From contig JAVYWL010000001.1 in the NCBI GenBank assembly GCA_038727135.1, forward strand, positions 320,001 to 384,000: a stretch of 64,000 bases of DNA, in the 5' to 3' direction. Numbering within the stretch: position 1 is the stretch's first letter; every line of letters starts with the position of its first letter. Shown piece by piece: positions 1 to 64,000 of this stretch. This DNA comes from Candidatus Bathyarchaeia archaeon (GTDB lineage Archaea; Thermoproteota; Bathyarchaeia; Bathyarchaeales; Bathycorpusculaceae). The notes beneath the pieces are model-generated. The model did no database searches, was not told the origin of the DNA, and saw only the letters and a program-made list of their open reading frames with translations. The translations under genes were made by a program, and so were the position numbers.

Positions 1-365
1 CAGTGTCCCCCAATAATCGCCATTTTTAAATCTCTTGCAGCCGCATCCATTTGAGAACATATAACCTCAATGGTTTTCCGGTCAGCCTCTTCTGGAAGTA
101 ATATACATGAAAGGAAGAAGGCTGGTTCCACACCGAAAGTGGCGACATCATTTGCATTAATGTTCACGGCAAGCCAACCAATACGCTCAACAGCACCAGT
201 AATGGGGTCCATTGAAGCCACCAGAGATTTCTCGCCTAAATCTATGACTGCACCATCATAGCCGGCTGAAGGCCCAATAATAACTTCATTACGTTTGTAA
301 CCTAAATTCTTGAAGACAACTTCTTCTAATATTTCTATGGGAACTTTTCCAAATGGCAGTTCCAA
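1..365 (-). CDS. AIR synthase (PurM/ThiL/HypE) family protein, N-terminal part; runs off the window edge
   Basis: Not in the ORF track. Manual translation from TTG at 365 gives MELPFGKVPIEILEEVVF...GPSAGYDGAV...SMDPITG...GWLAVNINANDVATFGVEP...IIGGH, the PurM-like N-terminal ATP-binding motifs. Confidence 0.88.
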   Translation of the reverse strand, partial: MELPFGKVPIEILEEVVFKNLGYKRNEVIIGPSAGYDGAVIDLGEKSLVASMDPITGAVERIGWLAVNINANDVATFGVEPAFFLSCILLPEEADRKTIEVICSQMDAAARDLKMAIIGGH

Positions 366-396
366 CTTTGATTCCTCAAGCAAGTATTTTCTGCTT

Positions 397-1149
397 TTAG
401 CTTTTAAGTTGTGGTAGAGCTTGCCTTACAATCCGAACAATAGGTGTAGCAACAATCACGCCTATAGTCATTTGCCCAATGTTTACAGGAACTTCTGCGA
501 AGGCGAAGACTCCGAGGAAAAATTGCTCGTAAAGGAAGTAGCCAAAAACCATCAAAAACCCTCCAAAGATGCACGCTATTATCGTTAAACTGAATTCAGG
601 TTCAGATATTAAGGCTAAGACCGTGATAATAATGAATGAGAGAACCCCTACCCCTAACCAAAACTCGACTGGGATAAAAAAGGTTGATGCGGGATTTTCT
701 ATGGAAACCATACCTGAATAAAGTTCGACAAAACCACTGTAATAGAGAAAGCCAATGAGGCTAATTAGCATTCCTATAAGTATGCCTATCTCAGTTGTGA
801 AAATCCTCCACTCCCTTTTGGTATGGGACTTGACGAAAACCTGCGCCTTTCGACTAAGAAAACCAGCTAGAAAACCCTCCAAAGCTTTAATTACCAAAGT
901 TGCTGGGGCATAATAGTAATAGCCGAGGAAAACGTCTGCGAGCATAGAGCCAACGCCACCAGCAAAGGCTCCTACAAAGGGTCCGAAAAGTAAGGCTGCT
1001 GTATAAACCATCGTCTCTCCGATGTTAAAGTAGCCTTTAGTGCTGGGTACATAAATTGTAAAGCTTATCGTTGCTATGCAAACAAGGGCTGTAAAAACAC
1101 CCGTAATACTTAATCGCCTTGCCAATTCTGCAGAAGATTTTGATAGCAT
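397..1149 (-). CDS. ECF transporter substrate-specific (S) component
   Basis: Multi-TM protein with P-x-T-x-GYFNIGE and GGVGSMLAD-x-FLGY...APATLVIK-x-LEG motifs typical of S components. Confidence 0.85.
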   Translation of the reverse strand: MLSKSSAELARRLSITGVFTALVCIATISFTIYVPSTKGYFNIGETMVYTAALLFGPFVGAFAGGVGSMLADVFLGYYYYAPATLVIKALEGFLAGFLSRKAQVFVKSHTKREWRIFTTEIGILIGMLISLIGFLYYSGFVELYSGMVSIENPASTFFIPVEFWLGVGVLSFIIITVLALISEPEFSLTIIACIFGGFLMVFGYFLYEQFFLGVFAFAEVPVNIGQMTIGVIVATPIVRIVRQALPQLKS

Positions 1150-1167
1150 AACGCGAACCTCTTTTTG

Positions 1168-1198
1168 ATAGTATAGCTACAACTATACTATTTTAAAT
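1168..1198 (-). promoter_or_regulatory. Palindromic operator (ATAGTATAG-N6-CTATACTAT) abutting the TATA box of the ECF gene
   Basis: Perfect 9-bp inverted repeat at 1168-1176 and 1183-1191; minus-strand ATTTAAAA box at 1191-1198; ATG at 1149. Confidence 0.7.
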
Positions 1199-1222
1199 TT
1201 ATGTTCCCGACTGCGTGGAAAA

Positions 1223-2626
1223 CTATAGGAGAAGTTTTAAGTTGTCGAACGCATGGAGGGCTTTCATTCCACGTTTTGTTATTTTAAAATACTTTCGCCC
1301 ATCTTTTTCATAACTTGAAATCAGCCCATTCTTTGAAAGTTCGGTTAAATGTTGGTAGATTGCCGCTCTTGTCATCATTTTTCCGAGTTTTTTCCATAAT
1401 TCATATCCGTAGGCATCCCCTTCACATAAAATTCTCAGTATTTTCTCTTTTGTGCTAAGCTCTAACCCAACCACAGCCGTTTTCCTTCTTTTGGTTAAGG
1501 CTTGGAGAATGTCTGTCGCCTTTAGCCCACTTCCAGTTATTAAGCATACAACTTTGTCCTTTTTGTCAATCACCCGTTCGTTCACAAGCTTTTTGAGCGC
1601 TGCGTAGGTTGCTGCGCTTGCTGGCTCGGCGAAGACTCCTTCATGCTTTGCAATTTCTTGTTCTGCTAAAAAAATTTCCTCGTCTGAAACTGATGTGGCG
1701 GTTCCTTTGGATTCTTTGATGGCTTTAAGGGCTAGTTTGCCATACCAAGGGTTTTTAACGAGGATAGCAAGCGCGCGGGTTGAAGGTTTTGTTTTGAGGG
1801 CTGGCTCCTCAAGGTTTTGCGTATACGCCCTAACTATTGGCGAGCATCCTTCGGCTTGAACGCCGACCATCTTTGGGAGAGAGTGTACTTCGCCTTTTAT
1901 TCCAAGCTCTTTGAAGCCTTTCCAAATGGCATATAGTGCTCCACCGCTTCCCATGGAGGCTATAAACCAGTCTGGAACACCCATCTGCTCGTAAACTTCG
2001 TAGGCTATGGTTTTTAGGGCTTCTATGGATAAGGGATTAAATTCGGCGGATCCTTGATACCAGTCCATTTCTTTGGCTAGCTCATCTGCTCTTTTCAGCG
2101 AATCGTCCACTATTTCCCCATACTCTTCGATCACGGCATCGTAGATGAGCATTTGGGCAAGTTTTCCCATATCCACATTTTTCGGCACTATAACATGACA
2201 TGTTAATCCAGACTTGGCGCAGTATGCGGCTAAAGAAGCCCCAAGGTTCCCATTTGTAGCGCACACAACCGACTTATACTCCAAATCTATGGCGTTAGAA
2301 ACAATTAGGGCGGCACATCTATCTCTAAAAGAGTTCGTTGGATTTCGCGTTTCATCCTTAAAGTATAAATTGTTTAGCCCAGCGTTTTTAGCAAGCCTTC
2401 TCGCCCTAATGAGAGGGGTACCCCCTTCCCCCATGGAGACAACATTTCTAACTTTTGGCAAGAATCTCTTGTAACGCCAAAAAATGAAGGGCCCAACGAA
2501 TTTCGCTTTTTTAAGGGTTTCATCATCGCATTTATACTCTAGGGGACTGTCACATTCCTCGCAACTATATTGCGGCGGGTAAGCTTCAAACCTTGTGCCG
2601 CATGCTGTGCATTCCAGATAGAACAT
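1223..2626 (-). CDS. Threonine synthase-like (fold-type II PLP) protein fused to a C-terminal PadR-like wHTH; catalytic Lys replaced by Arg
   Basis: N-terminal CxxC...CxxC, GEGGTPL, NPTNSFRDR (canonical NPTGSFKDR), EPASAA, ITGSGLK; C-terminal KILRIL...YGYELWK...AIYQHLTEL...GRKYFKIT..G winged helix. Confidence 0.85.
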   Translation of the reverse strand: MFYLECTACGTRFEAYPPQYSCEECDSPLEYKCDDETLKKAKFVGPFIFWRYKRFLPKVRNVVSMGEGGTPLIRARRLAKNAGLNNLYFKDETRNPTNSFRDRCAALIVSNAIDLEYKSVVCATNGNLGASLAAYCAKSGLTCHVIVPKNVDMGKLAQMLIYDAVIEEYGEIVDDSLKRADELAKEMDWYQGSAEFNPLSIEALKTIAYEVYEQMGVPDWFIASMGSGGALYAIWKGFKELGIKGEVHSLPKMVGVQAEGCSPIVRAYTQNLEEPALKTKPSTRALAILVKNPWYGKLALKAIKESKGTATSVSDEEIFLAEQEIAKHEGVFAEPASAATYAALKKLVNERVIDKKDKVVCLITGSGLKATDILQALTKRRKTAVVGLELSTKEKILRILCEGDAYGYELWKKLGKMMTRAAIYQHLTELSKNGLISSYEKDGRKYFKITKRGMKALHAFDNLKLLL

Positions 2627-2697
2627 TATTTTGCCTCGTCTCTCTTTCTAACCATCATATTTAACAGTCCCGTCTATGAGGCTTTCTAAATTTTGGT

Positions 2698-2949
2698 TTA
2701 AGATTCCAAACTTGGAAGGATTGCAATTATTTCTGCAACCCGCCTTATGGTTGCCCAGTCAAATTTGGCGTCGCTCTCCATATTAACTAAAAGATTAATC
2801 CCGTTCTGCCCGTCTCTTTCCAGTGTTTTTGGGCCTGCATCCTTTGGCTTTTTAAGCTCCATAATTGCTGGCAGAAGCATAATTATGATGAAGGTTATAA
2901 CTCCAAAAAACAACATTACAGCCGACGTTAAAGCCGAAGCCGGAACCAT
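2698..2949 (-). CDS. Small single-pass membrane protein
   Basis: 83-aa ORF with N-terminal TM followed by LLPAIMELKKPKDAGP; starts 3 nt after the GT2 stop. Confidence 0.65.
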   Translation of the reverse strand: MVPASALTSAVMLFFGVITFIIIMLLPAIMELKKPKDAGPKTLERDGQNGINLLVNMESDAKFDWATIRRVAEIIAILPSLES

Positions 2950-2952
2950 TCT

Positions 2953-4275
2953 CTACCTTTCTAAATGTTTGATGCAGTTCATAATATAACAGTTTCCATT
3001 GCCTGAATGCTCAGTCTTCGCCCAATGGTTGTTGTTTTTCTTTGTAATTTTTGAGAACAGAAGGTCGATGAGGGCTTTTGTACATATGGGAATGTTATAT
3101 AAAAGTGTGAAGAGAAGTAGGGGGATAAGCCACTGCGCCCTCTTTCTGCCGTCAAGATAAGCCCCAACACCAATCTCATAAAATGGGGCAAAGTTCCCAA
3201 TAGAACTGTAGAGGGCGATGGAGGATGCCGCCCAAAATGAGGTGGACCATTGTGAAAATTTCAGAAAGGTTAGCGCCGCCCCAATTATCCATGAAAGAAG
3301 GACGACAACGGGGAGAAAATAGACGCCGAGCAGAAGTAGGCCGTCAATTTTCTCTTTAAATCCGAGCTCTCTGCTTTTTAGAACTTTAAGCCAATGTTTA
3401 AAGGCGCATTGCATATGCCCTTTTGCCCACCTGTATCGTTGTCTCCAGTAGGCTCGCCAGTTTTCAACAGCCTCTTCGTAGCATTCCGCATCGCCAACAT
3501 ACTTAACCTTGTAACCAGCGAGGTAAACACGGAAAGTTAGATCGGTGTCCTCTGCCAAAATATTTTCGTCCCATCCGCCAAGAGATTCCAAAAGAACGCG
3601 CCTAAAACCTCCGACAGTTCCTCCGAATTGAGTTATTAAGCCGAGGGTGTCGCGGGCTTCTTGGTCGACGCGGTATCCGCCTATCCTTTCAAGGGCAACA
3701 AGCCTCGTGACAATGTTCTGCGGCTCGTTGAGCACAACAACCCTGCCTTGAACGGCTCCAACTTTTGGGTCCTTAAACTCTTTCACAAGTTTTTCCACAA
3801 TGTCCCTTTGCGGATAGTAGTCAGCATCAAAACACAATACTATTTCGCCATCAGCCAGCTTCATTCCAGCGTTTAAGGCGGAAGCCTTCCCGCGACCACC
3901 CTCTTCTTTATCTCTTCTCACAACAAGTATGTAAGGATGAATCCTCGAATACTGTTCTGCTATTATTCCAGTTCTATCTGTTGAAGCGTCATCTATCACT
4001 ATTATCTGCAACTTATCCTTAGGATATGTCAGCTCCGTCATTCTTTGGAGAATCCGTCCAATAACACGTTCTTCGTTGCGGGCAGGTATCAAAATTGACA
4101 CTTTTGGTTGATAATATGGGTCCGCAATTTCAGCTGCATTAATGCTTTCTCCATTTCTCTTTGATTTCTTGGCAACTGTAAATGTGAAAATGTAGTGGCG
4201 AACAAGGTATGCCACCATCAAAGCTGTCGACAAAATAAGTAATGCCTCTAAAATTTCTGTTATCAAGTTTTCCAC
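2953..4275 (-). CDS. Processive GT2 glycosyltransferase (cellulose synthase/PgaC-like)
   Basis: IPARNE, DDASTD, GKASALN, FDAD, AEDTD and QRYRW (D,D,D,QxxRW) motifs plus TM helices. Confidence 0.9.
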   Translation of the reverse strand: MENLITEILEALLILSTALMVAYLVRHYIFTFTVAKKSKRNGESINAAEIADPYYQPKVSILIPARNEERVIGRILQRMTELTYPKDKLQIIVIDDASTDRTGIIAEQYSRIHPYILVVRRDKEEGGRGKASALNAGMKLADGEIVLCFDADYYPQRDIVEKLVKEFKDPKVGAVQGRVVVLNEPQNIVTRLVALERIGGYRVDQEARDTLGLITQFGGTVGGFRRVLLESLGGWDENILAEDTDLTFRVYLAGYKVKYVGDAECYEEAVENWRAYWRQRYRWAKGHMQCAFKHWLKVLKSRELGFKEKIDGLLLLGVYFLPVVVLLSWIIGAALTFLKFSQWSTSFWAASSIALYSSIGNFAPFYEIGVGAYLDGRKRAQWLIPLLLFTLLYNIPICTKALIDLLFSKITKKNNNHWAKTEHSGNGNCYIMNCIKHLER

Positions 4276-4658
4276 CGTTTTCTCTCTCTTGTTTCAGTTA
4301 AAAAGGTCAGACTTGTGGACCAAAACGCTACAACCCACAAAACATTCAACATCGGACTTAAAATAATGTACAAAGTGTTAAGCACTACATCCATATGCAC
4401 AATAGCTAAGTGGACGAACGAATAGAAGATGGTGCTCCAAATGAAGCTTAGGATGTTGCCCAACAAAAGTATTGCCGCTTTTCTTTCCAAGGAACTTTTT
4501 AATGGTATAAGAATTAGCAGAAACAGAAAGTTAAATGTAAGCAGTGTTTGAGTTGTCTCCTCAGGTATTGGAAGGAGCCCATAAAGAGTTAGGAGGATAA
4601 AAGCCGCAATAAATGCAGAGCAGAAAATCAGTGTTTTCAAGCTCTCCAATCTCCGCAT
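4263..4658 (-). CDS. Hypothetical 4-TM membrane protein
   Basis: Hydrophobic 131-aa ORF overlapping the GT2 start. Confidence 0.7.
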   Translation of the reverse strand: MRRLESLKTLIFCSAFIAAFILLTLYGLLPIPEETTQTLLTFNFLFLLILIPLKSSLERKAAILLLGNILSFIWSTIFYSFVHLAIVHMDVVLNTLYIILSPMLNVLWVVAFWSTSLTFLTETRERKRWKT

Positions 4659-4733
4659 ATAGTTTAGATTCTGATTTAGATTTTAGTTCTAGAGGAATCT
4701 TATAGAAGTTTTTTCTCTATCAGTTTAAAAAAT

Positions 4734-5324
4734 TTACGCGAAATTCCGCTTACCAAAAATTAGCTTGTCTAGAACCAAGCTTAAGACTTGAAAAACTTCT
4801 TCAGCTGATAAGTTGTCAGTGTCTAATACCATGTGGAAGGGGGTGAAATCTTCGCCTAACTTGAAACCATAAAGCTTCTCATAAATCGCTTTTGTCTTCT
4901 CTTCCTTCTTTCTTAAGGCCTTTAATGCCTCTTTTACGGTTATTTTGTCTCTTTTCGCTACTCTTTCAGCTCTTTTTCTTGGCGATGCTTCAAGCCATAT
5001 TTTAAACCCTTTTTCTAGAAGCCACGGCATTGTCCAACTGTCTAGAACAACGTTTCCCTGTTTTGCGATCTCCAAAAGCTTCTGGTCCACAGCCTTGTCA
5101 AATTCGGGGTTTTTCTCCCGCTTTTCTAGAAATGAGAGGCCTTCCTTGCTTTCCCACCAACCGTGCCCCGCTGGCTTATAACCCCTTTCTAAAGCCAGAG
5201 CCTTTAGAGCGTCCCCGCCTGAATAGTATTTTAATCCATACTTTTCAGCCAGTTTTTTGGCTAGTGTGCTTTTTCCGCTTCCAGCCATCCCACAAACACA
5301 TATAACCAACGGTTCCTTCGCCAT
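4734..5324 (-). CDS. cmk: Archaeal cytidylate kinase
   Basis: P-loop GMAGSGKST; conserved position after eL34; start revised to ATG 5324. Confidence 0.9.
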   Translation of the reverse strand: MAKEPLVICVCGMAGSGKSTLAKKLAEKYGLKYYSGGDALKALALERGYKPAGHGWWESKEGLSFLEKREKNPEFDKAVDQKLLEIAKQGNVVLDSWTMPWLLEKGFKIWLEASPRKRAERVAKRDKITVKEALKALRKKEEKTKAIYEKLYGFKLGEDFTPFHMVLDTDNLSAEEVFQVLSLVLDKLIFGKRNFA

Positions 5325-5334
5325 ACCGAGAGCC

Positions 5335-5613
5335 TCATGCAGCACTAAGCGTTCGCACCGCTTGCTTTAGAGCCGTTTTCAAGCAGTTGTGGCAGAGGTG
5401 CCCACCATAAATCCTTGAAATGCTCCTCTTTGTCTTGTTGAGCTTTCTTATCTCGTGTGGGAGGAGACGGGGAACTCCAGACAAAGGCTTGCCGCACTTA
5501 GCACAGCCACCGCCCCTTGGAACTTCGCGTTTAAAGTGCAAGCCTGTGCGTCCTCCAGGTAAAGCCTTAAGAACACGTTTTCGACTGCGGGTGCGTTGGT
5601 ATGGTCTAGGCAT
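5335..5613 (-). CDS. rpl34e: 50S ribosomal protein eL34
   Basis: MPRP..R, PGGR, CAKCGKPL.GVP, R.YGG.LC..C. Confidence 0.95.
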   Translation of the reverse strand: MPRPYQRTRSRKRVLKALPGGRTGLHFKREVPRGGGCAKCGKPLSGVPRLLPHEIRKLNKTKRSISRIYGGHLCHNCLKTALKQAVRTLSAA

Positions 5614-5619
5614 ATCACA

Positions 5620-6084
5620 TCACTCCACACTTGAAAGGCCAAGTAAATGGGAGAATATTGTGCTGAAAAGGAAGGAACATAAAAGATACCACCAGAACAA
5701 AGACGAAAACCAAAGCAATTTAGACCCGATTCCTGGGAAATATGCAATTTCGATTCCTCCATATGTCCATCCTAAAAAATACCAGACTATCATTAATGGG
5801 ATTAAGAATAGAAATGAAACTTTCATTGATTGCCAAGACATTTTTGCCTGAATCTGGAGTATGTACTGTTGTTTTTTAATTAGTTTCTCCATCTGCTTCT
5901 TATCCCCGCTTTTGCGAGCTTCTCGCAATTGTGCGTTCCACTCGGCGATTTCTTTTCTCCAAGCTTTCGTCTTTTCTGGGTCTGTTGTGAGACGATTAGC
6001 CAAAGTTAGAAGGAACGATATTACAGCGGCAAGCATTAAAATGAAAAGCGTTGACCAAGGAGGACTTGTCGGCAGAAAAGACAT
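5620..6084 (-). CDS. DUF106 / EMC3-TMCO1 (Oxa1 superfamily) membrane protein
   Basis: TM, coiled coil, TM architecture with WYLLCS motif; conserved position downstream of secY. Confidence 0.88.
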   Translation of the reverse strand: MSFLPTSPPWSTLFILMLAAVISFLLTLANRLTTDPEKTKAWRKEIAEWNAQLREARKSGDKKQMEKLIKKQQYILQIQAKMSWQSMKVSFLFLIPLMIVWYFLGWTYGGIEIAYFPGIGSKLLWFSSLFWWYLLCSFLFSTIFSHLLGLSSVE

Positions 6085-6091
6085 GTTCTTC

Positions 6092-7501
6092 TCACTCTCC
6101 AAATATTCTTCTGAAAGCTGGGTACATTTCTGCGGCTCTCTCCCGCACCAAAATTTCGTAATACTGATAAATTATGCCGACGGAAAGCAGAATTCCTATG
6201 CCGGAGCCGAAGACTCCGAAGAAGTCGGACAAGCCAGCGATCAACCCAACTATAATTCCGCCTAAAATGGTGACTGTTGGAATGTAGCGTTTAAGAATCT
6301 GCTCGACAGCCTTTCCCGAACGCCTATAACCCGGAATCTGCATACCAGCGTCCACAAGCTGCTTCGCTACCGTTGAAGGCCCCAAGCCGCCAACCTCAAG
6401 CCAAGTAAGCGAAAAAATCACACAGAAAACTATGAGAATTGCTAAATATCCAATAGCTCTTAAAGGCTCTTGCATCACATTGGTAAGGTTGCCCGGCGAA
6501 GTTACAAAGTAAACGAGACCACCTGCTGGGACATATTGTTCTCCTTCCAGCTTATACCATCCTAACAGTCGGATCCATGGGTTATTTCTGTCCCAATTCC
6601 AAAGTAAATAGGAGAAAAAGTAAATGTTGGCAAAGAGTGCTGAGGCAAAAATTACCGGAAGGTTCGAAACATATAATAGCTTTATTGGATAACGGCTTCT
6701 GAAGCCACGATAACCCGCGTAGGAAAGAGGAAGCTCCACCCTAACGCCTTCCATGTAAATTATTACAAGGAAAGCAGCTATGGTTGCTATTAAGCCTACT
6801 ATGGATGGAAAATTCCCCCTTAGTAACAGTCCAGTTACCGGTTGCCCACGCATTATTGTTTGTGCTAAAGCAACGAATATTCCGTTACTGCCATATACGT
6901 CAGCTGGAGTTGTGTCGAAACAGTGAAGGAATATTTGTTGGGCAACACCAGCCATTATGAAGAGGCTTATTCCGCTTCCAAAGCCCCAGCCTTTTTGAAT
7001 GAGCTCGTCCAAAAGTAAAACGATAAAACCGGCGGCTAAAAGTTGTAGAAATATGATTATGGCTGTTGTGCCCGGTAAGGTGCCGTACATCCCGCTTATT
7101 ATGTATGCTGATGCTTGCACACCTGTGAGAATTATTGCTAAAACTTTGCTTGCAGTCGTGAATAAGGCTCTGTCTTCAGGCTTTGACATGTCGCATTCTA
7201 TCATGGCGGAACCCACCAAAAGCTGTAGTATAAGACCGGCGGTAACTATTGGTCCTATGCCAAGTTCCATGAGGGTTCCCCTGTTCGATGCAAAAATTAT
7301 TCTCAGAGGTGCAAATCTCTCCTCTACAGTGCTGGGAATACCATATAGGCGACATGCGTTGCTGGCCATTATTAGGTATATTATGAGGGCTATGGCTGTC
7401 CAGAAGAGTTTCTCATTAAAGCTTACTCTGCGTTCCGGAGCCTTTACTTCTGGGATGAAGCGTGCAAGAGGTTTGAACATGTTTAGGAATCTTCCAGCCA
7501 T
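6092..7501 (-). CDS. secY: Preprotein translocase SecY/Sec61alpha
   Basis: GTLMELGIGPIVTA, GSGISLFI, YPIKLLYVSNLPVI, MQIPGYR. Confidence 0.98.
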   Translation of the reverse strand: MAGRFLNMFKPLARFIPEVKAPERRVSFNEKLFWTAIALIIYLIMASNACRLYGIPSTVEERFAPLRIIFASNRGTLMELGIGPIVTAGLILQLLVGSAMIECDMSKPEDRALFTTASKVLAIILTGVQASAYIISGMYGTLPGTTAIIIFLQLLAAGFIVLLLDELIQKGWGFGSGISLFIMAGVAQQIFLHCFDTTPADVYGSNGIFVALAQTIMRGQPVTGLLLRGNFPSIVGLIATIAAFLVIIYMEGVRVELPLSYAGYRGFRSRYPIKLLYVSNLPVIFASALFANIYFFSYLLWNWDRNNPWIRLLGWYKLEGEQYVPAGGLVYFVTSPGNLTNVMQEPLRAIGYLAILIVFCVIFSLTWLEVGGLGPSTVAKQLVDAGMQIPGYRRSGKAVEQILKRYIPTVTILGGIIVGLIAGLSDFFGVFGSGIGILLSVGIIYQYYEILVRERAAEMYPAFRRIFGE

Positions 7502-7511
7502 GGACTAACAG

Positions 7512-7949
7512 CTACTCCCTTTTTTGAGATTCCACTATAACTCGTCCTCCAGCCTCTTCTATTTTTTCAGTTGCGGACTTGGAGCAGGAGGCAATCTTAA
7601 CAACTAAGGGTTGTGTCACTTTTCCAACGCCGAGGAGCTTTGTATAGCCTAAACTTTCCAAGTCTAAGAGAATTTTGCCCTCTTCGGTTTTTCCTCCATA
7701 TTTTTCAGCTATTTCTTCAAGTTCTCCAACGTTTATGACTTTTTCTTCGCGTCTAAGACTTTTAGGCGACGTGAAGCCCTTTTTCCCGAAGTATTCTGGC
7801 TCGTATTTTATAACGTATGTCCAGCCGTGCTTGTGGCGTCCGGCTCTGCGGTAGCCCTTGGAGCCTGATTTTCTATGCTGTCCTACCCTTCCATAGCCGC
7901 ATGTTCTTGAACCGCGTTTTTTGCGGATTTTCCTAAGCTTATGGGGCAT
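7512..7949 (-). CDS. rpl15: 50S ribosomal protein uL15
   Basis: RGSRTCGYGRVGQHR, FGKKGF, KLLG.G, KIEEAGG. Confidence 0.96.
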   Translation of the reverse strand: MPHKLRKIRKKRGSRTCGYGRVGQHRKSGSKGYRRAGRHKHGWTYVIKYEPEYFGKKGFTSPKSLRREEKVINVGELEEIAEKYGGKTEEGKILLDLESLGYTKLLGVGKVTQPLVVKIASCSKSATEKIEEAGGRVIVESQKRE

Positions 7950-7951
7950 TT

Positions 7952-8395
7952 TTAACCAGCAACCTTGTTTAGTGGCCTCTCTTCTGGAGCTTTCTTTAAC
8001 TGTATTTCGAGGACTCCATTCTTATATGTTATGCGGGCTGCTTCTGGAATCACAGCCTCTGGAAGATTTAAACTTTTATAAAATCTACGTCCTTGAGCCT
8101 TTGCGGTCAGGATTAGCCGCTGATTTTCAGCTTTAACTTTTATGTTCTCCTTTTTATAGCCTTTAAGCTCCGCAACAACAATTATCTTGTCTTTTTCCCT
8201 AAAGACGTCTACAAGCGGCTCTGGCTCCCTCCATTTTTTAACCTTGAAACTAAAAGTTTTCAAACCCTTATACTTATGAGAATGCTGCCTTGAAGTCTTC
8301 AAACTTTCAAGCTTGAAAACTCTATCTTCGACTTTTCCATGCCTTTTCACGGTTCTAAACCATTTTGGACGTTTCTCGCTTTTCCGCCATCTCAT
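7952..8395 (-). CDS. Hsp20/alpha-crystallin family protein with a basic N-terminus
   Basis: EPLVDV...VVAEL.G...YKNGVLEI alpha-crystallin core. Confidence 0.85.
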   Translation of the reverse strand: MRWRKSEKRPKWFRTVKRHGKVEDRVFKLESLKTSRQHSHKYKGLKTFSFKVKKWREPEPLVDVFREKDKIIVVAELKGYKKENIKVKAENQRLILTAKAQGRRFYKSLNLPEAVIPEAARITYKNGVLEIQLKKAPEERPLNKVAG

Positions 8396-8440
8396 GCTGG
8401 TTTCTCCTTCCCCTTTAACACAAACGCATCTTCAAACAAG

Positions 8441-8448
8441 TTATAAAA
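8441..8448 (-). promoter_or_regulatory. Putative internal TATA box upstream of the Hsp20 gene
   Basis: Minus-strand TTTTATAA in the 78-bp gap after uL30, followed by a GGAG RBS-like sequence before ATG 8395. Confidence 0.45.
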
Positions 8449-8473
8449 GGTATCGCCACCACAAACGGAGCTG

Positions 8474-8962
8474 TTAAATCATTCTTTGCAAAAGCTCGTT
8501 TATTTTCTCGCCGCGGTATCCAAGTTCGCCGCCCATACCATAGCCCTTCTTTACCTTACCCTTAAAACCCTTCGTTGGTGGGTGCAGCCTAAAATATGGC
8601 TGAATGTTTGGAAGCTTCCAATACTCAACCTTACAATTGTATATTGCGTCTGCAAGCTCTTCTAAAGAGGCGTAGCCAAGCTTTTTGGCGTAGTCATCCG
8701 TCAACTTTTTGTTTCCAACAAGTCTACCCCTCTCCTTCAACAGCATTACTAATGTTTCTTTAGAGATTTCACCCCACGTGACAAAACTTTGGGCTGTTTT
8801 TAACATTCCAATAAAAGAAGGTCTGTTATCAACCAAGACCACATAGTTGTTCCTTTTTAAGTTCAGCATTTTTAGGGTTTCCCTAACTTGGAGTGGCGCG
8901 CTTATAATTCCGCGGACGCGTACGGCTGCTATGCATTTGCGGCTTTCAGTCTCTCCTGGCAA
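8474..8962 (-). CDS. rpl30p: 50S ribosomal protein uL30
   Basis: VRVRG, TLKMLNL, VTWGE, FRLHPP..GF, LGYRGEKIN.LL.RM. Confidence 0.96.
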   Translation of the reverse strand: MPGETESRKCIAAVRVRGIISAPLQVRETLKMLNLKRNNYVVLVDNRPSFIGMLKTAQSFVTWGEISKETLVMLLKERGRLVGNKKLTDDYAKKLGYASLEELADAIYNCKVEYWKLPNIQPYFRLHPPTKGFKGKVKKGYGMGGELGYRGEKINELLQRMI

Positions 8963-8963
8963 G

Positions 8964-9599
8964 CTACCTCACCCAGTCCATTGGTGTTATTAGGCTGTAG
9001 GTCTTCTTCAAAGCGTCAAAAACCGCATATGCAAAGGATGGAACAGTTCTTGTTGAGCCGTAGCTTCTTGTCCAGCAGTCTTTTATTCCCGCAAGTCCGA
9101 GAATCACTTTTGCAACTTCGCTGGCAACCAAGCCCAAACCTCTCGGTCCGGGGATTATAACGACTCTTACGCCGCCACATTTGCCCTCAACCTGGAACGG
9201 GACAGAGTGAGGTTTCCCACATCCGCATTCCCAACTGCCGCATCCACGCCTTATTGGGACGAGATTTAGCCTAGCGTCGGCAGCCGCCTTCTCTATTGCC
9301 GTCCGCACTTGGCTTGCCTTCCCGGCCCCAAGCCCAATATAGCCATCCCGGTTCCCAACAGCAACTATCGCCTTAAACCTAGACTTTTCACCGGCGTCTG
9401 TTTGCTTCTGCACAAGATTTATGTTTATAACCTCTTCTTGAAGGTCTGGAAGCAAAGCATCAACAATCTGTGGCTCCCTTATGGGTAAGCCTTCCATAAA
9501 AACCTCTTCAATAGAGGTTATTTTACCCTCTTGAATCAGTTTTCCAAGACGGGTTTTAGGAACCCACTCCTCCAAACTTCTAGCCCTATCCACTGCCAT
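8964..9599 (-). CDS. rps5: 30S ribosomal protein uS5
   Basis: [26 protein letters not shown]; start revised to ATG 9599. Confidence 0.97.
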
Positions 9600-10203
9600 G
9601 GCTCTTACCTCCAATCTTAAAGGCGGCAATCACAGCCTTCTTAACATCGGCAAAATGTTCGGGAAGACTTTCAGGGAGAACCTTGTTCTTAAGGTATTCT
9701 GAGAACGCTGCCGTATACTTTTCAGTGTTTGCTGAAAGCATTTTTGCATACTGGGCTATGTGCACTCCTTGGATTCTGTTCTCGTCCGGCAGCTTCCCCT
9801 CCCCGTGTGGAACAATTAAACCGGCGTCCAAAACGCCTTTAAGGGCTGCAAAAACCCTTGCACCCTTCGTTGGGGAATGCAGCCCAATGTCTAAAACCGC
9901 CTCTTCTATGCCTTTTGCTTTGGCTTTCAACCCGCACAAAAGCCCCGTTAAATAGGCTGCTGGAAGATTACCCCTAGGAGCTTTCCAACCATAACTTTTT
10001 AGGAGCTCCCTACTGTGGGCTGAAACCAAAACTTCGTCACCGTGTGGTTTTGCGGCAACTATTTGAACAATAATGTTTTTGAGCGTACCGCGAACTACAA
10101 GCCTAGGCTTTTTGGAGAGAATTAAGGCTTTTCTTTTCCGATAATCCGTTTTGCCCTCTCTTCTTCTGCGGTATGGCACACTATAACGGGAGCTCTTCGC
10201 CAT
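9586..10203 (-). CDS. rpl18: 50S ribosomal protein uL18
   Basis: [31 protein letters not shown]. Confidence 0.97.
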
Positions 10204-10658
10204 CAGCGTTTCCTCCATAGGTCATGAGCCTTTAGGAACCTCTCCATGTCAGCAACGGACGCGAACCGCCCACTCTTAACCATTGTGTAAAGCTTTCGGT
10301 AGGTGCTTTCAGCGATTACCTTCTTAGCCTTTAACTCACGAAGCCTCTTCCTTAAGGCACGAACTTTATTCATCCAAGCCTCTTTTTTAGAAATTTTAGC
10401 TTTGGCTGCGCCGCTTCTGCTTCCCGGCCCCCGCCTCAAGCCCTTCTTCTTCTTTTGGTGGATAATTCTTGCCCTTGCCCTGCTGACACCCTTCTCCTTT
10501 AGAGGCTTAATCACGCCTTCGTGAATGAGCTTCCTAATTTCCTCACGAGTTATCGCGGCTTCAACATCATCAATCCTATTTGGGTCTATCCAAACCCTAT
10601 CTTCGCCAACCTTCAATATCTGAGCCGCGAGCCGCCTTTGGCTTTTAAGGCTTGTCAC
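10203..10658 (-). CDS. rpl19e: 50S ribosomal protein eL19
   Basis: QRRLAA.ILKVG..RVWIDP, RRGPGSR.G. Confidence 0.97.
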
Positions 10659-11218
10659 TGCTTCTTCTCTCCTCCCTGGCTTTTCTTTACCCTCTTCTGC
10701 TTAGCCTTGGGCTTCGGCTTCTCTTCTTTAACGGGCTTTTCTTTTTCTTCTCCCGCCTCTTTTTCAGCTTTTTCCTCTTCTTCAGCTTCGACTTTCTCCG
10801 CTTCTTCCTCCTTCTCCTCCTCCCCAGCGCCCACATTTAAAATGGTTATTTTCTTCTTCCGTGCCTCTGCAAGAATTTGCATCCTGGTTCTTCTGCCAAC
10901 AGTGTGCGCAATACGCACAGCCTGAGTTTTAGGATTAACCCTCTTAAGCTCGTCAACATTATGCACTAAAACCTCTTCATAACCCGACGGGTGAAGCCCC
11001 CTAGCGGCTTTTGGTCCCCTATATCCAATGTTTACGGTTTGGGGCCATCCCTTAATTTTTCTCCGCATCTTATTGTCTATGCCTTTTGGTCTGCGCCAGT
11101 TCTCCTTTAGCCGGTCGTAACGCCAGCTTTCCTGCCGGACAAAGTCTGGCTTTTTCTTTTTTAGCTTAGCTCTTATCTTCAAGGCTTTTTCTACAACGGC
11201 CGTGTTCTGCTCTTTCAT
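10655..11218 (-). CDS. rpl32e: 50S ribosomal protein eL32 with a charged C-terminal extension
   Basis: [34 protein letters not shown]. Confidence 0.96.
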
Positions 11219-11763
11219 GCTTCCATTCCCTCGCTTTTCTCGTATAGGTATATGCCGTCCAAGAAGACGCGGGGGTCTTTCCTCCGCACTTTTGTGGCTT
11301 GCTCTATGTTTGCGGCTGTTTGGCTTACCTCTTCAACGTTTATCCCTTGAACAATTACGTCGTCGCCAGAAACCTTCACCGTCGCATTGCCAACAATTTT
11401 TGCTTTCCTCGGGTTTCTTTCACCAGTAAAGTTCTCGATTAACACCATTCCATCTTGAACTTTGACAGAGATCGGGAAATGAGAGAAAACTATTTTCAAC
11501 TTGTACGTGAAGCCTTTTCTAACTCCGGTAATCATGTTATTAATGTGAGCGTGAATTGTGCCAACTAGGGCGCTCTCTTTTTTCCGAGGCCAGTTAGCCC
11601 AAATACGAAGACTTTTGCCTTGAAGCTCCATTGAAACAGGCGCGTATGAAAAGTCTCTGGTTAAGGTTCCCTTTGCTCCTTTAACCGTCACTTTCTTGCC
11701 TTCTAGGGTCAATTCCACGTCGTCTGGAATTTGAACGACTTTTGAGACTTCAACCGCCCGCAT
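11215..11763 (-). CDS. rpl6: 50S ribosomal protein uL6
   Basis: [35 protein letters not shown]. Confidence 0.97.
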
Positions 11764-11776
11764 CTGCCAAAACCTC

Positions 11777-12160
11777 CTAGTAAACGTAGGCTAAGAGTCT
11801 GCCTCCAATGCCCTTTTCTTTAGCTTCCTTGTGGGATAATACCCCTCTTGGAGTTGAGATTATTAGGAGCCCCACCTCTCTGGATGGCAGAAACTTCTTC
11901 TCCCAGTCTTCAATTTCATCAACTTTAACGGCGAAGCGCGGTCTTATGGCGCCGCACTTGTTTATCCTGCCTAATAGTTGGACTTTAAACTTTCCTGAGC
12001 GCCCATCATCTATAAATTCGAATTCGCCGATGTAGCCGTTTAACTGCATAACCCTCAAGACCTTGCCCAAAAGTTTAGAGGCTGGGCTAATCACACATTC
12101 GCGTTTGTTACGCATCTCGTTGTTCAGAATTGTTGTCAAGCCGTTTGACAGCACATCCAT
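11777..12160 (-). CDS. rps8: 30S ribosomal protein uS8
   Basis: [36 protein letters not shown]; start revised to ATG 12160 because the upstream frame overlaps uS14. Confidence 0.97.
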
Positions 12161-12173
12161 TGCGCTTTCCTCA

Positions 12174-12338
12174 TCACTCATATTTTTGGAAACCAAGCTT
12201 TTTTGCTACTTCCCTAAAACAATGCCTACACAAATATAAATTATAACGCCGGATAATAGGCCCATAAGAACCGCATCTAACACATGGCCTAGCGCCCTTG
12301 CCGTATTTTCTTTCCTTTTTAGGTTTCTTTTTACCCAT
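12174..12338 (-). CDS. rps14: 30S ribosomal protein uS14 (Zn-binding, 54 aa; below the ORF-track cutoff)
   Basis: Manual translation [54 protein letters not shown]; canonical position between uL5 and uS8. Confidence 0.97.
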
Positions 12339-12357
12339 AAAACTCCCTCTGCATAGC

Positions 12358-12897
12358 CTAGACTATTTCAACCCCCAAAGTGTCTTTAACAAAAACCATA
12401 GCCTCCTCCGGTGTTAAGACGTGGCTTGAACCTATTTTCGCTTGGCATCTACGCCTATTTTTAACACGCCACCCGGGTCGACTCAGTGAAACACAAACGT
12501 CCATGCCAAATATTCCAATTTCTGGGTCATATTTGACCCCTGGAATTTCTATGTGCTCCTTTATTCCAAAGGCGAAATTTCCAAAATTGTCAAAACAGCT
12601 TTTCGGAATTTTATAATCAACCACGTGTAAAACCCTTTTTAAGAATTCTATGGCTTTCTGCTTTCTAAGCGTGACGATGCAGGCCATCGGTTCACCTCTT
12701 CTTATTCCAAAATCCCTAATGGTTTTCTTCGCCTTCCTCTTGCACGGCGTCTGCCCAGTTAAATCCTTCAACACCTTTGCAGCTTTTTCAAGAGGCTCCC
12801 CGGACTTTCCAACACTTATGTTGACAACAACCTTGTCTATCCTTGGTTTAAGCATTGGATTTTCTTCCCATCTTTTTCTAATCTCGTCCTCAGACAT
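12358..12897 (-). CDS. rpl5: 50S ribosomal protein uL5
   Basis: [40 protein letters not shown]. Confidence 0.97.
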
Positions 12898-12898
12898 T

Positions 12899-13657
12899 CT
12901 ATTGAGCCTCCGGCAAGGATATCAGCGGTTTTGTTTCACCTACTGCGAAAACGAACTCCATCACCGTCTGGTAGCGGTTGCCCTTCTCGTCTTCCACCGT
13001 CACTACGGCGTCCTTGCGTTTCTTGCCCTTAACTTTCTCAATTTCAATGATTCTGCCACATTTTCCCATGTTTTTGCCGCCGGTTATTATAACGTAAACG
13101 TTTTCCTTCATTTTGATGTGTTCGAGAATTTGCCTATCTGGAAGGCTAATCTTGACCGTGTCAAAAGTGTTGTAAACATCCTCTTGCGGGTTCTTTGGGT
13201 CGGCAACTTTAACAAGCACGTTTGAGCCGTCATGAAGGTTCAATTGTATATGCCCATTTTTCACGATGGTTTTATTCTCTATTCTGCAAAGCTTGAAGTT
13301 GGCTTCTTCCTTGCTAATGGGATGAAGGATTAAGCCCTTATGGGAAGGCAAAATGCGGAAATGCTTATCCAAATCTGGAAGCGAAACCACATCCATAAGT
13401 CCCGTCGGAAACTTGTCGTCGCGCCTCACTCTCCCGTCAACGTAAACCTTTCCCTGCGCAGCTATTATTTTTGCTTCTCTTCTTGTTTTTGCAACTCCCA
13501 AAATATCACGTAAAAGCAAGGTTATGGGCAAACAGCTTTCAAGAGAATGGGGGCCGGGGGTTGGCTTTACAACCCAGACAAACTCCTTTCTATGTATTGG
13601 CCAGATTTTCGGCGCTGGTTTACGTTTAAGGGTTGTTGAGCCGCCTTTTCTACCCAA
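12899..13657 (-). CDS. rps4e: 30S ribosomal protein eS4
   Basis: LKR..AP..WPI.RK, PGPH, VDGRVR.D..FP.GLMDV, LHDG.N. Confidence 0.97.
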   Translation of the reverse strand: MGRKGGSTTLKRKPAPKIWPIHRKEFVWVVKPTPGPHSLESCLPITLLLRDILGVAKTRREAKIIAAQGKVYVDGRVRRDDKFPTGLMDVVSLPDLDKHFRILPSHKGLILHPISKEEANFKLCRIENKTIVKNGHIQLNLHDGSNVLVKVADPKNPQEDVYNTFDTVKISLPDRQILEHIKMKENVYVIITGGKNMGKCGRIIEIEKVKGKKRKDAVVTVEDEKGNRYQTVMEFVFAVGETKPLISLPEAQ

Positions 13658-14234
13658 GTTCGGATTCCTCCGCTTTTTTGCGCCCTCTTACAGCCTTTTC
13701 CTTTGGCTTTTTCGCAGCTCTTTTTCTTCTCGTTGACTTTTTCTCTTTGACTGGTAGTTCTTCTACTGCTGGAGGCTTTTCCTCAACTGGTTTTTCTTCA
13801 ACAACCTTCATCACCACTTCTTCCTCTGGAGGTTTCTCCACGATTTTTTCCGCAACTTCTTTGGCTTTCTTCCGCCTTTCAAGAATCTTTTTTCGCCACT
13901 TGTCGTCAAGGTTGAGCTTTGTTATCATAACCTTTGATGGGTGTATTGGAACAAAAACTGTTGATCCGTCAACTTTCTCGCGGGTTAAGCCCTCGATGTA
14001 AATTTTAAACTTTTTCCTATCAACACGAGCAACTTTCCCCTCAAACCCTTTATGATCCCCTCTTAAAACGCGAACGGTGTCGCCGCTTCTCACTGGAAGA
14101 CTTCTAGTTCCATAGGATTTTCTTAGCTCCGGTGATAGGGGAGCCGAAAAATGCTTGTAGCGTATGTGGTCTGGAGCTTGGAAAAGCATTTTCCTTTGTT
14201 TTGAAGGTTTTGATGTTTTGGCTATTGCTTGCAT
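13650..14234 (-). CDS. rpl24: 50S ribosomal protein uL24 with a charged C-terminal extension
   Basis: KPSKQRK, GDTVRVLRGD.KG.EGKV, PIHPSKVMITKL. Confidence 0.96.
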   Translation of the reverse strand: MQAIAKTSKPSKQRKMLFQAPDHIRYKHFSAPLSPELRKSYGTRSLPVRSGDTVRVLRGDHKGFEGKVARVDRKKFKIYIEGLTREKVDGSTVFVPIHPSKVMITKLNLDDKWRKKILERRKKAKEVAEKIVEKPPEEEVVMKVVEEKPVEEKPPAVEELPVKEKKSTRRKRAAKKPKEKAVRGRKKAEESELG

Positions 14235-14249
14235 AACAATTTCACCATG

Positions 14250-14690
14250 CTATATTATGATGCTGGCGGCACTCGCTATTCTCGGCCACCTTTCAGCCGC
14301 CTCCTTTGCTACCGGTCCACGAATTTCAGAGCCTTTCATCTCGCCTTCTGGTGTTATTATCACTGCTGCATTATCCTCAAATTGAATCCAGACGCCGTCA
14401 GCCCTTCGGAAGGGCATCCTCTGCCTAACAATAACTGCTTGGAAGATTTTCTTCCGCATGTCAGGAGTGCCATGCTTAACCGAAACTGTTATGCGGTCGC
14501 CTACAGCGGCGGAAGGCACACGTCTAAGCCTACCCTTATAACCCATAACTTGTATTAGGCGAAGTTCGCGGGCTCCGGTGTTGTCTGCACATTTCAAGAT
14601 GGAGCCGGCTGGCAGCCCTCTAGAAATTTTTGGTCTTTGACCGATTACTCCTTTTGCAACTAAGCCTCTTGTTTTTGCCTTCGCTGCCAT
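14250..14690 (-). CDS. rpl14: 50S ribosomal protein uL14
   Basis: [36 protein letters not shown]; start revised to ATG 14690. Confidence 0.97.
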
Positions 14691-14691
14691 C

Positions 14692-15012
14692 TTATTTCGC
14701 CTCCTCTTTCTTTTCCACAACTACGAAGGAGACGGTTTTGCTTATTGGGCGACATTCAGCTATTACTACGCGGTCGCCCTCCTTCGCGTCTATACATGGC
14801 GGATTATGAGATGGAATGCGGCTGCGTCGCCTTTCATATCGCATGAACTTTGGAACATACTTCAGATAGTCGTGGCGAACTATGACGGTTTTATCCATTT
14901 TAGCGCTTACAACCACGCCTTCTAATATGCGGCCTCTTATTGGAAGACTCCCATGGAATGGGCAGTTTCTGTCATTGCAGGTTTTCTTGGGCTTTTTAAA
15001 GGCTAGCGCCAT
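14692..15012 (-). CDS. rps17: 30S ribosomal protein uS17
   Basis: [24 protein letters not shown]. Confidence 0.97.
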
Positions 15013-15293
15013 CACCAGAGCCTCCTAACACGCTTTTTAAGACGGTCTTCAGGTCTTCCAACAAGAAGCTTCCCATCAATTTCAACAATGGTTCCATCGG
15101 GAAATTTGAAATGAAAAACCGAGGATTCCTTCACAACAACTTTTCTTTCTCCCTCATGGAGTAAGGTAAATGTGTTCCGAGTCTCGTCGATAACCTTGCC
15201 ACGTAATCCAACATAACCCCTGTGGGTGCTACGGGCAACCTTCGCCTCAGTCCCGATAAACTCGTAACGTATAATGTCTGGCGTCACCTTCAC
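15012..15293 (-). CDS. rnp1: RNase P protein subunit Rpp29 (Rnp1)
   Basis: EFIG...V, G.VIDETRNT, G..L.GRPEDRLK; canonical position. Confidence 0.95.
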   Translation of the reverse strand: MKVTPDIIRYEFIGTEAKVARSTHRGYVGLRGKVIDETRNTFTLLHEGERKVVVKESSVFHFKFPDGTIVEIDGKLLVGRPEDRLKKRVRRLW

Positions 15294-15529
15294 TTGCCTA
15301 TCCTCTCCCTGCCTCCCGCTTTTTTAACCTCCAGCTTCTGCTCGTTCTCTATGGTTAATATTCTTGCAATTGCCCTCCGCAACTCCTTTATTCTGGCAGG
15401 GTTTTCTACTGTGCCGCCAGCCTTAACCATAGTTTTTAGCCTAAGTAGTTCTGTTCTAAATTCGTTGAGCTTTTTGCGCCGCTCTTCTGGCGGCATTTCC
15501 CTTATTTCTTTAACCCTGATTATGGGCAT
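15290..15529 (-). CDS. rpl29: 50S ribosomal protein uL29
   Basis: EIREM, ENPARIKELRRAIARILTI; start revised to ATG 15529. Confidence 0.95.
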   Translation of the reverse strand: MPIIRVKEIREMPPEERRKKLNEFRTELLRLKTMVKAGGTVENPARIKELRRAIARILTIENEQKLEVKKAGGRERIGK

Positions 15530-15530
15530 C

Positions 15531-16235
15531 TTATCTGGTTGCCTCCTCTTCCCCTTCTTCACCACCGGTCTTTTCGGTCCCTGCCGGGGCTTCTTCAGCA
15601 GCCTCTTCGACGGCTTCTTCGGGTTTCTCTTCTGCTGGCGGAGCCTCGACTATTTGGATTTTGTCCGGAAACTTGGCGTCTGGAGGCATTATCCTAACCT
15701 TGACGCCGTAAATGCCCGGCTTAAGTTGGACATGCACCTCAGCTTTGCGCATGTACTTTAAGGCTGGGTCCCCACACTTCGGCAAGTAGCCACTCCTAAA
15801 CTTTTCATATCTAGCTCGTTCGGTTCGCAGCTTCCCACTAATAATTATCTCCACCCCTAAGGCTCCAGCCTCCATAACTTGGTTTAAAGCCCAGAACCCT
15901 GCACGCCTAAAGTGTACACCCCTCTGCAAAGCTGAGGCTATACGCGTGGCAACAATGTATGGGTTCAGCTCGGGAACCTCAATTTCTGAAACTGAAATTT
16001 GCGGGTTGGAAACCTTGAATTTCTCCTCTAATATTTTTGCAAGTTCCCTTATGGTTTCGCCGCTTCTTCCTATCACAAGTCCGGGACGCATAGCATAAAT
16101 GACCACATGTGTTCCTAGGGGGGTTTCTGAAATGTTTACCCCGCCATAGCCAGCCTTTTCGAGCTTTTTCTGCAAAAACTCGTCGATTTCTGCCCTTTTC
16201 CTAGACTTTGAAATAAAATGTTTCACGACAGCCAT
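15531..16235 (-). CDS. rps3: 30S ribosomal protein uS3
   Basis: AGYGG, RPGLVIGRSG, GVEIIISGKL, GIYGVKVRIM. Confidence 0.97.
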   Translation of the reverse strand: MAVVKHFISKSRKRAEIDEFLQKKLEKAGYGGVNISETPLGTHVVIYAMRPGLVIGRSGETIRELAKILEEKFKVSNPQISVSEIEVPELNPYIVATRIASALQRGVHFRRAGFWALNQVMEAGALGVEIIISGKLRTERARYEKFRSGYLPKCGDPALKYMRKAEVHVQLKPGIYGVKVRIMPPDAKFPDKIQIVEAPPAEEKPEEAVEEAAEEAPAGTEKTGGEEGEEEATR

Positions 16236-16726
16236 TAGACTTCCTCCACAGTTGCTTCTGGTTGCTCTTCCAAGGCTAGTTCAATATGAGTTAGAGTTTC
16301 AAATTTTGGTGTGGCTCTTCCAAAAGCCCTAGGCATGTACCTCCTAATCTTCATTCCAGGATAAGCCGAAGCATGGATTATTTTGAGTCTTTCCGTGTCT
16401 AATCCCTTGTTTTCAGCGTTGGCTTCCGCTCCTTCAAGAATCTTTAGAATTTGCTTCGCCGCTTTTACTGGGTATCTGCCAGCATAAGCCTTTTCCAGTC
16501 CGTGGCGGTGGGCGGCCTTCTTCTTAAACCTTGTGAAGGGGACAGCCTTCTTCTTGGCTATAACATCTCTCAAAAACTTTTTGGCTTCTGTAAGCATCAT
16601 GCCCTTTATTGCGTTACATACTTCGCGGGCGGATTTATGGGATACCCTAACCTCTCGCCCGCTTGCCTTAACCGTTTTCTCAGGGTCTAATGCTTCTTCT
16701 GGTATGGAGTATCCCCATTTTGGCAC
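16235..16726 (-). CDS. rpl22: 50S ribosomal protein uL22
   Basis: VSHKSAREVC, GRYPVKAA, AEANAE.KGLD, PRAFGRA; start revised to GTG 16726. Confidence 0.96.
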   Translation of the reverse strand: MPKWGYSIPEEALDPEKTVKASGREVRVSHKSAREVCNAIKGMMLTEAKKFLRDVIAKKKAVPFTRFKKKAAHRHGLEKAYAGRYPVKAAKQILKILEGAEANAENKGLDTERLKIIHASAYPGMKIRRYMPRAFGRATPKFETLTHIELALEEQPEATVEEV

Positions 16727-16769
16727 TCGATAGACTCTCCAACTGTGCAATTGAACAGCTACATGGCGG

Positions 16770-16784
16770 TTTATATGGTTTTCC
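16770..16784 (-). promoter_or_regulatory. Putative BRE/TATA promoter of the ribosomal operon
   Basis: Minus-strand GGAAAACCATATAAA about 45 nt upstream of the uL22 start. Confidence 0.45.
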
Positions 16785-16947
16785 ATAAACCAGTACATTC
16801 CAAAGTTCGCCTAACACCACAAAACCTACATTTCTTCACAATTAAGTGAATCTGGTCCGTAGGTGTCCTGCCCAAAACCGTTTCACAAATCTTCGATGCG
16901 TTTATGTTTAACCAAGACTTTATTGACATCAAAATGGTGAATCCCCG

Positions 16948-18018
16948 ATGAAAAAGAACGAACATATTACAATGCTGCACGGCGCCGGCGGGACAGTCAT
17001 GCACGACCTCATTAAAAACTACATTTTAAAATACTTTGGCGGCACGGAAAACGCGCGTTTTGAAGTCCCTCTTGAGGCTTTAGATGATGCTGCAGTTGTT
17101 GGCGACATTGTTTTGAAAAGCGACTCCCACGCCGTTAAGCCAATCTTCTTCCCGGGCGGGGACATTGGACGTTTGGCTGTTTCAGGCACTGTTAACGATA
17201 TTGCTGTTTTAGGAGCTGAACCATACGCTTTGGCTTGCGGTTTCATTTTAGAGGAGGGCCTACCCCTAACAGATTTTGAAAAGATTCTTGCCAGCATGCG
17301 GCAAACATGCCGAGAAGCAAATGTAAGCATCGTTACGGGTGACACAAAAGTCATCGAGAAAGGAAGTCTAGGCGGCTGTGTAATTAACGTGTCTGGAATT
17401 GGAAGGAGAACAGAAGCCTTAGAAAAGAATTTGGCTGTTATTAAACGGTTCAGAAACAACTTTAAGGCTCGTTGGATTCTTGATTCAAACCTCAAGCCCG
17501 GAGACAAAATAATATTGTCCGGGACAATAGGCGACCATGGTTTGGCGGTCTTATCAGCTCAAGAGGGCTTTAGCTTTAGAAGTGGCATAAAATCTGATGT
17601 TAAGCCCCTAAACCGCCTCATTCAGCGTTTGTTAGGCGAGGTTGGCGGCATAGTTGCCATGAAAGACCCAACACGAGGCGGGTTGGCAGACGCCTTAAAC
17701 GAGTTCAGCGAAAAATCAAAAGTGGGCATACTAATCCACGAAGAAAAAATTCCAATAAAGGACGACGTAAGAGCGGCATGTGAAATGTTGGGCTTAGACC
17801 CGCTCGAAGTCGGCAACGAAGGAAAAATAGTTATAGGCGTGTTGAGGGAGAAAGCTGAAGAAGTTTTACAATTCTTAAAAGCCACAGAAGAGGGCAAGGA
17901 AGCAGAAATCATAGGCGAAGCAACAAGCACCTTCAACGGAGTAGCCATGCAAACAGTGGTCGGCGGAAAAAGGATAATAGCAAGACCGTTAGGCGACCCG
18001 ATTCCAAGAATATGCTAG
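16948..18018 (+). CDS. hypE: Hydrogenase maturation protein HypE
   Basis: HGAGG, FFPGGDIG.LAV.GTVND, TGDTKV, DPTRGG, NEGK, C-terminal PRIC. Confidence 0.97.
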   Translation: MKKNEHITMLHGAGGTVMHDLIKNYILKYFGGTENARFEVPLEALDDAAVVGDIVLKSDSHAVKPIFFPGGDIGRLAVSGTVNDIAVLGAEPYALACGFILEEGLPLTDFEKILASMRQTCREANVSIVTGDTKVIEKGSLGGCVINVSGIGRRTEALEKNLAVIKRFRNNFKARWILDSNLKPGDKIILSGTIGDHGLAVLSAQEGFSFRSGIKSDVKPLNRLIQRLLGEVGGIVAMKDPTRGGLADALNEFSEKSKVGILIHEEKIPIKDDVRAACEMLGLDPLEVGNEGKIVIGVLREKAEEVLQFLKATEEGKEAEIIGEATSTFNGVAMQTVVGGKRIIARPLGDPIPRIC

Positions 18019-18085
18019 CCTAATGGAAAGTCTTTTAACTAAACCGTGCCATAGATAAGGGGGCGCAGAGTAGAAGGGAAAATAT

Positions 18086-18706
18086 GTGAAAGTGAATTAT
18101 GTTGGCATTATCGGAGGCATACTAGCATTCATCAGCCTAGCACTACCATGGTGGACAATGAACATGTCTATTTCGGCAGGAGGAGAAATTCCTATTCCAG
18201 GTCCCTATTCGGTCGATATCTCAATTTACCCGTACAAGGGAACAGTGTCTGCATCTATAATGGGGATTCCCATTTCAATGGATATTTCTATAAATGTTTG
18301 GTACGGTTGGGCTGCTCTAGTTCTTGTCGTGGTGGGTGGTATATTGGGAATTTTGGGCAGCATAATATCTGGCAATAAAGTGATGCTGGTCGTTGGCGGA
18401 ATACTCGCCCTACTTTCAATCATAATCTTTGCAGCAGGACTACAGATAGAGCTTTCGCAAGGCATGTCAATACCACCACCAACGGGAACAGGCACACCAC
18501 TTCAACTGCCTGCGTTAGGCCTATTCTCCAGCGGATCTTTTGTTCTCATGGATGTACCAGTGAATTATTCGACTTATTTGTCCTTTGGGTTCTGGATCGC
18601 TCTGATTGCTGCAATCTTAATGTTCGTCGCTATGAGAAAAGCTGAAAAAGTTGCGCCGCCACCGACACCGGTGGAGGCCCCAGCGCCACCGCCTCCGCCG
18701 CCATAA
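18086..18706 (+). CDS. Hypothetical 4-TM membrane protein with a proline-rich tail
   Basis: LPWW after TM1, three further TMs, C-terminal PPPTPVEAPAPPPPPP. Confidence 0.75.
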   Translation: MKVNYVGIIGGILAFISLALPWWTMNMSISAGGEIPIPGPYSVDISIYPYKGTVSASIMGIPISMDISINVWYGWAALVLVVVGGILGILGSIISGNKVMLVVGGILALLSIIIFAAGLQIELSQGMSIPPPTGTGTPLQLPALGLFSSGSFVLMDVPVNYSTYLSFGFWIALIAAILMFVAMRKAEKVAPPPTPVEAPAPPPPPP

Positions 18707-18768
18707 TCTAGGCTACCATTTAACCCCTAATTTTTATATCTTATTATTAGGAAAAAGCGAGCTGAACG

Positions 18769-19080
18769 TTAGGTGTATTTTTTGCATGTGTAGCAGTACC
18801 ATCTTTGATATTGCGGAATATATGTTAATGGTCCTTTGCATGTCGGGCATGTCGGCTGCGTTTGCTCTGGTTTGAGAAGCACAAAATCTCCTACAGCTTG
18901 CACTTCATCCCATGGGATGTTTCTGCTCTCGCCCTTCTTGTCCTCCACATATAGGGATATGCCAGTTCTTCCAACAATGAACGAGACATCCTTAATCGTC
19001 CCAACTATGCGTCCCTCAGCATCTATAACTTGCATACCAATAAGCATGTCCTTAGTAACAGCCTTTTCCTGCTTATCCAT
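18769..19080 (-). CDS. PRC-barrel domain protein with a C-terminal zinc ribbon
   Basis: LIGMQVIDAEGRIVGTIKDV...IPWDEVQAVGDFVLL (PRC barrel) followed by CPTC...CYTC. Confidence 0.85.
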   Translation of the reverse strand: MDKQEKAVTKDMLIGMQVIDAEGRIVGTIKDVSFIVGRTGISLYVEDKKGESRNIPWDEVQAVGDFVLLKPEQTQPTCPTCKGPLTYIPQYQRWYCYTCKKYT

Positions 19081-19213
19081 TTACATCATCCCTGTTGAAA
19101 GTTATTGTATCCTAAGAATTTAAATTTAATAAAAATTTTCCTATGCCATATCATAACGCGGGGAGCGCTTACCATTTAATCAAAAAAAATAATGGCTTAC
19201 CTAGTTTTCAACG

Positions 19214-19942
19214 CTATATTAACGGTGGTGGAGGTGGTGGGGGCGGAGGCAGTGGAATCGGTTGCCTTAAAGACAAATAGAAGTATACGGATGCCACCGT
19301 GAAAATAACATTAACTATCCACATTACTATTGGTCCAATGTAGACGCCCACAACCGGAATCAGCGTAAAGACAACACCAAAAATTATTGAAACTACAGCG
19401 ACTATGATTATGAAGATGATGACTTCACCTAAGTTTTTAATAACGAAATCAGCGGCGTGTTTTGTGCTTTGTATGGCGTCTGTCCCCTCTATTATGGCAA
19501 TGGTAATTATGAACAACGCCACGGGGATCAAGACAAAGGTTATGAAGCATATTGCTGAAATTATTGCTGCCAAAATTAATGTGCCAAATCTGCTAATGAC
19601 AAGGTTCAGACTCTTATCCAAATTCATTTGGCGTCCGTTTATAACATCATTGGCCATATCAACAATTACACAGCTGGCAATAAACCCGACTATGGATGCA
19701 ACGAAATAGCCTCCCCATAAAAGCCACACGTTTGGAACCGCCACTTCAGAGTAAGTGTAATATGGAGGATATGGTGCCCAATTGTAAACGCGATATCTTG
19801 CTGGAAAGACAACACAAGCCAAAATTACAAAGAGTAAATGAATTACCAAAGGGGCGAGCGCTGGGATGAAAAGACCCGGATTCCTTGTTATGATATCTAG
19901 GCCTTTTGAGATTGATTCTGTGGATTTTGACGAAGATGACAT
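19214..19942 (-). CDS. Hypothetical multi-pass membrane protein with a poly-Pro tail
   Basis: About 5-6 TMs; ends PIPLPPPPPPPPPLI. Confidence 0.75.
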   Translation of the reverse strand: MSSSSKSTESISKGLDIITRNPGLFIPALAPLVIHLLFVILACVVFPARYRVYNWAPYPPYYTYSEVAVPNVWLLWGGYFVASIVGFIASCVIVDMANDVINGRQMNLDKSLNLVISRFGTLILAAIISAICFITFVLIPVALFIITIAIIEGTDAIQSTKHAADFVIKNLGEVIIFIIIVAVVSIIFGVVFTLIPVVGVYIGPIVMWIVNVIFTVASVYFYLSLRQPIPLPPPPPPPPPLI

Positions 19943-20043
19943 TCTAAATCCCTCATTATTGCGTTCCATGTTGTCCGGGTTGCTTTATTAGCTTTATCCA
20001 ACTTATGAAAGCCCGATAAAAAAATGGTCTCGTACTTTTTATG

Positions 20044-21159
20044 TTACAAGAAATTATTAGTTATATTTTGTTTGGTTGTTGATCTTGCCTTTGCCCAGAT
20101 GCTGCATGTTCCTTCTATGCTTACCATGCATGCACCCATAGGTTTCTGCGGAGTGCAAGCCTCCATGAATAATGGGCATTCTGTGGGCTTAATCTTGCCT
20201 ATCATTACAAGATGGCATTGGCATCCTGGCAATAGGTCCCTTCCACGGCTAATTTTTACTCCGAACTTCTTCCGTGCATCGTATACGCCATGTTCCTCCC
20301 TCAGTTTAAATGCTGATAATGGAAGTTTTCCTAAACCGCGCCACTCCCCGTCAACAATTTTGAATGCTTTATGCATTAGTTCTTGTGCCTTAGTATTGCC
20401 TTCCCAGCTTACAGCTCTAACATACTCGTTTTCTAACCGAGCTGCACCATCTTTGACTTGTCTTAAGACCATGTAAATGGCGAACAGAACATCTAATGGT
20501 TCAAATCCAGCCACAACGGTTGGCATACGGTAGGCTTTTGGAAACATTTCATATGCTTTCAAGCCTACGATAGTGCTTACGTGTCCAGGGGCGATGAAGC
20601 CGTCTATGTGAAGGTCTCCTATTCCAAGGAGAAGCTCCATTGCCGGTGGAATCAAACGGTGAGAAACCAGAAAGCTTAGGTTTTTTGGCGGCTTTTTCAG
20701 GATTTCTATGGCTGTTGATGGGGCTGTTGTTTCAAAGCCTATGGCGAAGAAGGCGAACTCTTTATCCGGCTCTTTTTCAGCCATAGTAACGGCGTCTAAT
20801 AGGCTGTAAACAACTCGGACATCGGCGCCTTCAGCTTTAGCATCCAACAACGATTTTTCAGAGCCCGGCACGCGGAGGACGTCCCCAAAGCATGTGACGA
20901 CAACACCTTTTAGGGCAAGCTGTATAGCCTCATCAATTTCAGAGGCTGGTGTGACGCATACTGGGCATCCTGGTCCGGCTATAACCTCAACATTTTGTGG
21001 TAGGAGGCTTCTCAGCCCAAAATGGGTTATTGTCCACTCATGGGTGCCGCACACATGGCATATTTTTACAATGTCACGTTTAGGGGCGATTTCATGGATT
21101 TTTTCAACAACACGCTTCGCTAATTCTGGGTCTCTAAGTTTTTTAAAATTCTCAAACAT
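20044..21159 (-). CDS. hypD: Hydrogenase maturation protein HypD
   Basis: CGTH, GPGCPVC, GFETT, PGHVS, CMVS.EG.C. Confidence 0.98.
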   Translation of the reverse strand: MFENFKKLRDPELAKRVVEKIHEIAPKRDIVKICHVCGTHEWTITHFGLRSLLPQNVEVIAGPGCPVCVTPASEIDEAIQLALKGVVVTCFGDVLRVPGSEKSLLDAKAEGADVRVVYSLLDAVTMAEKEPDKEFAFFAIGFETTAPSTAIEILKKPPKNLSFLVSHRLIPPAMELLLGIGDLHIDGFIAPGHVSTIVGLKAYEMFPKAYRMPTVVAGFEPLDVLFAIYMVLRQVKDGAARLENEYVRAVSWEGNTKAQELMHKAFKIVDGEWRGLGKLPLSAFKLREEHGVYDARKKFGVKISRGRDLLPGCQCHLVMIGKIKPTECPLFMEACTPQKPMGACMVSIEGTCSIWAKARSTTKQNITNNFL

Positions 21160-21165
21160 TTTGGC

Positions 21166-21411
21166 TCATCGCAAATCATTTCGTTCCAGCTTTTCTTCAA
21201 CTTTTAAAATTTCGCTCCACAAGCGTAATGTTTCTTCGGCTTCTTCTTTGCTTAGCACTTGGATGGCATACCCGGCATGGACAAGCACGTAATCATCAAC
21301 TTTCACGTTTACGAGGCTTATGTCAACCTCTTTTATCAAGCCTCCTCCAAAATCAACTTTTGCGAAATTGCCTTGAACGCTCACAACCTTTGCGGGGATA
21401 GCCAAACACAT
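21166..21411 (-). CDS. hypC: Hydrogenase chaperone HypC
   Basis: MCLAIPAKV start (ATG 21411) and YVLVHAGYAI. Confidence 0.97.
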   Translation of the reverse strand: MCLAIPAKVVSVQGNFAKVDFGGGLIKEVDISLVNVKVDDYVLVHAGYAIQVLSKEEAEETLRLWSEILKVEEKLERNDLR

Positions 21412-21459
21412 CGTCATCCGCGGAAATAGCAAAACATACGCAGATAAATTGTTTATGGC

Positions 21460-23748
21460 TTAAGAAAACGTGAAACCAGCGGCAAAAGCTTGACCGAAGG
21501 ATAAACCGCCGTCACCAGGTGGAACTGCCTCGTGGACAAGGAATTTTAAGCCAGCAACCTCAACGGTTTCCCGCATAATTTCTACGAAAATTTCGTTGCA
21601 GGCAACCCCGCCAGAAAAACCAACCGTTTTCACGCCATTTTCTAAGGCTTTTTCTATGGCTAGTTCCGCCAAGCCCTTGGCTAGGTAGGCGTGGGCTGAG
21701 AAAGCCAAATCTTGTACTGCGCATCTTCCTCTGTTTTCAAATATTTCAAGCAACAGTTCAGTAGTGTTTAGGGTATCGCCTTCAATTATCGGCTTCATTT
21801 TAAGCTTGTCTCTTCCTTTCATGGCTGTTGATTCAAGTTTCATGGCTGGCTCACCCTCATACGTTCGCTCAAAACATACGCCCAAAACAGCTGCAACGGC
21901 ATCTAAAATTCTTCCGCAACTTGTTGTCCTAACTGTGCCGTGTTCCCTTTTCAACTGCTGAAGAATTAGTTGGACCTCTTCTTTGCCGTGAGGGAAATGC
22001 TTTTCATACTGCATAAGCCAGTCTTCCACATCCACCTTTTTGTATAGGATTCCGGCAGCCATTCTAAGCGGGTAGCGGGTAGCTAAGTCTGCGCCAAGCA
22101 TGGGCTGTTTTTCAAGATGGGCCAGACGCTTGAATTCCATTGAATCTTTTAAGCCCAGTATTATTTCGCCTCCCCATGCTTCACCGTCAACGCCATATCC
22201 ATAGCCATCACAGCAAACGCCCACAATTTCGGGTATGCCATGCTCAGCCATTAATGCCGCAACATGTGCATAGTGGTGTTGGATTTGGAAAAACTGCCAG
22301 CCGTTCTCCTCAGCCAAGTCTCGCGCAAGTTTTGTTGTTGTAAATTTTGGATGCAAATCGCATGCAACGACATTCACCCTACTGTTTGTTAAACGGATCA
22401 AGTGTTTGGCAGCACTTTCCAAGAAATCCCGCGTTTCTATGTTTTCCACATCGCCAATATGCTGGGATATGAAGGCTTTGTTGCCAAGCAAAACACAAGC
22501 GGTATTGTTAAGCTCACCACCCAAAGCCAAAACACATTTTTCAGCTTTTTCCCTTAAAATCACCGGGGCCGGTGCATAACCCCTCGAACGCCTAATAAAA
22601 ACAAGTTTTTCACCGTGGACTCGCACAACGGAGTCGTCGCACCTGTGGGCTATCCGCCTATTATGAAAAAGGAAGTAGTCAACAATGTCGCCTAGCGTTT
22701 TTAGGGCCTCATCATCGTCTTTAACTATGGGTTGATTTGGCGGGTTGGCACTTGTCATAACAAAGGCTGGTTCGTCCACACCATCAAACAGCATATAATG
22801 CAACCCTGTGTAAGGAAGCATAACGCCAACATTATGCAAGCCGGGAGCGATCAAATTTGAAAGGTAGTATTTGCTGCTCTTTTTCAAAAGCACTATTGGA
22901 CGCGTATATGAAGTTAAAAGCTCGGCTTCTTTTGGGCTTACTTCGGCAAAGGAACGCACAGCTTCAAGGCTTGGCGCCATAATGGCGAAGGGCTTCTGCC
23001 TCCTATGCTTTGCCTTTCGAAGCCTTATTAAGGGCTCATCCTTCGTTGTTGCAGCCGCCACATGAAAGCCGCCATACCCTTTGATGGCAACAATAAAGCC
23101 TTCAGCAAGCAGTTTGCCCGCCTCTCTTATTGGGTCGTCGGTGGCGACTAGCTCGCCTCTGCTTGTAGTTAAGCAAACTTTTGGACCACACTTTGGGCAA
23201 GCCACAGTCTGCGCGTGGAAACGTCTATTCAACGGGTCTTTGTACTCTTTTTGACAGAAGCCGCACATGGGAAAATCCCGCATGGTTGTGTTTCCTCTGT
23301 CATAGGGAAGTCGCTCAATAATCGTGTATCTTGGACCACAGTCCGTACACGTTATAAAAAAATAGTCATATCTCGGATTGCTTCTCTCCCTCAATTCTTT
23401 TAGGCATTCATCACATATGGCTACGTCCGGCGGGATAACAGAGCCCGAAAGCTCGGACTCTTCAGAGCTTTTCTCGATTGTAAAGCTTGTATACTGGTTT
23501 TCACCTTCAAGTTTTAATGTTATAATTTCGTGAATATGCGCCAATGGCGGCTTCTTTTCCCTCAAATCCCTTAAGAAACTGTTTATGGCATTTTCTTCAC
23601 CTTCCAAAAGAATTTCAACGCCTGCATCACCCATGTTTCTAACATAGCCTTTCAAGCCATTTTTCACGGCTATGCGGTATACGAAGGGGCGGAATCCAAC
23701 CCCTTGGATTATGCCGGTAACCCTAACTTTTACTCGCACATCGTCCAT
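21460..23748 (-). CDS. hypF: Carbamoyltransferase HypF
   Basis: QGVGFRP acylphosphatase domain, two zinc fingers, KGYGGFH, QHHYAH, DG.GYG.DG..WGGE, PPGDGGLSFGQ. Confidence 0.98.
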   Translation of the reverse strand: MDDVRVKVRVTGIIQGVGFRPFVYRIAVKNGLKGYVRNMGDAGVEILLEGEENAINSFLRDLREKKPPLAHIHEIITLKLEGENQYTSFTIEKSSEESELSGSVIPPDVAICDECLKELRERSNPRYDYFFITCTDCGPRYTIIERLPYDRGNTTMRDFPMCGFCQKEYKDPLNRRFHAQTVACPKCGPKVCLTTSRGELVATDDPIREAGKLLAEGFIVAIKGYGGFHVAAATTKDEPLIRLRKAKHRRQKPFAIMAPSLEAVRSFAEVSPKEAELLTSYTRPIVLLKKSSKYYLSNLIAPGLHNVGVMLPYTGLHYMLFDGVDEPAFVMTSANPPNQPIVKDDDEALKTLGDIVDYFLFHNRRIAHRCDDSVVRVHGEKLVFIRRSRGYAPAPVILREKAEKCVLALGGELNNTACVLLGNKAFISQHIGDVENIETRDFLESAAKHLIRLTNSRVNVVACDLHPKFTTTKLARDLAEENGWQFFQIQHHYAHVAALMAEHGIPEIVGVCCDGYGYGVDGEAWGGEIILGLKDSMEFKRLAHLEKQPMLGADLATRYPLRMAAGILYKKVDVEDWLMQYEKHFPHGKEEVQLILQQLKREHGTVRTTSCGRILDAVAAVLGVCFERTYEGEPAMKLESTAMKGRDKLKMKPIIEGDTLNTTELLLEIFENRGRCAVQDLAFSAHAYLAKGLAELAIEKALENGVKTVGFSGGVACNEIFVEIMRETVEVAGLKFLVHEAVPPGDGGLSFGQAFAAGFTFS

Positions 23749-23789
23749 CTCTTGAAGTTAATTGACATTTAAGACGCTGGTTTAAAGTT

Positions 23790-24533
23790 TCACCCTTCAG
23801 ACTCCTTCCACAAATAGTTGAAATAGTCTTTTGCCAGTGCCGCCAAGCCAGGATGGTCTGACCATATAGCGCTTATTTCGCCTCTTTCATCACTGAAGAG
23901 CAGCAAAACCTCGCTGCAGTCGGATATGGCGCCGCCGCCAAACATTTTTGTTCGGCATCGAACCTCGCCGATTTTTGAAAGCATCCTATATACATTTTCG
24001 TTTAGTCCCTTTAGCATCATGAAGCGAACCTGCACCTTTTCTTCGATAAAAGAATGAAGCAACTGGTAAAAGTCCATTAAAAACTCTTCCTTGACAAATG
24101 GCAAGGCTATGAGCATTTCCTGCCTGCACTTTTTTGCCATTTCCTTAAACTTTGAAAATATGTTCAGCGCGCCTCTCAGAATCCAAACGTCATATTTCTC
24201 CTTTGTTTTAAGCTTCTCGTAAATAGGGAGTAGCTCATCAGTTATTGTTTTCTCGATTTGCAACCACTCATTTTCAAAGGCTACCTTCGCCGCTTTTAGG
24301 GCTGTTTCAGGCGATTTTGGAAAATACTTACTCGGTCTTTTTCTTTCCGATTCTATCCAGCCCTTCTTTTCGAGACTGTTTAGGACTTGGTAAACTTTGG
24401 AGTAGGGTATCTGCGCCCCGTAGCTTATCTGTTTAGCTGTCAGCGCGCCTTTCTCTAGAAGGAGCAAGTATGCGTCTGCCTCATAGTCTGTTAATCCAGC
24501 CTTTCTGAGCAATGCCCTTGTTTTCTCGCTCAT
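23790..24533 (-). CDS. TrmB-family transcriptional regulator
   Basis: GLTDYEA.AY..LL, IPYSKVY.VL.SLEKKGW, RPSKY; PLD-like C-terminal domain. Confidence 0.9.
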   Translation of the reverse strand: MSEKTRALLRKAGLTDYEADAYLLLLEKGALTAKQISYGAQIPYSKVYQVLNSLEKKGWIESERKRPSKYFPKSPETALKAAKVAFENEWLQIEKTITDELLPIYEKLKTKEKYDVWILRGALNIFSKFKEMAKKCRQEMLIALPFVKEEFLMDFYQLLHSFIEEKVQVRFMMLKGLNENVYRMLSKIGEVRCRTKMFGGGAISDCSEVLLLFSDERGEISAIWSDHPGLAALAKDYFNYLWKESEG

Positions 24534-24613
24534 GGTTTTAGAGTAATACTTTTCACCCTATTAAAATTATGGAAAATTTAATATAACCACAAGCCAAGAC
24601 CATAGACCATAAC

Positions 24614-26164
24614 ATGGCGATGGAAATGTCAAAACTGCAACAGCGAGAAGAAGAGGTAAAGTTTGAATCTTATTCAACGAGCCTATGCCCAGAGTGTCTA
24701 AACAAGGTTCCCATGAGAATTTATGAGGAAAACGGCGTAATCTATCTTGAGAAGACCTGCCCCGAGCATGGAAAGTTTGAAGATGTCTACTGGGGAGACG
24801 CTGAACTTTTCAAGTGGATTTACAGGGAATGGTATAACGCCAAATATCTTGGAAACGGTTTAGAAAACCCTCACACAAAAATTGTTAAGGGATGCCCCTA
24901 CGACTGCGGCTTATGCACACAACACAAATCCTACACGGTTCTGGGTATAATAGACGTCACAAACCGCTGCAACATGGCTTGTCCAGTCTGTTTCGCTTAT
25001 GCTGGCGCGGTCAACTATGTTTATGAACCAACATACCAGCAGATTGTGGATATGATTAAACTGCTTAGAAACAACAAGCCTTGGGCGTGTAATGCCCTCC
25101 AGTTCAGCGGAGGTGAACCAACCATAAGAAATGATCTACCACAGCTTATCGCGGAAGCTAAAAAGGCTGGGGTAGAGCATGTGGAGGTGAACACTAACGG
25201 CTTGCGCCTCGCAGAGGACATAGATTACTTCAAAAAGCTTTTAGATGCTGGCATGAGCACACTTTACCTCCAGTTTGACGGTTTAAGGGAAGAAATCTAC
25301 AAGAAAACAAGAGGAAGAACAGACCTCGTTCAAATCAAGCATAAGGTTTTGGAAAATGCCAGAAAAATAGGCTTAGACTCAATAGTTTTGGTCGTCACTC
25401 TTGCAAGAGGCGTAAACGACAAAGACCTCGGCAGCATAATACGCTATGCTGTTGAAAATCACGATGTTGTAAGATGCATTAACATTCAGCCCATTTCCAT
25501 GGCTGGAAGAGCCCGCAAAGACGAAATGCGAAAAATGCGCATAACAGTGCCAGACACCATCAAACTGATAGAGGAACAGACAAACGGAATTATCACACGT
25601 TGGGATTGGCGCCCAGTCAACTGGCCCGTCCCAATCTCCAAAGGCATGGGTGTTGTGAAAAATAGAGTTTATCCAGAGTTTACTATGCATCCCATGTGTG
25701 GGGCAGCAACATTCATTGTTGTTGAAAAAGATGGCTCCTACAAGCCTATTACGCAGTATGTGGACGTTGACCGCTTCGCCGAAATTTTCTGGAACATTTA
25801 TTATTCTGGCGTTAAGGGCAAAAAGACAATGGCGAAAATGAAAATGTTGGAACTACTGCCCCTAGTGAAGTCGCCACTTGTCAGAGGCTTGCTTAAAGAT
25901 GTTATAACTAAGGGAAGTTATGAAGCACTTGGAAGATTCATGCGGAAAATAATAATGATTGGAATAATGCACTTCATGGACGTCTGGAACTTTGACCTAG
26001 ACCGTGTTCAAAGATGTGTCATACACTATGCAACCCCTGACGGCAAGGTTAGACCCTTCTGCACATACAACAGCATACATAGGAATAGCGTGGAAAAACA
26101 GTTCGCCATCTCTGTCAGCAAGTGGACTGAAAAGTTTGGTAAGAAATTAAGCGAGCCAGTTTAG
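24614..26164 (+). CDS. tes: Tetraether lipid synthase (Tes / GDGT-MAS) radical SAM enzyme
   Basis: N-terminal CPEC...CPEHG, CPYDCGLC..H, CNMACPVC radical SAM motif, HP.CG, RC.IHYATPDG...FC.YN. Confidence 0.88.
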   Translation: MAMEMSKLQQREEEVKFESYSTSLCPECLNKVPMRIYEENGVIYLEKTCPEHGKFEDVYWGDAELFKWIYREWYNAKYLGNGLENPHTKIVKGCPYDCGLCTQHKSYTVLGIIDVTNRCNMACPVCFAYAGAVNYVYEPTYQQIVDMIKLLRNNKPWACNALQFSGGEPTIRNDLPQLIAEAKKAGVEHVEVNTNGLRLAEDIDYFKKLLDAGMSTLYLQFDGLREEIYKKTRGRTDLVQIKHKVLENARKIGLDSIVLVVTLARGVNDKDLGSIIRYAVENHDVVRCINIQPISMAGRARKDEMRKMRITVPDTIKLIEEQTNGIITRWDWRPVNWPVPISKGMGVVKNRVYPEFTMHPMCGAATFIVVEKDGSYKPITQYVDVDRFAEIFWNIYYSGVKGKKTMAKMKMLELLPLVKSPLVRGLLKDVITKGSYEALGRFMRKIIMIGIMHFMDVWNFDLDRVQRCVIHYATPDGKVRPFCTYNSIHRNSVEKQFAISVSKWTEKFGKKLSEPV

Positions 26165-26191
26165 ATAAACGCCAAAAAGAAAAAGGGAAGG

Positions 26192-27922
26192 CTAGGTTTT
26201 AGCAGCCAGTTTTTTAAGCTCCTCTTCTCGCAAGACCCTTCGGAGAACCTTGCCGACAGCGCTTAACGGAAGTTCTTTACGAATTTCCAACTCTCTAATC
26301 GCTTTGTAGGGTGCAACCTTCTCGTTCACAAATTTCATTAGCTCCTCTTCGGTAGCGGCCATCCCATCTTTTAGCACAACGAAGGCTTTTGGAATTTCAC
26401 CAGCAACTGGGTCTGGTTTACCGATTACTCCGCAGAGTTTCACGGCTGGATGCTCATATAAGACATCTTCAAGTTCTCTTGGATAGACGCTGTAGCCCTT
26501 ATACTTGATCAAGTCTTTCTTCCGGTCTGTTATATAGAAGTAGCCATCCTCGTCCATTTTTCCAATGTCTCCCGTGTAAAGCCAACCGTTTCTCAAGACT
26601 TCGGCTGTTTCCTCCGGCATTTTCCAGTAACCCTTCATCACTTGGGGACCCTTAACTATCAGTTCACCGATTTCTCCCGGTGGGAGCTCTTTTTCACCCG
26701 TTTCTATGTCAACTATTTTCGCGTCAGTGTCAGGCCACGGTATCCCTATTGAGCCTATCTTAACAGTTTTCATGGTCTTGTCAAGAGGATTAGCATGTGT
26801 TACGGGCGATGACTCTGTAAGCCCATAACCCTCAACCAAAACGCCGCCGGTAACCTCCATAAACTTCTTCTGAACTTCCGGTGGAAGTGGGGCCGCACCG
26901 GATACGCAGAATTTTATTGATGTGAGGTCGTATTTTTTGAGGTCTGGATGGGCTATGAGCATGGCATACATTGTCGGCGCGCCACAGAACACTGTCACCC
27001 GGTATTTGTGGATGGCTTCTAGGACGGCTACAGGGTCAAAGCGGGGCAGCATAACCATTGTCCCGGCGAAGAATATTGGGGCGTTCATACTTGTTGTCAT
27101 GCCGTAAATGTGGAATAACGGAAGCACCGTCAAAACGACTTCTTCGCCCTCATTGGCTTGCAGCCACTCTTTGCACATAAGAGCGTTTGAAACAAGATTC
27201 ATGTGGGTAAGCATAGCTCCTTTAGAGATACCAGTGGTTCCGCCTGTGTATTGAAGGGCGGCCAAATCCTCCCTCGGGTTTATTTCAACTTTTGGCGGTT
27301 TAGCCTCGTATTTCGCCATCAGCTCCGTAAAGAAGTAAACGTTGGCTCTGCGTTCTACCTTTTGGGACGGAATCTTTTTCAGCAGGGAACCTAAAACAGC
27401 TTTGAAGGTTGGCATGTAATCCTTTAGGCCTGCCACTACAACGTTTCGAAGCTTTGTCTTCTCCCAAACCTTCTCCACAATTGGGTAAAGCATGTCAAGA
27501 ACAACTATTGTTTCGGCTTCGGAATCGTTTAGCTGGTGTTCAACCTCCCGCTCCCTATAAAGCGGGCTTATCGCAGTGACAATTGCTCCAGCCTTCAAAG
27601 CACCATAATATGAAATTACGAACTGTGGAATGTTTGGAAGATATATGGCAACCTTGTCTCCCTTTTTCACACCTAAATCAACTAAAGCTGTTGCAAACTT
27701 GTCAGAAAGTAAATCCAGCTCCTTATAGGTCATTTTTCTGTCAAAGTAGATTATCGCAGTTTTATCCGGGTACTTTTTGGCGGAATCCCTTAAAAACTCG
27801 AAAAGGGGAACCTCAGGGTAGTCTATGTGTTTTCTAACACCTGGAGGCCAAAACTTGTACCATGGTTTTTCCGGCTTTTCAATTTTCTCCTCTGCAACCT
27901 TCTTTTTCCTTTTAGCTGGCAT
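26192..27922 (-). CDS. Long-chain fatty acid--CoA ligase
   Basis: YTGGTTGISKG, EGYGLTE, GWLYTGD, DRKKDLI, SAVGKVLRR. Confidence 0.93.
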   Translation of the reverse strand: MPAKRKKKVAEEKIEKPEKPWYKFWPPGVRKHIDYPEVPLFEFLRDSAKKYPDKTAIIYFDRKMTYKELDLLSDKFATALVDLGVKKGDKVAIYLPNIPQFVISYYGALKAGAIVTAISPLYREREVEHQLNDSEAETIVVLDMLYPIVEKVWEKTKLRNVVVAGLKDYMPTFKAVLGSLLKKIPSQKVERRANVYFFTELMAKYEAKPPKVEINPREDLAALQYTGGTTGISKGAMLTHMNLVSNALMCKEWLQANEGEEVVLTVLPLFHIYGMTTSMNAPIFFAGTMVMLPRFDPVAVLEAIHKYRVTVFCGAPTMYAMLIAHPDLKKYDLTSIKFCVSGAAPLPPEVQKKFMEVTGGVLVEGYGLTESSPVTHANPLDKTMKTVKIGSIGIPWPDTDAKIVDIETGEKELPPGEIGELIVKGPQVMKGYWKMPEETAEVLRNGWLYTGDIGKMDEDGYFYITDRKKDLIKYKGYSVYPRELEDVLYEHPAVKLCGVIGKPDPVAGEIPKAFVVLKDGMAATEEELMKFVNEKVAPYKAIRELEIRKELPLSAVGKVLRRVLREEELKKLAAKT

Positions 27923-27977
27923 ATCAAACCCTATTAAAGATATTTTCGGTTTTTGAAGTAATAATACTTTCCATGTT

Positions 27978-28409
27978 TTACTCTGGCCGAGTAAACTCGT
28001 AGGTTGGATGCCCTTCAGAGGTTAGCTTTGCCACAAGTTTAGCTTTCATCCCCACTTTAACCTCTGAAAGCTTGAATCCCGTAAGCCATGCAAGCACCCT
28101 AACGCCTTCATTAAGTCTGCCGATGGCTACAGTGTAGGGTTTTTCATGCTGGAAGGTTGTTGGCCTAACAACCACATGCGTGAAGGTCTCTATTGTTGCT
28201 TCATTGCTGAGTTCAACCCACTCCATGTCAGAGGTTAAGCAGTTTGAGCAGTCAGCAACTGGCGGGAAATACAGCTTTCCACATTTTTTGCATTTTGTAG
28301 CTAAGATTTTCCCCTGTTTAAGACCTTCCCAAAACTGAAGAGTCTTGCTTATGGGAATATCCTGTACTATTTTTACCTCTCTCGATTTTATGGAGGGCAT
28401 AGCCGCCAT
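27978..28409 (-). CDS. DUF35 Zn-ribbon/OB-fold protein (thiolase partner)
   Basis: CKKCG..YFPP..DCSNC plus OB fold; directly follows the thiolase. Confidence 0.92.
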   Translation of the reverse strand: MAAMPSIKSREVKIVQDIPISKTLQFWEGLKQGKILATKCKKCGKLYFPPVADCSNCLTSDMEWVELSNEATIETFTHVVVRPTTFQHEKPYTVAIGRLNEGVRVLAWLTGFKLSEVKVGMKAKLVAKLTSEGHPTYEFTRPE

Positions 28410-28413
28410 TTTC

Positions 28414-29586
28414 TCATCTCCTTAAAATTGTCACGTAACAATAGTGTCCGGTTCCGCCCACATTATGGGCTAAGGCGACGTAATTTTTCATCGGGACCTG
28501 TCTACTCTTTTCAACAGCTTCCTCTCTCAACTGTTTTGTCAATTCGTATATCATTGAGCACCCCGTTGTGCCAATCGGGTGCCCCTTTGCCTTTAAGCCT
28601 CCGTCGACGTTCACTGGGATTTTTCCGCCAATTTCTGTTTGTCCTTCTCTGATTAGTTTGGCGCCTTCGCCTTTTTTACAGAAGCCTAAATCCTCATACG
28701 CCATTATTTCGGCTATGGTGAAGCAGTCGTGGACCACTGCAACGTCAATCTGGTCTGGCGTCGCATTTGCCATTTTGTAGGCTTTTTGGGCTGCTGTCAC
28801 ACTGGCTTCCAATCCAACATAGTCAAGTCTTTTGCTCATGTTGGCTGTTCCAGAGGCGTATCCTATGCCCGCAACCCAAACTGGCGTATCAACTTTAAGC
28901 TCTTTAACCTTCTCTTCGGAAGCTAGGATTATTGAGGCGGCTCCATCAGTTACAGGACAGCAGTCGAAGAGTTTTAGGGGTGCGGCAATAACCATTGAAG
29001 ATAAAACGTCGTCAACTGTTATTCTGTTTTGGAGATGGGCTATCGGGTTCATGGAGGCGTACTTGTGGTTTTTAACGGCAACCAGCGCCAAATCCTCCTC
29101 TGTTGTGCCAAATCTCGCCATGTGAGCAGTTGCATATAAAGCATAATAAGCTGGAAAGGTTAAGCCGAAGTTGTGGAACTCCCATAGGTAGTATCCAGCC
29201 CTTCCAATCCACTCCATCATCGTAGGAGTGTCGATCTCCCGCATCTTTTCAACGCCTAGAGCTGCCGCAATCTCAACTTGCCCGCTTGCCACAGTCCAGT
29301 AGGCTGTTGCAAAGGCAGCGCTTCCACTTGCGCAGGCGGCTTCGCAGCGCACAAGCCCAGCCCCGGTTAAGCCACAATATTCGGCTGAAACCACGGCTGG
29401 GAGTAGCTCCTCATACCATGCTCCGGCGCCGGTTGAGCCAACAGCGACAAACTCTATGTCTTTTGGCGTTATCCCAGCATCCTCAATAGATGGCTTAAAA
29501 GCCTCAAAGGCGAGCTCCGCCACATTAACATCGTTTCTAACTCCGAACTTGGAGCTGCCAACACCAATGATTGCAACTTTCCTCAT
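28414..29586 (-). CDS. Archaeal-type acetyl-CoA acetyltransferase (thiolase)
   Basis: EAACASGS, VHDCFT, GGLKAKGHPIG.TG, HNVGG. Confidence 0.94.
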   Translation of the reverse strand: MRKVAIIGVGSSKFGVRNDVNVAELAFEAFKPSIEDAGITPKDIEFVAVGSTGAGAWYEELLPAVVSAEYCGLTGAGLVRCEAACASGSAAFATAYWTVASGQVEIAAALGVEKMREIDTPTMMEWIGRAGYYLWEFHNFGLTFPAYYALYATAHMARFGTTEEDLALVAVKNHKYASMNPIAHLQNRITVDDVLSSMVIAAPLKLFDCCPVTDGAASIILASEEKVKELKVDTPVWVAGIGYASGTANMSKRLDYVGLEASVTAAQKAYKMANATPDQIDVAVVHDCFTIAEIMAYEDLGFCKKGEGAKLIREGQTEIGGKIPVNVDGGLKAKGHPIGTTGCSMIYELTKQLREEAVEKSRQVPMKNYVALAHNVGGTGHYCYVTILRR

Positions 29587-29650
29587 TTGACCACTCTTCT
29601 ATTGGACTTCAAATTTGGAACAATTAAAAATGTGGGAAATGGTGGGATGC

Positions 29651-30439
29651 TTACTTTCCTTTGAATTCGGCTTTCCGCCTTGACATGAAGGCTTCTACGC
29701 CTTCTTTCAGGTCTTCTGTTGAGAAGGTTAGACCCATAAGGGCTGATTCTATGCGTAAGCCCGCATCCAAAGGCACTTGCGTTCCAAAGTTTATGGCGAA
29801 TTTCGCATACTTCAAAGCGATTGGCGGTCCCTCGCTCAGTTTTTTAGCTAGCTCACGAACTTCGTCCCTAAGCTTCTCGTAATGCACAACCTTGTGTACC
29901 AAACCAATTCTTAGGGCTTCTTCAGCCTTAAGCCTTGTTCCAAGCATGACCATTTCTTTAGCCTTTGCCAAGCCGACAATCCTAACAAGCCTCTGGGTCC
30001 CGCCCCAACCGGGGATAAGCCCCAAGTTTACTTCTGGGCTTCCTAGTTCGGCGTGTTCGGCGGCTATCCTGAAGTCACATGCCAATGCTAGTTCTAAGCC
30101 TCCGCCGAGGGCGAAGCCGTTAATTGCCGCTATAACTGGTTTTGACATTTCCTCAATTTTACTGAAAACCTTCTGCCCTAGCCTAGAAAACTCCTCAGCC
30201 TTAACGGGTGTTGCCTTTGGAAACATTGTCACGTCTGCGCCAGCGCTAAAGGATCTGTCGCCTTCTCCGGTTATTACAACACACCTAACGGAGGGGTCTC
30301 TGTCGGCTGTATCTAGGGCGTCTGCAAGCTCCTCCATCAAAACGTCATTGAAAGCGTTCAGCCTATGTGGCCTGTTTAGGATTATCCATAGAACGCTGTC
30401 TTCCCTCTCAATTTTTAGGGTTTCGTATGCTTTGCTCAT
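29651..30439 (-). CDS. Enoyl-CoA hydratase
   Basis: LNRP..LNA, FSAGAD, ALGGGLELALACD, PEVNLGLIPGWGGTQRL. Confidence 0.95.
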   Translation of the reverse strand: MSKAYETLKIEREDSVLWIILNRPHRLNAFNDVLMEELADALDTADRDPSVRCVVITGEGDRSFSAGADVTMFPKATPVKAEEFSRLGQKVFSKIEEMSKPVIAAINGFALGGGLELALACDFRIAAEHAELGSPEVNLGLIPGWGGTQRLVRIVGLAKAKEMVMLGTRLKAEEALRIGLVHKVVHYEKLRDEVRELAKKLSEGPPIALKYAKFAINFGTQVPLDAGLRIESALMGLTFSTEDLKEGVEAFMSRRKAEFKGK

Positions 30440-30490
30440 GGTTTCACCAAACCATGTTTTATGGAATAGCCTATATTACTTTTGGGAGAT

Positions 30491-31645
30491 TTAGAACTTT
30501 CTTAGAAGATACTTGAGCACAGTCAGTTTCTGAATCTCGCTGGTGCCCTCGTAAATCTCGGTTATTTTTGCGTCTCTGTGGTATCTTTCAACACGGTATT
30601 CGCCCAGATAGCCATAACCGCCCAATGTTTGGATGGCGAAGTCTGTAGCTTCCATCGCCACACGGCTTGCGTACTGTTTTGCCATGGCTGTTGCCATCGG
30701 GTCCATTTTTCCAACATCTATAAGCCAAGCAGCCTTGTAGGTAAGGAGTCTTGCAGCCTCTATTTTTGTGGCTAACTCCGCCAAGGTGCAGCCTATGGCT
30801 TCATGCTGGATTATGGGCTGCCCGAAGGCTTCCCTCTGCTTTGAGTATCTGAAGGCTATTTCCCAGGCGCCTTGAGCCATGCCGACGGCTTGAGCCGCCA
30901 CACCAACCCGTGTTTTGTCGAAGAACTCCATTGAGTGGTAGAAGCCTCTGTTAAGCTCGCCTACAATATGCCAGTCGGAAACCTTAACATTGTCAAAGCG
31001 CACTTCGCCAGTTTCAGAACACCTAATCCCCATCTTATTATGAAGCTTTGTTACCTCTAGTCCAGGCGTTCCCTTATCAACGACAAAAAGGGTTTCGCCT
31101 CTATAGGTTGGTCTAACCTTCGTATCTGTTTGTGTCAGCACTACTATGAAGTCAGCTATTGTGGCATTTGTTATGAAGGTTTTTGTGCCGTTAATCCACC
31201 ATTCATTCCCGTATTTTGTGGCTGTTGTCTCCATGCGGGTTATGTCGCTTCCGCTTACGTTTGGCTCTGTGAAAGCTGCCGCTGACGTAAAATCACCTCT
31301 GCAAATCGGTGGCAGATATTTCTCCTTCTGCTCTTTCGTGCCATATGCCAATATTAATTCGCTGCCAAAGTTTCCGCTTGAAATAGCTACGCCGAGCGAC
31401 GAGTCAGCTCTGCACATTTCCTCGATTACAAGACATGTTTCCAGAAGCCCGTATCCTTGTCCGCCATACTCTTGTGGGAAGAACATGCTTGTGAAACCCA
31501 GCTTTGCCGCTTTTTTGTAAAGCTCCATTGGAAACTCTTCTTTGCGGTCAAGCTCCAAGGCTAGTTCTGGCTTGAACTCCTTTTCGCAGAACTCCCTCAC
31601 AGCATTTTTTATTCCAATCTGCTCTTCTGTTAATTCAAACTTCAC
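30491..31645 (-). CDS. Acyl-CoA dehydrogenase
   Basis: FTEP..SGSD, NGTKTFITN, KMGIR, R.AFGQPI, GGYGY, IYEGTSEIQ. Confidence 0.95.
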   Translation of the reverse strand: MKFELTEEQIGIKNAVREFCEKEFKPELALELDRKEEFPMELYKKAAKLGFTSMFFPQEYGGQGYGLLETCLVIEEMCRADSSLGVAISSGNFGSELILAYGTKEQKEKYLPPICRGDFTSAAAFTEPNVSGSDITRMETTATKYGNEWWINGTKTFITNATIADFIVVLTQTDTKVRPTYRGETLFVVDKGTPGLEVTKLHNKMGIRCSETGEVRFDNVKVSDWHIVGELNRGFYHSMEFFDKTRVGVAAQAVGMAQGAWEIAFRYSKQREAFGQPIIQHEAIGCTLAELATKIEAARLLTYKAAWLIDVGKMDPMATAMAKQYASRVAMEATDFAIQTLGGYGYLGEYRVERYHRDAKITEIYEGTSEIQKLTVLKYLLRKF

Positions 31646-32830
31646 CTAGTAGAACCCCCTTCCAGTTTTCTTACCAAGCCAGCCCCTGCTAACATACTCT
31701 TCTAGCAGCGGGCATGGCTTATACATTTCCATGTTGTATTTGGCGTAAAGCTCCTTCAACTTGTTAACAATAACGTCTATACCAGTTCTATCCGCGTACT
31801 CGCATGGACCGGACGGCCAATAGGTTCCCAGTTTCATTCCGGTGTCTATGTCTGCTGGGGTTGCCGCATCTTCATGCACTAGCCATGCAGCCTCGTTTAC
31901 GGCTACAGCCCAAGACCTTTCAACATCATACTCTTCCATCAAATTGAAGGGTATTCTTGGTCTCCCCTTAGTCCAGTCGTAGAAACCGACGCCTGTTTTT
32001 TGTCCAAGCTTTTTCTCTTTGACAAGGGGTTCTATGACTTCTGCGCATGGTTTGAAGCGCTCGCCATAAGCCTCGTAGAGGATTTTTCCAACCTCATAGG
32101 CTATGTCAAGTCCGACGAAGTCTGCGAGTTCAAACCATCCCATTGGGAAGCCGCCACTATATTTGACAGAGGCATCTATGCCCTCCTTTGTTGCCTCGCC
32201 ACGATGATAAGCCCAAAAAGCCTCGTTAAAAACTGCCCCGAGGACGCGGTTAACTATGAAGCCCCGCACATCCTTCTTGACAACCACCGGGGTTTTTCCA
32301 AGTTTTTTCGCTAGCTCCACAAGGGTGTCTATTGTTTCTTGGCTTGTTTTCTCGCCCTTAATAACCTCTACCAGAGCCATCATTTGCGGCGGGTTGAAGA
32401 AGTGCATTCCCGCCACTTTTTCTGGACGTTTTGTGGCGTTTCCCATCCCCGTTATGCTTAGGGTTGATGTGTTAGACGCTAAAATTGCGTGTGGTGGTGC
32501 AATGCTGTCAAGTTTTGCGAAGACCTGCTTTTTAAGCTCCATGTTTTCTGGGACTGCCTCGATGGCTATGTCTATGTCTTTGGCTGCCTCCTCATAACTT
32601 GTTGTTGTCTTTATTCTTGAAAGTGCAGCGTCTGCGTCCTCCTGCCTAATCCTTCTCTTTTCGACAAACTTGCCTAGGCTCCACTTAATTTTCTCCAAGC
32701 CTTTCCGCAATAGTTCGTCGCTGATGTCCACCATTGCCACTTCTATACCGCCCATAGCTAAAAGCTGCGTTATTCCATGCCCCATTGCTCCAGAACCAAT
32801 TACAGCGGCTTTCTTCAATTTTTCAGCCAA
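31646..32830 (-). CDS. 3-hydroxyacyl-CoA dehydrogenase
   Basis: GSGAMGHG, EAVPE, SNTS, GMHFFNP, GFIVNR; duplicated C-terminal domain; start revised to TTG 32830. Confidence 0.95.
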   Translation of the reverse strand: MAEKLKKAAVIGSGAMGHGITQLLAMGGIEVAMVDISDELLRKGLEKIKWSLGKFVEKRRIRQEDADAALSRIKTTTSYEEAAKDIDIAIEAVPENMELKKQVFAKLDSIAPPHAILASNTSTLSITGMGNATKRPEKVAGMHFFNPPQMMALVEVIKGEKTSQETIDTLVELAKKLGKTPVVVKKDVRGFIVNRVLGAVFNEAFWAYHRGEATKEGIDASVKYSGGFPMGWFELADFVGLDIAYEVGKILYEAYGERFKPCAEVIEPLVKEKKLGQKTGVGFYDWTKGRPRIPFNLMEEYDVERSWAVAVNEAAWLVHEDAATPADIDTGMKLGTYWPSGPCEYADRTGIDVIVNKLKELYAKYNMEMYKPCPLLEEYVSRGWLGKKTGRGFY

Positions 32831-32934
32831 ACAAATCCTCTCCCAACATAGAGTAAAATGGATAGATGGCATATGTAATAAAACTTTTGAGAATATGCAC
32901 AAACTGTCAAGGAAAAATGAAGGGTGGGAACGGG

Positions 32935-34083
32935 TTACTTCATTAAAAAGTTGACTATTGTGAGCTTTTGTATTTCGCTTGTGCCTTCGTAGATCTCAGT
33001 TATTTTTGCACATCTATGGAACCGCTCTACATGGTAGTCTGCCAAATAGCCGTAGCCACCAAATATTTGAATGGCGTCGTCTGTGACTTCCATTGCTACG
33101 CGGCTTGCATAAGCTTTAGCCATCGAAGTTGCCGCTGGGTTGGGTTTTTCGTGGTCGTATATCCAAGCCGCTTTATACGTGAGTAGGCGGGCGGATTCAA
33201 TTTTCATGGCCATTTCAGCCAGCTTAAAAGAGACGCCTTGGAAGTTAATTATGGGCTGTCCGAACTGTTTGCGGGTTTTGGCATAGTTTAGGGCTTTTTC
33301 AAAGGCTCCTTGGGCTATGCCGACGGCTTGGGCAGCCACGGTTATGCGGGTTCCATCGAAAAGCTCAAGCGCGTAATAAAAGCCCCTGTTTAGCTCGCCC
33401 ACAAGGTTGCTTGCAGGCACGCGAAGGTCACTTAAAGCCAGCGAACCGGTGACACATGGTCTTATGCCCATTTTGCCATGAAGTTTTGTAGCCTCTAAGC
33501 CGGGCATGCCCTTTTCTGCTAAGAAAAGGCTTTGCCCACGGTGGGGTGGGGTGGCATTGGGGTCTGTTTGGCACAGGATTATGAAGGTGTCGGCTATTGG
33601 AGCGTTTGTTATGAACTGTTTTGAGCCGTTAATAACCCATTCGTCGCCTACTCTAACAGCTGTTGTGTCCATTTTGGTTATGTCACTTCCATGCTCTGGC
33701 TCTGTGAAGGCTGCAGCAGCGATTTTATCGCCTCTAGCCAGTGGTGGAATATACTTTTCCTTCTGCTCCTCTGTGCCGTGCTTGAGCAAGACGTCGGGGA
33801 CCATTAGGTTTCCGAGGGAGACAGCCACTCCTAATCCTGGGTCAACGCGGCAGAACTCTTCAACGACTAGGCATTCTTCTAGGACGCCATATCCTTGCCC
33901 ATCATATTCTTGAGGTATGCGCATGCTTGTAAAGCCTAGTTTGGCTGCTTTCCTGTAAAGCTCCATTGGAAACTCTTCTTTTTGGTCGTATTCTAGGGCT
34001 AATTCCGGTGTGAACTCTTTTTCTGCGAATTCGCGAGCAGCCCGTTTAATCTCCATCTGTTCCTCAGTTAGTTTAAAGTCCAT
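32935..34083 (-). CDS. Acyl-CoA dehydrogenase (second paralog)
   Basis: FTEPEHGSD, RKQFGQPI, GGYGY, IYEGTSEIQ. Confidence 0.95.
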   Translation of the reverse strand: MDFKLTEEQMEIKRAAREFAEKEFTPELALEYDQKEEFPMELYRKAAKLGFTSMRIPQEYDGQGYGVLEECLVVEEFCRVDPGLGVAVSLGNLMVPDVLLKHGTEEQKEKYIPPLARGDKIAAAAFTEPEHGSDITKMDTTAVRVGDEWVINGSKQFITNAPIADTFIILCQTDPNATPPHRGQSLFLAEKGMPGLEATKLHGKMGIRPCVTGSLALSDLRVPASNLVGELNRGFYYALELFDGTRITVAAQAVGIAQGAFEKALNYAKTRKQFGQPIINFQGVSFKLAEMAMKIESARLLTYKAAWIYDHEKPNPAATSMAKAYASRVAMEVTDDAIQIFGGYGYLADYHVERFHRCAKITEIYEGTSEIQKLTIVNFLMK

Positions 34084-34104
34084 GTGGACCCCTCCATTGC
34101 TAGG

Positions 34105-35094
34105 CTATGCTTTTTGAGCTTTTACCTCGCTAATTTTGTTTTTCAGCACTGGCACAACTTTGAACAAGTCTTCAACAACGCCATAGTCTGAAAAGCTGAA
34201 TATTGGCGCCTTCGGGTCTTTGTTCACAGCGATTATCAAGTCGGAGTTTTTCATTCCCAAGACATGCTGGAAGGCTCCGCTTATGCCTAGGGCTATGTAG
34301 AGCTTTGGCTTAACAGTTTTTCCAGAAGTCCCCACCTGCCGGTCGCTTGGAAGCCAACCCTTATCCACAATTGGACGCGAGCATGCCAGCACTCCACCCA
34401 GCATTTTTGCCAACTCTTCAACCATCGGTATGTTGCTCTGGTCTTTTATTCCCCTTCCAATGCCCACAAGCACCTCTGCCGATGTTATGTCAACGCCTCC
34501 GGGCGGTGGCAAAACATATTCTAGGAACCGTTTTGTGGCTATTTCCTCTGTTAGGGGTGATGGGACCTCAACTATTTGCCCGTTCACTGGTGTGAGTGGC
34601 TTTTGAGCTTGGAAGGCTGCTTGGCGCAATGTAACCATGTAGCTTTCAGCCTTGCGGAGCGCCGCCCTAACGTTTACTTTTCCGCCGTACATCTGCCTTG
34701 TAATGGTGAATGTGTCGCCTTCGAAAGCAAGGTCTATGCAGTCTGTCGCCAATGGAATGTTTAGGGCTGCTGCAAGTCTCGGGGCAAGCTCAACACCATA
34801 AGACGTGTGCCCAATAATCGTCAGCAGGGGCTTATGCTCTTTAATTAGGTGGAAAAGAACCTTTTGGTAGGCTTCAGAATTGAAGTTTTCAAGCTTTCCA
34901 TCCTCAACAAGCAGAACCTTTTTGGCGTGCTCAGCCAAGTTTTTGGCGTGCTCTTTGACGCCCTTGCCCAAAATAACAGCCACTGGTTCAGCATTTATTT
35001 TTTCGGCTAGTTCTCTGGCTTTGGTCAGCATTTCGAAGGTTATATCCCTTAACTGGCCTTGTCTATGCTCGGCTAAAACAAAGATTTCAGCCAT
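34105..35094 (-). CDS. etfA: Electron transfer flavoprotein alpha subunit
   Basis: SRPIVDKGW, QVGTSGKTV.PKLY, GISGAFQH..GM, NKDPKAPIF. Confidence 0.96.
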   Translation of the reverse strand: MAEIFVLAEHRQGQLRDITFEMLTKARELAEKINAEPVAVILGKGVKEHAKNLAEHAKKVLLVEDGKLENFNSEAYQKVLFHLIKEHKPLLTIIGHTSYGVELAPRLAAALNIPLATDCIDLAFEGDTFTITRQMYGGKVNVRAALRKAESYMVTLRQAAFQAQKPLTPVNGQIVEVPSPLTEEIATKRFLEYVLPPPGGVDITSAEVLVGIGRGIKDQSNIPMVEELAKMLGGVLACSRPIVDKGWLPSDRQVGTSGKTVKPKLYIALGISGAFQHVLGMKNSDLIIAVNKDPKAPIFSFSDYGVVEDLFKVVPVLKNKISEVKAQKA

Positions 35095-35096
35095 AC

Positions 35097-35891
35097 CTAA
35101 ATCAGCCCCCTAGACTTTAGGATTTCAACAATTCTTGTGGCTATTTCATCTGGGCTTCCTTTGAGGAATTCTGCCTGCTTCTCCACTGGCGGGACATAAA
35201 GCTTTTCTATCCTAAGCCATGAGCCAGCCTCGCCCACATCGTTTTCGCTTAAGCCTATGTCCGCCAACCCCATGACTTTGACCTCCTTTTGCATAGCCTT
35301 CCGAATCCCCATGATGGAGACATAACGTGGCTCATTTATGCCCGTCTGGACAGCGAAAAGGGCTGGCAACTTAACTTCTAAGCGTTCTTCTAAGCCTCCC
35401 TCAAGTTCTCGGTTAACGATGGCTTTTCCATCGCTGAACTCAATCTTCTTAACCATAGTGGCGTGTGGAATGCCGAGCAGCTCGGCTAGGACTGGGCCGA
35501 CAACGGCACTTCCATCGTCGCTGGCCTGCGCCCCTGTTAGAATTAGGTCGAAGTGGAGGTTTTTGATTACGCTGTAAAGGATTTTCGCAGTGGCATAGGC
35601 ATCTGAACCAGCAAATTTCGGGTCTGTTAGGCGTATAGCCTTGTCGGCGCCACGGGCAAGGCATTTTCGCAGCGTGCTTTCAGAGTCTTCTTGTCCAACG
35701 GTTATGGCTGTGACTGTTCCGCCGAACTTCTCCTTTATGCGCACAGCCTCCTCCAGCGCGTAGTCGTCCCACTCGTTAATATCGTAGACCAAGCCAGCCT
35801 TTTCTATGCCCTTACCAGTCGCATCAATTTTGAGCTCCGCCTCTGCTGTTTCTGGAACATGCTTAACACAAACAATAATATCCAATCGCAT
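35097..35891 (-). CDS. etfB: Electron transfer flavoprotein beta subunit
   Basis: IIVCVKHVP, INEWDDYALEEA, LARGAD, NEPRY; true start ATG 35891 with a GGAG RBS. Confidence 0.96.
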   Translation of the reverse strand: MRLDIIVCVKHVPETAEAELKIDATGKGIEKAGLVYDINEWDDYALEEAVRIKEKFGGTVTAITVGQEDSESTLRKCLARGADKAIRLTDPKFAGSDAYATAKILYSVIKNLHFDLILTGAQASDDGSAVVGPVLAELLGIPHATMVKKIEFSDGKAIVNRELEGGLEERLEVKLPALFAVQTGINEPRYVSIMGIRKAMQKEVKVMGLADIGLSENDVGEAGSWLRIEKLYVPPVEKQAEFLKGSPDEIATRIVEILKSRGLI

Positions 35892-36037
35892 TTCTCTCCT
35901 AAACCGGTTTTGAATTGTGTTGTACAAACTGTTATCATATATTTTTTGCCCGACTCCGCATGCCAATTTAATGTTAAACTCTGCCTTATCCAGCAAAGTC
36001 TTTATCAAACGGAAACCGTAATGGAAACGGAGAAAAC

Positions 36038-36868
36038 ATGAAAAAGGAGATCGACTGGCTGCCAATACTAATTCAGTGCAAAGACAACGTGAAGAAGCGG
36101 ATAACCCCACTTTTAAAGACTGCACGCAAACAACAGCAACCAAACCTCGGCATCGGGGCTGGCGGCGACCCAATAAAACAGATCGACATGGAGGCGGAAA
36201 AAGCCATAGTGGAAACCATTGTTGGACAAGGCATATCATTCACTTTGATAAGCGAGGAGTCCGGCATAAGGAAATACGGCGAAAACCCAAATGTAAATTA
36301 TGTGACAGCAGACCCAATAGATGGAACAACAAACCTAACGAGGGGCATACCATTCTACGCAACATCCATAGCAGTGTCAAAAAAGCCAGAACTGAACGCT
36401 GTTCACACGGCATTGGTGGCGGACCTCTTCCACGGCACAACATACACCGCCAAGAAAAATGAAGGAGCATATCGCAACCATGAGAAAATAGTTCCATCAA
36501 AACAGACAAGCTTGGATGACGCGGTGATAGGCATAGACCTAAACACTTACAAGGCACGTGAAATTGCACCACAACTAACAAGCCTAATTGAAAAGACGAA
36601 GCACATACGCCATCTGGGAGCCAATGCCCTAGAACTGTGCTACGTGGCTGACGGAACAACAGACGCCTTTATAGACATCCGCGGAAAACTTAGAACAACA
36701 GACACGGCGGCTGCATGGCTAATAATAAGGGAGGCTGGAGCATTAATCACAATGCCGGATGGGAAGCCTTTAAACGCCAAACTGGACCCGAGGGAAAGGC
36801 TAACCTTTGTGGCTTCCGCCAACCCACAAATCCACGAAAAAATTTTGAGTCTAATAAAAAGGAGTTGA
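36038..36868 (+). CDS. Bifunctional FBPase/inositol monophosphatase family protein
   Basis: GAGGD...ID..AE, SEESG, DPIDGTTN, R.LGA.ALELCYVA.G, D.AAA. Confidence 0.92.
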   Translation: MKKEIDWLPILIQCKDNVKKRITPLLKTARKQQQPNLGIGAGGDPIKQIDMEAEKAIVETIVGQGISFTLISEESGIRKYGENPNVNYVTADPIDGTTNLTRGIPFYATSIAVSKKPELNAVHTALVADLFHGTTYTAKKNEGAYRNHEKIVPSKQTSLDDAVIGIDLNTYKAREIAPQLTSLIEKTKHIRHLGANALELCYVADGTTDAFIDIRGKLRTTDTAAAWLIIREAGALITMPDGKPLNAKLDPRERLTFVASANPQIHEKILSLIKRS

Positions 36869-36877
36869 AACAGACCA

Positions 36878-37726
36878 ATGATAACGCCTTTGATGCCCCA
36901 CCCCGCCGCCCTCGTAAAGACTAAGGAAACAAGAGTGTTGGTTGTGGCGGATTTACACATAGGATGGGAAATAGCCCTATCAGAAAAGGGCATACACGTC
37001 CCAACACAAATGCCAAAACTCCTACAAAAACTAAAGACTCTCATAAGCTTGTATAAGCCGGAAAAACTTCTGATAGTAGGCGATGTTAAACACACGGTGG
37101 CAACAGCAGAAATAAGCGAGTGGCACGACGTCCCAGACTTCTTCACAGAACTAAAACCGCTCGTCCAAGAAATAAATGTAATCCGGGGAAACCACGACGG
37201 AAACCTAGACCCACTGCTCCCAGAAGGCATAAAAACCCTTCCATCCTCCGGCACTATCATAAGTGATGTGGGCTTTTTCCACGGCCACCGTTGGCCATCA
37301 CCAACACTTTTAAAATGCAAAACCCTTGTGATGGGGCATGTGCACCCAGTTGTGGGGTTCCGTGACCCCGCCGGATTTAGAATAACGAGGCAGGTTTGGG
37401 TTAAAGCAAAATGCAAAAAGGAACAGCTAACGAGGATTTTGCTGGAAAAGAATAAAATAAAAATTAAGAACAATCCGCAAGAAACACTGCTTAAACATTA
37501 TGGGGCCAAGCCCAGAACCTCCCAACTTTTCATAATGCCATCCTTCAACGAGTATTTAGGAGGAAAACCATTAAACGAGAAAAACTCTGGCGCAGAAAGG
37601 GAAAAGGGCGAAAAAATTGTTGGACCAATATTGAGAACGGATGCTGTTGACTTAGAAAATGCGGAAATCTACCTCTTGGACGGAACATTTCTCGGAACTT
37701 TAAACCAGCTTAAAGCATTAGCATAG
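36878..37726 (+). CDS. Metallophosphoesterase (calcineurin-like)
   Basis: DLHIG, GDVKH, GNHD, HGH, GHVHP, MPSFN. Confidence 0.9.
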   Translation: MITPLMPHPAALVKTKETRVLVVADLHIGWEIALSEKGIHVPTQMPKLLQKLKTLISLYKPEKLLIVGDVKHTVATAEISEWHDVPDFFTELKPLVQEINVIRGNHDGNLDPLLPEGIKTLPSSGTIISDVGFFHGHRWPSPTLLKCKTLVMGHVHPVVGFRDPAGFRITRQVWVKAKCKKEQLTRILLEKNKIKIKNNPQETLLKHYGAKPRTSQLFIMPSFNEYLGGKPLNEKNSGAEREKGEKIVGPILRTDAVDLENAEIYLLDGTFLGTLNQLKALA

Positions 37727-37775
37727 CGCAAAGATTTTATAGACTGAGGCTTTCCACACTAAACTGGGTGGAAGA

Positions 37776-38372
37776 ATGCCTTCTGAAGAAGATTTTCCAG
37801 AATGGTTTAGGAGGAGACGCTTCCCATTCTTCGGAAGCTGGTTCTTTGAAGACATAGATAGAATGTTCAGAGAGATGGAGAGATGGATGGAAGAGGAGTT
37901 CAAAGAGTTCACAGCGAGAATCCCAAGGGATTATGTTAGGGAGCGCAAACTACCAGACGGTTCAACAATAAGGGAGTGGGGACCCTTCGTTTATGGCTAT
38001 AGCATAAAAATAGGACCGGACGGCAAACCAGAAATCAGAGAATTTGGAAACGTCAAGCCAACCCGTCTAGGACCAAAAGTTAAGGAGGAACGCGAACCAC
38101 TAGTGGACATAGTTGAGACAGACAACGAAATCCACGTTGTGGCTGAACTACCAGGCGTTGAAAAAGAGGACATCAAGCTTCACGGCACAGAAGATACACT
38201 AACAATAAGCGTGGACACACCACAACGCAAATACTATAAGGAGTTGACGCTCCCGGCGAAGGTCAATGTGAAAGAAGCGAAAACCCAGTATAAGAACGGG
38301 GTTTTAGAGGTCAAGCTTCCAAAGATAAAGGAAGAAAAGAAGCCGAAAGGTGAGCCAATAAAAATCGAGTAG
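37776..38372 (+). CDS. hsp20: Archaeal small heat shock protein Hsp20
   Basis: GPFVYGYS..IGPDGKP.IREFGN, EPLVD, AELPGV, YKNGVLEV, C-terminal IKI motif. Confidence 0.95.
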   Translation: MPSEEDFPEWFRRRRFPFFGSWFFEDIDRMFREMERWMEEEFKEFTARIPRDYVRERKLPDGSTIREWGPFVYGYSIKIGPDGKPEIREFGNVKPTRLGPKVKEEREPLVDIVETDNEIHVVAELPGVEKEDIKLHGTEDTLTISVDTPQRKYYKELTLPAKVNVKEAKTQYKNGVLEVKLPKIKEEKKPKGEPIKIE

Positions 38373-38405
38373 AAAAGCAAGCAGCATGTCAAAGCTTGTG
38401 CATCC

Positions 38406-38816
38406 ATGAGCGCAGACTCCGAAGACAATATTTTGAATGCTATATGCAAAGAGGTTAAGGCAGAAGGCAAACTTACAGGGAAAAATCTCACAAGGCTTTA
38501 CGAGGCGTTTGGGTCACGTTTCACAAAGGCGTTCGAAGCTCTAAAGGAAAATAGGGTGAAAAAGTACACTTTCAAACCCAGCGGAAGAGTTGTTTGGGTG
38601 GTTGTCGGCAAGGAACGCGACTATTTAATAATGCCGGACGCTGAGTTCTGCACATGCGACGACTTCTACTTCCGAGTTCTGGACAGAAAAATTCACCTAT
38701 GCTATCATTTGATAGCCCAGAAAATAGCCAACATCCTCGAATGGTACGAGAAAATAGAGGAACACGACGAATTATACGAAACGCTAATGAGGGAGTGGAA
38801 GAAACCAACTCTTTAA
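38406..38816 (+). CDS. SWIM zinc-finger protein
   Basis: FCTCDDF...CYHLIA (CxC-xn-CxH). Confidence 0.85.
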   Translation: MSADSEDNILNAICKEVKAEGKLTGKNLTRLYEAFGSRFTKAFEALKENRVKKYTFKPSGRVVWVVVGKERDYLIMPDAEFCTCDDFYFRVLDRKIHLCYHLIAQKIANILEWYEKIEEHDELYETLMREWKKPTL

Positions 38817-38860
38817 ATACCACAACTTAGAACTAGGAGAGCATGTAAAAGGGATTCACA

Positions 38861-38983
38861 ATGGCATTAGGTATTGGAGAATACTTTGAAATCCTCAAAT
38901 ATGTGCTGATGACAACAACATTCGTTGTCCTAGTCCTAATATTCCTACACATATTCTACGGAAGAGAGGAAAAGAAAAGCTAA
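38861..38983 (+). CDS. Putative 40-aa single-TM small protein
   Basis: Manual translation MALGIGEYFEILKYVLMTTTFVVLVLIFLHIFYGREEKKS fills the intergenic gap. Confidence 0.55.
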   Translation: MALGIGEYFEILKYVLMTTTFVVLVLIFLHIFYGREEKKS

Positions 38984-38998
38984 ACAAAACAGTTTATC

Positions 38999-39283
38999 TC
39001 AACTTCTCCTTCGCCAAAACATAAAGAACAGTATAACGCTTAAAATTCCAAGAATTATAGAAAACAAAACAAGCCATATAGCGGCTGGACCAGCACCAAA
39101 AACTATGGGAATAGGTCCTATAAGTATAAATCCGCCAAAACTGCTCGTGCCTTCACCAAAAAGCAGTGCGGCAACCACCGTTATTATTATGCCCACCAAG
39201 ATTATGAAAAAGCCTATAAAGAACAGCATTATAAAGCGTTTAATCCATCCGTTTTCTTCGCTTTCATCTTCTCTTGATACCAT
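38999..39283 (-). CDS. DUF131 (TIGR00304-like) membrane protein
   Basis: GGFILIGPIPIVFG motif between TM helices. Confidence 0.85.
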   Translation of the reverse strand: MVSREDESEENGWIKRFIMLFFIGFFIILVGIIITVVAALLFGEGTSSFGGFILIGPIPIVFGAGPAAIWLVLFSIILGILSVILFFMFWRRRS

Positions 39284-39289
39284 CTAATT

Positions 39290-39562
39290 TCACCTACCCA
39301 AAAAATAAAGCACTATAAAAACTATGAAGAGAAGCACTGTGAGGGCTATCGAAAGCCACAAAACAGTCCTGACAGACTCCTTATCGCTGCCGAAGACTAT
39401 TGGAAGAGGCCCAATAATTAATGCTCCACCACCTCGCGCCCTCCCACTTTTTATGCTTGAAAAGAAAAGCAGAACAAAGGCTGCGAGGACAACTATAACG
39501 CCTATGAAAATTATGACGATGCCCAACTCGTAAAGCAAACCAGCATCCAGCGTCAAAGCCAT
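39290..39562 (-). CDS. DUF131 (TIGR00304-like) membrane protein, second copy
   Basis: GGGALIIGPLPIVFGSD. Confidence 0.85.
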   Translation of the reverse strand: MALTLDAGLLYELGIVIIFIGVIVVLAAFVLLFFSSIKSGRARGGGALIIGPLPIVFGSDKESVRTVLWLSIALTVLLFIVFIVLYFLGR

Positions 39563-39608
39563 CCTTTATCCAATTCACGCCTTAACATTAACAGACTTTT
39601 AAGCATTT

Positions 39609-40880
39609 TTAAATGGAGAACGGGAGAAAGTAAACCAACAAGGCGGTTGCATAAGTCGCTATGAAGGACGGAGTCACATACTTGTAAACCTTGCTCAAAG
39701 GACTTTTGAAGTAGTCAGCCGTAAAAGTAAAGCAAAGATGAGTAGGCGAAATAGTATATCCAAGATAGGCACTAATATACAAAAGCGCAGCAGTTTTCGC
39801 CGAAAAAGTTAGAACGCCTGTTAAAATCGGCACACTTATGGCTATTGCCCCGTGCGGAGAGCCTGTGAGAAAACCCAAAACCGCTGGAATTACTGTTAGC
39901 AGTATAACTGCGTCTACGCTTCCATTAGCAACAAACCGTTTGAAAACATCAGAAACTCCGGCAGCGGCAATCACGTTGCGAAGTAGAAAAGCTCCATAAA
40001 CAGCCAAAGTCACCCCATAAGTTCCCCAACCCCTAAGCGGTTTCACCAGCACTTCGAAGTTTAGACGGGAAATTACGGCTAAAACCACCACCCCCGCAAA
40101 AGTCGCTAAAAGAACATCAAACCCTAACCTAGACAAACCATAGCTCAAAGCACCTATAAAAACAGCCACAACAATAGTTACCATTATAGGGGAGAACGAG
40201 ATGATAAAACGTTTAAACTCCAAACCAGCTTCACCTTTTGCCGTTTCAAATTTTTCTTCGCTTTTTACGCTTGGAACTTTCCAGAAACCCACCAAAAAGC
40301 CAACAATAACCATAACTGTAACCGTTGGAATTTGAAGCAAAATAATGGAAAATAGGGATACCCCAGTTAAGGCAGCCGTCACTATCAGCACTTGGCTTAA
40401 CGGATAAACAGGAAAAATCGTGTGCCTAAACCACAAATTCACATAAGCCTTCCGCTCCGCCTTCAATTTCAACTTTTCAGCCTCCGAATCCACTATGGGA
40501 GCCGACATCAAAGCCCCACCGGCCACTTGAAGGAAACCTATCACAGCTGGAAGCACGCTTAAGACAATCTTTGGATTCTTAACAAGACGGCTCAAGCTCT
40601 CGCTTAATTTTGTGATTTCCCCAGTCTCCTTGTAAAGTTGGCTCAACCACATTATACCAAACGTCGTAAGAATAACCGATATCGCAAGGAGCCCCTCACA
40701 TCTTAAGGGATTAACAGTTGCATAGACTATGCTTGGGATACTCCACCAATCCAACGAAAGCAGAGCCAAAAGAACAGCCGTTGCGTTTAAGGTTATTCCC
40801 AAATTAACATGCCTATAAAGCAAAACGCCAAGGAAGCAAAAGGAAACAACCACAGATATCAACGGATCCAGCAGTCCCAA
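39609..40880 (-). CDS. DUF401-family multi-pass membrane protein (IT-superfamily-like permease)
   Basis: GGALMSAP, N.WFRH....YPL, SPTHLC..FT..YF. Confidence 0.8.
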   Translation of the reverse strand: MGLLDPLISVVVSFCFLGVLLYRHVNLGITLNATAVLLALLSLDWWSIPSIVYATVNPLRCEGLLAISVILTTFGIMWLSQLYKETGEITKLSESLSRLVKNPKIVLSVLPAVIGFLQVAGGALMSAPIVDSEAEKLKLKAERKAYVNLWFRHTIFPVYPLSQVLIVTAALTGVSLFSIILLQIPTVTVMVIVGFLVGFWKVPSVKSEEKFETAKGEAGLEFKRFIISFSPIMVTIVVAVFIGALSYGLSRLGFDVLLATFAGVVVLAVISRLNFEVLVKPLRGWGTYGVTLAVYGAFLLRNVIAAAGVSDVFKRFVANGSVDAVILLTVIPAVLGFLTGSPHGAIAISVPILTGVLTFSAKTAALLYISAYLGYTISPTHLCFTFTADYFKSPLSKVYKYVTPSFIATYATALLVYFLPFSI

Positions 40881-40968
40881 TCAAGGCATCCCTTTCAAAC
40901 ATTTAAAAACCAAAATATACGCCAAACACTTAATCCTTTCCATAAAACAACACACAAGGCGTGGTCGC

Positions 40969-41403
40969 ATGAAAGGAAAAGCCTTCATCTCCGGACCAAT
41001 CCAAGGCATGGAAACAAAACAATCCTATAGAGAAACCATAAGACGCATCTGCATCCGCTGCGGATACGAGCCAATTGACCCATGGCAACGCGAAAAAATA
41101 ATCTACAAAGGCACAGAAAACGGCTGGTGGCAAAAAGTACCAGCAGCAGACTTCATAAAAAGGGATTTAGAAGACATAGAAAAATGCGACATCCTAATCG
41201 CCTACATGCCAAAACTCTCAGCCGGAACATGCATGGAACTCTTCTACGCAAAAATGAAAGGGAAGAAAACCATATGCATATGCAAAATCAAAAACCCAAG
41301 CCCGTGGATAACCACCCACTCAGACATAATTCTCAAGGAAATTAGACAACTCGAACAAACATTAAAAGCCACACCCTCTTGTGACAAGGTCCCAAAGGCT
41401 TAA
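40969..41403 (+). CDS. Nucleoside 2-deoxyribosyltransferase / nucleotide N-hydrolase family protein
   Basis: FISGPI, RDLEDIEKCD..IA, SAGTCMEL.YA...GK, SPW. Confidence 0.82.
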   Translation: MKGKAFISGPIQGMETKQSYRETIRRICIRCGYEPIDPWQREKIIYKGTENGWWQKVPAADFIKRDLEDIEKCDILIAYMPKLSAGTCMELFYAKMKGKKTICICKIKNPSPWITTHSDIILKEIRQLEQTLKATPSCDKVPKA

Positions 41404-42290
41404 AGCTTCAATGCAGCCCTAAGCCTAGCCGACCTAGCCCTAGGATTCTCCTTAACCTCCTCCTTAGATGGCCTAAGGGGCTTTTTCGTCAAAATTTTAA
41501 CGGCGCCCTCTTTGGCTTTCTCCCTCAGAAAATTTTTTACAATACGATCCTCCAAAGAATGAAAAGAGATAATCACAAGTCTACCTCCTTTATCCAATAC
41601 ATCAAGGGCTTGAGGCAAAGCCCTCTCTAAATTCTCCAACTCATTATTCACAGCTATCCTCAAAGCCTGAAAAGTCCTAGTGGCAAAATGAATTCGCCCC
41701 CTATGATACCATGAAGGCGTCGCTCTCTCAACAGCCATAACCAAATCCACAGTAGTCTTCAAAGGCCTAGACCGCACAATTTCTTCGGCAATCCTCCGCG
41801 CAAACCTCTCCTGCCCATAAACCCTCAAAACCCTCTCAATATCCCTCAAACTCCAAAGATTAACTATGGCTTCAGCAGTCAACGGATTTTCCGGGCTGTA
41901 CCGCATATCAAGAGGCTCATTCCGAAGAAAGGAGAACCCACGACCACTCTCCTCTAAATGCCAGCTTGACAAACCCAAATCAAACAAAACCCCAAAAACG
42001 CGTCCAAATGTATACCTCTTGACAATTTCACTCAAATTGGCAAAGCTACCGCAAACGAGAATTAGACGTCCTTCGTAATCTGTACCTTCAACCCTCCTCT
42101 TCAGCCTCTCCAAAATCAAAGGATCAGCATCCACCCCCAAAACCCTACCAGAAGGCCCCGTCCGCTCCAAAACAGCAAAAGCATGACCACCCAAACCCAC
42201 AGTGCAATCAACAAAATCCTCACCAGGCTTAGGATCAAGAAAACGAATAACCTCGTCCTTCATAACTGGCAAATGCAAACCGAACACCAC
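41400..42290 (-). CDS. rsmH: 16S rRNA m4C1402 methyltransferase RsmH (MraW), bacterial type
   Basis: HLPVM, DCTVGLGGHA, DLGLSS..L...RGFSF...PLDMR, YGQERFARRIA, ATRTFQALRIAVN.EL, ISFHSLEDRIVK, NPRARSARLR. Confidence 0.95.
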   Translation of the reverse strand: MVFGLHLPVMKDEVIRFLDPKPGEDFVDCTVGLGGHAFAVLERTGPSGRVLGVDADPLILERLKRRVEGTDYEGRLILVCGSFANLSEIVKRYTFGRVFGVLFDLGLSSWHLEESGRGFSFLRNEPLDMRYSPENPLTAEAIVNLWSLRDIERVLRVYGQERFARRIAEEIVRSRPLKTTVDLVMAVERATPSWYHRGRIHFATRTFQALRIAVNNELENLERALPQALDVLDKGGRLVIISFHSLEDRIVKNFLREKAKEGAVKILTKKPLRPSKEEVKENPRARSARLRAALKL

Positions 42291-42359
42291 AACCTCACAT
42301 AAACTTCAAAGCACACACGCATAGGTAAAAACCGCATTTCATTTTAACATTTACGAAAA

Positions 42360-42432
42360 TGCGGCCGCCGGGATTTGAACCCGGGTCGCCGGCTCGGGAG
42401 GCCGAAGTCCTACCAGGCTAGACTACGGCCGC
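42360..42432 (-). tRNA. tRNA-Gly(CCC), intronless, CCA not encoded
   Basis: Reverse complement GCGGCCG-TA-GTCTAGCCTGGTAGGAC-T-TCGGC-CTCCCGA-GCCGG-CGAC-CCGGG-TTCAAAT-CCCGG-CGGCCGC-A folds as a cloverleaf. Confidence 0.96.
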
Positions 42433-42503
42433 AACAAAACTAACCTCCTTTTGCTATTGTTGGTTTGTAAAATTAACATATAAAGCCTTTTTTGGAATTC
42501 AGG

Positions 42504-44048
42504 TTATTCCGCGTGGTGTTTTGGTTCCGCAACCTTTTCATTGGCCTTTTTTGAGAAGTAGATGGTAGTTAGGATGAAGATAGTGGTTGTCGCAGCAAAA
42601 ATGTAAATTAGACTTCTTAGGTTTTGTGTTTGGTTTTGGTACAACAAGTTTATGTAATTGAATGCACCTTGGAGTCCACCATAATCTTCTAGAAGATTAT
42701 AGAGTGTCGTATTTAATATGCTAAGCTTTTCAATAAACATGCTAACGCTTACATTGAATTCCAGAATTTTGGCATTTAATTCTAAAAGCATGGAATACGA
42801 TTCATTTAAGCCATAATACTTGTCAAGTAACTTTGAATAATCGGAGAGCAACTGATAATACCAGTCCAAAAGCTCAGAATACACTATTTTAATGGAGCAG
42901 TTACCAAAATGCTCAATGTACAAGTAGGTATTTTCCACATCGTCAACATTAAGAAAAGTTGCATTAACTTCTTCATCATTAACAAGAACTGCATGTATAC
43001 ATTTCATTAACACTTTAGGAATGGCAACCCTGCTAAAACTTGCAGAATTACTACTGATACTCGCATTAAAAAGTATAATTTTAGATTTTGTTTCAACCAA
43101 AGTTTTAAATGTAAAATCAAAAATCGTTGAATTGGATATTATGACAACATGATAAGCATTCCCATTACAATATGCAATAAATGTTCTGTACTGTCCCATT
43201 AAAGGGTAATGATCGGTATTTCCTTTAGTAATATTGTAAGGAAAATCTCCTATGCCATCTTTGTTTAGATCTTTTCCATTATAGTCGTCCCAATAATTTC
43301 CTTCTCCGTTGAAATCCCATATGTTATTCACTTGTTCAACATATGCATTGTGGTTGTTACCAATGAAATTATTCCGGTAGAAAACATTACCGTTGCTGTT
43401 TAAAAGGATGTATGTACCCCAATAATTACCAGAAAGAGTATTTTCGCATATTAAATTATTAATAGAGTAATAGTAAACATCGATTCCATCTGAGTTATCT
43501 TTTATAATGTTTCTACAAATGACATTGCTACTTGAATAAAAGAGTAAAATGCCGATGTTATTTGCTGATATTACATTTTCACATATTTGATTTCGGCTCG
43601 AAGAATCTATTTGAATTCCTATGTCATTCACTTTTATATAATTGTTACTTATAATCACGCCACTGGCGAGTCGTTCTATGTATATCCCACAACCTGCAGT
43701 TGAGCTATTCTGTATAGTAAAGCCGCTAATGTTGACGTTTGAAGCTTGTATTGAAATTACGTTTCCTAAGCTACGTCCATCGATGATTGTGTTTTCTCGG
43801 TCTTTTCCAATTAGCGTGACACTCTTGTTAATAACTATATTCTCGTAATATATACCTGAACTCACGTGAATAATATCTCCGGGACTTGCGTTGTTAATGG
43901 CTTCTTGGATATTCTTGTAAGATTCAGAAGGACCAACTTCCAAAATGGACGGGCTGGCATGTATGATCATATTGCTTCTACTAACTGCCAAGCATAAGCA
44001 CGATATTAACAGCAGAGTTAAAGGTTTTTCCATCAATTTTGCATTCAT
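42504..44048 (-). CDS. NosD/CASH right-handed beta-helix surface protein with a coiled-coil stalk and C-terminal TM anchor
   Basis: Signal peptide, IQEAINNA..GD.I.V..G.Y.E, Asn-rich GI.I..SS.N.I..N repeats, GNYWDDY.G.D...DGIGD.PY, D.YPLM; AT-rich. Confidence 0.85.
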   Translation of the reverse strand: MNAKLMEKPLTLLLISCLCLAVSRSNMIIHASPSILEVGPSESYKNIQEAINNASPGDIIHVSSGIYYENIVINKSVTLIGKDRENTIIDGRSLGNVISIQASNVNISGFTIQNSSTAGCGIYIERLASGVIISNNYIKVNDIGIQIDSSSRNQICENVISANNIGILLFYSSSNVICRNIIKDNSDGIDVYYYSINNLICENTLSGNYWGTYILLNSNGNVFYRNNFIGNNHNAYVEQVNNIWDFNGEGNYWDDYNGKDLNKDGIGDFPYNITKGNTDHYPLMGQYRTFIAYCNGNAYHVVIISNSTIFDFTFKTLVETKSKIILFNASISSNSASFSRVAIPKVLMKCIHAVLVNDEEVNATFLNVDDVENTYLYIEHFGNCSIKIVYSELLDWYYQLLSDYSKLLDKYYGLNESYSMLLELNAKILEFNVSVSMFIEKLSILNTTLYNLLEDYGGLQGAFNYINLLYQNQTQNLRSLIYIFAATTTIFILTTIYFSKKANEKVAEPKHHAE

Positions 44049-44069
44049 TTCTAATCCCCATAATAGCAT

Positions 44070-44681
44070 TTAATCGTGTGACAGTATTTTTCCGAGAGTG
44101 ATAGAGCATACAGTTGCTATTGAAAATGATCCAATAACAACAATTGGATCGATAACAGGTTGCAGTAGATTCCAAACAAGAATTACATAGGAAAGCACAA
44201 CTATAAAAGCCAGCATGTAAGCTCTTAGTTTTAAAAGTCCCGTTGGATATATTGCCATTTTATGCATGTTAAGAATTGTTTTTAGTTTTTCTTTTGCTTG
44301 TTGTATTTGTTCGTTTGTTGCGAGGGATATGTGGTTTTTGTCGCTGTCTATGAATTTTAGGCTTAGGAGAGCGTAGCGTTGTAGTTCCCATGGTTTGGTT
44401 TTTGGTAGAATTTTTATTACTCCACTTTTCTCCATTTTCTTCAATATTGTTTGGGTTTTGCGGATGAGTTGAACGTCATTTATCTTTTCTTCGCCATGTA
44501 ACCTTTTAATTAGGTCTTTGACGTTTGGAAAATGCAGTTCTAGCTGGAAGCTTGCTATGGTTTTTGATAGTTCATATTGGTACTCGCCTTCTCGTAGGCG
44601 GATGCTGGCGACTTTGTAATCTGAACTTAAGGCTTCTTGTAAAAACTGTATTTCGGTTGGTGTCAGTTTGTGTTCTGACAT
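44070..44681 (-). CDS. Membrane-anchored wHTH-like protein (two C-terminal TMs)
   Basis: RKTQTILKKMEKSGVI.ILPK.KPWELQRY helix-wing pattern followed by two hydrophobic helices. Confidence 0.65.
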   Translation of the reverse strand: MSEHKLTPTEIQFLQEALSSDYKVASIRLREGEYQYELSKTIASFQLELHFPNVKDLIKRLHGEEKINDVQLIRKTQTILKKMEKSGVIKILPKTKPWELQRYALLSLKFIDSDKNHISLATNEQIQQAKEKLKTILNMHKMAIYPTGLLKLRAYMLAFIVVLSYVILVWNLLQPVIDPIVVIGSFSIATVCSITLGKILSHD

Positions 44682-44702
44682 GTCTTTTCCCTTTTTCAAC
44701 AG

Positions 44703-44802
44703 TTTCAATTGAAATAATATAAGGTGAGCATATATAACTGTTTTTAACTTTCAAACGACTGCCTCTATAATTAGGTTTCTGTTCAATATTTTCCATGGAA
44801 AA
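44703..44802. promoter_or_regulatory. Two perfect palindromes in a divergent intergenic region
   Basis: TTTCAATTGAAA at 44703-44714 and TTTTCCATGGAAAA at 44789-44802. Confidence 0.4.
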
Positions 44803-44848
44803 AACTCATTTTCCTTTAAAGCCTCAAAGTTTACGTTAGGTTGTTAGA

Positions 44849-45253
44849 ATGGGAGTTGTTTTAGAAAAGTTTCCGCTGATTAACAAGGAGTGCGCTTTCA
44901 GTAAGAAGTATAGGAGTTCCTTTGAGATTATAGCGGCTATTCTTGAAGTTGCCATTGAGAAGGTAACTCGCTTTGTTATAGCAAGTCGCTTGAACACAAA
45001 TTACATGCAGCTTCGAAAGTATTTGAGTTATCTGGTTAGGGCGGGTTTTATTGATGTTGAGGTTGGAGGAAAGCAGATTTTGTATAAGACTAGTGAGAAA
45101 GGTTTGGAGTTTTTAAGGTTGTATAACGCTTTATTGGAAATGCTTTTGGAAGGTGCTGAAACACGGGTGCACACCAGTGCTATTTGTGGATGTTTTAGCC
45201 GGCAAACGACAGTGAAAGCGAAAGGGAAAGGCAGGCGGGGTTTCGGCTTATGA
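44849..45253 (+). CDS. Winged-helix (ArsR/HTH_45-like) transcriptional regulator
   Basis: YRSSFEIIAAILE...NTNYMQLRKYLSYL...GFI...YKTSEKGLEFL. Confidence 0.85.
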   Translation: MGVVLEKFPLINKECAFSKKYRSSFEIIAAILEVAIEKVTRFVIASRLNTNYMQLRKYLSYLVRAGFIDVEVGGKQILYKTSEKGLEFLRLYNALLEMLLEGAETRVHTSAICGCFSRQTTVKAKGKGRRGFGL

Positions 45254-45301
45254 TTTTCTCCCTTCTCCTTTCGGCGTGAAGTTCGAATCCGCCTGCCCCC
45301 A
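45224..45301 (+). other. Imperfect inverted repeat containing a tRNA-3'-end-like sequence
   Basis: GGCAGGCGG (45230-45238) pairs with CCGCCTGCC (45289-45297); contains GTTCGAATCC and ends CCCCCA. Confidence 0.4.
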
Positions 45302-45374
45302 AACTTTTGTAGTTTCTGTCGGTGAATATTTAAAAGGTACTTTTGTAGATTGTTAGCTATGCGAGGGTTGCTGT

Positions 45375-46457
45375 TTGTCTCGAGAGTTTACTTATGCTGG
45401 TGTTGGTGTTGATAGAAGGCTGAGGGTTAGGGCGAAGAGTGCTTTGCGTTTTTTGAGAAAGACTTATTGTTTTAGTCGCTATGGTGGGGTTGTCTATCTT
45501 CCTTATGGGGTTGTTTTTCCTTTTCGTGAAGGCGTTTATTTGGATCTTGTGATTGAAGGGGTTGGCACTAAGGTTTTGGTAGCCCAGTTAGCCGACAAGT
45601 ATGATACTATTGGTGTTGATGGTGTGGCCATGGCTGTTAATGATGTTATTCGTTCTGGCGCTAAGCCTTTGGCTGTTGTTGATAATATTCATGCTCAGGT
45701 TTCTGATCCGGACTTGGTTAGGGAGTGGATGAAGGGTATTGTGAGGGGGGCTGTTGAGGCTGAGTGTGTTGTTTCTGGCGGTGAGATTGGTGATGTTGCT
45801 GAGTTGATTAAGGGTTTGGTGGAAGGGAAGGGCTTTGACATGGTTTTTGCCACTGTTGGCGAAGTTTCTGCAGACAAGATTATTTATGGTAAGGATTTGG
45901 AGCCCGGTGATGTTGTTGTTGGCTTGAAGAGTTCTGGGATTCACAGTAATGGTGTTACTTTGGCGCGTAGGGTTTTGTTTAAGTGTTGGGGTGGCATGTA
46001 TGAGCCGTTTGATGTTCCAGAGCCTCTTGAAAGAGAGCTAGTTTATGAAGTTTTGGAGCCTACTAGGATTTATGTTAAGCCTTTTCTGAGGGTTGCGGAC
46101 GAGGTTAGAGTCAAGGCGGCTGTGCACATTACTGGTGACGCTTATTTGAAGTTTGATCGTTTGATATTTTTCTCGAGGGGCGTTGGTTTTGAGTTTGACA
46201 ATTTTAAGCCTCAGCCAATTTTTGAGGTGATTCAGAGGGCTGCTTCTGAGCTTGGAGGCAAAATAACTGATGAAGAGATGTTTAAAACGTTTAATATGGG
46301 TTGGGGCTTCGCAATAGTGGTTAACAAGCAGGATGCGGACAAGGCGATTGACGTTTTGGAAAGGTCTGGGGTCCACGCCGAAATCATAGGACATGTGACA
46401 GACACTCGTGGAATCCGAATCTTCTATAAGGGTAAGAGGATAGTTTTGAAAAGGTAG
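45375..46457 (+). CDS. purM: Phosphoribosylformylglycinamidine cyclo-ligase
   Basis: YAGVGVD, EGVGTK, D.VAMAVND, SSGIHSNG, EPTRIYV, HITG, FNMGWG. Confidence 0.93.
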   Translation: MSREFTYAGVGVDRRLRVRAKSALRFLRKTYCFSRYGGVVYLPYGVVFPFREGVYLDLVIEGVGTKVLVAQLADKYDTIGVDGVAMAVNDVIRSGAKPLAVVDNIHAQVSDPDLVREWMKGIVRGAVEAECVVSGGEIGDVAELIKGLVEGKGFDMVFATVGEVSADKIIYGKDLEPGDVVVGLKSSGIHSNGVTLARRVLFKCWGGMYEPFDVPEPLERELVYEVLEPTRIYVKPFLRVADEVRVKAAVHITGDAYLKFDRLIFFSRGVGFEFDNFKPQPIFEVIQRAASELGGKITDEEMFKTFNMGWGFAIVVNKQDADKAIDVLERSGVHAEIIGHVTDTRGIRIFYKGKRIVLKR

Positions 46458-46511
46458 GTTTGCCTTTTCTGTGGTGAAAGCGTTTAAATCGGCTCATGTG
46501 AAATTTAGCCT

Positions 46512-46763
46512 ATGAAATATCGTTTGAAAATTGAGGTTGGCTTGAAGCCAGGGCACAGCGATCCGGAAGGTGAAACCACAGCCCGTTTGCTTAGGGAGCT
46601 TGGCTATAATGTTGAGAGGGTGGGCGTCAGCAAGGTTTACAATGTTGTTGTTTGGGCTGATTCCCAAGAGGAAGCCTTAGCGAAGGCTGAGGATATGTGT
46701 AAGAGACTTTTGGCTAATCCAACAAAGGACAATTATACCATATTGGTTGAGGGGGAGAAATGA
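46512..46763 (+). CDS. purS: FGAM synthase subunit PurS
   Basis: LKPG.SDPEG, LLANP..D.Y. Confidence 0.95.
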   Translation: MKYRLKIEVGLKPGHSDPEGETTARLLRELGYNVERVGVSKVYNVVVWADSQEEALAKAEDMCKRLLANPTKDNYTILVEGEK

Positions 46764-49150
46764 ACGGCGGCAGCCTTTACATCCGCAGGGATACGCCTTT
46801 CCCGCTTTTTGAAATAGCCTTGGCACAAGCTTCCGACCAGCAGTTGCTAAATGTTAGTCTTGAGCTTGGTTTGGGTTTAAGCTTGGATGAGATGAGGACT
46901 GTTCAGAAATACTTTAGGGAGAAGGGTAGAAATCCCACGGATGTTGAGCTTCAAACCATTGGACAGACTTGGTCTGAGCATTGCTTCCATAAGACCTTCA
47001 AGGGCACAGTAAAATTTGGTGGAAAAGAGATTAACAATCTTTTCAAAACTTATATTGCGAGGGTGACGGAGGAGCTTAATCCCCGCTGGTGTTTTTCGGT
47101 TTTTGAGGACAACGCTGGAATAATTCGCTTTGAAAAAGGTTATGGCATAGCCGTGAAGGTTGAAACTCATAATCATCCGTCGGCTATTGAGCCTTTTGGT
47201 GGGGCAGCTACTGGTGTTGGCGGCGTTATACGAGATATTTTAGGAGTTTGGGCTGACCCCATTGCATGTACCGATGTTTTAGGTTTTGGTCCGCTGGACT
47301 ACCCTTATGAAAGGCTTCCGCCCGGGGTTAAGCACCCAAAATACTTGTATATGGGCGTGGTTGCCGGCATTGGAAGTTACGGCAATAACATGGGGATTCC
47401 AACGGTTAATGGTGCCATATGCTTTGACGAGAGTTATGTGGGCAACGTGGTTGTCTACTGTGGATGTGTCGGGCTTCTGCCACTGAAAAAGTTTAGGAGA
47501 AACGCCAAACCCGGCGACTTAATTGTTTTGGCTGGAGGAAAAACTGGAAGGGACGGCATTCACGGGGTTACTTTTGCCTCTGCTGAACTAACAGAAAAGT
47601 CCGAGGAGATTTCTAGACCAGCCGTTCAAATTGCAAACCCCATCGAGGAGGAGAAGCTTAAGAGGGCGATAATTGCCATCAGAGATGCTGAGTTGGCTTC
47701 AGCCATAACAGACCTTGGCGGAGGCGGCTTATCCTCTGCTGTTGGCGAAACCGCCAAACGCTTCGGATGCGGCGCCGTTGTGGAGCTTGACAAAGTGCCG
47801 CTGAAATATCCAGGGTTGGCTCCTTGGGAAATCTACATCTCCGAATCCCAAGAAAGGATGCTTTTGGCTGCTCCACCAGAAAACTTGGCGCGGATGCTGG
47901 AGATTTTTGAGGGTGAAAATGTCGAAGCCACTGTTATTGGGCGGTATACTGAAGACAAGGTTTTGCGCATTTATTATAGCGGAGAAAAAGTTGCAGAGCT
48001 AGACATCCCATTCCTTTTTGAGCCGCCAAGAACTGTTAGGAAAGCCGAGTATAAGCCACCAACTTTTGCGGAGCCAAACTTTCCAGAGCCAAAAGACTTG
48101 ACCAGCGTTGTTTTGAGACTCCTTTCCTCTCCCAATATTGCAAGTAAAGAGAGCGTCATCAGAACCTATGACCATGAAGTTAAGGGGAACACTGTTCTAA
48201 AGCCTTTGCATGGGGATTTTGGCGGCCCCAATGATGCCGCTGTCCTGAAGCCGTTAAAGGACTCTTGGCGGGGTTTGGTTATTTCTTGTGGCATAAACCC
48301 CCAATATGGGAAGGTTGACCCTTATTGGATGGCGGCTTCAGCTATAGACGAGGCGATAAGGAACAATGTGGCTGTGGGCGGCAGAAGAATCGCTCTGCTT
48401 GACAATTTTACTTGGGGAAACCCTGAAAAACCTGATAGGCTCGGGAGCCTAGTTAGGGCCTGTGAGGCATGTTACGATTTTGCTAAAGCCTTTGGAACGC
48501 CCTTCGTTTCTGGGAAGGACAGCCTATACAACGAGTCTCCTCTTGGTCCGGTCACGCCGACGCTGTTGATAACGGCTATTGGGATAATTCCAGACATCCG
48601 CGTGGCAGTTTCGTTGGATGTTAAGGAGCCTGGCAGTTCCATTTACATTGTTGGTAAAACCTACCGTGAGTTGGGTGGTTCAGAGTATTATAGACTAATG
48701 GGGGTTGTTGGAAAAACCGTGCCCAAGGTGCGTGTCAACCATGCGAGGAAAGCGTTTAAGGCATTGACCATGGCTATTGATCATGGCTTAGTTAATGCTT
48801 GCCATGACTTGTCAGAGGGGGGTTTGGCTGTTGCGGCGGCGGAGATGGCTTTTTCTGGTGGCTATGGCTTGGAGCTGGATTTGCGGCTTGTCCCAACGGA
48901 GGGCTTAAAAAGAAATGACTTTATTCTCTTCGCCGAGTCCAATAGCCGCTTCCTCGTGGAAGTTCCAGAAAAATGTGAGGAGGATTTTGAGGCTGTCATG
49001 CGTGGGTGTGCCTTTGCAAAAATTGGAAGGGTGACGGCTACGCCAACGCTGTGTGTCTATGGCTTGGATAGGAATGTTGTGGTAGATGCGTCTTTAAGCG
49101 ATTTGCTGACTTGGTGGAAACGTACCCTCAGTGGCAGTGGTGAAGACTAA
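46760..49150 (+). CDS. purL: FGAM synthase subunit PurL
   Basis: WSEHC.HK, KVETHNHPS, TGRDGIHG, SESQERM, HDLSEGG. Confidence 0.97.
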   Translation: MNGGSLYIRRDTPFPLFEIALAQASDQQLLNVSLELGLGLSLDEMRTVQKYFREKGRNPTDVELQTIGQTWSEHCFHKTFKGTVKFGGKEINNLFKTYIARVTEELNPRWCFSVFEDNAGIIRFEKGYGIAVKVETHNHPSAIEPFGGAATGVGGVIRDILGVWADPIACTDVLGFGPLDYPYERLPPGVKHPKYLYMGVVAGIGSYGNNMGIPTVNGAICFDESYVGNVVVYCGCVGLLPLKKFRRNAKPGDLIVLAGGKTGRDGIHGVTFASAELTEKSEEISRPAVQIANPIEEEKLKRAIIAIRDAELASAITDLGGGGLSSAVGETAKRFGCGAVVELDKVPLKYPGLAPWEIYISESQERMLLAAPPENLARMLEIFEGENVEATVIGRYTEDKVLRIYYSGEKVAELDIPFLFEPPRTVRKAEYKPPTFAEPNFPEPKDLTSVVLRLLSSPNIASKESVIRTYDHEVKGNTVLKPLHGDFGGPNDAAVLKPLKDSWRGLVISCGINPQYGKVDPYWMAASAIDEAIRNNVAVGGRRIALLDNFTWGNPEKPDRLGSLVRACEACYDFAKAFGTPFVSGKDSLYNESPLGPVTPTLLITAIGIIPDIRVAVSLDVKEPGSSIYIVGKTYRELGGSEYYRLMGVVGKTVPKVRVNHARKAFKALTMAIDHGLVNACHDLSEGGLAVAAAEMAFSGGYGLELDLRLVPTEGLKRNDFILFAESNSRFLVEVPEKCEEDFEAVMRGCAFAKIGRVTATPTLCVYGLDRNVVVDASLSDLLTWWKRTLSGSGED

Positions 49151-49969
49151 ATGAAAAGAGAGGAGATTAAAATTTGCATTCTGCGCGTTGGCGGAACCAA
49201 TTGCGATGCGGAAACTAAAACAGCCTTTGAAGATTTAGGCGTTCAAGCCCAAATCCTCCACGTGAATGAGGTGGTTAAACGGCGAAACCTTCTGGACTAT
49301 AACGCCTTGGTTTTTCCAGGCGGATTCTCTTACGGGGATTATGTACGTGCCGGCGCCATTTGGGCCAAGTGGATGCTCGCCAAAATGGGAAAAGAGCTGG
49401 AGGCTTTTGTGGAAGAGGGGCGTCCAATCCTCGGCATCTGCAACGGTTTCCAAGTTCTTGTTGAGGCTGGCTTACTTCCAGCATTTGACGGCATAAGCCC
49501 TTATCCAGAGGCAGCACTAGCCACAAACCATCCGCCGGGCTACAATTGCCGCTGGGTTTACATAAAACACGAGAACAACGGAAAGTGCATATTCACAAAG
49601 AAAATTCCAAAGGGCAAGGTTTTGCGTATGCCGGTCGCCCATGCAGAGGGCAGATTTCTATTCGCAAAAGAAAAGGAGAAGCAGTATTTGGAGAGGCTTT
49701 ACAAGAATGACCAGCTGGTCTTCAGATACTGCACAAAAGACGGCGAATATGCGGAAGGACGTTACCCGATAAATCCAAACGGCTCATTCCACGACATTGT
49801 GGGCATATGCAACCCAGAAGGCACAGTTTTCGGATTGATGCCCCATCCGGAAAGAGCCTTCTACTGGTGGCAACAGCCAGACTGGACAAGGCAGAAGATT
49901 ATGCCCCAATACGGGGATGGAAAACTAATTTTTGAAAGCCTAATCGACTATCTAGAGAAGCGGTTTTAA
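49151..49969 (+). CDS. purQ: FGAM synthase glutaminase subunit PurQ
   Basis: GTNCD, PGGFSYGD, GICNGFQ, HAEG, MPHPER. Confidence 0.97.
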   Translation: MKREEIKICILRVGGTNCDAETKTAFEDLGVQAQILHVNEVVKRRNLLDYNALVFPGGFSYGDYVRAGAIWAKWMLAKMGKELEAFVEEGRPILGICNGFQVLVEAGLLPAFDGISPYPEAALATNHPPGYNCRWVYIKHENNGKCIFTKKIPKGKVLRMPVAHAEGRFLFAKEKEKQYLERLYKNDQLVFRYCTKDGEYAEGRYPINPNGSFHDIVGICNPEGTVFGLMPHPERAFYWWQQPDWTRQKIMPQYGDGKLIFESLIDYLEKRF

Positions 49970-50866
49970 CTCCTCTAAGCGTGGAAGCCCGATGCGAGCA
50001 CCCATCCTCATTATGCATCGAGAAGCAACAAAATTGCCCAGTTTTGCACATTCTTTTAGGCTTTTATTATTCAACAAGCCGTAAAGGAAGCCAGCACAGA
50101 AGGCGTCTCCAGCACCTGTCGTGTCGACAATCTGGACTTTAAAAGCTTCCACGTGATGGCTTTCCTTTCCATCTGTGACATAGCATCCATCGCCGCCGAG
50201 CTTAACCGCAACAATTTTAACTCCAAGCTCCAAGAGTTGTTTAGCGCCCTCAACATAGTCTTCCGCACCTGTTAGGAGTGCTAGTTCCCGCGAGTTTGGC
50301 ATGAAAACAAAGCTTCTCTCCAAAATTGGTTTTAGGGCTTCCATGCCTTTTCTTGCATAAAGTTCGCCCGGGTCCATGCTTATTTTAACATCTTCTGGCA
50401 GGGTTTCCACAAGCTTTTTCTGGGTTTCAAAGGATTTCTCGCCCACAAAAGAGGTTAAATGAAGGAATTTCGCTTGACTGGCATACCCTTTATCTACTTC
50501 TTCGAAGCTTATGGTGTCGTTTACGCCTGGGTCCACATATAGGGCTCTCTCGCCTCTCTCGTCCACAAAGCCCATGACTGTTCCGCTGCGTCCATCCTTT
50601 GCCCTTATAATGCCCCTTGTATTTACGCCTTCTCTGCGAAAGTCTTCTAGGAGCATTCTGCCTTCTCTGTCGTTGGCAACCTTCCCAATAAAGCCCACTT
50701 TGCAGCCAAGCCGAGCTAAGCCAACAACGGTATTGGCAGCTGAGCCTCCGCAAGCCTCCTCAAAGCCTTTAATGAAGCCTTCCTCTTCTGGTCCTGCTAT
50801 CTTGTTAACCTTGTAGAGTTTATCCACGTTTAGGGCGCCGAAGCCTATAACGTCAAAGCGTTTCAT
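49952..50866 (-). CDS. PfkB-family carbohydrate/nucleoside kinase
   Basis: [25 protein letters not shown]. Confidence 0.92.
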
Positions 50867-51789
50867 AGGAACAACTCACGCAAATAAATCTTGTAATCGC
50901 CGAGTTTCCCGCCATAATTTCCAGCTGAAATTTTTACAACTCCTTTCACGGTTAGGGCGGCTTCTATTCCGGCTTTCATAGCCTTTTTAACAGCCTCAAG
51001 CGAAACCCCGTTAATTACGATTTCTGGAATGTAGTTTACGCCTTCTGGAACCTTTGACTCCTTTCCGAGCCTTTTCTTTAATGATGGACAGTAGGGATGG
51101 TTTGTTGTCGGTCCTATCCATGGATAGCGGGTTTCAGGTTTTGAGCCGGCAGAACATATGTCGAAAGGCGTGACTATACCTTCCACTTTGTGGATGGCTT
51201 CTAAAGCCTTTATTCCGGCTTCCATAACGGCTTCCTTTGTTTGGCACATTATCCAGAAGTTCGCGCCCATGACGCCGCGGGCGTATCCCAAAAAACGTTC
51301 TATTATAAAGTCTGGAACCATTATGGGAACAACTATGACCTCGCGCCCATGACGGTTTTCAACCCACTCGTAGCCGTCTCCGCAGTGACCAACACGCTCC
51401 ATTATGTCAATCTTGCCCAAAGCGTTTGGCAGAGCATCAAAAACCGCTGTAAAAGGCTTAACGAGAATGTCCTGCCTAATCCTATATGAAAGCTCAATCT
51501 CAAACTTTTTGAGGGATTCCGAAAAAGGCTTTTTGGGGTCTATCCCGCCCCAAAACTGGAGAACAACGCCTTTCCTTCTGTCTGGAGTTTCCCTTTCGCT
51601 TAGCCACTTCTCAATTCCGCCTTCGACTCTTCCGATGACTATGGATGGTGTGGCAGCGGCATGCAATGCCGCCTTTCGCAGTGTTTCTTCATCATCAGCC
51701 GTAACAATTACTCGACAGTAAATTCCTTCAAAGGCTTCGGCATAAGTGTCCTCGATAAGCCCTTTCTTGGTCAAGGCTATTCCTCGCAT
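50863..51789 (-). CDS. ftr: Formylmethanofuran--tetrahydromethanopterin N-formyltransferase (Ftr family)
   Basis: [24 protein letters not shown]...[20 protein letters not shown]. Confidence 0.88.
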
Positions 51790-51937
51790 CCAGCCCTTTT
51801 AGTCGGTTTCAGCTAATAAACCTTTAATCCGCCAAGACGGTGCTATTTTGACTTTGGCTTTTTATCCGAAAACGTAAATAGGAACCCTTTTGCTACATTA
51901 AGCCTACAACTGTCGCTTTCAAAATTTGGGAATCCCC

Positions 51938-53188
51938 ATGAAGATGGCTGTGCTTGTCTATGAATATCCGCCGAAAATCGTTGGTGGTTTAGGCACTTAT
52001 GCGGCTGAAATCACGCGTAAGTTTGTTTTAATGGACCACGATGTGACGGTTTTCACCATGAATGATGATGAGGGAAGCCTACCCACAAGGGAGATTTGGC
52101 GAGGCATAGAGATCCACCGTCCATTACACATTGACATTTCTGATTCGCTTCCTGACGTGGTGGCTGAGGACGTTAAAAAGTGGGGTAGGGGCATACAGCT
52201 CTTCTCAAAAATCCTCGTCTACAACTATCTTAGCGCATCAAAACTTGTTAATGAGCTGATCGGGAAAGAAGGCTTCAAATACGACATTGTGATCGCCCAC
52301 GACTGGCTTTCAGTCATAGCTGGAATAACCATAAAGAAGGAGACTGGCCTCCCATTGGTTTTCCATGTCCACTCAACAGAGAAGGGGCGAACCCTAGGAA
52401 ACGGTTCAGAAGTTGTTAGCAACATAGAGCTTCGTGGAGCCCAGGCAGCAGACCTTGTCATTACGGTTTCATATGCTATGAAAGACGAGCTGATAAAGCT
52501 TGGTTTTCCAAGGGAGAAAATTGAGGTCTGCTACAACGGTGTTGACCCCCAAAAGTATAACCCAGAAAACGTTAGCCCAGACCAGATAAGGCAAGTTAGA
52601 GAGTTTTACGGCATAAAACCGGAAGACCCCATGATTCTCTTCCTTGGAAGGCTTGTGGGCGTCAAGGGTGTTGACAAACTCGTCATGGCTATGCCCCACA
52701 TACTGCAGAAAATTCCAAACGCGAAGCTCGTCATCGTCGGGTTGGGCGACTTGCAAGACTATCTAATTAACCTTGTAAGGATGATGAAACTTCAAGATGT
52801 TGTAAAATTCAACTTTGAATTCATACCGGAAGAGGAGCGCATCCTTCATTATGCTGCCTGCGACGTAGCAGTTTTTCCAAGCCTATATGAACCCTTCGGC
52901 ATAGTTGCCCTAGAAGCCATGAGTATGGAACGCCCAGTGGTTGTCGGGGCTGCAGGCGTCAGCGGAATGAGAGAGATAGTCATACCATGCGGAGAAGAGC
53001 AATGCGGCTTTCACATAAACCCGAATAATCCGGCAGACATAGCTTGGGGCGTTGTCAGCGCTTTAGAAAATCCGGAAAAGCGGAAATGGCTTGGAAAGAA
53101 TGGGAGACGTCGAGTTCTAAACGAGTTCACATGGGACAAGATAGCAGAAAAAACAATTGAGCTTTATGAACGCGTTATAAAACATTAA
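51938..53188 (+). CDS. GT4 glycosyltransferase (glycogen-synthase-like)
   Basis: EYPP..VGGLG, HDWL, H.HSTE.GR, GRL...KG, EPFGIVALEAM. Confidence 0.9.
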   Translation: MKMAVLVYEYPPKIVGGLGTYAAEITRKFVLMDHDVTVFTMNDDEGSLPTREIWRGIEIHRPLHIDISDSLPDVVAEDVKKWGRGIQLFSKILVYNYLSASKLVNELIGKEGFKYDIVIAHDWLSVIAGITIKKETGLPLVFHVHSTEKGRTLGNGSEVVSNIELRGAQAADLVITVSYAMKDELIKLGFPREKIEVCYNGVDPQKYNPENVSPDQIRQVREFYGIKPEDPMILFLGRLVGVKGVDKLVMAMPHILQKIPNAKLVIVGLGDLQDYLINLVRMMKLQDVVKFNFEFIPEEERILHYAACDVAVFPSLYEPFGIVALEAMSMERPVVVGAAGVSGMREIVIPCGEEQCGFHINPNNPADIAWGVVSALENPEKRKWLGKNGRRRVLNEFTWDKIAEKTIELYERVIKH

Positions 53189-53201
53189 ACACCGCAGACT
53201 G

Positions 53202-53828
53202 ATGAACTTGGGCTCCTCAACCGCTAATGCTCATATGCGAAGAAATGTTGCGAGGGAAGCAGCCACCCTCCTCTACTTTGGATTAGAAAAGGAGTATAAG
53301 CAGGCGAAATTGAGGGCGGCGAAAACCTTAGGCGTCCACTTTCTACCAACAAACCTTGAAGTTGCCATGGAGCTTGATAAAATAGCCGAGGAAAATGAAG
53401 GCGCCACCAGAACGGAGCGCCTAGTTAAAATGCGAAGGGAAGCCTTAAACCTAATGAGAGCCCTAGAGAAGTTCAGTCCAGTGCTTGTTGGAAGCGTTTG
53501 GCGTGGAACCATTTACCGAGAAAGTGACATAGACATAGTCGCATACCACAACGAGCCCCATGAAATCCTAAAAATTTTGGAAAAAAGATTTAAGGTGCTG
53601 GAATCTGGTTGGACATCAGTGACAAAGAGGGGAAAACCAAAGAAATCTCTCCACATTCTAATCGAATTGCCCAGCGGTGAAAAAGCCGAAATAACCGTAC
53701 GGGGTATTGAAGAGATTGCCGTTAAGGAGACTTGCGAAATATACGGTGACACTGTTACCGGACTCAGCATTCAAGAACTTGAAAGATTGCTCGTGGAAAA
53801 TCCCACGAAAAGATTTGTTCCATTCTGA
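53202..53828 (+). CDS. Nucleotidyltransferase domain protein
   Basis: LVGSVWRG....SDIDI Pol-beta motif. Confidence 0.82.
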   Translation: MNLGSSTANAHMRRNVAREAATLLYFGLEKEYKQAKLRAAKTLGVHFLPTNLEVAMELDKIAEENEGATRTERLVKMRREALNLMRALEKFSPVLVGSVWRGTIYRESDIDIVAYHNEPHEILKILEKRFKVLESGWTSVTKRGKPKKSLHILIELPSGEKAEITVRGIEEIAVKETCEIYGDTVTGLSIQELERLLVENPTKRFVPF

Positions 53829-53901
53829 AAAGGTTTTTCTGCTAGATGTTTAAATATGTGAACCCCCAAATATTGAATTAGCAGAATTTGAAGGCGTCTA
53901 A

Positions 53902-54252
53902 TTGGAGTTCGATAAGGAAACCTTCAAAAGGATGTTTCCAAACCTCGCAAGGGAGATGGAATCCGGCGAAAACAAAGTTGCCGTGAGCTCTGTTAGAACA
54001 GATGTCAAATCTGGGGAAAGGGCAGTTTCAAGAAACTTTGTCCACTACGACCCAGACGTCATAGATTTTCTCCGACGATGCGACACGGCAGAGCAGGCAG
54101 AAGAAATAATAGCTTACATGGAGCGAAGAGGCGAAATAACCAAGGAGTACGCGGCAAAACTTAGAAAACAACTAAAAGAGAAAGGCGTTAGAAGCTTCGG
54201 ACCCAAAAAAGAGGAAAACTACTATTTGAGACGCGCCGGACTAATAAAGTAG
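53902..54252 (+). CDS. DUF2095-family protein
   Basis: FPNLARE, YDPDVIDFLRRC.T.EQA.EII.YM..RGEI, GVRSFG.KK...YY. Confidence 0.8.
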   Translation: MEFDKETFKRMFPNLAREMESGENKVAVSSVRTDVKSGERAVSRNFVHYDPDVIDFLRRCDTAEQAEEIIAYMERRGEITKEYAAKLRKQLKEKGVRSFGPKKEENYYLRRAGLIK

Positions 54253-54258
54253 CATATT

Positions 54259-55035
54259 TTAGACTTGTTCCGGCGGCACCCTTTCCGGAGCATAACCCGT
54301 ATAATATTTTAGTCCGTAATTTCGCAGCCTTTGAACTACATGCGGGTAAAGTATAAGCTCTTCAATCTCAATCCCCTCAGCTAGTTTTGGGCTAATCTGT
54401 TCAATTCGCTTTAGAAGAGATTGTAGACTCTTTTTGGTGGAGAAAGATGCCATAACTGATGGGTGGCAGCTCACCTTTGCATCCAACAGCTTTTCCAACG
54501 CCTTAAGCTGCAGTTTAAACCCTTCTGGTTTGGCGCCTGTGAGTAGTGCGAATTCTTTTTCGTTGCATCCCTTAAGCGAGACCCTCACGTGTATAAATTT
54601 GTATTTTGCAAGGTTTTCCGCATAGCCCTCATCATAGGCTATGGGGATGCCGTTGGTTTCGAGGATGAAACGGTAACCTTTGCCGTCAAGGTTTTCGAGA
54701 AGCTTTAGCAGGTGCTGCTTTCCAATTGTTGGTTCTCCGCCGCTCAGCCTAAGCAAGTCAAGTTTGCATTTTTTGGCTAGTGAAATTAGGCTTTCGGCAA
54801 CTTTTTTGGGCGTGTAAAATGTGCCAACATCGTGGGGGCGGTTCATAACAGCGTCTGAAACCCAGCAGAAACGGCAGAGCAACCCGCACCCGACACAGTC
54901 AGCCGTTACTATGCCGCCGTACCACCTTGCGGGTCTTATGCGGTAATACTTCCGTTCTAGTCCCTCTGGACCAGCACGCGTAACCAGTTTTTCTATGGCT
55001 ATATGCCTCGTAATTGGGTCATAGAATGTTGCCAA
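54259..55035 (-). CDS. Radical SAM protein of unknown function
   Basis: YGGIVTADCVGCGLLCRFCW (CxxxCxxC), SGGEP, LETNG, RVSLKG. Confidence 0.88.
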   Translation of the reverse strand: MATFYDPITRHIAIEKLVTRAGPEGLERKYYRIRPARWYGGIVTADCVGCGLLCRFCWVSDAVMNRPHDVGTFYTPKKVAESLISLAKKCKLDLLRLSGGEPTIGKQHLLKLLENLDGKGYRFILETNGIPIAYDEGYAENLAKYKFIHVRVSLKGCNEKEFALLTGAKPEGFKLQLKALEKLLDAKVSCHPSVMASFSTKKSLQSLLKRIEQISPKLAEGIEIEELILYPHVVQRLRNYGLKYYTGYAPERVPPEQV

Positions 55036-55105
55036 ACGAAATCAGCCTTCGACAGAAGATATGGCTGAGGCTAGTTTTAAATTATTAACATACATAGTTC
55101 TAGTG

Positions 55106-55579
55106 ATGTTGCTGAAATTTGGCGACATTCTAAGCAATCGTGAAATCTCAAGAATTTTCGACGTCTGCGCCCAACGGGGGATAAGGTACAACGGAAGCTT
55201 ACAAAAGGGAATTAGACATATTGTTCTGATAACAGTTTTACACAAAACGCCGGAAGAAAGCCTACGAAACCCCTACAATGACCGTTTGGAGGATGACATC
55301 CTTCTCTACATTGGTGAGGGACGAGCTGGGAACCAAAAAATGGAAAGGGGGAATCTGGCATTAAAGAGACAGATGACGGAAGGATATCCAATATTTGTTT
55401 TTGAGAAGAAGTCGCCGGGTAAATACATGTTCCTAGGACGATACAACGTGTTATCTGTGAATGTGGAAATTCAACCAGACATAAAGGGGCAGAGCAGAGA
55501 AGTATTCGTCTACAAGCTGAAAAGAGCATCTACATCAGTTTCGTTAAACGTTGTTAGAAAGCTAGATTTCCAAAAGTAA
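55106..55579 (+). CDS. Stand-alone SRA/YDG-like (PUA superfamily) domain protein
   Basis: GIR..., Y.D....D.LLY.GEG..G.Q....GN.AL, IFVFEK...G.Y.F.G, Q.D..G..R.VFV..L pattern; start revised to ATG 55106. Confidence 0.7.
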   Translation: MLLKFGDILSNREISRIFDVCAQRGIRYNGSLQKGIRHIVLITVLHKTPEESLRNPYNDRLEDDILLYIGEGRAGNQKMERGNLALKRQMTEGYPIFVFEKKSPGKYMFLGRYNVLSVNVEIQPDIKGQSREVFVYKLKRASTSVSLNVVRKLDFQK

Positions 55580-55643
55580 ATAAGTAGGTCTTTTAATATT
55601 TAGAAAGCCAGAATTTCAGAGTTTAAGCTGTGGAGGAAAAAAC

Positions 55644-57329
55644 TTGAAAAGAAAAGCGTTGGCTTTCACAGTCTTAACGGTTACCCTGTTAATTCTCGTT
55701 TTAAACATAGTTTATGTCGGACACGTTGAGGCGGATGCTCCTTCATACAATGTTGAGTGGGTTAACCATGAGGTGAAAATTCTTTATAACGGTTACATCC
55801 TTGTAAATGACACGGTGAAAGTAGGCGGGAATGTGGAAAACGGTTTCCTCATCGGTTTTCCATACAAATATGCGTCCTATGTTCTCCGCTACATAGCCTA
55901 TGACACCGCTAATTTCACTCAACAATACAATGTTGTCAGCGGTGTGTCATTAGACAACCACATGGGCTTCTGCGGCTTTAACGTCACCTTAAATCCGCAG
56001 CCGAAAAATGGAGTTTTCAGCATCATTTTTGTGCTTTCAAACAGCCTTCTAAGACAGAACCCGCAAAACACAAGCCTCTACACCCTAGATTTTCCAGCTT
56101 ACCCAAGCCTTACAGTAAATGCTTCTTCATGCAATGCTTCGGTTGTTTTGCCATCGGGTGCAAAATTTTTAAGCGGCACAGGCACGGTTAACGTGACAAA
56201 CTATTCGGTGAATAAGCCGTTACCACAGTTCACATATGAGCCGGCAAATTTGACTTTCAAGTTAACCATCAGCGATATACAGCTATTCACCGTGATGGAG
56301 TTTAAACGCGAAATCAATGTCGGCAGCATGGGCGAAATTATAGTTTCAGACAGCTACTACATAAGAAATGATTCGCCACAACAGATGACCTCTGTTAAAG
56401 TGGCTATTCCACCCAACGCCTCAAGCGTCTGGGTTGAAGACGAGTTTGGAAGGAAGGGAAAAATAACATTAGATACCGTAAGCCTAACCCTGCCCGTTGA
56501 AAGTGGCAAATCAACAAGGTTTATTGTAAGGTATAACTTGCCAAAGGGCACGAGTTTCACATTTTTCCAAGAAATAAACTACTACATTGAGAAAGCATCC
56601 GTAACTATCACATTGCCAGAAGGCGCCAAAATTACAAATTTAAGCCTCAACAGCGTTTTGCCCATTGACACATTTGGCACGTCAAGGGACATATTCCAAG
56701 AAAAGGTCACCGTAAGCAAACAAGGCGTTTTATCCCTGGACAACTTCACTTTGGAATTAGCATACGAGTATAATCCATTGTGGTTGGCTTTCCGACCCAC
56801 GCTGTGGATTTGGGCTATAGCGATTTTGGGATGCGCCATTGTCGCTGTCTGGCGAAGACCAAAAGCACCAGAAGCTGTTGTTGCGGTACCAGCTGTTGCT
56901 GTTAGGCTAAGTCCGGAAACCCTCAGAAAGTTTGTGGAGTCCTACGAGGAGAAACGGCGAATAACATCAGATTTAAAGTCCCTCGAGGTTGCAGTTAGCA
57001 AGGGGAGAATTCCGAGACAAAGGTATAAAGTGCAGAGGAAAACCTTGGAAACACGACTTGCGGCTTTGTCCAGAAGCTTAGATGATTTGAAGCTGAAGCT
57101 TAGGTCCGCTGGGGGACGCTACGCGGAATTAATGCACCAGCTTGAGGTTGCGGAAACAGAACTTAACGAGGTTGAATCCAACATTAGGAGCATTGAAGCC
57201 CGCCATCGGAGGGGCGACCTCACACTGGAGGCTTACCGCAAACTTTTGGCAGACTATGAAAGTAGAAGGGAAAAAGCTGAAACCACCATAAGCGGAATTC
57301 TGTTAAGGATACGTGAAGAAATCCACTAG
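55644..57329 (+). CDS. Ribophorin-I-like type I membrane protein
   Basis: Signal peptide, two beta-rich luminal repeats with many N-x-S/T sequons, REINV...G.I.V.D.Y, YNLP and TITLPEGAK motifs, one TM, cytosolic helical bundle. Confidence 0.6.
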   Translation: MKRKALAFTVLTVTLLILVLNIVYVGHVEADAPSYNVEWVNHEVKILYNGYILVNDTVKVGGNVENGFLIGFPYKYASYVLRYIAYDTANFTQQYNVVSGVSLDNHMGFCGFNVTLNPQPKNGVFSIIFVLSNSLLRQNPQNTSLYTLDFPAYPSLTVNASSCNASVVLPSGAKFLSGTGTVNVTNYSVNKPLPQFTYEPANLTFKLTISDIQLFTVMEFKREINVGSMGEIIVSDSYYIRNDSPQQMTSVKVAIPPNASSVWVEDEFGRKGKITLDTVSLTLPVESGKSTRFIVRYNLPKGTSFTFFQEINYYIEKASVTITLPEGAKITNLSLNSVLPIDTFGTSRDIFQEKVTVSKQGVLSLDNFTLELAYEYNPLWLAFRPTLWIWAIAILGCAIVAVWRRPKAPEAVVAVPAVAVRLSPETLRKFVESYEEKRRITSDLKSLEVAVSKGRIPRQRYKVQRKTLETRLAALSRSLDDLKLKLRSAGGRYAELMHQLEVAETELNEVESNIRSIEARHRRGDLTLEAYRKLLADYESRREKAETTISGILLRIREEIH

Positions 57330-57393
57330 TCAACCTAAAGGCTTTTATTTCACCCCTAAAATTTGAAGGAAATCTAGCTGAAGGGGGAATAAA

Positions 57394-57576
57394 ATGGTAA
57401 AAATAGTGGTTGACAACCACAAGTGCACAGGATGCGGCACATGTGTCGACACATGCCCAGTAGGCGTTTATGAAATAAAGGACGGAAAATCCGTTCCCGT
57501 AAAAGTGGAAGAATGTCTCGTCTGCAGGGCGTGTGAAGCTCAATGTCCAGAAAGCGCCATCCAAGTAATCGAATAA
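57394..57576 (+). CDS. 2x[4Fe-4S] ferredoxin
   Basis: CTGCGTCVDTCP and CLVCRACEAQCP. Confidence 0.95.
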   Translation: MVKIVVDNHKCTGCGTCVDTCPVGVYEIKDGKSVPVKVEECLVCRACEAQCPESAIQVIE

Positions 57577-57596
57577 CAGCCACCCATTCCCTTTCT

Positions 57597-59063
57597 TTAA
57601 AAACACCTGTAAAATTCATTAAAAACCTTTAAGAACAGCTTCTGCAAAAACTGTTCTACTCTTAGCCCTTCCCTTTTAGCTAACCGTCTAACAGCCTTGG
57701 CAACACCAGTGGCATATTGAACAGCCTTCTTTGGTCTATAAACTATCTCGGAGGGCAGCCCAAGCCTCTCTGCAGCCCTTCTCAGAACAGTCTTTCGGAG
57801 GGGGTCGCTTGGCGACTCTACTTTCATTTTTAATGGCAAGTTTAGGGCGAACTCGGCAATTGGGAAAGAGGCGAAGGGCAGGCGGAGTTCCACATTGTTA
57901 AAGGCACAGATTTTGCTGTCCCTTTCAAAGTTGCTCTCATGCATTGTTAGGATGTCGTGAACCATCGCCTTTTCAGCGGCTTCTTCTCCAAAACGCTTGT
58001 AAATGTTTAGATAACGCTTATACCCGCCAAAATACTCGTCTGCCCCCTGACCGGAAAAAAGAACCCTAAAACCAAGCTTAGTTGCCTTTTCAGCAGCCCA
58101 AAAGATTGGCACGCCGATGCTTGCCGTAAGGGGGTTAGGTTCTTCTATTGCCAACAAAACTTTGGGCAGCGTTTGCGCTACATCTCCCTCATCATATAAG
58201 AATTCATAGAAGGATACGTCAAGTTGGCTAGCGGCTTTTTCGGCTCGCTCCGTTTCCGGCTGTTTTTTGAGGCTCACGTGGATTAGGTGAACTTTGACCC
58301 CAACCTTTTTTGCTAGCCACGCAATCAGGCTGCTGTCTAAGCCTCCCGAAAAAGCCACTGCAACCTCGTCTAAGCCATGCGTTCTTTCTATTGTTGACTG
58401 TTTTAAGAGTGTTTGAAGCCTTTTGACTGTTTCATCTATTGATAGGGATGACATTACAGAACGACTGAGAACTTTTACTGGCTTCATCTTGGAACCTTTT
58501 TTGTCCGCTATTAATAGATGCCCCGGTGGAAAAGACTGCGCCCTTTTTATGCCAATTTTCCATAATGCCTTGCGCTCGGATGCGAAGGCAAGAATGCTGC
58601 CACTTTCGCCGTAATAGAGCGGATACAAGCCTAAAGCGTCTCTTCCAACGATTAGTTTCCCATCTTCAGCCATGGCGAAAGCGAAGCATCCGTCAAATTC
58701 TCTAACTAATGCTTCTGCACAAACATCAATGCCCTTTTCAAGCTTCTGTGCAACAGTATAAGCCTCCGAAGGCTCAACGCTTAGAGCGTAAATTCTCCCA
58801 TCAAAGATGAAGGTTGCATTTCCAATTTGTTTTAATTGGGGCTTGTCTTGGGCTAAAACCTTTAGGAAAACATGTCCTATGGCTGTTTGGGATTTCAAGT
58901 CTTCAATTTGCAATTTTTCCAGCGACCTTGTCACTTTGACCTGGTTTTTTGTCGCAATGCCGAAGGTATCTGCGCCTTCCCGCCCCAGAACGGCAAGCAT
59001 TGAACCCACTATTTGAGTAGCGTTTTCTCCTTTTCTATCAAAGACCGCAGCAATTGCCTTCAT
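57597..59063 (-). CDS. Asparagine synthetase B-like protein lacking the N-terminal Cys
   Basis: RD.LG..PLYY, FASE.KAL, FSGGLDSS, SGQGADE.FGGY, ELRLPF, R.KKA.QY. Confidence 0.85.
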   Translation of the reverse strand: MKAIAAVFDRKGENATQIVGSMLAVLGREGADTFGIATKNQVKVTRSLEKLQIEDLKSQTAIGHVFLKVLAQDKPQLKQIGNATFIFDGRIYALSVEPSEAYTVAQKLEKGIDVCAEALVREFDGCFAFAMAEDGKLIVGRDALGLYPLYYGESGSILAFASERKALWKIGIKRAQSFPPGHLLIADKKGSKMKPVKVLSRSVMSSLSIDETVKRLQTLLKQSTIERTHGLDEVAVAFSGGLDSSLIAWLAKKVGVKVHLIHVSLKKQPETERAEKAASQLDVSFYEFLYDEGDVAQTLPKVLLAIEEPNPLTASIGVPIFWAAEKATKLGFRVLFSGQGADEYFGGYKRYLNIYKRFGEEAAEKAMVHDILTMHESNFERDSKICAFNNVELRLPFASFPIAEFALNLPLKMKVESPSDPLRKTVLRRAAERLGLPSEIVYRPKKAVQYATGVAKAVRRLAKREGLRVEQFLQKLFLKVFNEFYRCF

Positions 59064-59182
59064 GCCGTTAACCTTTGCACTTGCTACAAGCATAGTTTGG
59101 ATAGATAACCATTTAAATTAGAACGCTTGCGAAGGAATGTATAAAAAGTTGTAGCGATGTCACCCACCTTCGAGAGGAGAGT

Positions 59183-59899
59183 TTGATGCCGGACATTAAG
59201 CTTGTAAGTTTTGATGTTTGGGACACTTTGTTGTCTGTAAAGTCCTATTATCGCAGCGTTGCCTTCGAATTGGCAGAGTTCATGAATATGCCGCCAGAAA
59301 CAATTGAGAAACGACTTGTGGAAGGTTATGGGAAGGTTAGGGCTATTAGGAGAGCCGGCGGGTTTAATGATTCTGAAATCGTTCCGTTGGCTCTTGAGGC
59401 GATAGCTAAATTTCTTGGCGTAAAGGCTGAAATCGTCTCACGAGCGGTTCTCGCTGCTACGGAGAACCATCCAGCTCAGCAGCACATTATAGAAGATGCA
59501 AAGGAAACTGTTCGCCTCGTCAAAGAGTTGGGGGTTAAGGTTGTGGTTGTGGGTAATGTGGTTTTTTGGCCTGGAAGCTACAATAAAGTCCTGCTTGAGA
59601 AGGCTGGTTTGTCTAGGTTTATTGATGAGCAGTTTTATGCTGACGAACTTGGGGTTTCAAAGCCTAAACCGGAAATTTTTGCGAAGGTGCTTTCAAGGTT
59701 TAATGTTCAGCCACGTGAGGCTTTGCATGTTGGCGACAGTGTTTTTGAGGATTTAGTTGGCGCCGTACTTTCCCACATGAACGTTGCTCTGATTGACAAG
59801 AACGTGGATGGCGTTGTTAAGCTTTCAAGCTGGAATGTCTACATAATCCCAAGAATAGGCTTATTAAAACGGGTTATCGAAGAACTGGAAAAGCATTAA
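59183..59899 (+). CDS. HAD-family hydrolase
   Basis: FDVWDTL, SKP.PEIF, HVGDS..ED..GA. Confidence 0.9.
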   Translation: MMPDIKLVSFDVWDTLLSVKSYYRSVAFELAEFMNMPPETIEKRLVEGYGKVRAIRRAGGFNDSEIVPLALEAIAKFLGVKAEIVSRAVLAATENHPAQQHIIEDAKETVRLVKELGVKVVVVGNVVFWPGSYNKVLLEKAGLSRFIDEQFYADELGVSKPKPEIFAKVLSRFNVQPREALHVGDSVFEDLVGAVLSHMNVALIDKNVDGVVKLSSWNVYIIPRIGLLKRVIEELEKH

Positions 59900-59935
59900 T
59901 CCTTAAGCATGCTATCTTTTCAGAGGGAATAAGGC

Positions 59936-61306
59936 TTGCCGATCCTTCCAATTGATACTGGGCGTTATGGGACACCCGAGATGCGACGGATTTTCGAGGA
60001 GGAAAACAGAGTTCAGAAAATGTTAGATGTGGAGGCTGCTTTGGCTTGGGCACACGCCGAAGTTGGCAACATACCACGCGAAGATGCAAAGCGGATTATA
60101 GCTGCGGCTTCGCTTAAGCATGTAAAGCTGGAACGAATAAAAGAGATTGAGCGGGAAATTAAGCACGACGTCATGGCTCTTGTTAGGGCTTTAGCCGAAG
60201 CAAGCGGTCCAAGCGGGGCTTATGTGCATCTTGGCGCCACAAGCTACGACATTGTTGACACAGCAACAGCCCTCCAACTGAAGGAGGCTTTAGAGCTTAT
60301 TGAGAGGCGGCTGAATGATTTTGAGAAAGTTCTGGTGGAAAAAGCATTGTGCTATAAGAAAACTTTGATGATGGGGCGCACTCACGGGCAGCATGCGCTT
60401 CCAATAACTTTGGGTTTTAAGTTTGCTGTTTGGATGAGGGAGATTTCAAGGCACATTGAGAGGCTTAGGCAGTGCCGCGAACGAGTGGTTGTGGGCAAGA
60501 TTAGTGGGGCTGTTGGCACCCAGGCGGGTTTAGGCGAAAATGCCATACGCATTCAAGAGCTTGTGATGCAGAGGCTTGGTATAAAGGCGGCTGACATTTC
60601 CACCCAGATCGTGCAGAGGGACCGTCACGCCGAGCTTGTCTGCCTTTTGGCTCTGATTGCTTCGAGCCTCGAAAACTTCGCCACCGAAATTCGTGAATTA
60701 CAGAGACCGGAGATTGGTGAGTTGGCGGAGCCCTTCGAAGCTGAAAGGCAGGTGGGCAGTTCAACAATGCCTCATAAGCGGAACCCTGAAATTTGCGAAC
60801 GTGTTTGTGGCTTAGCTAGAATAGTGCGAAGCCTAGCGGTTCCAGCTTTGGAGAATGTTGTGACTTGGCATGAACGCGACTTGACACAGTCTTCTGCTGA
60901 ACGCTTCATAATTCCAGAAGCTTGTATATTGGTGGACTACATGCTATTTCTAATGACAAATATTGTGGCTAACCTATACGTGAACGAGGAGCGCATGCGC
61001 CAAAACATTGAACTAACGCAAGGGCGGGCAATGTCAGAAGCCGTAATGATAGCCCTAACAAAGAAAGGGATGAGCCGCCAAGAAGCCCATGAATTATTGA
61101 GAAGGCTGACGATAAAGAGTGAGACCGAGAAGCGTCCTTTTAAAGAAGTCCTCCTGGAAGACAAAATTGTAAGCAAGAAGCTAAGCGAAAAGGAAATTGA
61201 TGAGGCTCTGAATCCGCGGAATTATTTAGGCACAGCCTTGAAGCAAGTTGAGCTTATGGTGGAGAAAACCAGAAAGGAGCGAAAAGAAAGGGGTTTAGCT
61301 GACTAG
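59936..61306 (+). CDS. purB: Adenylosuccinate lyase
   Basis: RYG..EM, HDVMA, HLGATS.D, GRTHGQHA, SSTMPHKRNP..CE. Confidence 0.97.
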   Translation: MPILPIDTGRYGTPEMRRIFEEENRVQKMLDVEAALAWAHAEVGNIPREDAKRIIAAASLKHVKLERIKEIEREIKHDVMALVRALAEASGPSGAYVHLGATSYDIVDTATALQLKEALELIERRLNDFEKVLVEKALCYKKTLMMGRTHGQHALPITLGFKFAVWMREISRHIERLRQCRERVVVGKISGAVGTQAGLGENAIRIQELVMQRLGIKAADISTQIVQRDRHAELVCLLALIASSLENFATEIRELQRPEIGELAEPFEAERQVGSSTMPHKRNPEICERVCGLARIVRSLAVPALENVVTWHERDLTQSSAERFIIPEACILVDYMLFLMTNIVANLYVNEERMRQNIELTQGRAMSEAVMIALTKKGMSRQEAHELLRRLTIKSETEKRPFKEVLLEDKIVSKKLSEKEIDEALNPRNYLGTALKQVELMVEKTRKERKERGLAD

Positions 61307-63534
61307 TATTCTGTCAGGGCTTTCTGTTTCCACTCTTCTTCTTTTTCGAGTTTTTCCCATGCTTCTTTTTTGACGAAGCCGCCCACTTGTTCTTTTATTT
61401 TCTTTGCTAGTTTCGGTCCTATGAGTGGCAGGTTCATTAGTTCCTCGATTTGGGCGTGTTTTATGTCCTCTATTGTTTTGTATCCAGCATTGTATAATAT
61501 GCGTCCGCGGACTCTTCCTATGCCCTCCAGCCTTACTATTGGTAATAGCTCTTTTTTGACTCCTTTTTCCACCCTTTCCATCAGTTCCAGCGTCAGTGGT
61601 TGGGCTTCCTTGTTGTTGAATAGAACCGCTAATTCGTGGGTGGCGTAAAGGAGCCACTTTGCGCTTTCAACGGTTCTGTATAGGTCTCCGGGCTGAACCT
61701 TGAACTTTTCTATTATTTCGTCTTCGCTCGCCTCCTCTATCCAAGCCTTCAAAACCATGGCTGTTTTCACTTCCGCCAAAAACTCTTCGTAGTTTATTCG
61801 GTCTTCCCACTCGTTTGGCACTGTTGTTAGGAACTCTTCGCGGTGTTCTTCTGCGAAAATCGCTACTTTGTCAAGTTCGCTTGCGCTTGGTCTGAAGAGG
61901 GGGCGCATGTCTGGCGTGTGGGCGATCATGTGGAGGAGGCTTAAATCCGTTAATAGGGGCGGTTTTTGGCGTAGGGCGTCGCGGATTATTACGGCTGAGA
62001 CTGGGTCTATGTAGAGTTCGCTGACACGTTTGCCGAATCTTGTTGCATAAATGTTTGTTCCGCTTACATCAATCATTTCTTCGTCGTATAGGAATCGCAG
62101 TATTTTGGCTATAACATTCTTTATCGCGTTAATATCGTATTGATAAGCGTAGAAAGTTTTGCCGAAAAACTCGTATATTCCGGCTTCGGTGTGGGCGTAG
62201 TCTGCGGCTATTGTTGCAAGCACATGCCCCCGCAGTATGCGTTCTACGGCAAGCCTTGACCATATGCGCTCCGGCTTTGCCAGCACATAACTCTCCATTA
62301 AATAGTCGGCTTCATCATCCGTCCTTGCGATTAATACAGCTTCGCCGATTTTATCGTATTTTGGACGCCCCGCTCTCCCACACATCTGCTTGTATTCCAA
62401 AACGCTTATGGGATAATAGCCATAACCAGGTTCGTATCGCCTATAATCGTATATTATGACTGTTCTTGCCGGAAGATTAACGCCGAAAGCCAGTGTTGGC
62501 GTAGCTGTTAAAACCTTAATTTTTCCTTCGCGGAAGGCATCCTCAATTATTTTGCGGTGGGCTCCGCCCAAACCAGCATGATGAAAAGCCACTCCACACT
62601 TGACAAGTTCGGCTAGGAGTTCACTTATCCTTGTTTTTTCTCCAGCTGCCAGAATGCGTTCTGCTTCGCGTTCCAAAGCCCTTTTCATGGGTTTTGAAAG
62701 GATTTCTCCGATCTTCGCCGCTGTTTTCTTCGCCAGTGCTACAGAGCTTTTCCTTGTGGCAGCAAAAATTAGGGCTTGACCGCCAGTCTTAACCGTATGC
62801 AGTGCCAAGTTTATGGCTGGATTTTTAACCTCCTTCTCGATTTTTCTTGATTCGCCATCTCTGAACTGAATTTCGTTGTGAAGGAGTACGCCCTCTCTCA
62901 AAAGTATTGGGCGCCAGTCTGTTGTTATGTATTCGGCTTTCAGCCACTCAGCAATTTCTTGAACGTTGTTTATTGTGGCGCTTAAAGCCAAGATTTGGAT
63001 TTCTGGGTTTGTCTGCATAAGCCTGGCCAAAACCACTTCGAGGGTGGGTCCGCGCTCCGCCTCGTTTAGCAGGTGCACTTCATCAGCCACTACGAGGCTT
63101 ACATCGTCCATCCACTTGGCTTTATGCCTCAAAAGCGAATCAACCTTCTCATTTGTAGCCACAATGATGTCGTAGCGCTCCAGCCAAGGGTCAGAGCTAT
63201 CATAATCGCCGGTGGAAATGCCAATGCTTACGCGTTTTCCATTCGGCTTTGTGATGGCTGAGTACTTCTTAAACTCCTCGTATTTTTCGCTGGCTAAAGC
63301 CCTTAAAGGTGTCAAATAGAGAACTTTGCCGTCGCCTTCCAGAATGTGTTTTAAGGCGCAGAGCTCAGCAATCAAGGTTTTGCCAGAGGCCGTTGGACTA
63401 GCCAAAACAAGGTTTCGCCCCTCCAAGGCGCCAGCCTTTATGGCTTCTTCCTGCGGTGGATAAAGCTCAACAATTCCAGACTTAAGCAGAACTTCTTTAA
63501 CCGACTCTGGAATTGGAAGGTCCGTTATCCTCAC
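61303..63534 (-). CDS. hel308: Ski2-like helicase Hel308
   Basis: LYPPQ, PTASGKT, DEVH, LSAT, HHAGL, TPTLAFGVNLP, QMCGRAGRP, C-terminal HhH (GIGRVRGR.L). Confidence 0.95.
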   Translation of the reverse strand: MRITDLPIPESVKEVLLKSGIVELYPPQEEAIKAGALEGRNLVLASPTASGKTLIAELCALKHILEGDGKVLYLTPLRALASEKYEEFKKYSAITKPNGKRVSIGISTGDYDSSDPWLERYDIIVATNEKVDSLLRHKAKWMDDVSLVVADEVHLLNEAERGPTLEVVLARLMQTNPEIQILALSATINNVQEIAEWLKAEYITTDWRPILLREGVLLHNEIQFRDGESRKIEKEVKNPAINLALHTVKTGGQALIFAATRKSSVALAKKTAAKIGEILSKPMKRALEREAERILAAGEKTRISELLAELVKCGVAFHHAGLGGAHRKIIEDAFREGKIKVLTATPTLAFGVNLPARTVIIYDYRRYEPGYGYYPISVLEYKQMCGRAGRPKYDKIGEAVLIARTDDEADYLMESYVLAKPERIWSRLAVERILRGHVLATIAADYAHTEAGIYEFFGKTFYAYQYDINAIKNVIAKILRFLYDEEMIDVSGTNIYATRFGKRVSELYIDPVSAVIIRDALRQKPPLLTDLSLLHMIAHTPDMRPLFRPSASELDKVAIFAEEHREEFLTTVPNEWEDRINYEEFLAEVKTAMVLKAWIEEASEDEIIEKFKVQPGDLYRTVESAKWLLYATHELAVLFNNKEAQPLTLELMERVEKGVKKELLPIVRLEGIGRVRGRILYNAGYKTIEDIKHAQIEELMNLPLIGPKLAKKIKEQVGGFVKKEAWEKLEKEEEWKQKALTEY

Positions 63535-63640
63535 TTGAACGCGCCTTTTGTCTTCCCTATTGCAAACTAGAGAACGAAAGCTGTTTAAAACGTTATTGAA
63601 AAACAGAAATTTTGAAAAATAAAAAGGAATACGTCTAGGA

Positions 63641-63931
63641 CTATTTCCTCAAGGCCGTGTATAAATCCGCTGCTTTTGTTGGGTCATTTATAGAGAAGAA
63701 CTTCCACTTGATTTCAGGCGAATAGAAGTTTGCAATGTTTTTAAGCGTCTCTGAGTCGTCTGTCTCAAACAAAGTGAAACCCTTGCTCTCGCCAGTGAAC
63801 TGGAAAGGCCCAAAAATTAGTTTAGCAAACTCTTCGTTTCCCTTTTCCCTCTCGGCAGTCATTTTCCTAAACTTTTCAATGACGTCCATAACGTCGCCTC
63901 CAACAACCTTCCAAAATCCTATATACTTCAT
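63641..63931 (-). CDS. DUF3303-like small ferredoxin-fold protein
   Basis: KYIGFW start and KGFTLFETDD motif. Confidence 0.6.
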   Translation of the reverse strand: MKYIGFWKVVGGDVMDVIEKFRKMTAEREKGNEEFAKLIFGPFQFTGESKGFTLFETDDSETLKNIANFYSPEIKWKFFSINDPTKAADLYTALRK

Positions 63932-64000
63932 ACACTTTTCACCTCCAAACACTTAGTTTTTATGCTGAACTTCACCAACAAGCAAAGAAAGCAGCCTTTC

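What the first reader, a model, noticed from the sequence alone, without database searches (positions are those of the whole stretch)
1..2626. Candidate new cofactor-sensing regulon: ThrC-fold/wHTH regulator + operator + ECF S component + PurM-family enzyme
Seen: three co-oriented genes (ThrC-like/wHTH fusion, ECF S component, AIR-synthase-family protein) with a perfect palindrome at the ECF promoter. Established: archaea repurpose cofactor-binding enzyme folds as vitamin sensors (ThiR from ThiN, RbkR from riboflavin kinase); ECF S components import vitamins; PurM-superfamily members ThiL and SelD are ATP-dependent kinases. Inference: a PLP-fold sensor repressing an uptake-plus-kinase salvage unit, most simply for vitamin B6. 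I know of no characterised example.
Basis: partly seen in the sequence, partly recalled or inferred. Interest (0 to 1): 0.85.

Follow-up and report, generated by a model that had tools for sequence, protein, structure and literature searches.

The report
Archaeal vitamin B6 regulator and uptake operon
A catalytically dead copy of threonine synthase fused to a DNA-binding domain appears to be the long-missing vitamin B6 regulator of Archaea, switching off a B6 importer (plus an unknown ATP enzyme) here and the B6-synthesis genes in relatives.

Summary
On the minus strand lie a ThrC-fold/PadR-wHTH fusion (REG, 2626..1223), a perfect palindrome (1168-1191) between a TATA-like box and the predicted start of transcription, a PF07155 ECF S component (1149..397) and a PurM-superfamily gene (383..<1, 345 aa in the genome). 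REG has lost the PLP Schiff-base lysine: 0 of 120 close homologues keep it, and two true ThrC paralogues in the same genome do.

In Bathyarchaeia loci with REG, the operator sits at the ECF-S promoter in 77 of 77. It is absent or decayed in 16 of 16 loci from genomes where REG was not found. It also lies just upstream of pdxS in 3 of 3 genomes that have REG and PdxS apart.

A second lineage with a different palindrome shows the same pairing (ECF operon and pdxST). A third has REG divergent from pdxST. The S component's only hit among solved structures is HmpT/PdxU2, a pyridoxamine transporter.

I conclude that REG is a B6-responsive repressor, working like bacterial PdxR but built from unrelated parts. 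My searches found no paper describing it. Databases name it threonine synthase or PLP-dependent enzyme. PLP as the effector and a kinase role for the PurM-like enzyme are inferred, not shown.

The parts
1223..2626 (-). REG: 467-aa fusion of an N-terminal 4-Cys zinc ribbon, a threonine-synthase-like fold-type-II PLP domain lacking the catalytic lysine, and a C-terminal PadR-type winged helix. Proposed vitamin B6-responsive repressor.
   Evidence: Best NCBIfam model is NF004170, covering 2-441 of 442 positions at 400.7 bits, below the cut-off of 421.
1532..2440 (-). PALP (ThrC-like) sensor domain, residues 63-365. The Gly-rich loop GSGG, GN, EPASAA and TGSGLK blocks are kept.
   Evidence: PF00291, 259.6 bits. 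(E=9.7e-65 to 2zsj threonine synthase). (invariant columns).
2324..2326 (-). Arg101 codon (AGA on the coding strand) at the position of the PLP Schiff-base lysine (SFKDR in enzymes, SFRDR here).
   Evidence: Lys is present in 0 of 120 close homologues: R 116, S 2, M 1, no motif match 1. The two ThrC paralogues of the same genome read NPTGSFKDR.
1253..1441 (-). PadR-family winged helix-turn-helix, residues 396-458.
   Evidence: PF03551, 51 bits, cut-off 27.
1168..1191 (.). Operator: perfect 9+9 palindrome. Family consensus is TAGTATAGTT-NN-AACTATACTA, whose 22-bp core lies at 1169-1190.
1191..1199 (-). TATA-like A/T box (aatttaaaa on the coding strand), directly 5' of the operator. It places the operator at about -23 to -1.
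   Evidence: sequence. The same layout recurs in related loci. The start of transcription is inferred from the usual archaeal TATA-to-start spacing, not measured.
1157..1161 (-). GAGGT, a Shine-Dalgarno-like element with its 3' end 7 nt before the ATG of the S-component gene.
   Evidence: read from the sequence.
397..1149 (-). ECFS: ECF-transporter S component of the PdxU/PdxU2/RibU Pfam family, 250 aa, with an insertion of about 85 residues (two extra predicted membrane helices). Proposed B6-vitamer importer.
   Evidence: PF07155, 102.5 bits. (only solved-chain hit is 4hzu_S, E=1.2e-9). (4HZU S component = HmpT/PdxU2, substrate pyridoxamine). (one EcfT in the genome).
1..383 (-). PURML: first 127 codons of a 345-aa PurM-superfamily 'AIR synthase family protein'. 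It starts 13 nt (TTG) or 31 nt after ECFS. Proposed ATP-dependent B6 salvage enzyme.

Best explanation
REG is a transcription factor, not an enzyme. It is a threonine-synthase paralogue that lost the lysine forming the covalent bond with PLP, but kept most of the PLP-binding scaffold and gained a PadR winged helix.

As a dimer it binds the 22-bp palindrome lying between the TATA box and the start of transcription of the ECFS-PURML operon, and so blocks initiation. The likely signal is intracellular vitamin B6 (PLP or a related phosphorylated vitamer), bound reversibly in the old active site and acting as co-repressor. When B6 is plentiful the importer is shut off; when it is scarce the importer is made.

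In this genome no PLP synthase (PdxS) was found, so the regulon is only the uptake operon. That operon holds a PdxU/PdxU2-type ECF S component, which docks on a shared EcfT/EcfA module, and a PurM-superfamily ATP enzyme. The enzyme most likely traps or converts the imported vitamer, with phosphorylation the simplest guess. In relatives that do have pdxS-pdxT, the same regulator family also controls those genes.

Shown by comparison of sequences: loss of the lysine, the gene association, the co-occurrence of operator and regulator, and operator sites at pdxS. Inferred: DNA binding by REG, repression, PLP as effector, B6 as the transported substrate, and the reaction of PURML.
For: (1) Pseudoenzyme. 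The Schiff-base Lys is replaced in 119 of 120 close homologues, and the motif was not matched in the last one. Among 150 library-wide representatives, 62 of 75 long forms (>=435 aa, most aligned into the wHTH) carry R/L/I/V/M/T etc.; 7 keep K and 6 did not match the motif. Among 75 short forms, 59 have K. The genome holds two other ThrC paralogues with SFKDR.

(2) Association. ECFS lies next to REG in at least 77 of 80 Bathyarchaeia loci. It lies next to REG in 23 of 40 distant loci, co-directional, divergent or convergent. In six loci of family f13 the order is REG-ECFS-EcfAA'-EcfT.

(3) Operator. A site with <=4 mismatches is at the ECFS promoter in 77 of 77 loci, with no site anywhere else in 982 kb. 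It stays with ECFS where REG and ECFS are separated (L030, L033, L074). In 16 loci from genomes where REG was not found, the ECFS-PURML pair persists. Of these, 14 have no site and 2 have decayed remnants of 3 and 5 mismatches. Changes in the arms are one-sided (89) rather than compensated (4), and Rfam finds nothing.

(4) B6 link. Operator-like sites lie within about 20-45 nt of the pdxS ATG in 3 of 3 Bathyarchaeia genomes with REG and a separate pdxS. There are none in 4 of 4 PdxS+ genomes without REG. In G198 the lineage's own palindrome lies both at the ECF operon and 36-53 nt upstream of pdxS-pdxT, two of only four sites in 1.57 Mb. REG is divergent from pdxS-pdxT in L139, L140 and L145. 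A shared motif occurs 11 times in 568 kb, always at REG/ECFS/pdxS intergenic regions.

(5) Transporter. PF07155 is the family of PdxU and PdxU2 (PMC9997740, passages). The only hit among solved chains is 4hzu_S, which is HmpT/PdxU2 with pyridoxamine as substrate. Four of its six named pocket residues (E41, Y120, N140, Q143) are identical here.

(6) Need. PdxS was not found in this genome, which is 94.7% complete. It is over the cut-off in only 8 of 43 sampled Bathyarchaeia.

(7) PURML. It is found in 40 of 43 genomes and not found only in the three of family f7, which have PdxS and neither ECFS nor REG. It is adjacent to pdxS-pdxT in G183, and divergent from REG-ECFS in L129. PdxK/PdxY (TIGR00687) is over the cut-off in 0 of 44 genomes.

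(8) Analogy. Bacterial PdxR regulons hold pdxST, pdxK and pdxU, and MocR factors are stated to be absent from Archaea (PMC5320631, passages).
Against: - No experiment exists: DNA binding, ligand and direction of regulation are all inferred.
- The presence of REG does not track B6 auxotrophy. In 43 genomes the REG/PdxS table reads ++4, +-14, -+4, --21. Many genomes therefore keep ECFS-PURML with no REG and no recognisable operator.
- 17 of 40 distant REG loci have neither ECFS nor pdxS next to them.
- In 12 of 80 Bathyarchaeia loci REG sits beside a real thrC and, in several, hom/ACT/ilvD. This could point to a threonine-pathway signal.
- Several loop residues of the ThrC active site differ (STGNT -> TNGNL, GNAGN -> GSGGA), so PLP binding is not assured.
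- HmpT was first thought to carry the thiamine precursor HMP, and the named pocket residues may be family-wide rather than B6-specific.
- Known PurM-superfamily kinases phosphorylate a phosphate or selenide, not an alcohol. PURML scores best to HypE (122.7 bits, below the cut-off of 251.6). A ThiD-like kinase that could phosphorylate B6 exists in this genome.
- Part of the type-2 motif may simply be the two TATA boxes of divergent promoters.
- The AlphaFold model of REG was poor (pLDDT 68.9) and was not used.
Confidence: 0.72

Rival explanations
1. REG senses a threonine-pathway metabolite (threonine, O-phosphohomoserine) rather than B6. The ThrC fold keeps its old substrate pocket, and the ECF-S/PURML unit serves amino-acid or related metabolism.
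For: The ThrC ancestry is very clear (E=9.7e-65 to a solved ThrC). In 12 of 80 Bathyarchaeia loci REG is next to a bona fide thrC paralogue (about 41% identity). In several of these it is also near homoserine dehydrogenase, an ACT protein and IlvD.
Against: No operator site was found at thrC/hom in those loci; the only sites are at ECFS. Operator sites and adjacency involve pdxS-pdxT in three lineages. ECF S components of PF07155 are vitamin carriers, and the nearest solved one carries pyridoxamine. Adjacency to thrC is also what a tandem duplication origin would leave behind.
Confidence: 0.08
2. REG is what the databases call it: a working threonine synthase (or other PLP enzyme) with a DNA-binding tail. 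The palindrome belongs to some other factor or is only a promoter element.
For: It passes the TIGR00260 thrC cut-off (216.7 against 167.1 bits). All sources name it threonine synthase or PLP-dependent enzyme. 7 of 75 long-form representatives still keep Lys.
Against: The catalytic Lys is absent in all 119 close homologues where the motif could be read, and is replaced by chemically unrelated residues across the family. Two intact ThrC paralogues exist in the genome. The operator is present where REG is present and decays where REG is not found. Its sequence also changes with the REG clade.
Confidence: 0.03
3. The module serves thiamine rather than B6. ECFS would import the pyrimidine precursor HMP (the first assignment of HmpT), PURML would be a ThiL-like kinase, and REG would sense a related pyrimidine.
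For: HmpT was first named for HMP (PMC4860826). PURML has ThiL similarity (90 bits). HMP and B6 vitamers are similar in shape.
Against: The genome has a true ThiL (264.6 bits, over the cut-off), while PURML is far below the cut-off. Operator sites and adjacency concern pdxS-pdxT, not thi genes. Mass spectrometry assigned pyridoxamine to HmpT.
Confidence: 0.07
4. REG does regulate B6 genes, but PURML is not a vitamer kinase. It would catalyse another ATP-dependent step on the imported compound (such as activating a carbonyl or amide of a B6 derivative or conjugate), or it is an unrelated passenger in the operon.
For: PurM-superfamily chemistry is activation of a carbonyl oxygen, or phosphorylation of a phosphate or selenide; the nearest solved relatives are HypE. 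A ThiD-type kinase is present in this genome. In L041, L042 and L055 the gene after ECFS is a NAD-kinase-like protein instead.
Against: PURML is tightly paired with ECFS even in genomes without REG. It was found in all 35 sampled PdxS-lacking genomes. 23 of 44 genomes gave no hit at all to the PdxK model, ThiD-like proteins included. PURML is adjacent to pdxS-pdxT in G183.
Confidence: 0.3

Closest known systems
PdxR (MocR/GabR subfamily of GntR regulators, Bacteria)
   Same: A PLP-enzyme fold reused as sensor and fused to a winged helix. The regulon consists of pdxST plus salvage and the ECF S component pdxU (PMC5320631, passages). Operators are made of repeats.
   Different: The sensor here is fold type II (ThrC-like), not fold type I (aminotransferase-like). 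The DNA-binding domain is PadR at the C terminus, not GntR at the N terminus. The Schiff-base lysine is lost here (recalled: MocR factors keep it). MocR factors are stated to be absent from Archaea. This is a case of convergence, not membership.
Archaeal enzyme-derived vitamin regulators ThiR (ThiN domain) and RbkR (riboflavin kinase domain)
   Same: An archaeal transcription factor built from an enzyme of, or binding, the vitamin it controls, regulating synthesis and uptake genes. (Recalled from the literature; only listings naming them were seen.)
   Different: A different vitamin, a different sensor fold and a different DNA-binding family. The donor enzyme here is a user of the cofactor, not an enzyme of its pathway.
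Threonine synthase ThrC (TIGR00260; NCBIfam NF004170/PRK05638)
   Same: Same fold, the same N-terminal Cys4 ribbon as the archaeal paralogues, and 38-45% identity.
   Different: No catalytic lysine, an added wHTH, and below the cut-off of the full-length model NF004170 (400.7 against 421). The database name 'threonine synthase' is probably a misannotation for the whole family.
PdxU2/HmpT and PdxU (ECF S components for B6 vitamers, PF07155)
   Same: Same Pfam family. It is the only solved chain hit (4hzu_S, E=1.2e-9). E41, Y120, N140 and Q143 are identical. It is under a B6 regulator, as pdxU is in bacteria.
   Different: Archaeal. It has an insertion of about 85 residues between the aligned blocks. 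H84 -> K and Q87 -> E. The substrate is untested.
PurM superfamily: HypE, ThiL, SelD, PurM
   Same: AIRS + AIRS_C domains and ATP-binding motifs.
   Different: Below every equivalog cut-off (HypE 122.7/251.6, ThiL 90/184, SelD 76.7/125). The HypE C-terminal cysteine is not conserved; a conserved C-terminal PRPxxDHLWxAL is present instead. The context is vitamin B6.

Membership tests
Threonine synthase (functional enzyme) | Fold-type-II PALP domain with ThrC-level similarity | tested here: met
   PF00291 E=4.8e-77; TIGR00260 216.7 bits over the cut-off of 167.1; E=9.7e-65 to 2zsj.
Threonine synthase (functional enzyme) | PLP Schiff-base lysine in the S-F-K-D-R motif | tested here: not met
   Arg101 aligns with the Lys of four solved ThrC. 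Lys is present in 0 of 120 close homologues.
NCBIfam NF004170 (PRK05638, 'threonine synthase' with C-terminal extension) | Score over the curated cut-off across the full-length model | tested here: not met
   400.7 bits against a cut-off of 421, though positions 2-441 of 442 are aligned. A near relative of that family.
PadR-family transcription factors | PadR winged helix-turn-helix domain | tested here: met
   PF03551 at 51 bits, cut-off 27, residues 396-458. DNA binding itself is not testable here.
MocR/PdxR | N-terminal GntR wHTH plus fold-type-I aminotransferase-like domain | tested here: not met
   The Pfam scan shows PALP (fold type II) and PadR only.
MocR/PdxR (working like it) | Regulon of pdxST plus a B6 transporter with a shared operator | tested here: met
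   Operator at ECFS in 77 of 77 loci, and at pdxS in G148, G300, G101 and G198. REG is divergent from pdxST in three loci.
ECF transporter S component, PdxU/PdxU2 group | PF07155 membership and similarity to a B6-carrying member | tested here: met
   102.5 bits against a cut-off of 26.7. The only solved-chain hit is 4hzu_S = HmpT/PdxU2.
ECF transporter S component, PdxU/PdxU2 group | An ECF module (EcfT, EcfA) available | tested here: met
   One EcfT (PF02361, 118 bits) in the genome. EcfAA' and EcfT sit in the same operon in family f13 relatives.
ECF transporter S component, PdxU/PdxU2 group | Binds a B6 vitamer | not testable with these tools
   Four of six named HmpT pocket residues are identical. 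This is suggestive only.
HypE | Equivalog score and conserved C-terminal cysteine | tested here: not met
   122.7 bits against 251.6. The Cys position reads C/F/S/T/Y among the 20 homologues read out of 120.
ThiL | Equivalog score; sole ThiL of the genome | tested here: not met
   90 bits against 184. A true ThiL (264.6 bits) lies elsewhere in the genome.
PdxK/PdxY pyridoxal kinase | Ribokinase-like fold (TIGR00687/PF08543) | tested here: not met
   PURML is AIRS/AIRS_C. TIGR00687 is over the cut-off in 0 of 44 Bathyarchaeia genomes. A kinase role for PURML would be a non-orthologous replacement.

The most novel reading that the evidence does not exclude
REG would found a pan-archaeal family of PLP-sensing transcription factors (Thermoproteota including Bathyarchaeia and Nitrososphaeria, and Asgard archaea). 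The family would have arisen by turning threonine synthase into a lysine-less receptor. Its regulon would expose a new enzyme of B6 salvage: a PurM-superfamily ATP-dependent vitamer kinase, supplying the 'alternative B6 kinase' that surveys of PLP metabolism say is still missing in many prokaryotes.
Probability: 0.35. Interest if true: 0.9.

Novelty: new variant of a known kind. Interest (0 to 1): 0.8.

Why it matters
**A gap in archaeal regulation.** Regulation of vitamin B6 in Archaea has no known factor. The bacterial PdxR/MocR family is reported absent there. This locus offers a concrete, testable candidate with a defined operator. It is a clean example of convergent evolution: a PLP-enzyme fold reused as a PLP sensor, but a different fold, a different DNA-binding domain and the catalytic lysine removed.

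**A misannotation.** The family is named 'threonine synthase' or 'PLP-dependent enzyme' in Bathyarchaeia, Nitrososphaeria, Methanomethylicia, Thermoprotei and Asgard archaea. That name distorts metabolic reconstructions of threonine synthesis.

**Transport and auxotrophy.** It points to the B6 importer of a very abundant uncultured group in which PLP synthase was found in only 8 of 43 sampled genomes. That bears on cultivation media and on vitamin cross-feeding in sediments and hot springs.

**A candidate missing enzyme.** It singles out an uncharacterised PurM-family enzyme as a candidate for the missing B6 salvage step (PMC9997740 states that alternative B6 kinases remain to be found).

Tried and rejected
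- **Naming distant family members:** Their range was read instead from source names.
- **The 2009 paper that defined ECF S-component families:** not held under either id tried. A search for 'HtsT' gave only irrelevant papers. 'AIR synthase' + 'ECF transporter' + 'S component' gave 0 papers.
- **Prior description of a ThrC-like or PadR B6 regulator in Archaea:** searches found none. Subscription journals are mostly outside the library, and supplementary tables of PMC9997740 and PMC5320631 were closed, so a mention there cannot be excluded.
- **Expression:** no RNA holder was listed for the stretch. Read laying was not used, because the holders are kept as contigs, which cannot show transcript starts.
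- **AlphaFold2 model of REG from 22 close sequences:** mean pLDDT 68.9, with the PLP loops below 50. Judged too poor for pocket analysis and not sent to fold search.
- **ESM Atlas for PURML:** returned only 'AIR synthase family protein' clusters.
- **Rfam:** no RNA family in 1-3000. The RNA-hairpin reading of the palindrome was rejected for lack of compensatory change.
- **B6-need profile:** the idea that REG presence mirrors PdxS absence was tested and rejected; the table reads ++4, +-14, -+4, --21.
- **Extra regulon members:** none in this genome. The eight other sites at 5 mismatches look like noise. The other f13 pattern hits lie inside genes or beside unrelated genes.
- **Neighbours of distant REG genes without ECFS or pdxS** (GatD/GatE, deoxyhypusine synthase, UbiX/UbiD and others) were read by eye and 88 translations and gave no B6 link. 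Those names are my reading of the sequences, not Pfam calls.
- **Complex prediction** was not used: a homodimer of two dimeric families would pass by likeness alone.

Full report
**1. What is in the sequence**

The window is G000:C1:320001-384000 of a 1.55 Mb, 7-contig genome rated 94.7% complete. Close homologues are all from Bathyarchaeia. All parts of the finding lie on the minus strand.

REG (2626..1223, 467 aa) has three parts:
- an N-terminal Cys4 ribbon (C6, C9, C22 and C25 are invariant);
- a PALP domain (PF00291, E=4.8e-77);
- a PadR winged helix (PF03551, 51 bits against a cut-off of 27).

Seventy-three bases further on, ECFS begins (1149..397, 250 aa, PF07155, E=3.3e-29). Thirteen bases after its stop a PurM-superfamily gene begins. 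The window cuts that gene; in the genome it is 345 aa with AIRS and AIRS_C domains.

The palindrome ATAGTATAG-N6-CTATACTAT at 1168-1191 is perfect. It is unique in the window (0.02 expected) and in the genome. On the coding strand the order is: an A/T box (aatttaaaa), then the palindrome, then about 20 nt with GAGGT, then ATG. With the usual archaeal spacing this puts the palindrome at about -23 to -1. That position is established knowledge applied to the sequence, not a measurement.

**2. REG is a dead enzyme**

The ThrC motif S-F-K-D-R reads S-F-R-D-R. In alignments to four solved threonine synthases the Arg falls on the PLP lysine.
- Among 120 close homologues (67-99% identical) none has Lys: R 116, S 2, M 1, and one where the motif was not matched.
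- Among the 150 best cluster representatives from 1.84 billion proteins, 62 of the 75 long forms (>=435 aa, most aligned into the wHTH) carry R, L, I, V, M, T, S, Y, A, F or N. Seven keep K, and six did not match my pattern.
- Of the 75 short forms, 59 have K.
- The same genome has two further ThrC paralogues, both reading NPTGSFKDR.
- The Gly-rich loop, the GN pair and the EPASAA and TGSGLK blocks are kept. From recalled ThrC structures, these contact the cofactor.

So the fold and much of the cofactor site persist while covalent catalysis is gone. NCBIfam's full-length model NF004170 ('threonine synthase', 442 positions) aligns end to end, including the winged helix, at 400.7 bits, just below its cut-off of 421. 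The fusion therefore already sits in databases under an enzyme name.

**3. Synteny**

A scan of one genome per species returned 80 Bathyarchaeia loci, 59-93% identical.
- ECFS follows REG in 69 loci at the next position on the same strand, and is present in at least 77 of 80 loci. Two of the three exceptions end at the contig edge just after REG.
- The PurM-like gene (PURML) follows in 53 loci at the next position and is present in 59.
- In 12 loci a real thrC paralogue (about 41% identical) lies upstream on the other strand. In several of these it is with homoserine dehydrogenase, an ACT protein and IlvD, and PURML is missing there. Those names are my reading of the translations.
- Across the phylum, 40 more distant REG loci (28-51% identical) were fetched. 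In 32 the motif lacks Lys; in 8 my pattern did not match. ECFS is adjacent in 23 of 40, co-directional, divergent or convergent.
- In six loci of family f13 the operon is REG-ECFS-EcfAA'-EcfT (by eye from the ABC and T-component sequences). This shows that ECFS works with an ECF module. The window's genome has one EcfT elsewhere.

**4. The palindrome is an operator that travels with REG**

In the 80 loci (982 kb), a site within 4 mismatches of TAGTATAGTT-NN-AACTATACTA lies at the ECFS promoter in 77 of 77 loci that hold ECFS. No site lies anywhere else. It always comes right after an A/T box.

Where other genes separate REG from ECFS (L030, L033, L074), the site stays with ECFS.

In a sample of 43 Bathyarchaeia genomes, 25 gave no REG with a C-terminal query. 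In 16 loci from such genomes:
- the ECFS-PURML pair is kept;
- 14 have no site;
- 2 have remnants at the right place with 3 and 5 mismatches, and an intact half-site is still readable there and in a third locus.

That is the pattern expected if the site decays once its binding protein is lost.

Departures from the consensus are one-sided in 89 cells and compensated in 4 (the site search itself favours the consensus). Rfam finds nothing. So this is a DNA site, not an RNA helix.

Other REG clades have other palindromes at the same place:
- TTAAAGTT-NN-AACTTTAA in family f13;
- a motif TATAAG(T/C)-N4-8-C(C/T)(C/T)ATATA in several further families. All 11 of its occurrences in 568 kb lie in REG/ECFS/pdxS intergenic regions. 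Part of that motif may be TATA boxes of divergent promoters.

**5. The link to vitamin B6**

(a) In L139, L140 and L145, REG is divergent from two genes that I read as PdxS and PdxT. The PdxS of L145's genome was confirmed with PF01680.

(b) Of the 43 sampled genomes only 8 have PdxS over the Pfam cut-off. The three that have REG and a pdxS elsewhere (G148, G300, G101) each carry an operator-like site with 3, 5 and 4 mismatches, about 20-45 nt before the pdxS ATG. Four PdxS-positive genomes without REG have none. At 5 mismatches the window's own genome has eight stray sites in 1.55 Mb. A chance site within 100 nt of one given gene is therefore expected about 5 times in 10,000.

(c) In family f13, four of five genomes lack PdxS. 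The fifth (G198) has its lineage's palindrome both at the ECF operon and 36-53 nt upstream of pdxS-pdxT, two of four sites in 1.57 Mb.

(d) PF07155 is the family of the B6 transporters PdxU and PdxU2/HmpT (PMC9997740, passages). ECFS hits one solved chain only, 4hzu_S (E=1.2e-9). This is HmpT/PdxU2 of Lactobacillus brevis, whose bound substrate was found to be pyridoxamine (PMC4860826, abstract and passages). Of its six named conserved pocket residues, E41, Y120, N140 and Q143 are identical in ECFS. H84 is K and Q87 is E (my count on the alignment).

(e) Bacterial PdxR regulons comprise pdxST, pdxK and pdxU, and MocR factors are said to be absent from Archaea (PMC5320631, passages).

The archaeal regulon reconstructed here has the same content, with an unrelated regulator.

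**6. PURML**

It reaches no equivalog cut-off: HypE 122.7/251.6, ThiL 90/184, SelD 76.7/125. The genome has a true ThiL. The HypE C-terminal cysteine is not conserved; a PRPxxDHLWxAL tail is (20 of 120 homologues read). All sources call it 'AIR synthase family protein' or 'hydrogenase maturation factor'.

Context ties it to B6:
- It is paired with ECFS with or without REG.
- It was found in 40 of 43 genomes. The three without it are family f7, which has PdxS and neither ECFS nor REG.
- It was found in all 35 PdxS-lacking genomes of the sample, where ECFS was found in 31.
- It lies directly upstream of pdxS-pdxT in G183 (L190).
- It is divergent from REG-ECFS in L129.
- No genome of 44 has a PdxK/PdxY over the TIGR00687 cut-off, and 23 have no hit at all, ThiD-like proteins included.

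A survey of PLP metabolism states that alternative B6 kinases remain to be found (PMC9997740, passage). A kinase role is therefore attractive. It is only an inference, and it would be unusual chemistry for this superfamily.

**7. Mechanism proposed**

A REG dimer binds the palindrome between TATA and the start site and blocks initiation. Both parent families are dimeric (recalled). A B6 vitamer, most likely PLP, is held non-covalently in the lysine-less site and favours the DNA-binding form.

With B6 scarce, ECFS docks on the shared ECF module and imports a vitamer, and PURML processes it. In this genome, where no PdxS was found, uptake is the only route visible. The sign of regulation and the ligand are inferred from site position and domain ancestry alone.

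**8. Results against this reading**

- REG is dispensable. Most genomes of the window's own family lack it yet keep ECFS-PURML.
- REG presence does not follow PdxS absence.
- 17 of 40 distant REG genes have no B6 neighbour.
- Active-site loops have drifted.
- The thrC neighbourhood in 12 loci allows a threonine-pathway reading, though no operator lies there.
- This genome has a ThiD-like kinase.

**9. Range and novelty**

Source names place the family in Bathyarchaeia, Nitrososphaeria, Methanomethylicia, Brockarchaeota, Thermoprotei, and Thor-, Odin- and Lokiarchaeota/Promethearchaeota. The name given is always 'threonine synthase' or 'pyridoxal-phosphate dependent enzyme'. None of the 14 named control genomes reaches the NF004170 cut-off.

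Five literature searches found no description of such a regulator, with the limits stated under Tried and rejected.

I rate it a new variant of a known kind: a cofactor-fold sensor fused to a winged helix that controls vitamin genes. The family is new, non-homologous to PdxR and widespread, and its regulon contains a possibly new salvage enzyme.

Noticed in passing
window 397-1149 (-), residues about 102-190 of ECFS: The S component carries an insertion of about 85 residues (two extra hydrophobic stretches) between the blocks that align to HmpT (166 aa). Many Bathyarchaeia relatives have a short form of 170-200 aa without it.
   Followed up: partly
P0121 (470 aa) and P0126 (475 aa), representatives: A few long forms of the family, aligned to the query through the wHTH region, still keep the Schiff-base lysine (7 of 75 long representatives). 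They may be intermediates or bifunctional enzyme-regulators.
   Followed up: no
L049, L056, L063, L070-L072, L074, L076, L080, L081, L084, L085: REG sits next to a real thrC paralogue. In several loci it is also near homoserine dehydrogenase, an ACT protein and IlvD, and PURML is absent from these loci. This is consistent with REG arising by tandem duplication of thrC.
   Followed up: partly
L059, L061, L066, L078, L079, L082, L085 (REG-ECFS intergenic regions): The operator is followed by an extra copy of its right half (for example ...AACTATACTAAAGTCACAACTATACTAAGG), giving three half-sites. This suggests cooperative or higher-order binding in some lineages.
   Followed up: no
43 sampled Bathyarchaeia genomes (handles): PLP synthase PdxS is over the cut-off in only 8 of 43 genomes rated 90-100% complete, and PdxK/PdxY in 0 of 44. 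Vitamin B6 auxotrophy therefore looks like the rule in this class.
   Followed up: partly
L041, L042, L055 (L055 = Candidatus Bathyarchaeum tardum M17C-01, CP122380.1): Here the short-form ECFS is followed not by PURML but by a NAD-kinase-like protein (GGDGT motif) and a glycerophosphodiester-phosphodiesterase-like protein. Both names are my reading by eye.
   Followed up: no
G000:C2:20436-20900, C1:455753-456217, C3:120986-121297: Three further PF07155-like S components occur in the same genome, against a single EcfT. The genome thus appears to run several vitamin importers on one ECF module.
   Followed up: no
window 2698-4275 (-): An 83-aa membrane protein without a Pfam match and a family-2 glycosyltransferase lie directly upstream of REG. 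They are syntenic in the closest relatives. No palindrome lies between them and REG, so REG may be read through from them.
   Followed up: partly
L181 about 2154, L183 upstream of 3468, L191 about 1732: In genomes where REG was not found, single intact half-sites or degenerate operators remain at the ECFS promoter. They look like relics of a lost regulator.
   Followed up: partly
L136 (G252:C66): One Bathyarchaeia genome has a second, divergent REG paralogue (Ile at the lysine position) with the type-2 motif upstream, facing a membrane-anchored GNAT-like gene. The family may have diversified to other targets.
   Followed up: no

Follow-up and report, generated by a model that had tools for sequence, protein, structure and literature searches.

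The window analysed here, a stretch of 64,000 nucleotides from a hot-spring archaeon, encodes a protein in which a zinc ribbon, a PLP domain of the threonine synthase (ThrC) type and a PadR winged helix follow one another. Fold-type II PLP enzymes need their Schiff-base lysine for catalysis. In the protein from the window, the respective position is occupied by an arginine residue, which raises the question of what a ThrC-like protein with this architecture does in the cell. It is probably a transcription regulator that has been misnamed threonine synthase and that serves as an archaeal functional analogue of PdxR, sensing vitamin B6 and controlling the neighbouring gene for an ECF S-component; its DNA binding and its ligand are predicted from sequences, structural models, and gene context. 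The features of the locus are compiled in Table 1.

Table 1. Features of the locus encoding the ThrC-like/winged-helix protein; positions refer to the window
Feature	Positions	Strand	Remarks
AIR-synthase-related gene, start	3..383	-	13 bp past the S-component gene; full gene is L087:5346-6383
ECF S-component gene, PdxU2/HmpT type, presumed regulated target	397..1149	-	PF07155, 102.5 bits
22-bp palindrome (10-bp arms, 2-bp centre), candidate operator before the S-component gene	1169..1190		genome scan
A/T-rich TATA-like stretch, putative promoter of the S-component gene	1191..1202	-	just upstream of the palindrome; read from the sequence
Gene for the ThrC-like/winged-helix protein, putative regulator	1223..2626	-	467 aa; stop codon at 1223-1225
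PadR-type winged helix-turn-helix and C-terminal helix, residues 392-467	1226..1453	-	Pfam PadR and AlphaFold2
Flexible linker, residues 369-389	1460..1522	-	pLDDT <50 at 369-371 and 373-389
Fold-type II PLP domain (PALP, ThrC-like), residues 63-365, presumed sensor	1532..2440	-	Pfam E 4.8e-77
Codon AGA for Arg101 at the Schiff-base lysine position	2324..2326	-	alignment to solved ThrC
N-terminal zinc-ribbon cysteine cluster C6, C9, C22, C25	2552..2611	-	conservation and weak Pfam matches

Domain architecture

The AlphaFold2 model of the protein (mean pLDDT 92.5) consists of a ThrC-like core, a disordered linker (369-389), and a C-terminal module of three helices, a two-strand wing, and a final helix (residues 392-466). 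Within this module, residues 396-458 are matched by Pfam PadR (PF03551) with an E-value of 1.5e-13 and 51 bits at a cut-off of 27, and the PadR-like winged helix that the original prediction had placed in the last ~75 amino acids is thereby recovered in sequence and in the model. ThrC chains are the best sequence matches in the PDB, with E-values down to 9.7e-65, and the top matches of a Foldseek search with the model are all ThrC as well. Neither a GntR nor an aminotransferase domain was found in the Pfam scan of the protein. The N-terminus bears a four-cysteine zinc ribbon, a feature that had been missed in the original prediction; among 54 family members, conservation of each of the four cysteines is complete or reaches at least 90%.

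A homodimer model of the protein scored 0.83 compared with 0.00 for the best control, with at least 68% of the contacts in common among the runs and a partner pLDDT of at least 86. In the calibration, 20 of 30 solved pairs but also 1 of 23 single chains attained this mark, and the pass may reflect no more than the likeness to ThrC because ThrC dimers are already solved.

Loss of the Schiff-base lysine

In HMMER alignments, R101 is placed opposite the lysine of the ...SFKDR motif in the ThrC chains 2zsj, 2d1f, 6cgq, and 1uim; counted along the alignment, this lysine is K61 of 1uim. The window protein reads NPTNSFRDR at this site, and its segments ATNGN (residues 123-127) and SMGSGG (224-229) lie opposite ASTGN and the phosphate loop PVGNAG of ThrC, respectively. 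The alignments to solved ThrC thus agree with the original prediction, which had noted the arginine in place of the ThrC lysine, the altered ASTGN segment, and the retained phosphate loop. It had also been considered that the arginine might be a private mutation or a sequencing error, and neither is the case. Among 120 homologs with at least 67% identity, position 101 is occupied by arginine in 117, serine in 2, methionine in 1, and lysine in none, and Logan contigs from four runs of four studies span the codon, with no contig difference at this codon among the 40 of 95 that are listed.

The wider family was analysed with the 150 best representatives plus the query. In this set, 72 of the 74 winged-helix fusions have a residue other than lysine at the respective position, as opposed to lysine in 66 of 66 unfused full-length relatives. 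Six Lys-type relatives of 610-633 aa bear another C-terminal extension. The lysine is replaced by leucine (19), arginine (17), isoleucine (14), valine (5), threonine (5), methionine (4), or phenylalanine (3) and by others in single cases; the full range comprises R, L, I, V, M, F, T, S, Y, A, N, and H. Arginine is limited to one fusion clade, and L, I, V, M, T, or F are found in the other. When the PLP core was used for a tree with the lysine column masked, a single change sufficed to account for the fusion label. In the sequences sampled, the fusion co-segregates with frequent loss of the lysine and not with arginine. The original prediction, which had asked whether arginine co-segregates with the winged-helix fusion, therefore stands in a modified form: loss of the lysine tracks the fusion (72/74 vs. 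0/66), but arginine marks one clade only and a few fusions keep the lysine.

The Lys-keeping fusions comprise two of the 74 representatives (P0122 and P0127) and six of 35 loci (L019, L020, L024, and L027-L029). Because these loci have the same neighbours and palindromes as the Lys-less ones, loss of the lysine is not needed for the regulatory architecture. A regulator family with and without this residue would constitute a natural experiment on the role of the Schiff-base lysine.

Residues that we take to hold the cofactor, namely N87, the phosphate-loop glycines, and T317 in 1uim numbering, are kept in the Lys-less fusions. The equivalent of N87 is present in 65 of 72, the phosphate-loop glycine residues in 68 of 72 and 72 of 72, and the equivalent of T317 in 69 of 72.

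Annotation as threonine synthase

Close homologs of the protein are labelled 'threonine synthase' in public records. The protein itself passes the TIGR00260 (thrC) model with a score of 216.7 at a cut-off of 167.1. NF004170 (PRK05638), an NCBIfam 'equivalog' model named threonine synthase, has 442 positions and includes the winged helix. The window protein matches positions 2-441 of this model with a score of 400.7, which does not reach the cut-off of 421, and 4 of 31 relatives pass it. The name of NF004170 is ill-suited to the Lys-less family. The concern that annotation pipelines would take the protein for thrC was thus justified, as evidenced by the names of the homologs, the pass of TIGR00260, and the extent of NF004170 over the winged helix.

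A search for a canonical thrC elsewhere in the genome, which the original prediction had proposed, revealed two Lys-bearing ThrC paralogs, L003 (449.8 vs. a cut-off of 301 for NF005035) and L002 (209.7 vs. a cut-off of 167.1 for TIGR00260). Together with the loss of the lysine that tracks the fusion, these paralogs support the earlier reading of the protein as a pseudo-enzyme that acts as a ligand sensor or transcription factor. The family is widespread in archaea and is misnamed both in public entries and in a curated 'equivalog' model; metabolic reconstructions that score it as ThrC would be wrong, most members being without the catalytic lysine.

The neighbouring S-component gene

Of 35 fusion loci, 26 have a gene for an S-component directly beside the fusion gene. 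These loci come from Bathyarchaeia, Asgard groups, Nitrososphaerota, and Desulfurococcales, and same-strand, divergent, and convergent orders of the two genes all occur. Nine of the 35 fusion loci have no adjoining S-component gene; two of these end at most 150 bp downstream of the fusion gene and two are without upstream flank. Beside Lys-type ThrC genes, an S-component gene was found in none of 45 loci.

All 22 adjacent S-components (22/22) belong to PF07155, a family that includes riboflavin carriers and is named after them. The sole PDB match of the S-component from the window is 4HZU_S, with an E-value of 1.2e-9 for the single protein and of 7.7e-22 for a 22-member profile, and the NCBIfam scan gave weak matches only, all of them under the cut-off. 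The structure 4HZU is HmpT/PdxU2 of Lactobacillus brevis, which was initially predicted to be a hydroxymethylpyrimidine carrier and for which pyridoxamine was identified as the substrate (PMC4860826). PdxU and PdxU2 are included in PF07155 (PMC9997740). Of the six published pocket residues of HmpT, E41, Y120, N140, and Q143 are kept in the archaeal S-component, and H84 and Q87 are replaced by K and E, respectively. These sequence relationships suggest that the S-component transports a B6 vitamer. The genome has one EcfT gene. For another paralog, L091, the single NCBIfam match is to RibU, and this match is weak (26.5 bits).

The AIR-synthase-related gene that follows the S-component gene possibly belongs to the same operon, and it neighbours the pair of regulator and S-component genes in 9 of 35 loci. 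Its product stays under every NCBIfam cut-off, including those of HypE (122.7 vs. 251.6) and ThiL (90 vs. 184.15).

A candidate operator

The palindrome listed in Table 1 follows the TATA-like stretch and precedes the S-component gene. In 16 of 24 loci, a palindrome whose arms match at 9 or more of 10 positions is present upstream of the S-component gene, compared with 12 of 252 other ORFs, and the sequence of the palindromes shifts with the lineage of the regulator. When a weight matrix built from 13 Bathyarchaeial sites was scanned over the 1.55-Mb genome, the palindrome in the window was the single high-scoring site with 33.6 bits, the next best reaching 11.4. The scan gave no further operator sites in the genome, since five of the six sites with at least 10 bits scored at most 11.4, and in the window, the region before the regulator gene itself yielded no palindrome. 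In these comparisons, the palindrome behaves like an operator of the regulator, to which the protein would presumably bind via its winged helix.

Vitamin B6 genes in fusion carriers

Neither PdxS nor PdxJ had a match in the genome from which the window originates (94.7% complete), and most of the Bathyarchaeia searched as well as the Asgard genomes searched appear to be B6 auxotrophs. In three genomes of one other genus (L095-L097), a PALP-PadR fusion with leucine at the lysine position is encoded divergently from adjoining pdxS-pdxT genes. The spacer between the fusion gene and pdxS-pdxT has a length of 61 bp in L095 and L097. The 12-nt self-complementary core of the pdxS-pdxT spacer, CCTATATATAGG, is unique in each of four genomes and is also found before the S-component genes in L030, L031, and L033. 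A second copy of CCTATATATAGG in a Thorarchaeote genome, located ~200 bp in front of a TrpB2-like gene, was rejected as a member of the regulon because the second half of the motif is missing and about 0.2 such copies are expected by chance.

Among the 31 closest genomes, which represent the order of the window, PdxS is found in 2 and the fusion in 22. As PdxS is scarce in these genomes with or without the fusion, its presence was discarded as a discriminator at this level and the sample was widened to 151 genomes of the phylum, each at least 90% complete. Of the 39 fusion carriers in this sample, 5 have PdxS, compared with 65 of the 112 other genomes, which corresponds to an odds ratio of 0.11 that is uncorrected for relatedness; this phylum-wide association may be largely phylogenetic, since PdxS is missing in the order of the window regardless of the fusion. 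In three of the five PdxS-positive carriers, the fusion gene adjoins pdxS.

Proposed mechanism and alternative ligands

The ThrC-derived PLP-fold domain, from which the catalytic Schiff-base lysine is gone and in which the cofactor-holding residues are kept, is proposed to sense vitamin B6 reversibly, with PLP itself as the likeliest ligand. The protein would dimerize via this domain, and flexible linkers would hold out two PadR winged helices to the palindrome at 1169-1190. As no PLP synthase was found in the genome, the regulator would tune the uptake of B6 to the cellular PLP level. The likeliest logic would be a repression of the uptake gene when PLP is plentiful. PadR-family repressors, however, usually leave the DNA upon ligand binding, which is ill-suited to a repression of uptake by PLP and makes the sign of regulation doubtful. 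In relatives that make PLP, the same kind of regulator would be located divergently beside pdxS-pdxT.

For the family as a whole, the evidence tips slightly towards a scenario in which Archaea built their own B6 regulator from a ThrC-like fold-type II domain and a PadR domain, with a mostly Lys-less sensor that reads free PLP non-covalently. The target of this regulator would be B6 uptake in auxotrophic Bathyarchaeia, Asgard archaea, and other auxotrophs, whereas in prototrophs it would be pdxS-pdxT.

The regulator of the neighbouring transporter might instead respond to an amino acid or phospho-amino acid such as threonine, homoserine, or O-phosphohomoserine, which would either be bound directly or be joined to non-covalently held PLP as a stable Schiff base, in a manner similar to GABA in GabR. 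The descent of the sensor from ThrC is consistent with such a ligand, as is the substrate-side loop 123-127, which is conserved as xxGN, and bacterial regulators that need PLP together with an amino-acid effector are known (PMC5320631). A ligand of this kind is nevertheless unlikely, because the conserved partners of the fusion are a PdxU2-like carrier and pdxS-pdxT and not amino-acid genes. In addition, T88, N154, S155, and R160 of 1uim, presumably the binders of the substrate phosphate, correspond to L128, A194, E195, and S200 in the window protein. This argues weakly against the binding of a phospho-amino acid, since these positions vary in Lys-type relatives, too (R in 20 of 66). As a sign of lost ThrC function, the same residues were dropped because the nearest Lys-type relatives are equally variable.

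An improbable alternative is that the regulator controls the uptake of hydroxymethylpyrimidine for thiamine salvage or of riboflavin and not that of B6. The original naming of HmpT and the ThiL/HypE-like AIR-synthase-related gene after the S-component gene would fit the former substrate, and a riboflavin role of the neighbour would be possible by family alone, as PF07155 holds riboflavin carriers and no match for RibH was found in the genome. However, ThiC is encoded in the same genome (658 bits) beside a ThiD-like kinase, indicating that the pyrimidine is made de novo, and the AIR-synthase-related protein is not assigned by any NCBIfam model. No RibU structure was matched in the PDB at E-values up to 10, either by the S-component or by its 22-member profile, and the weak RibU match sits on the other paralog. 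The adjacency to pdxS-pdxT and the scarcity of PdxS in fusion carriers point to B6.

An active threonine synthase, or a fold-type II enzyme of another kind, that happens to bear a DNA-binding tail is very hard to reconcile with a Schiff-base lysine swapped for chemically unrelated residues throughout the family and with two Lys-bearing paralogs that cover ThrC in the same genome, even though the protein passes TIGR00260, nearly passes NF004170, keeps the cofactor-holding residues, and has homologs recorded as threonine synthase.

If the protein is indeed a B6-sensing regulator, it would govern the first described B6 regulon in Archaea and would represent a case of convergent evolution with the bacterial PdxR. 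A literature search retrieved neither a ThrC-winged-helix regulator nor an archaeal B6 regulator; a study on the N-terminal zinc ribbon of ThrC, cited in PMC5906684, may describe the architecture (Kaur and Subramanian 2017, Cell Cycle 16:1918). The protein provides a testable candidate for B6 regulation in archaea, and its neighbour nominates a B6 carrier for apparent auxotrophs, which bears on the dependence of these organisms on their communities and on culturing attempts.

Comparison with known regulators, enzymes, and carriers

The window protein and the regulators MocR, GabR, and PdxR have in common an enzyme-derived PLP-fold domain, a linker, and a winged helix. In MocR proteins, a GntR-type winged helix at the N-terminus is combined with an aminotransferase domain of fold type I, and PLP is held on a retained lysine. 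In contrast, the window protein has neither of these domains: its winged helix is C-terminal and of the PadR type, its PLP domain is ThrC-like and of fold type II, and a zinc ribbon is located at its N-terminus. Its family is mostly Lys-less. Characterised MocR proteins require PLP, and the group is described as 'not present in Archaea'; PdxR regulons comprise pdxST, pdxK, and the carrier gene pdxU, and PdxR is often encoded divergently from pdxST (PMC5320631). Judged by context alone, the partners of the fusion family resemble this regulon: 26 of 35 loci contain a gene for a PdxU2-like carrier, and pdxS-pdxT is the divergent neighbour in three genomes of one genus.

The identity of the window protein to ThrC (PDB 2zsj, 1uim, and 6cgq) amounts to 35-39%, and the TM-scores, taken on the target, are 0.84-0.88; a dimer-type interface in the model and the cofactor-holding positions are shared as well. 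Unlike ThrC, the window protein lacks the Schiff-base lysine, bears an additional PadR domain and the zinc ribbon, and has B6 genes instead of threonine genes as genomic partners. Its resemblance to PadR proteins extends to the Pfam match over the cut-off, the winged helix followed by a C-terminal helix, and the palindromic candidate operators. With about 110-180 aa, classical PadR proteins are small, and an enzyme-like sensor domain is absent from them.

The S-component from the window and HmpT/PdxU2 (4HZU chain S) share PF07155 and the four pocket residues named above, differing at H84 and Q87. The archaeal S-components have a length of about 250 aa and contain ~70 extra residues between the two parts that are matched by HmpT/PdxU2.

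Architecture and naming of the threonine synthase-like protein

The threonine synthase (ThrC)-like protein encoded by the regulator ORF (see table) consists of a fold-type II PLP domain (PALP, residues 63-365, Pfam E 4.8e-77) and a PadR-type winged helix (residues 396-458, 51 bits against a Pfam cut-off of 27), preceded by a four-cysteine zinc ribbon with weak Pfam matches at the N-terminus. HMMER alignments pair its NPTNSFRDR motif with NPTGSFKDR in the solved ThrC structures 2zsj, 2d1f, 6cgq and 1uim. Arg101, whose codon was read from the sequence, therefore occupies the Schiff-base lysine position (K61 in 1uim, as counted on the printed alignment). In an AlphaFold2 model built with an alignment of 54 family members (mean pLDDT 92.5), a disordered linker (369-389) joins a ThrC-like core to the winged helix, which a final helix follows; all of the model's closest fold matches are ThrC structures. 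The original prediction of a ThrC homolog with a Lys-to-Arg replacement and a fused winged helix was borne out in every detail by the ORF, the Pfam domains, the ThrC alignments, and the codon; it had overlooked the zinc ribbon. Contigs near-identical to window 1100-2700 occur in hot-spring metagenome runs, at least part of this stretch being present in 20 of 22 listed runs from 10 studies. When four runs from four studies were aligned to it, their contigs spanned codon 101, and none of the 40 differences listed, out of 95, fell within that codon.

The misannotation as thrC that had been foreseen is real. Close homologs are named 'threonine synthase' in public records, the protein lies above the TIGR00260 cut-off, and NF004170, an NCBIfam 'equivalog' named threonine synthase, matches it with 400.7 bits (cut-off 421) over model positions 2-441 of 442, winged helix included. 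A canonical thrC was indeed found elsewhere in the genome (1.55 Mb, seven contigs, 94.7% complete), in which two of six PALP genes are Lys-bearing ThrC types. The same genome encodes a 574-aa protein in which a ParB/SerK-like N-terminal part (63 bits on the SerK model, under cut-off) precedes a CysK/CysM-like PLP domain that retains the lysine. Four Bathyarchaeia loci also contain a second ThrC-family paralog (about 420 aa, apparently unfused), which is encoded on the strand opposite to the fusion gene and 0.1-0.8 kb upstream of it.

Coordinates of features in the window and in fetched loci (L)
Feature	Location	Strand	Description
Regulator ORF	1223-2626	-	single open frame, 467 codons
Codon 101	2326-2324	-	AGA (Arg101)
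S-component gene	397-1149	-	250-aa membrane protein; PF07155 (ECF S-component family), 102.5 bits
Candidate operator	1169-1190		22-bp palindrome between A/T-rich TATA-like stretch and ATG of S-component gene
AIR-synthase-related gene	3-383; full gene L087:5346-6383	-	345 aa; starts 13 bp after S-component gene
Phos_pyr_kin (PF08543) match	50036-50389	-	weak, 31.4 bits, in 307-aa frame
Lys-bearing ThrC-type gene	L003:1309-2415		NF005035 449.8, cut-off 301
Lys-bearing ThrC-type gene	L002:1249-2514		TIGR00260 209.7, cut-off 167.1
ParB/SerK-like + PLP-domain gene	L004:655-2379	+	window's genome (G000), contig C4
Second ThrC-family paralogs	L012:155-1432; L015:4058-5314; L016:144-1406; L017:3876-5135	-	about 420 aa
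Locus lacking pdxS-pdxT	L098 (G060:C8:33000-39500)		pdxS-adjacent genus
Second 12-nt core	L101:2995-3006		Thorarchaeote (G032:C7)
TrpB2-like PLP-enzyme gene	L101:3204-4622		about 200 bp downstream of 12-nt core

Loss of the lysine across the family

Among 120 listed homologs with 67-99% identity, mostly from Bathyarchaeia metagenome bins, the lysine position is occupied by R in 117, S in two, M in one, and K in none, so that the arginine is not a private mutation. A broader sample consisted of the query and the 150 best matches from 1.84 billion 50%-cluster representatives, with five fragments excluded from classification. The expected linkage of arginine to the winged helix held for the loss of lysine rather than for arginine itself: 72 of 74 fusions carry a non-Lys residue (the exceptions being P0122 and P0127) and K is present in all 66 full-length sequences that lack a winged helix, yet only 17 of the 72 have R, next to L (19), I (14), V and T (5 each), M (4), F (3), and single cases of S, Y, A, N, and H. 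A single clade (support 98) unites six relatives of 610-633 aa (P0190, P0255, P0256, P0260, P0262, and P0266) that carry Lys and end in another kind of C-terminal extension, some 150-200 aa long.

On a FastTree phylogeny of the PLP core (146 rows after removal of those with fewer than 280 core residues, Lys column masked; unrooted, with local support only), the fusion label changes once and the K/non-K label three times. The query belongs to an 'R clade' of 25 rows; a 'hydrophobic clade' comprises 48 rows plus one outlier. The positions compared, which we take to be those holding the cofactor in ThrC, are equally conserved in the 72 Lys-less fusions and in the enzymes: the Asn before the ring hydroxyl is kept in 65, the two phosphate-loop glycines in 68 and 72, and the Thr at the ring nitrogen in 69. 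Retention of the pocket, combined with the exchange of its catalytic residue for side chains of unrelated chemistry, is expected of a binding domain that no longer catalyzes. It is nearly certain that the protein is a regulator without catalytic activity and that its threonine synthase name is mistaken, as proposed from the sequence at the outset.

The lysine is retained in six of 35 fusion loci (L019, L020, L024, L027, L028, and L029), which have the same neighbor and palindromes; the regulatory architecture is therefore independent of lysine loss. Lysine may have been lost late and often, or the change may be reversible, given that a single base separates AGR from AAR codons.

The adjacent S-component gene and a candidate operator

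The S-component gene lies 73 bases downstream of the regulator gene on the same strand. Of 80 loci fetched with the family profile, 35 contain a full-length fusion (Bathyarchaeia, Jord-, Prometh-, Hermod-, and Thorarchaeota, Thermococci, Nitrososphaerota, Methanomethylicota, and Desulfurococcales) and 45 a Lys-type ThrC. An S-component homolog, located downstream on the same strand, divergently upstream, or convergently, adjoins the gene in 26 of the former (25 identified by tblastn or ORF clustering, L014 by Pfam) and in none of the latter. Nine fusion loci lack it; in two of these the sequence breaks off no more than 150 bp downstream of the gene, and in two it does not extend upstream. As a neighbor, the S-component gene far outnumbers any other; next comes an AIR-synthase-related gene, located beside the regulator-carrier pair in 9/35 loci, one of them from Nitrosopumilales. 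The product of the latter stays under every NCBIfam cut-off (HypE 122.7 against 251.6, ThiL 90 against 184.15); as its family includes ATP-using enzymes, it might, speculatively, act on the imported vitamer. In two Thermococci loci (L032, L035), an Arg-type fusion without an adjacent S-component is flanked by an FttA/aCPSF1-like gene and a 107-aa ORF followed by ribose-5-phosphate isomerase A, with a further ThrC/PALP-cluster ORF (307-340 aa) downstream on the other strand.

Palindromes similar to that of the window precede the S-component gene in other loci, with one form in Bathyarchaeia, a second in two tandem copies in Prometh- and Hermodarchaeota loci, and a third in Thorarchaeota loci, L033 and L034. 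Palindromes whose arms match at 9 or all 10 positions occur upstream of 16/24 S-component genes and of 12/252 other ORFs in the same loci. Their location is tied to the S-component gene rather than to the regulator gene's 3' end: the palindrome stays with the former in L017, despite 3 kb between the two genes, and in convergent loci, where it lies on the far side. When the window's genome was scanned with a weight matrix of 13 Bathyarchaeial sites, the window palindrome was the sole strong match (33.6 bits; next best 11.4), which makes the regulator look local and dedicated. The location just downstream of the TATA-like stretch suggests repression. With fair confidence, the regulator can be proposed to control the adjacent PdxU2-like gene via this palindrome.

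Identity of the carrier and the candidate ligand

From this genomic context, vitamin B6, most likely PLP, is proposed as the candidate ligand. The only solved match of the S-component at E ≤10 is 4HZU chain S (E 1.2e-9), which was also the only match of a profile of 22 regulator-adjacent S-components (E 7.7e-22, both halves), all 22 being PF07155 members. According to a passage in PMC4860826, 4HZU is HmpT/PdxU2 of Lactobacillus brevis, and the extracted substrate was identified as pyridoxamine; a passage in PMC9997740 counts PdxU and PdxU2/HmpT, both PF07155, among only three characterized prokaryotic B6 carriers. PMC4860826 names six conserved pocket residues, of which the archaeal family keeps E41, Y120, N140, and Q143, whereas H84 and Q87 are replaced nearly invariantly by K and E. 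The B6 reading is weakened by the possibility that riboflavin is transported, since PF07155 includes riboflavin carriers and RibH was not found in the window's genome; however, the S-component matched no RibU structure, and RibU is the sole, weak NCBIfam match of another PF07155 paralog (L091). Transport of hydroxymethylpyrimidine, first thought to be the substrate of HmpT, would weaken it as well, but ThiC beside a ThiD-like kinase argues against a need for its uptake.

PdxS (PF01680) and PdxJ (PF03740) had no match in the window's genome; PdxS was detected in four of four archaeal control genomes. The four PF07155 paralogs and one EcfT of this genome, without PdxS, PdxJ, or RibH matches, suggest that the organism is auxotrophic for several vitamins and imports them through a single ECF module. 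The weak Phos_pyr_kin match in the window possibly represents a PfkB-type kinase able to phosphorylate B6 vitamers; the strong PF08543 match of the genome adjoins ThiC.

Across 151 genomes from the phylum, each with a completeness of 90% or more, a search with PF01680 and NF004170 found PdxS in 5/39 fusion carriers (NF004170 E ≤1e-75, reaching at least model position 430) and 65/112 non-carriers (odds ratio 0.11, Fisher p 6e-7), a test that ignores kinship and so overstates the case. The B6 reading is weakened by the window's own order, in which almost no genome has PdxS, whether or not the fusion is present. In genomes of unstated completeness, PdxS was not found in 5/5 of other phyla with a regulator-carrier pair, nor in 4/5 with a fusion but no adjacent carrier.

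The fusion gene is located divergently beside pdxS in G084, G099, and G128, which belong to a single genus. In L095, a 469-aa PALP-PadR protein with Leu at the lysine position is separated by 61 bp from pdxS (337 bits), followed by pdxT (185 bits). The spacer contains a 12-nt self-complementary core, CCTATATATAGG, then 7 nt and an A/T-rich box, an arrangement shared by L030, L031, and L033, where it precedes the S-component gene and the regulator is likewise a member of the hydrophobic clade. The 12-mer occurs once per genome in four genomes of this genus, always at the regulator, and is therefore no generic promoter element. In L098, from the same genus, the regulator and the upstream core are kept and pdxS-pdxT is absent between the regulator and the transaldolase gene that flanks pdxS-pdxT in L095; it looks like the target was lost and the regulator retained. 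A second exact core in a Thorarchaeote, upstream of a TrpB2-like gene, may be a chance match, as it lacks the motif's second half.

Proposed mechanism

The regulator would dimerize through its ThrC-like domain, each pocket holding PLP without a covalent bond, so that occupancy would follow the free PLP pool. Occupancy would shift the seating of the two linked winged helices on the palindrome and thereby govern how the gene for the B6 carrier or, in prototrophs, pdxS-pdxT is transcribed. A homodimer model reached 0.83 (best control 0.00), with at least 68% of contacts shared between runs and a partner pLDDT of at least 86; in calibration, the mark was reached by 20/30 solved pairs and 1/23 single chains. 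This pass may only mirror the likeness to ThrC, because ThrC dimers have been solved. A literature search found no description of such a ThrC-like/winged-helix regulator; MocR-type regulators are 'not present in Archaea' according to a passage in PMC5320631. The protein belongs to the PLP-fold transcription factors, which are a known kind, and the proposed scheme resembles, in broad terms, that of bacterial PdxR, which is built from different parts.

Follow-up and report, generated by a model that had tools for sequence, protein, structure and literature searches.

How does the chromosome of an archaeon come to hold an intact copy of rsmH (mraW), the gene of a bacterial decoding-centre methyltransferase, and what might the enzyme do there? 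Transfer between domains is considered rare for genes acting on the decoding centre. Neither rsmH nor rsmI was known from archaea according to the paper that identified RsmH, in the part of its text available (PMC2831307). The gene analysed here lies in a window of 64,000 nucleotides from a Bathyarchaeia contig (JAVYWL010000001.1, positions 320,001 to 384,000), and an initial annotation of that DNA had ascribed its presence to horizontal transfer. Our preferred reading, to which we give a probability of about 0.72, is that the gene encodes an RsmH orthologue that reached a subclade of one archaeal family by an old transfer of Parcubacteria type and was retained there, with N4-methylation of the cytidine equivalent to C1402 as its proposed activity.

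The history behind this reading would run as follows. Within one Bathyarchaeia family of hot springs, the ancestor of a subclade would have taken up rsmH from a Parcubacteria-type member of the Patescibacteria and, of the mraZ-rsmH-ftsL-ftsI cluster of the donor, would have kept rsmH only. The gene probably landed beside a tRNA gene, at a site prone to rearrangement and under an archaeal-type promoter, and would then have taken on the composition of the host and passed into vertical descent under purifying selection.

The rsmH gene and its product

The encoded protein matches the Pfam profile PF01795 over residues 6-294 with 318.1 bits (cut-off 27) and the RsmH equivalog model TIGR00006 with 301.2 bits (cut-off 154.3), covering profile positions 6-307 of 310. 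Among solved structures, T. maritima MraW (PDB 1m6y) is matched at E=2.9e-78, with 48% identity and 266 bits. The AF2 model of the protein (pLDDT 96.5, pTM 0.92) superposes in Foldseek on T. maritima 1n2x with a TM score of 0.94 and an rmsd of 1.2 A, and on E. coli 3tka with a TM score of 0.88. The archaeal protein is full-length and conservative, with no domain gained or lost relative to T. maritima MraW, in line with the full-length RsmH described at the outset.

The residues contacting SAM in E. coli RsmH, annotated as G35-G36-H37, D55, F79, D101 and Q108, were mapped onto the query by alignment. Six of these positions are retained as G34, G35, H36, D54, F83 and D104; in 38 Bathyarchaeia sequences the G34-G35-H36 triplet and D104 are kept in all, and D54 and F83 in 37 each. 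The position of E. coli Q108 is occupied by H111 in the query, and all aligned sequences of Patescibacteria (7/7) and Bathyarchaeia (38/38) likewise have His there. Judged from its sequence, the window gene is a true RsmH orthologue.

The codon immediately 5' of a conserved His is TTG or ATG in all 23 distinct core-clade loci in which the motif was found, and residues 1-4 of the AF2 model have a pLDDT below 50, so that the true start is probably the TTG codon (Table 1). The composition of the gene (GC 46.2%, GC3 44.9%) resembles that of the host contig (44.8%), as had been noted initially. Within the genus, dN/dS amounts to 0.065-0.184 for the 9 of 27 pairs with unsaturated dS, values that place rsmH under purifying selection since its acquisition. 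The interest of the gene lies in its host, its history and its pathway context, with the protein itself ordinary. Public annotation already names it RsmH.

Table 1. Features at the rsmH locus and the candidate guide RNA (window coordinates unless a contig is given)
Feature	Position	Strand	Remarks
DUF401/TIGR00529-like membrane protein gene	39609..40880	-	PF04165, 116.8 bits; in conserved block adjoining rsmH
Nucleoside 2-deoxyribosyltransferase-like (NDT-like) gene	40969..41403	+	PF05014, 39.9 bits; convergent with rsmH, 4-nt overlap
rsmH CDS	41400..42290	-	296 aa from GTG 42290; more probably 292 aa from TTG 42278
TTAAAAT, candidate archaeal TATA box of rsmH	42341..42347	-	about 63 nt upstream of TTG, between tRNA and rsmH
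tRNA-Gly(CCC)	42359..42433	-	ARAGORN; Rfam RF00005, 64.3 bits; directly upstream of rsmH
TTTATAT box of tRNA-Gly(CCC)	42478-42484	-	read from sequence
Low-GC island: NosD-like beta-helix protein and 212-aa membrane ORF	42504..44708	-	beyond the tRNA
Candidate C/D box sRNA	G000:C1:272155-272218		box C ATGATGA, box D CTGA; 64 nt span

Genomic setting

On the minus strand, 68 nt separate the GTG of rsmH from the 3' end of the tRNA gene, close to the distance of about 70 bp given initially; the tRNA occupying this place differs in relatives. An A/T box stands at a matching distance in 8 of 9 genus-level upstream regions (the query, L007, L008, L011, L012, L015, L016 and L033), and the ninth (L020) has CTAAAAA at that place. 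This conservation makes TTAAAAT a candidate promoter element of rsmH.

On the other side, the NDT-like gene occurs in 41 of 71 genomes of the family irrespective of the presence of rsmH, and tRNA-Gly(GCC) comes immediately after it in genomes lacking rsmH. Compared across these gene orders, the NDT-like gene is native and marks the conserved downstream boundary of the rsmH insertion. The DUF401 gene, syntenic in most Bathyarchaeia loci, is by the same comparison native to the host as well. The low-GC island beyond the tRNA has GC contents of 33.6% and 36.6% against 44.8%, is present in some relatives of the genus and missing from others, and shows uneven word depth between sequencing runs; it is outside the rsmH acquisition and marks a variable upstream boundary.

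A Pfam scan of the neighbours (NDT-like, DUF401 and NosD-like) revealed neither mraZ nor ftsL beside rsmH. The flanks include a helicase with archaeal domain 4 and PurL, and the rRNA genes of the genome are archaeal (16S and 23S). The missing mraZ/ftsL context and the archaeal-type flanks reported initially are both confirmed. Borderline MraZ Pfam matches on other contigs (23.6 and 21 bits) were taken as AbrB-like and unrelated to rsmH. One RNA library, sharing 0.06 of the window words, contributes short pieces to the NDT-like gene and to the tRNA but none to rsmH, which is uninformative either way.

Proposed activity on the 16S rRNA

RsmH would bind SAM and methylate N4 of the C1402-equivalent cytidine, located in the P site at the top of helix 44. 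The host 16S stretch G000:C2:609-625 reads GCACACACCGCCCGTCG; its C1402 equivalent (E. coli numbering) is C2:619, and the surrounding sequence is identical to that of E. coli at 1394-1407. Bacterial RsmH recognises the surface of the bacterial 30S subunit, and the archaeal 30S subunit has archaeal ribosomal proteins. By analogy with bacterial RsmH, late or assembled 30S subunits would be the substrate; according to the available part of PMC2831307, the E. coli enzyme works on 30S subunits but on neither 70S ribosomes nor naked 16S rRNA.

The same nucleotide appears to be the target of a candidate C/D box sRNA encoded on contig C1 of the host genome. It was assessed against the consensus given in the accessible text of PMC7994747 (box C RUGAUGA, box D CUGA, 50-70 nt end to end), and its boxes C and D are invariant in 30/30 aligned genomes. 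The guide forms a perfect 9-bp duplex with 16S 1400-1408, the sole such match in the assembled rRNA parts, in which the fifth nucleotide upstream of box D pairs with the C1402 equivalent; the guide 9-mer is intact in 27 of the 30 genomes. By estimate, about 1.5 occurrences of the guide motif alone would be expected by chance in the genome, and about 0.005 once a suitably spaced box C is required as well. The internal C'/D' elements, GTGAT(A/G)TGA and ATAGA, are conserved but degenerate, and a D' guide target was absent from the assembled rRNA, which comprises the 3' half of 16S and the 5' part of 23S. The sRNA region matches no Rfam family at E<=1; an IRE_I match of 22.7 bits at this locus, under the cut-off, was taken as chance. 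The genome encodes fibrillarin (329 bits), and RsmI (TIGR00096) was searched for and not found in the genome, which is 94.7% complete.

The conserved sRNA together with fibrillarin would probably add a 2'-O-methyl group at the C1402 equivalent. Because this modification and the N4-methylation by RsmH would fall on one nucleotide, the proposed product is m4Cm of the bacterial type. We advance such a hybrid route tentatively, with the odds somewhat against it: an ancestral sRNA/fibrillarin system would be joined by a Patescibacteria-derived RsmH, RsmI would be unneeded, and rsmH would possibly have entered the family repeatedly. Divergent rsmH copies sit at three different loci in the family.

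An enzyme re-purposed in the archaeon toward another rRNA or tRNA cytidine, or toward DNA, instead of the C1402 equivalent is an improbable though real competitor of the proposed activity. The original docking may fail on an archaeal 30S subunit whose proteins and assembly factors are different; a preprint abstract (10.1101/480244) reports that MraW has wider roles in E. coli O157:H7, DNA methylation among them; and with a native C/D sRNA apparently directed at the site, a second modification is not obviously needed. Such a change of substrate is, however, at odds with the conservative, full-length build of the protein and its close likeness to T. maritima MraW in sequence and structure, with the identity of the target sequence, and with METTL15 (by PDB titles) and CMAL (as far as the source on it extends), which keep this target on very different ribosomes. 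We retain methylation of the C1402 equivalent as the preferred activity.

Origin of the archaeal gene

A homologue scan returned 27 archaeal loci at 73-99% identity, followed by 53 bacterial loci kept at 48-60%; because its search peptides came from the query, it is biased toward near relatives. Patescibacteria lineages are named in the titles of 45 of the 53 bacterial loci, among which 'Saccharibacteria' is an automated MAG label that may be loose. In an all-against-all phmmer comparison, the top named match was a Gribaldobacteria sequence (363 bits, 63% identity), and E. coli RsmH scored 202 bits. Six of the seven taxon-named representatives belong to Patescibacteria.

The source could in principle have been another bacterium, for instance a thermophile, with the affinity to Patescibacteria arising from composition or sampling; we assign this a small probability. 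The best match of solved structure does come from the thermophile T. maritima, yet every named sequence scoring above its 266 bits is from the CPR. A taxon name is lacking for most of the 150 RsmH representatives (of 30 checked, 7 have one), and the scan itself includes one near row labelled Omnitrophota and seven titled only 'bacterium'; against this, named RsmH sequences of Bacillota, Actinomycetota and Pseudomonadota reach just 37-43% identity, and a second method, the Atlas feature-based search, gives Minisyncoccota as the next two clusters.

The phylogeny bears on the same point. In a careful tree under a site-heterogeneous model, the core clade joins with the divergent copy of genome G195 at 99/97 support, and the archaeal clade falls within a 38-row Parcubacteria-type group (84/97), itself within a 47-row group (94/91). 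Support along this backbone is moderate (84-94), which leaves some room for a donor outside the CPR, but the named members of the enclosing group are Nealson-, Wildermuth-, Staskawicz-, Gribaldo- and Yanofsky-bacteria and Paceibacterota. A placement of the archaeal copies outside the bacterial cluster was rejected (AU p=3.8e-5, for a grouping defined after the tree was seen). A clade formed by the 28 taxon-named Patescibacteria rows was also rejected (AU p=2.4e-9), a result that we discarded as evidence because unnamed or differently labelled rows interleave with the named ones. From these trees the donor lineage can be placed only as Parcubacteria-type, with the backbone inside the group poorly fixed. 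The Patescibacteria/Parcubacteria resemblance that the initial annotation offered is borne out by the scan titles, the named representatives and the Minisyncoccota clusters alike.

Distribution and inheritance within archaea

The gene was detected in 12 of 13 genus relatives and in 13 of the 70 sampled genera of the host family, 57 being without it, and in 0/16 genomes from other families of the order. In the class sample 6 of 301 genomes exceed the TIGR00006 cut-off, all in one family, and in the Thermoproteota sample RsmH occurs in 3/401, all of the host family. Controls gave RsmH in 10/10 bacteria and 0/4 archaea, these four genomes representing the archaea beyond Thermoproteota. In family f35, weak TIGR00006 matches of 20-28 bits that span no more than profile positions 14-84 were left out of the RsmH count, as they belong to other methyltransferases. 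The distribution agrees with the early statement that RsmH is not a normal archaeal gene, and together with the nesting among bacteria and the AU rejection given above it supports horizontal transfer.

On a single-gene species-side tree of PurL (30 of 65 genomes with a match), one clade with 99% support comprises 11 genomes, 10 of them carrying rsmH. Three outliers (G195, G684 and G324) raise the number of changes required to at least 4-5, and the pattern within the family may reflect either an early gain with losses or a later spread inside the family. Since G195 and G684 carry divergent copies (62-64% identity) elsewhere in the genome, the history of rsmH is not one simple event; an AU test with all 11 Bathyarchaeia rows as one clade, G684 included, did not reject a single origin (p=0.087). 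Within the subclade the gene is vertically inherited, as seen from its presence in the genus and its conserved synteny, and the transfer is therefore old and not a recent insertion. A widespread and vertically inherited rsmH in this lineage had been named initially as evidence against transfer. Vertical inheritance is indeed found in the subclade, but elsewhere in the order, class and phylum samples the gene is missing.

Stable inheritance and a host-like composition would also suit an ancestral archaeal RsmH that was lost elsewhere, or one passed from archaea to Patescibacteria. The likelihood of either is very slight: RsmH is near-universal in bacteria, with 21,700 representative clusters besides the uniform controls, the gene stands in the canonical dcw context in Patescibacteria, it is missing from 398 of 401 Thermoproteota and most genera of the family, and the archaeal sequences are a shallow clade that lies within bacterial diversity.

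Soundness of the assembly

The source is a metagenome-assembled genome of Bathyarchaeia from hot springs (94.7% complete, 2.3% contamination) and the listed short contigs end at the tRNA, but a bacterial fragment misjoined to an archaeal contig in assembly or binning has next to no chance of being correct, given that rsmH lies 361 kb inside an 820-kb contig, that the order rsmH / NDT-like / DUF401 recurs in more than 20 independent assemblies, that the NDT/rsmH junction (41400-41403) is spanned by contigs from three runs, each of a different study, and that GC and GC3 of the gene equal those of the host. The recurrent synteny and the bridging contigs exclude the chimeric assembly that the initial annotation had named as refuting its claim. 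It had also called for read coverage across both junctions, of which the NDT/rsmH side is covered as described and the tRNA side is bridged by none of the listed short contigs. Summed depth at the tRNA jumps to 4,500-8,200 because many organisms share its sequence, and, with no such contig crossing it, the link between rsmH and the tRNA rests on the MAG assemblies.

Implications

Within an archaeal family, a gene for a bacterial decoding-centre methyltransferase has been fixed and conserved while at least a dozen genera diverged. If RsmH works on the archaeal 30S subunit, a P-site modification can move between domains, and the N4-methyl and 2'-O-methyl groups of one nucleotide would come from evolutionarily different machineries. 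At least one cultured member of the Patescibacteria parasitises archaea (PMC12281837, in the part available), and rsmH may serve as a marker of where Patescibacteria and Bathyarchaeia have come into contact in hot springs. Repeated entry of rsmH, if true, would point to genes having passed more than once into these archaea from Patescibacteria with which they are in contact.

Comparison with known systems

With the characterised bacterial enzymes (E. coli, 3TKA; T. maritima TM0872, 1M6Y/1N2X; T. thermophilus TT1512, 1WG8) the archaeal RsmH shares the family models, the two-domain fold (TM 0.88-0.94), the SAM-contact residues and the presumptive 16S target. It belongs to the length class of the compact T. 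maritima and Patescibacteria forms and, unlike E. coli RsmH, is without C-terminal insertions. It differs from bacterial systems in its archaeal host, its archaeal-type upstream region, the lack of mraZ, ftsL and ftsI around it, and in that RsmI was not found. Nearest are the Patescibacteria proteins (Gribaldobacteria PJA02423.1/P0122; Nealsonbacteria L034), at 57-63% identity and up to 363-389 bits, with which it has the compact architecture and the motif DLG(L/M)SSWHLE in common; their genes lie in the order mraZ-rsmH-small ORF-PBP in 4/4 loci tested, whereas the archaeal copies are solitary.

Guides for ribose methylation of the C1402 equivalent are known elsewhere, as in the plant U43-type snoRNA, and the corresponding sites are Cm1703 in human, Cm1639 in yeast and Cm1369 in an archaeon, an equivalence taken from Tables 1 and 2 of PMC11542601, as far as its text is available. 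Compared with known guides, the candidate sRNA has no Rfam family and degenerate C'/D' boxes.

N4-methylation of a 16S cytidine in an archaeon, the role proposed here for RsmH, is provided in T. kodakarensis by TK2045, which acts on assembled ribosomes and is tied to growth at high temperature. That enzyme differs in modifying C918 in helix 31, in yielding the dimethylated product m4,2C and in being native to archaea; according to the available portion of its description, no other bona fide m4,2C synthase is known, and RsmH counts as a different enzyme (PMC11551388). Precedents for an RsmH homologue at the equivalent nucleotide of ribosomes outside the bacterial cytosol are mitochondrial METTL15 and, from a source available in part, plastid CMAL, with fold similarities of TM 0.83-0.90. 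Both came with endosymbionts and act on organelle ribosomes of bacterial type, whereas the ribosome that hosts RsmH here is archaeal.

Identity of the archaeal RsmH and its start codon

The gene at the convergent end of the nucleoside 2-deoxyribosyltransferase-like (NDT-like) gene is a genuine, conserved and domesticated RsmH of Patescibacteria-type origin, residing in a hot-spring lineage of Bathyarchaeia. The initial annotation of a full-length RsmH is correct in every particular, since family matches, fold, S-adenosylmethionine residues and tRNA position all agree. The MraW/RsmH Pfam model aligns to the entire protein (318 bits), and the match to the NCBI RsmH equivalog, for which the cut-off is 154, scores 301 bits. 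Searches against solved RsmH structures returned the enzymes of T. maritima (E = 3e-78), T. thermophilus (5e-64) and E. coli (1e-58), and the structure model built from a 55-sequence alignment (pLDDT 96.5) superimposes on T. maritima TM0872 with a TM score of 0.94 and an rmsd of 1.2 Å. The residues that we take to be the S-adenosylmethionine contacts in the E. coli enzyme recur in the window protein and are shared by 37 or 38 of the 38 Bathyarchaeia homologues. The window RsmH is an ordinary member of its family. Gene and tRNA-Gly neighbour stand as annotated, but the start is amended: a TTG or ATG lies immediately 5' of a conserved His in all 23 distinct loci of the core clade (the main rsmH-bearing group of Bathyarchaeia) and the first four residues of the GTG-start version are disordered in the model, so that the true start is probably the TTG at 42278.

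Features at the rsmH locus and related loci (L, locus; C1, contig of host genome G000; G195 and G684, family genomes outside the core clade)
Feature	Position	Strand	Description
rsmH ORF	window 41400-42290	-	296 codons, open frame
TTAAAAT box	window 42341-42347		upstream of rsmH; recurs at constant distance in 8/9 genus-level upstream regions
tRNA-Gly(CCC)	window 42359-42433	-	68 nt upstream of rsmH; tRNA of variable identity, same place in L004, L007, L011, L014, L018, L030, L032, L033
Low-GC island	window 42504-44708		GC 33.6% and 36.6% vs 44.8%
C/D box sRNA candidate	G000:C1:272155-272218 (= L176:256-319)		64 nt; outside the window, 48 kb before it
G195 rsmH copy	L175:6225-7217		exactly between two genes adjacent in G000
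G684 rsmH copy	L174:6256-7143		beside a block from yet another region

Linkage to the host and distribution

A chimeric assembly, which the initial annotation had named as a possible source of error, is ruled out, and the presence of rsmH in an archaeal contig is no assembly artefact. The window corresponds to G000:C1:320001-384000 of the host genome (1.55 Mb, 7 contigs, 94.7% complete), which contains archaeal 16S and 23S rRNA fragments; the window encodes an archaeal-type helicase, PurL and HypF, and its nearest relatives among public contigs come from MAGs titled Candidatus Bathyarchaeia. The gene sits well inside a contig of 820 kb, at 361 kb, and its GC content (46.2%) and GC3 (44.9%) are the same as those of the host. 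Of the words sampled from the window, 63-78% occur in nine sequencing runs from three studies, all labelled as hot-springs metagenomes, and contigs from runs of three studies cross the NDT/rsmH overlap. The order of rsmH, the convergent NDT-like gene and DUF401, a membrane protein gene, is shared by most of the 37 loci from Bathyarchaeia under comparison (65-100% protein identity), and family genomes show it too. One public MAG has an rsmH locus with full flanking synteny on each of two contigs (L010 and L018); the two RsmH proteins are 99% and 82% identical to the window protein, and this MAG probably mixes two species of the genus.

We surveyed Thermoproteota samples and four control archaea for RsmH. 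It was found in 10/10 control bacteria and 0/4 control archaea, in 12 of 13 other genomes of the genus and in 15 of 24 of the family, but in none of 16 genomes from eleven other families of the order. With one genome per genus, 13 of 70 genera in the family are positive; the class sample gave matches above cut-off in 6/301, all within the host family, and the phylum sample in 3/401. These counts establish rsmH as a stable trait of one subclade that is absent around it, so that vertical inheritance holds within the subclade and a wide occurrence in the lineage does not. Among the best 120 matches listed in a collection of 5.8 billion proteins, all are at least 72% identical to the window RsmH, and all organism-named ones are Bathyarchaeia/Bathyarchaeota or 'Nitrososphaerota' archaea. 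Public annotation already gives these archaeal proteins the RsmH name.

Origin of the gene

The resemblance to Patescibacteria (CPR) or Parcubacteria versions, offered in the initial annotation, is borne out by searches and trees alike. A genome-collection scan, seeded with the window RsmH's own peptides, returned 27 archaeal loci first and then 53 bacterial loci at 48-60% identity, which by title comprise 45 from Patescibacteria lineages, 7 unclassified bacteria and 1 Omnitrophota. Among 1.84 billion cluster representatives, index-free phmmer gave 21,700 matches with top scores of 389 and 363 bits, the latter from Candidatus Gribaldobacteria; by comparison, the T. maritima protein reaches 266 bits and that of E. 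coli 202. Taxon labels on 7 of the 30 representatives looked up name one deltaproteobacterium and six CPR (Gribaldobacteria twice, Paceibacterota, Yanofskybacteria, Microgenomates and Pacebacteria). Identity to named Bacillota, Actinomycetota and Pseudomonadota is 37-43%, and the language-model Atlas places two Minisyncoccota clusters directly after the protein's own Bathyarchaeota cluster. All four Patescibacteria loci examined have the order mraZ-rsmH-small ORF-penicillin-binding protein, a set from which the archaeal loci have kept rsmH alone.

In a FastTree phylogeny of 217 rows, the 23 archaeal rows fall together in a single clade (98), and the 77-row clade that encloses them (98) includes the named Parcubacteria-type loci. 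Under a site-heterogeneous model (IQ-TREE, 62 rows), the core clade and the G195 copy group at 99/97 and are enclosed by groups of 38 rows (84/97), 47 rows (94/91) and, with Microgenomates, 50 rows (93/89), while six named non-CPR bacteria fall outside. When the archaeal rows are forced outside the 45 bacterial rows, a grouping picked after tree inspection, the log-likelihood drops by 124 units and the AU test rejects the arrangement (p-AU 3.8e-5). Because branch order within the Patescibacteria group lacks resolution, the donor is named to Patescibacteria type and to no class.

Insertion site and divergent copies

Family members without rsmH carry DUF401, the NDT-like gene and then, within about 90-180 nt, a tRNA-Gly(GCC), at which synteny with the window stops. 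In the core clade, rsmH sits between the NDT-like gene and an oppositely pointing tRNA gene, which varies among relatives (Gly-CCC, Gly-GCC, Gly-TCC, Glu-CTC or intron-bearing); the tRNA-Gly(GCC) of rsmH-less members has the opposite relative orientation. Judged by this end of synteny and the differing tRNA identity, the rsmH site is a breakpoint at tRNA genes, and the differing tRNAs together with the flipped tRNA-Gly(GCC) suggest rearrangement by recombination at such genes. Beyond the tRNA, the low-GC island codes for a NosD-like beta-helix protein, which has a hydrophobic stretch near its N-terminus, and for a membrane ORF of 212 aa. Genus relatives L010, L012 and L020 share this island, L007, L008, L015 and L016 lack it, and its word depth varies from run to run; probably it is a surface-protein island that differs by strain and adjoins the tRNA. 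On the other side, NDT-like matches in several relatives (L103, L108, L111, L114, L118, L119, L122, L130) run through a stop codon near the C-terminal end. The 144-aa form in the window may therefore extend beyond the conserved core of about 133-138 aa, and the 4-nt overlap that it makes with rsmH is not general.

In a species tree based on a single gene (PurL, 30 family genomes), a 99%-supported clade of 11 contains rsmH in 10. Three genomes outside it also carry the gene: G195, G684 and, as a contig-end fragment only, G324. The G195 and G684 proteins share 62-64% identity with the core clade and stand about equally close to Patescibacteria. The G684 copy does not group with the core clade in IQ-TREE, but the test of a single clade for all copies does not reject it (p=0.087). 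These outlier copies may have arisen by relocation, by spread within the family or by a second entry.

Signs of domestication

Of 27 gene pairs computed against the window rsmH, 9 have unsaturated dS, and in these within-genus pairs dN/dS is 0.065-0.184. The spacing of the TTAAAAT box to rsmH is constant whatever the distance to the tRNA, which has a separate TTTATAT box; the ninth upstream region (L020) reads CTAAAAA in its place. More distant relatives show other TATA-like boxes and Shine-Dalgarno-like runs 5' of the TTG/ATG. This pattern points to a putative archaeal promoter of rsmH's own.

Target nucleotide and comparison with known systems

E. coli RsmH is reported to methylate N4 of C1402 with SAM on the 30S subunit, not on naked 16S rRNA or the 70S ribosome; RsmI is the source of the 2'-O-methyl, and loss of the N4-methyl increases non-AUG initiation and lowers UGA read-through (PMC2831307). 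The host 16S rRNA is identical to that of E. coli at 1394-1407, with the C1402 equivalent at G000:C2:619. No RsmI was found in the 94.7%-complete genome. The sRNA candidate has a C box (ATGATGA), a D box (CTGA) and a D guide that pairs perfectly with 16S 1400-1408. Counting upstream from box D, the fifth nucleotide of the guide pairs with C1402, the residue that the guide rule reported for C/D box RNAs (PMC7994747) would thus pick for 2'-O-methylation. No Rfam family matches the candidate, and no target of its second guide was found in the partial 16S/23S rRNAs. The candidate occurs in 55 of the 71 family genomes, whether or not they have rsmH. Across 30 of these genomes that were aligned, 12 carrying rsmH and 18 lacking it, neither box varies, and 27 retain the 9-nt guide unchanged. 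Fibrillarin is encoded in G000. Tables 1 and 2 of PMC11542601 record ribose methylation at the C1402 equivalent in E. coli, yeast, human, plants and an archaeon (Cm1369). We infer that Cm at this position is ancestral in the family. RsmH would then add the N4-methyl late in assembly, and RsmH-bearing lineages would carry m4Cm as in bacteria, from machinery of two origins.

Searches of an open-access library turned up no account of RsmH from Bathyarchaeia or from any other archaeon. A cultured patescibacterium parasitising an archaeon is on record (PMC12281837), and the title of a 2026 preprint announces recurrent RuBisCO transfer between archaea and Patescibacteriota (10.64898/2026.05.13.725050). 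The archaeal rsmH is unusual in its host and history. An N4,N4-dimethylcytidine of archaeal 16S rRNA that supports hyperthermophily is reported to be made by TK2045, which the same paper treats as a different enzyme from RsmH (PMC11551388).
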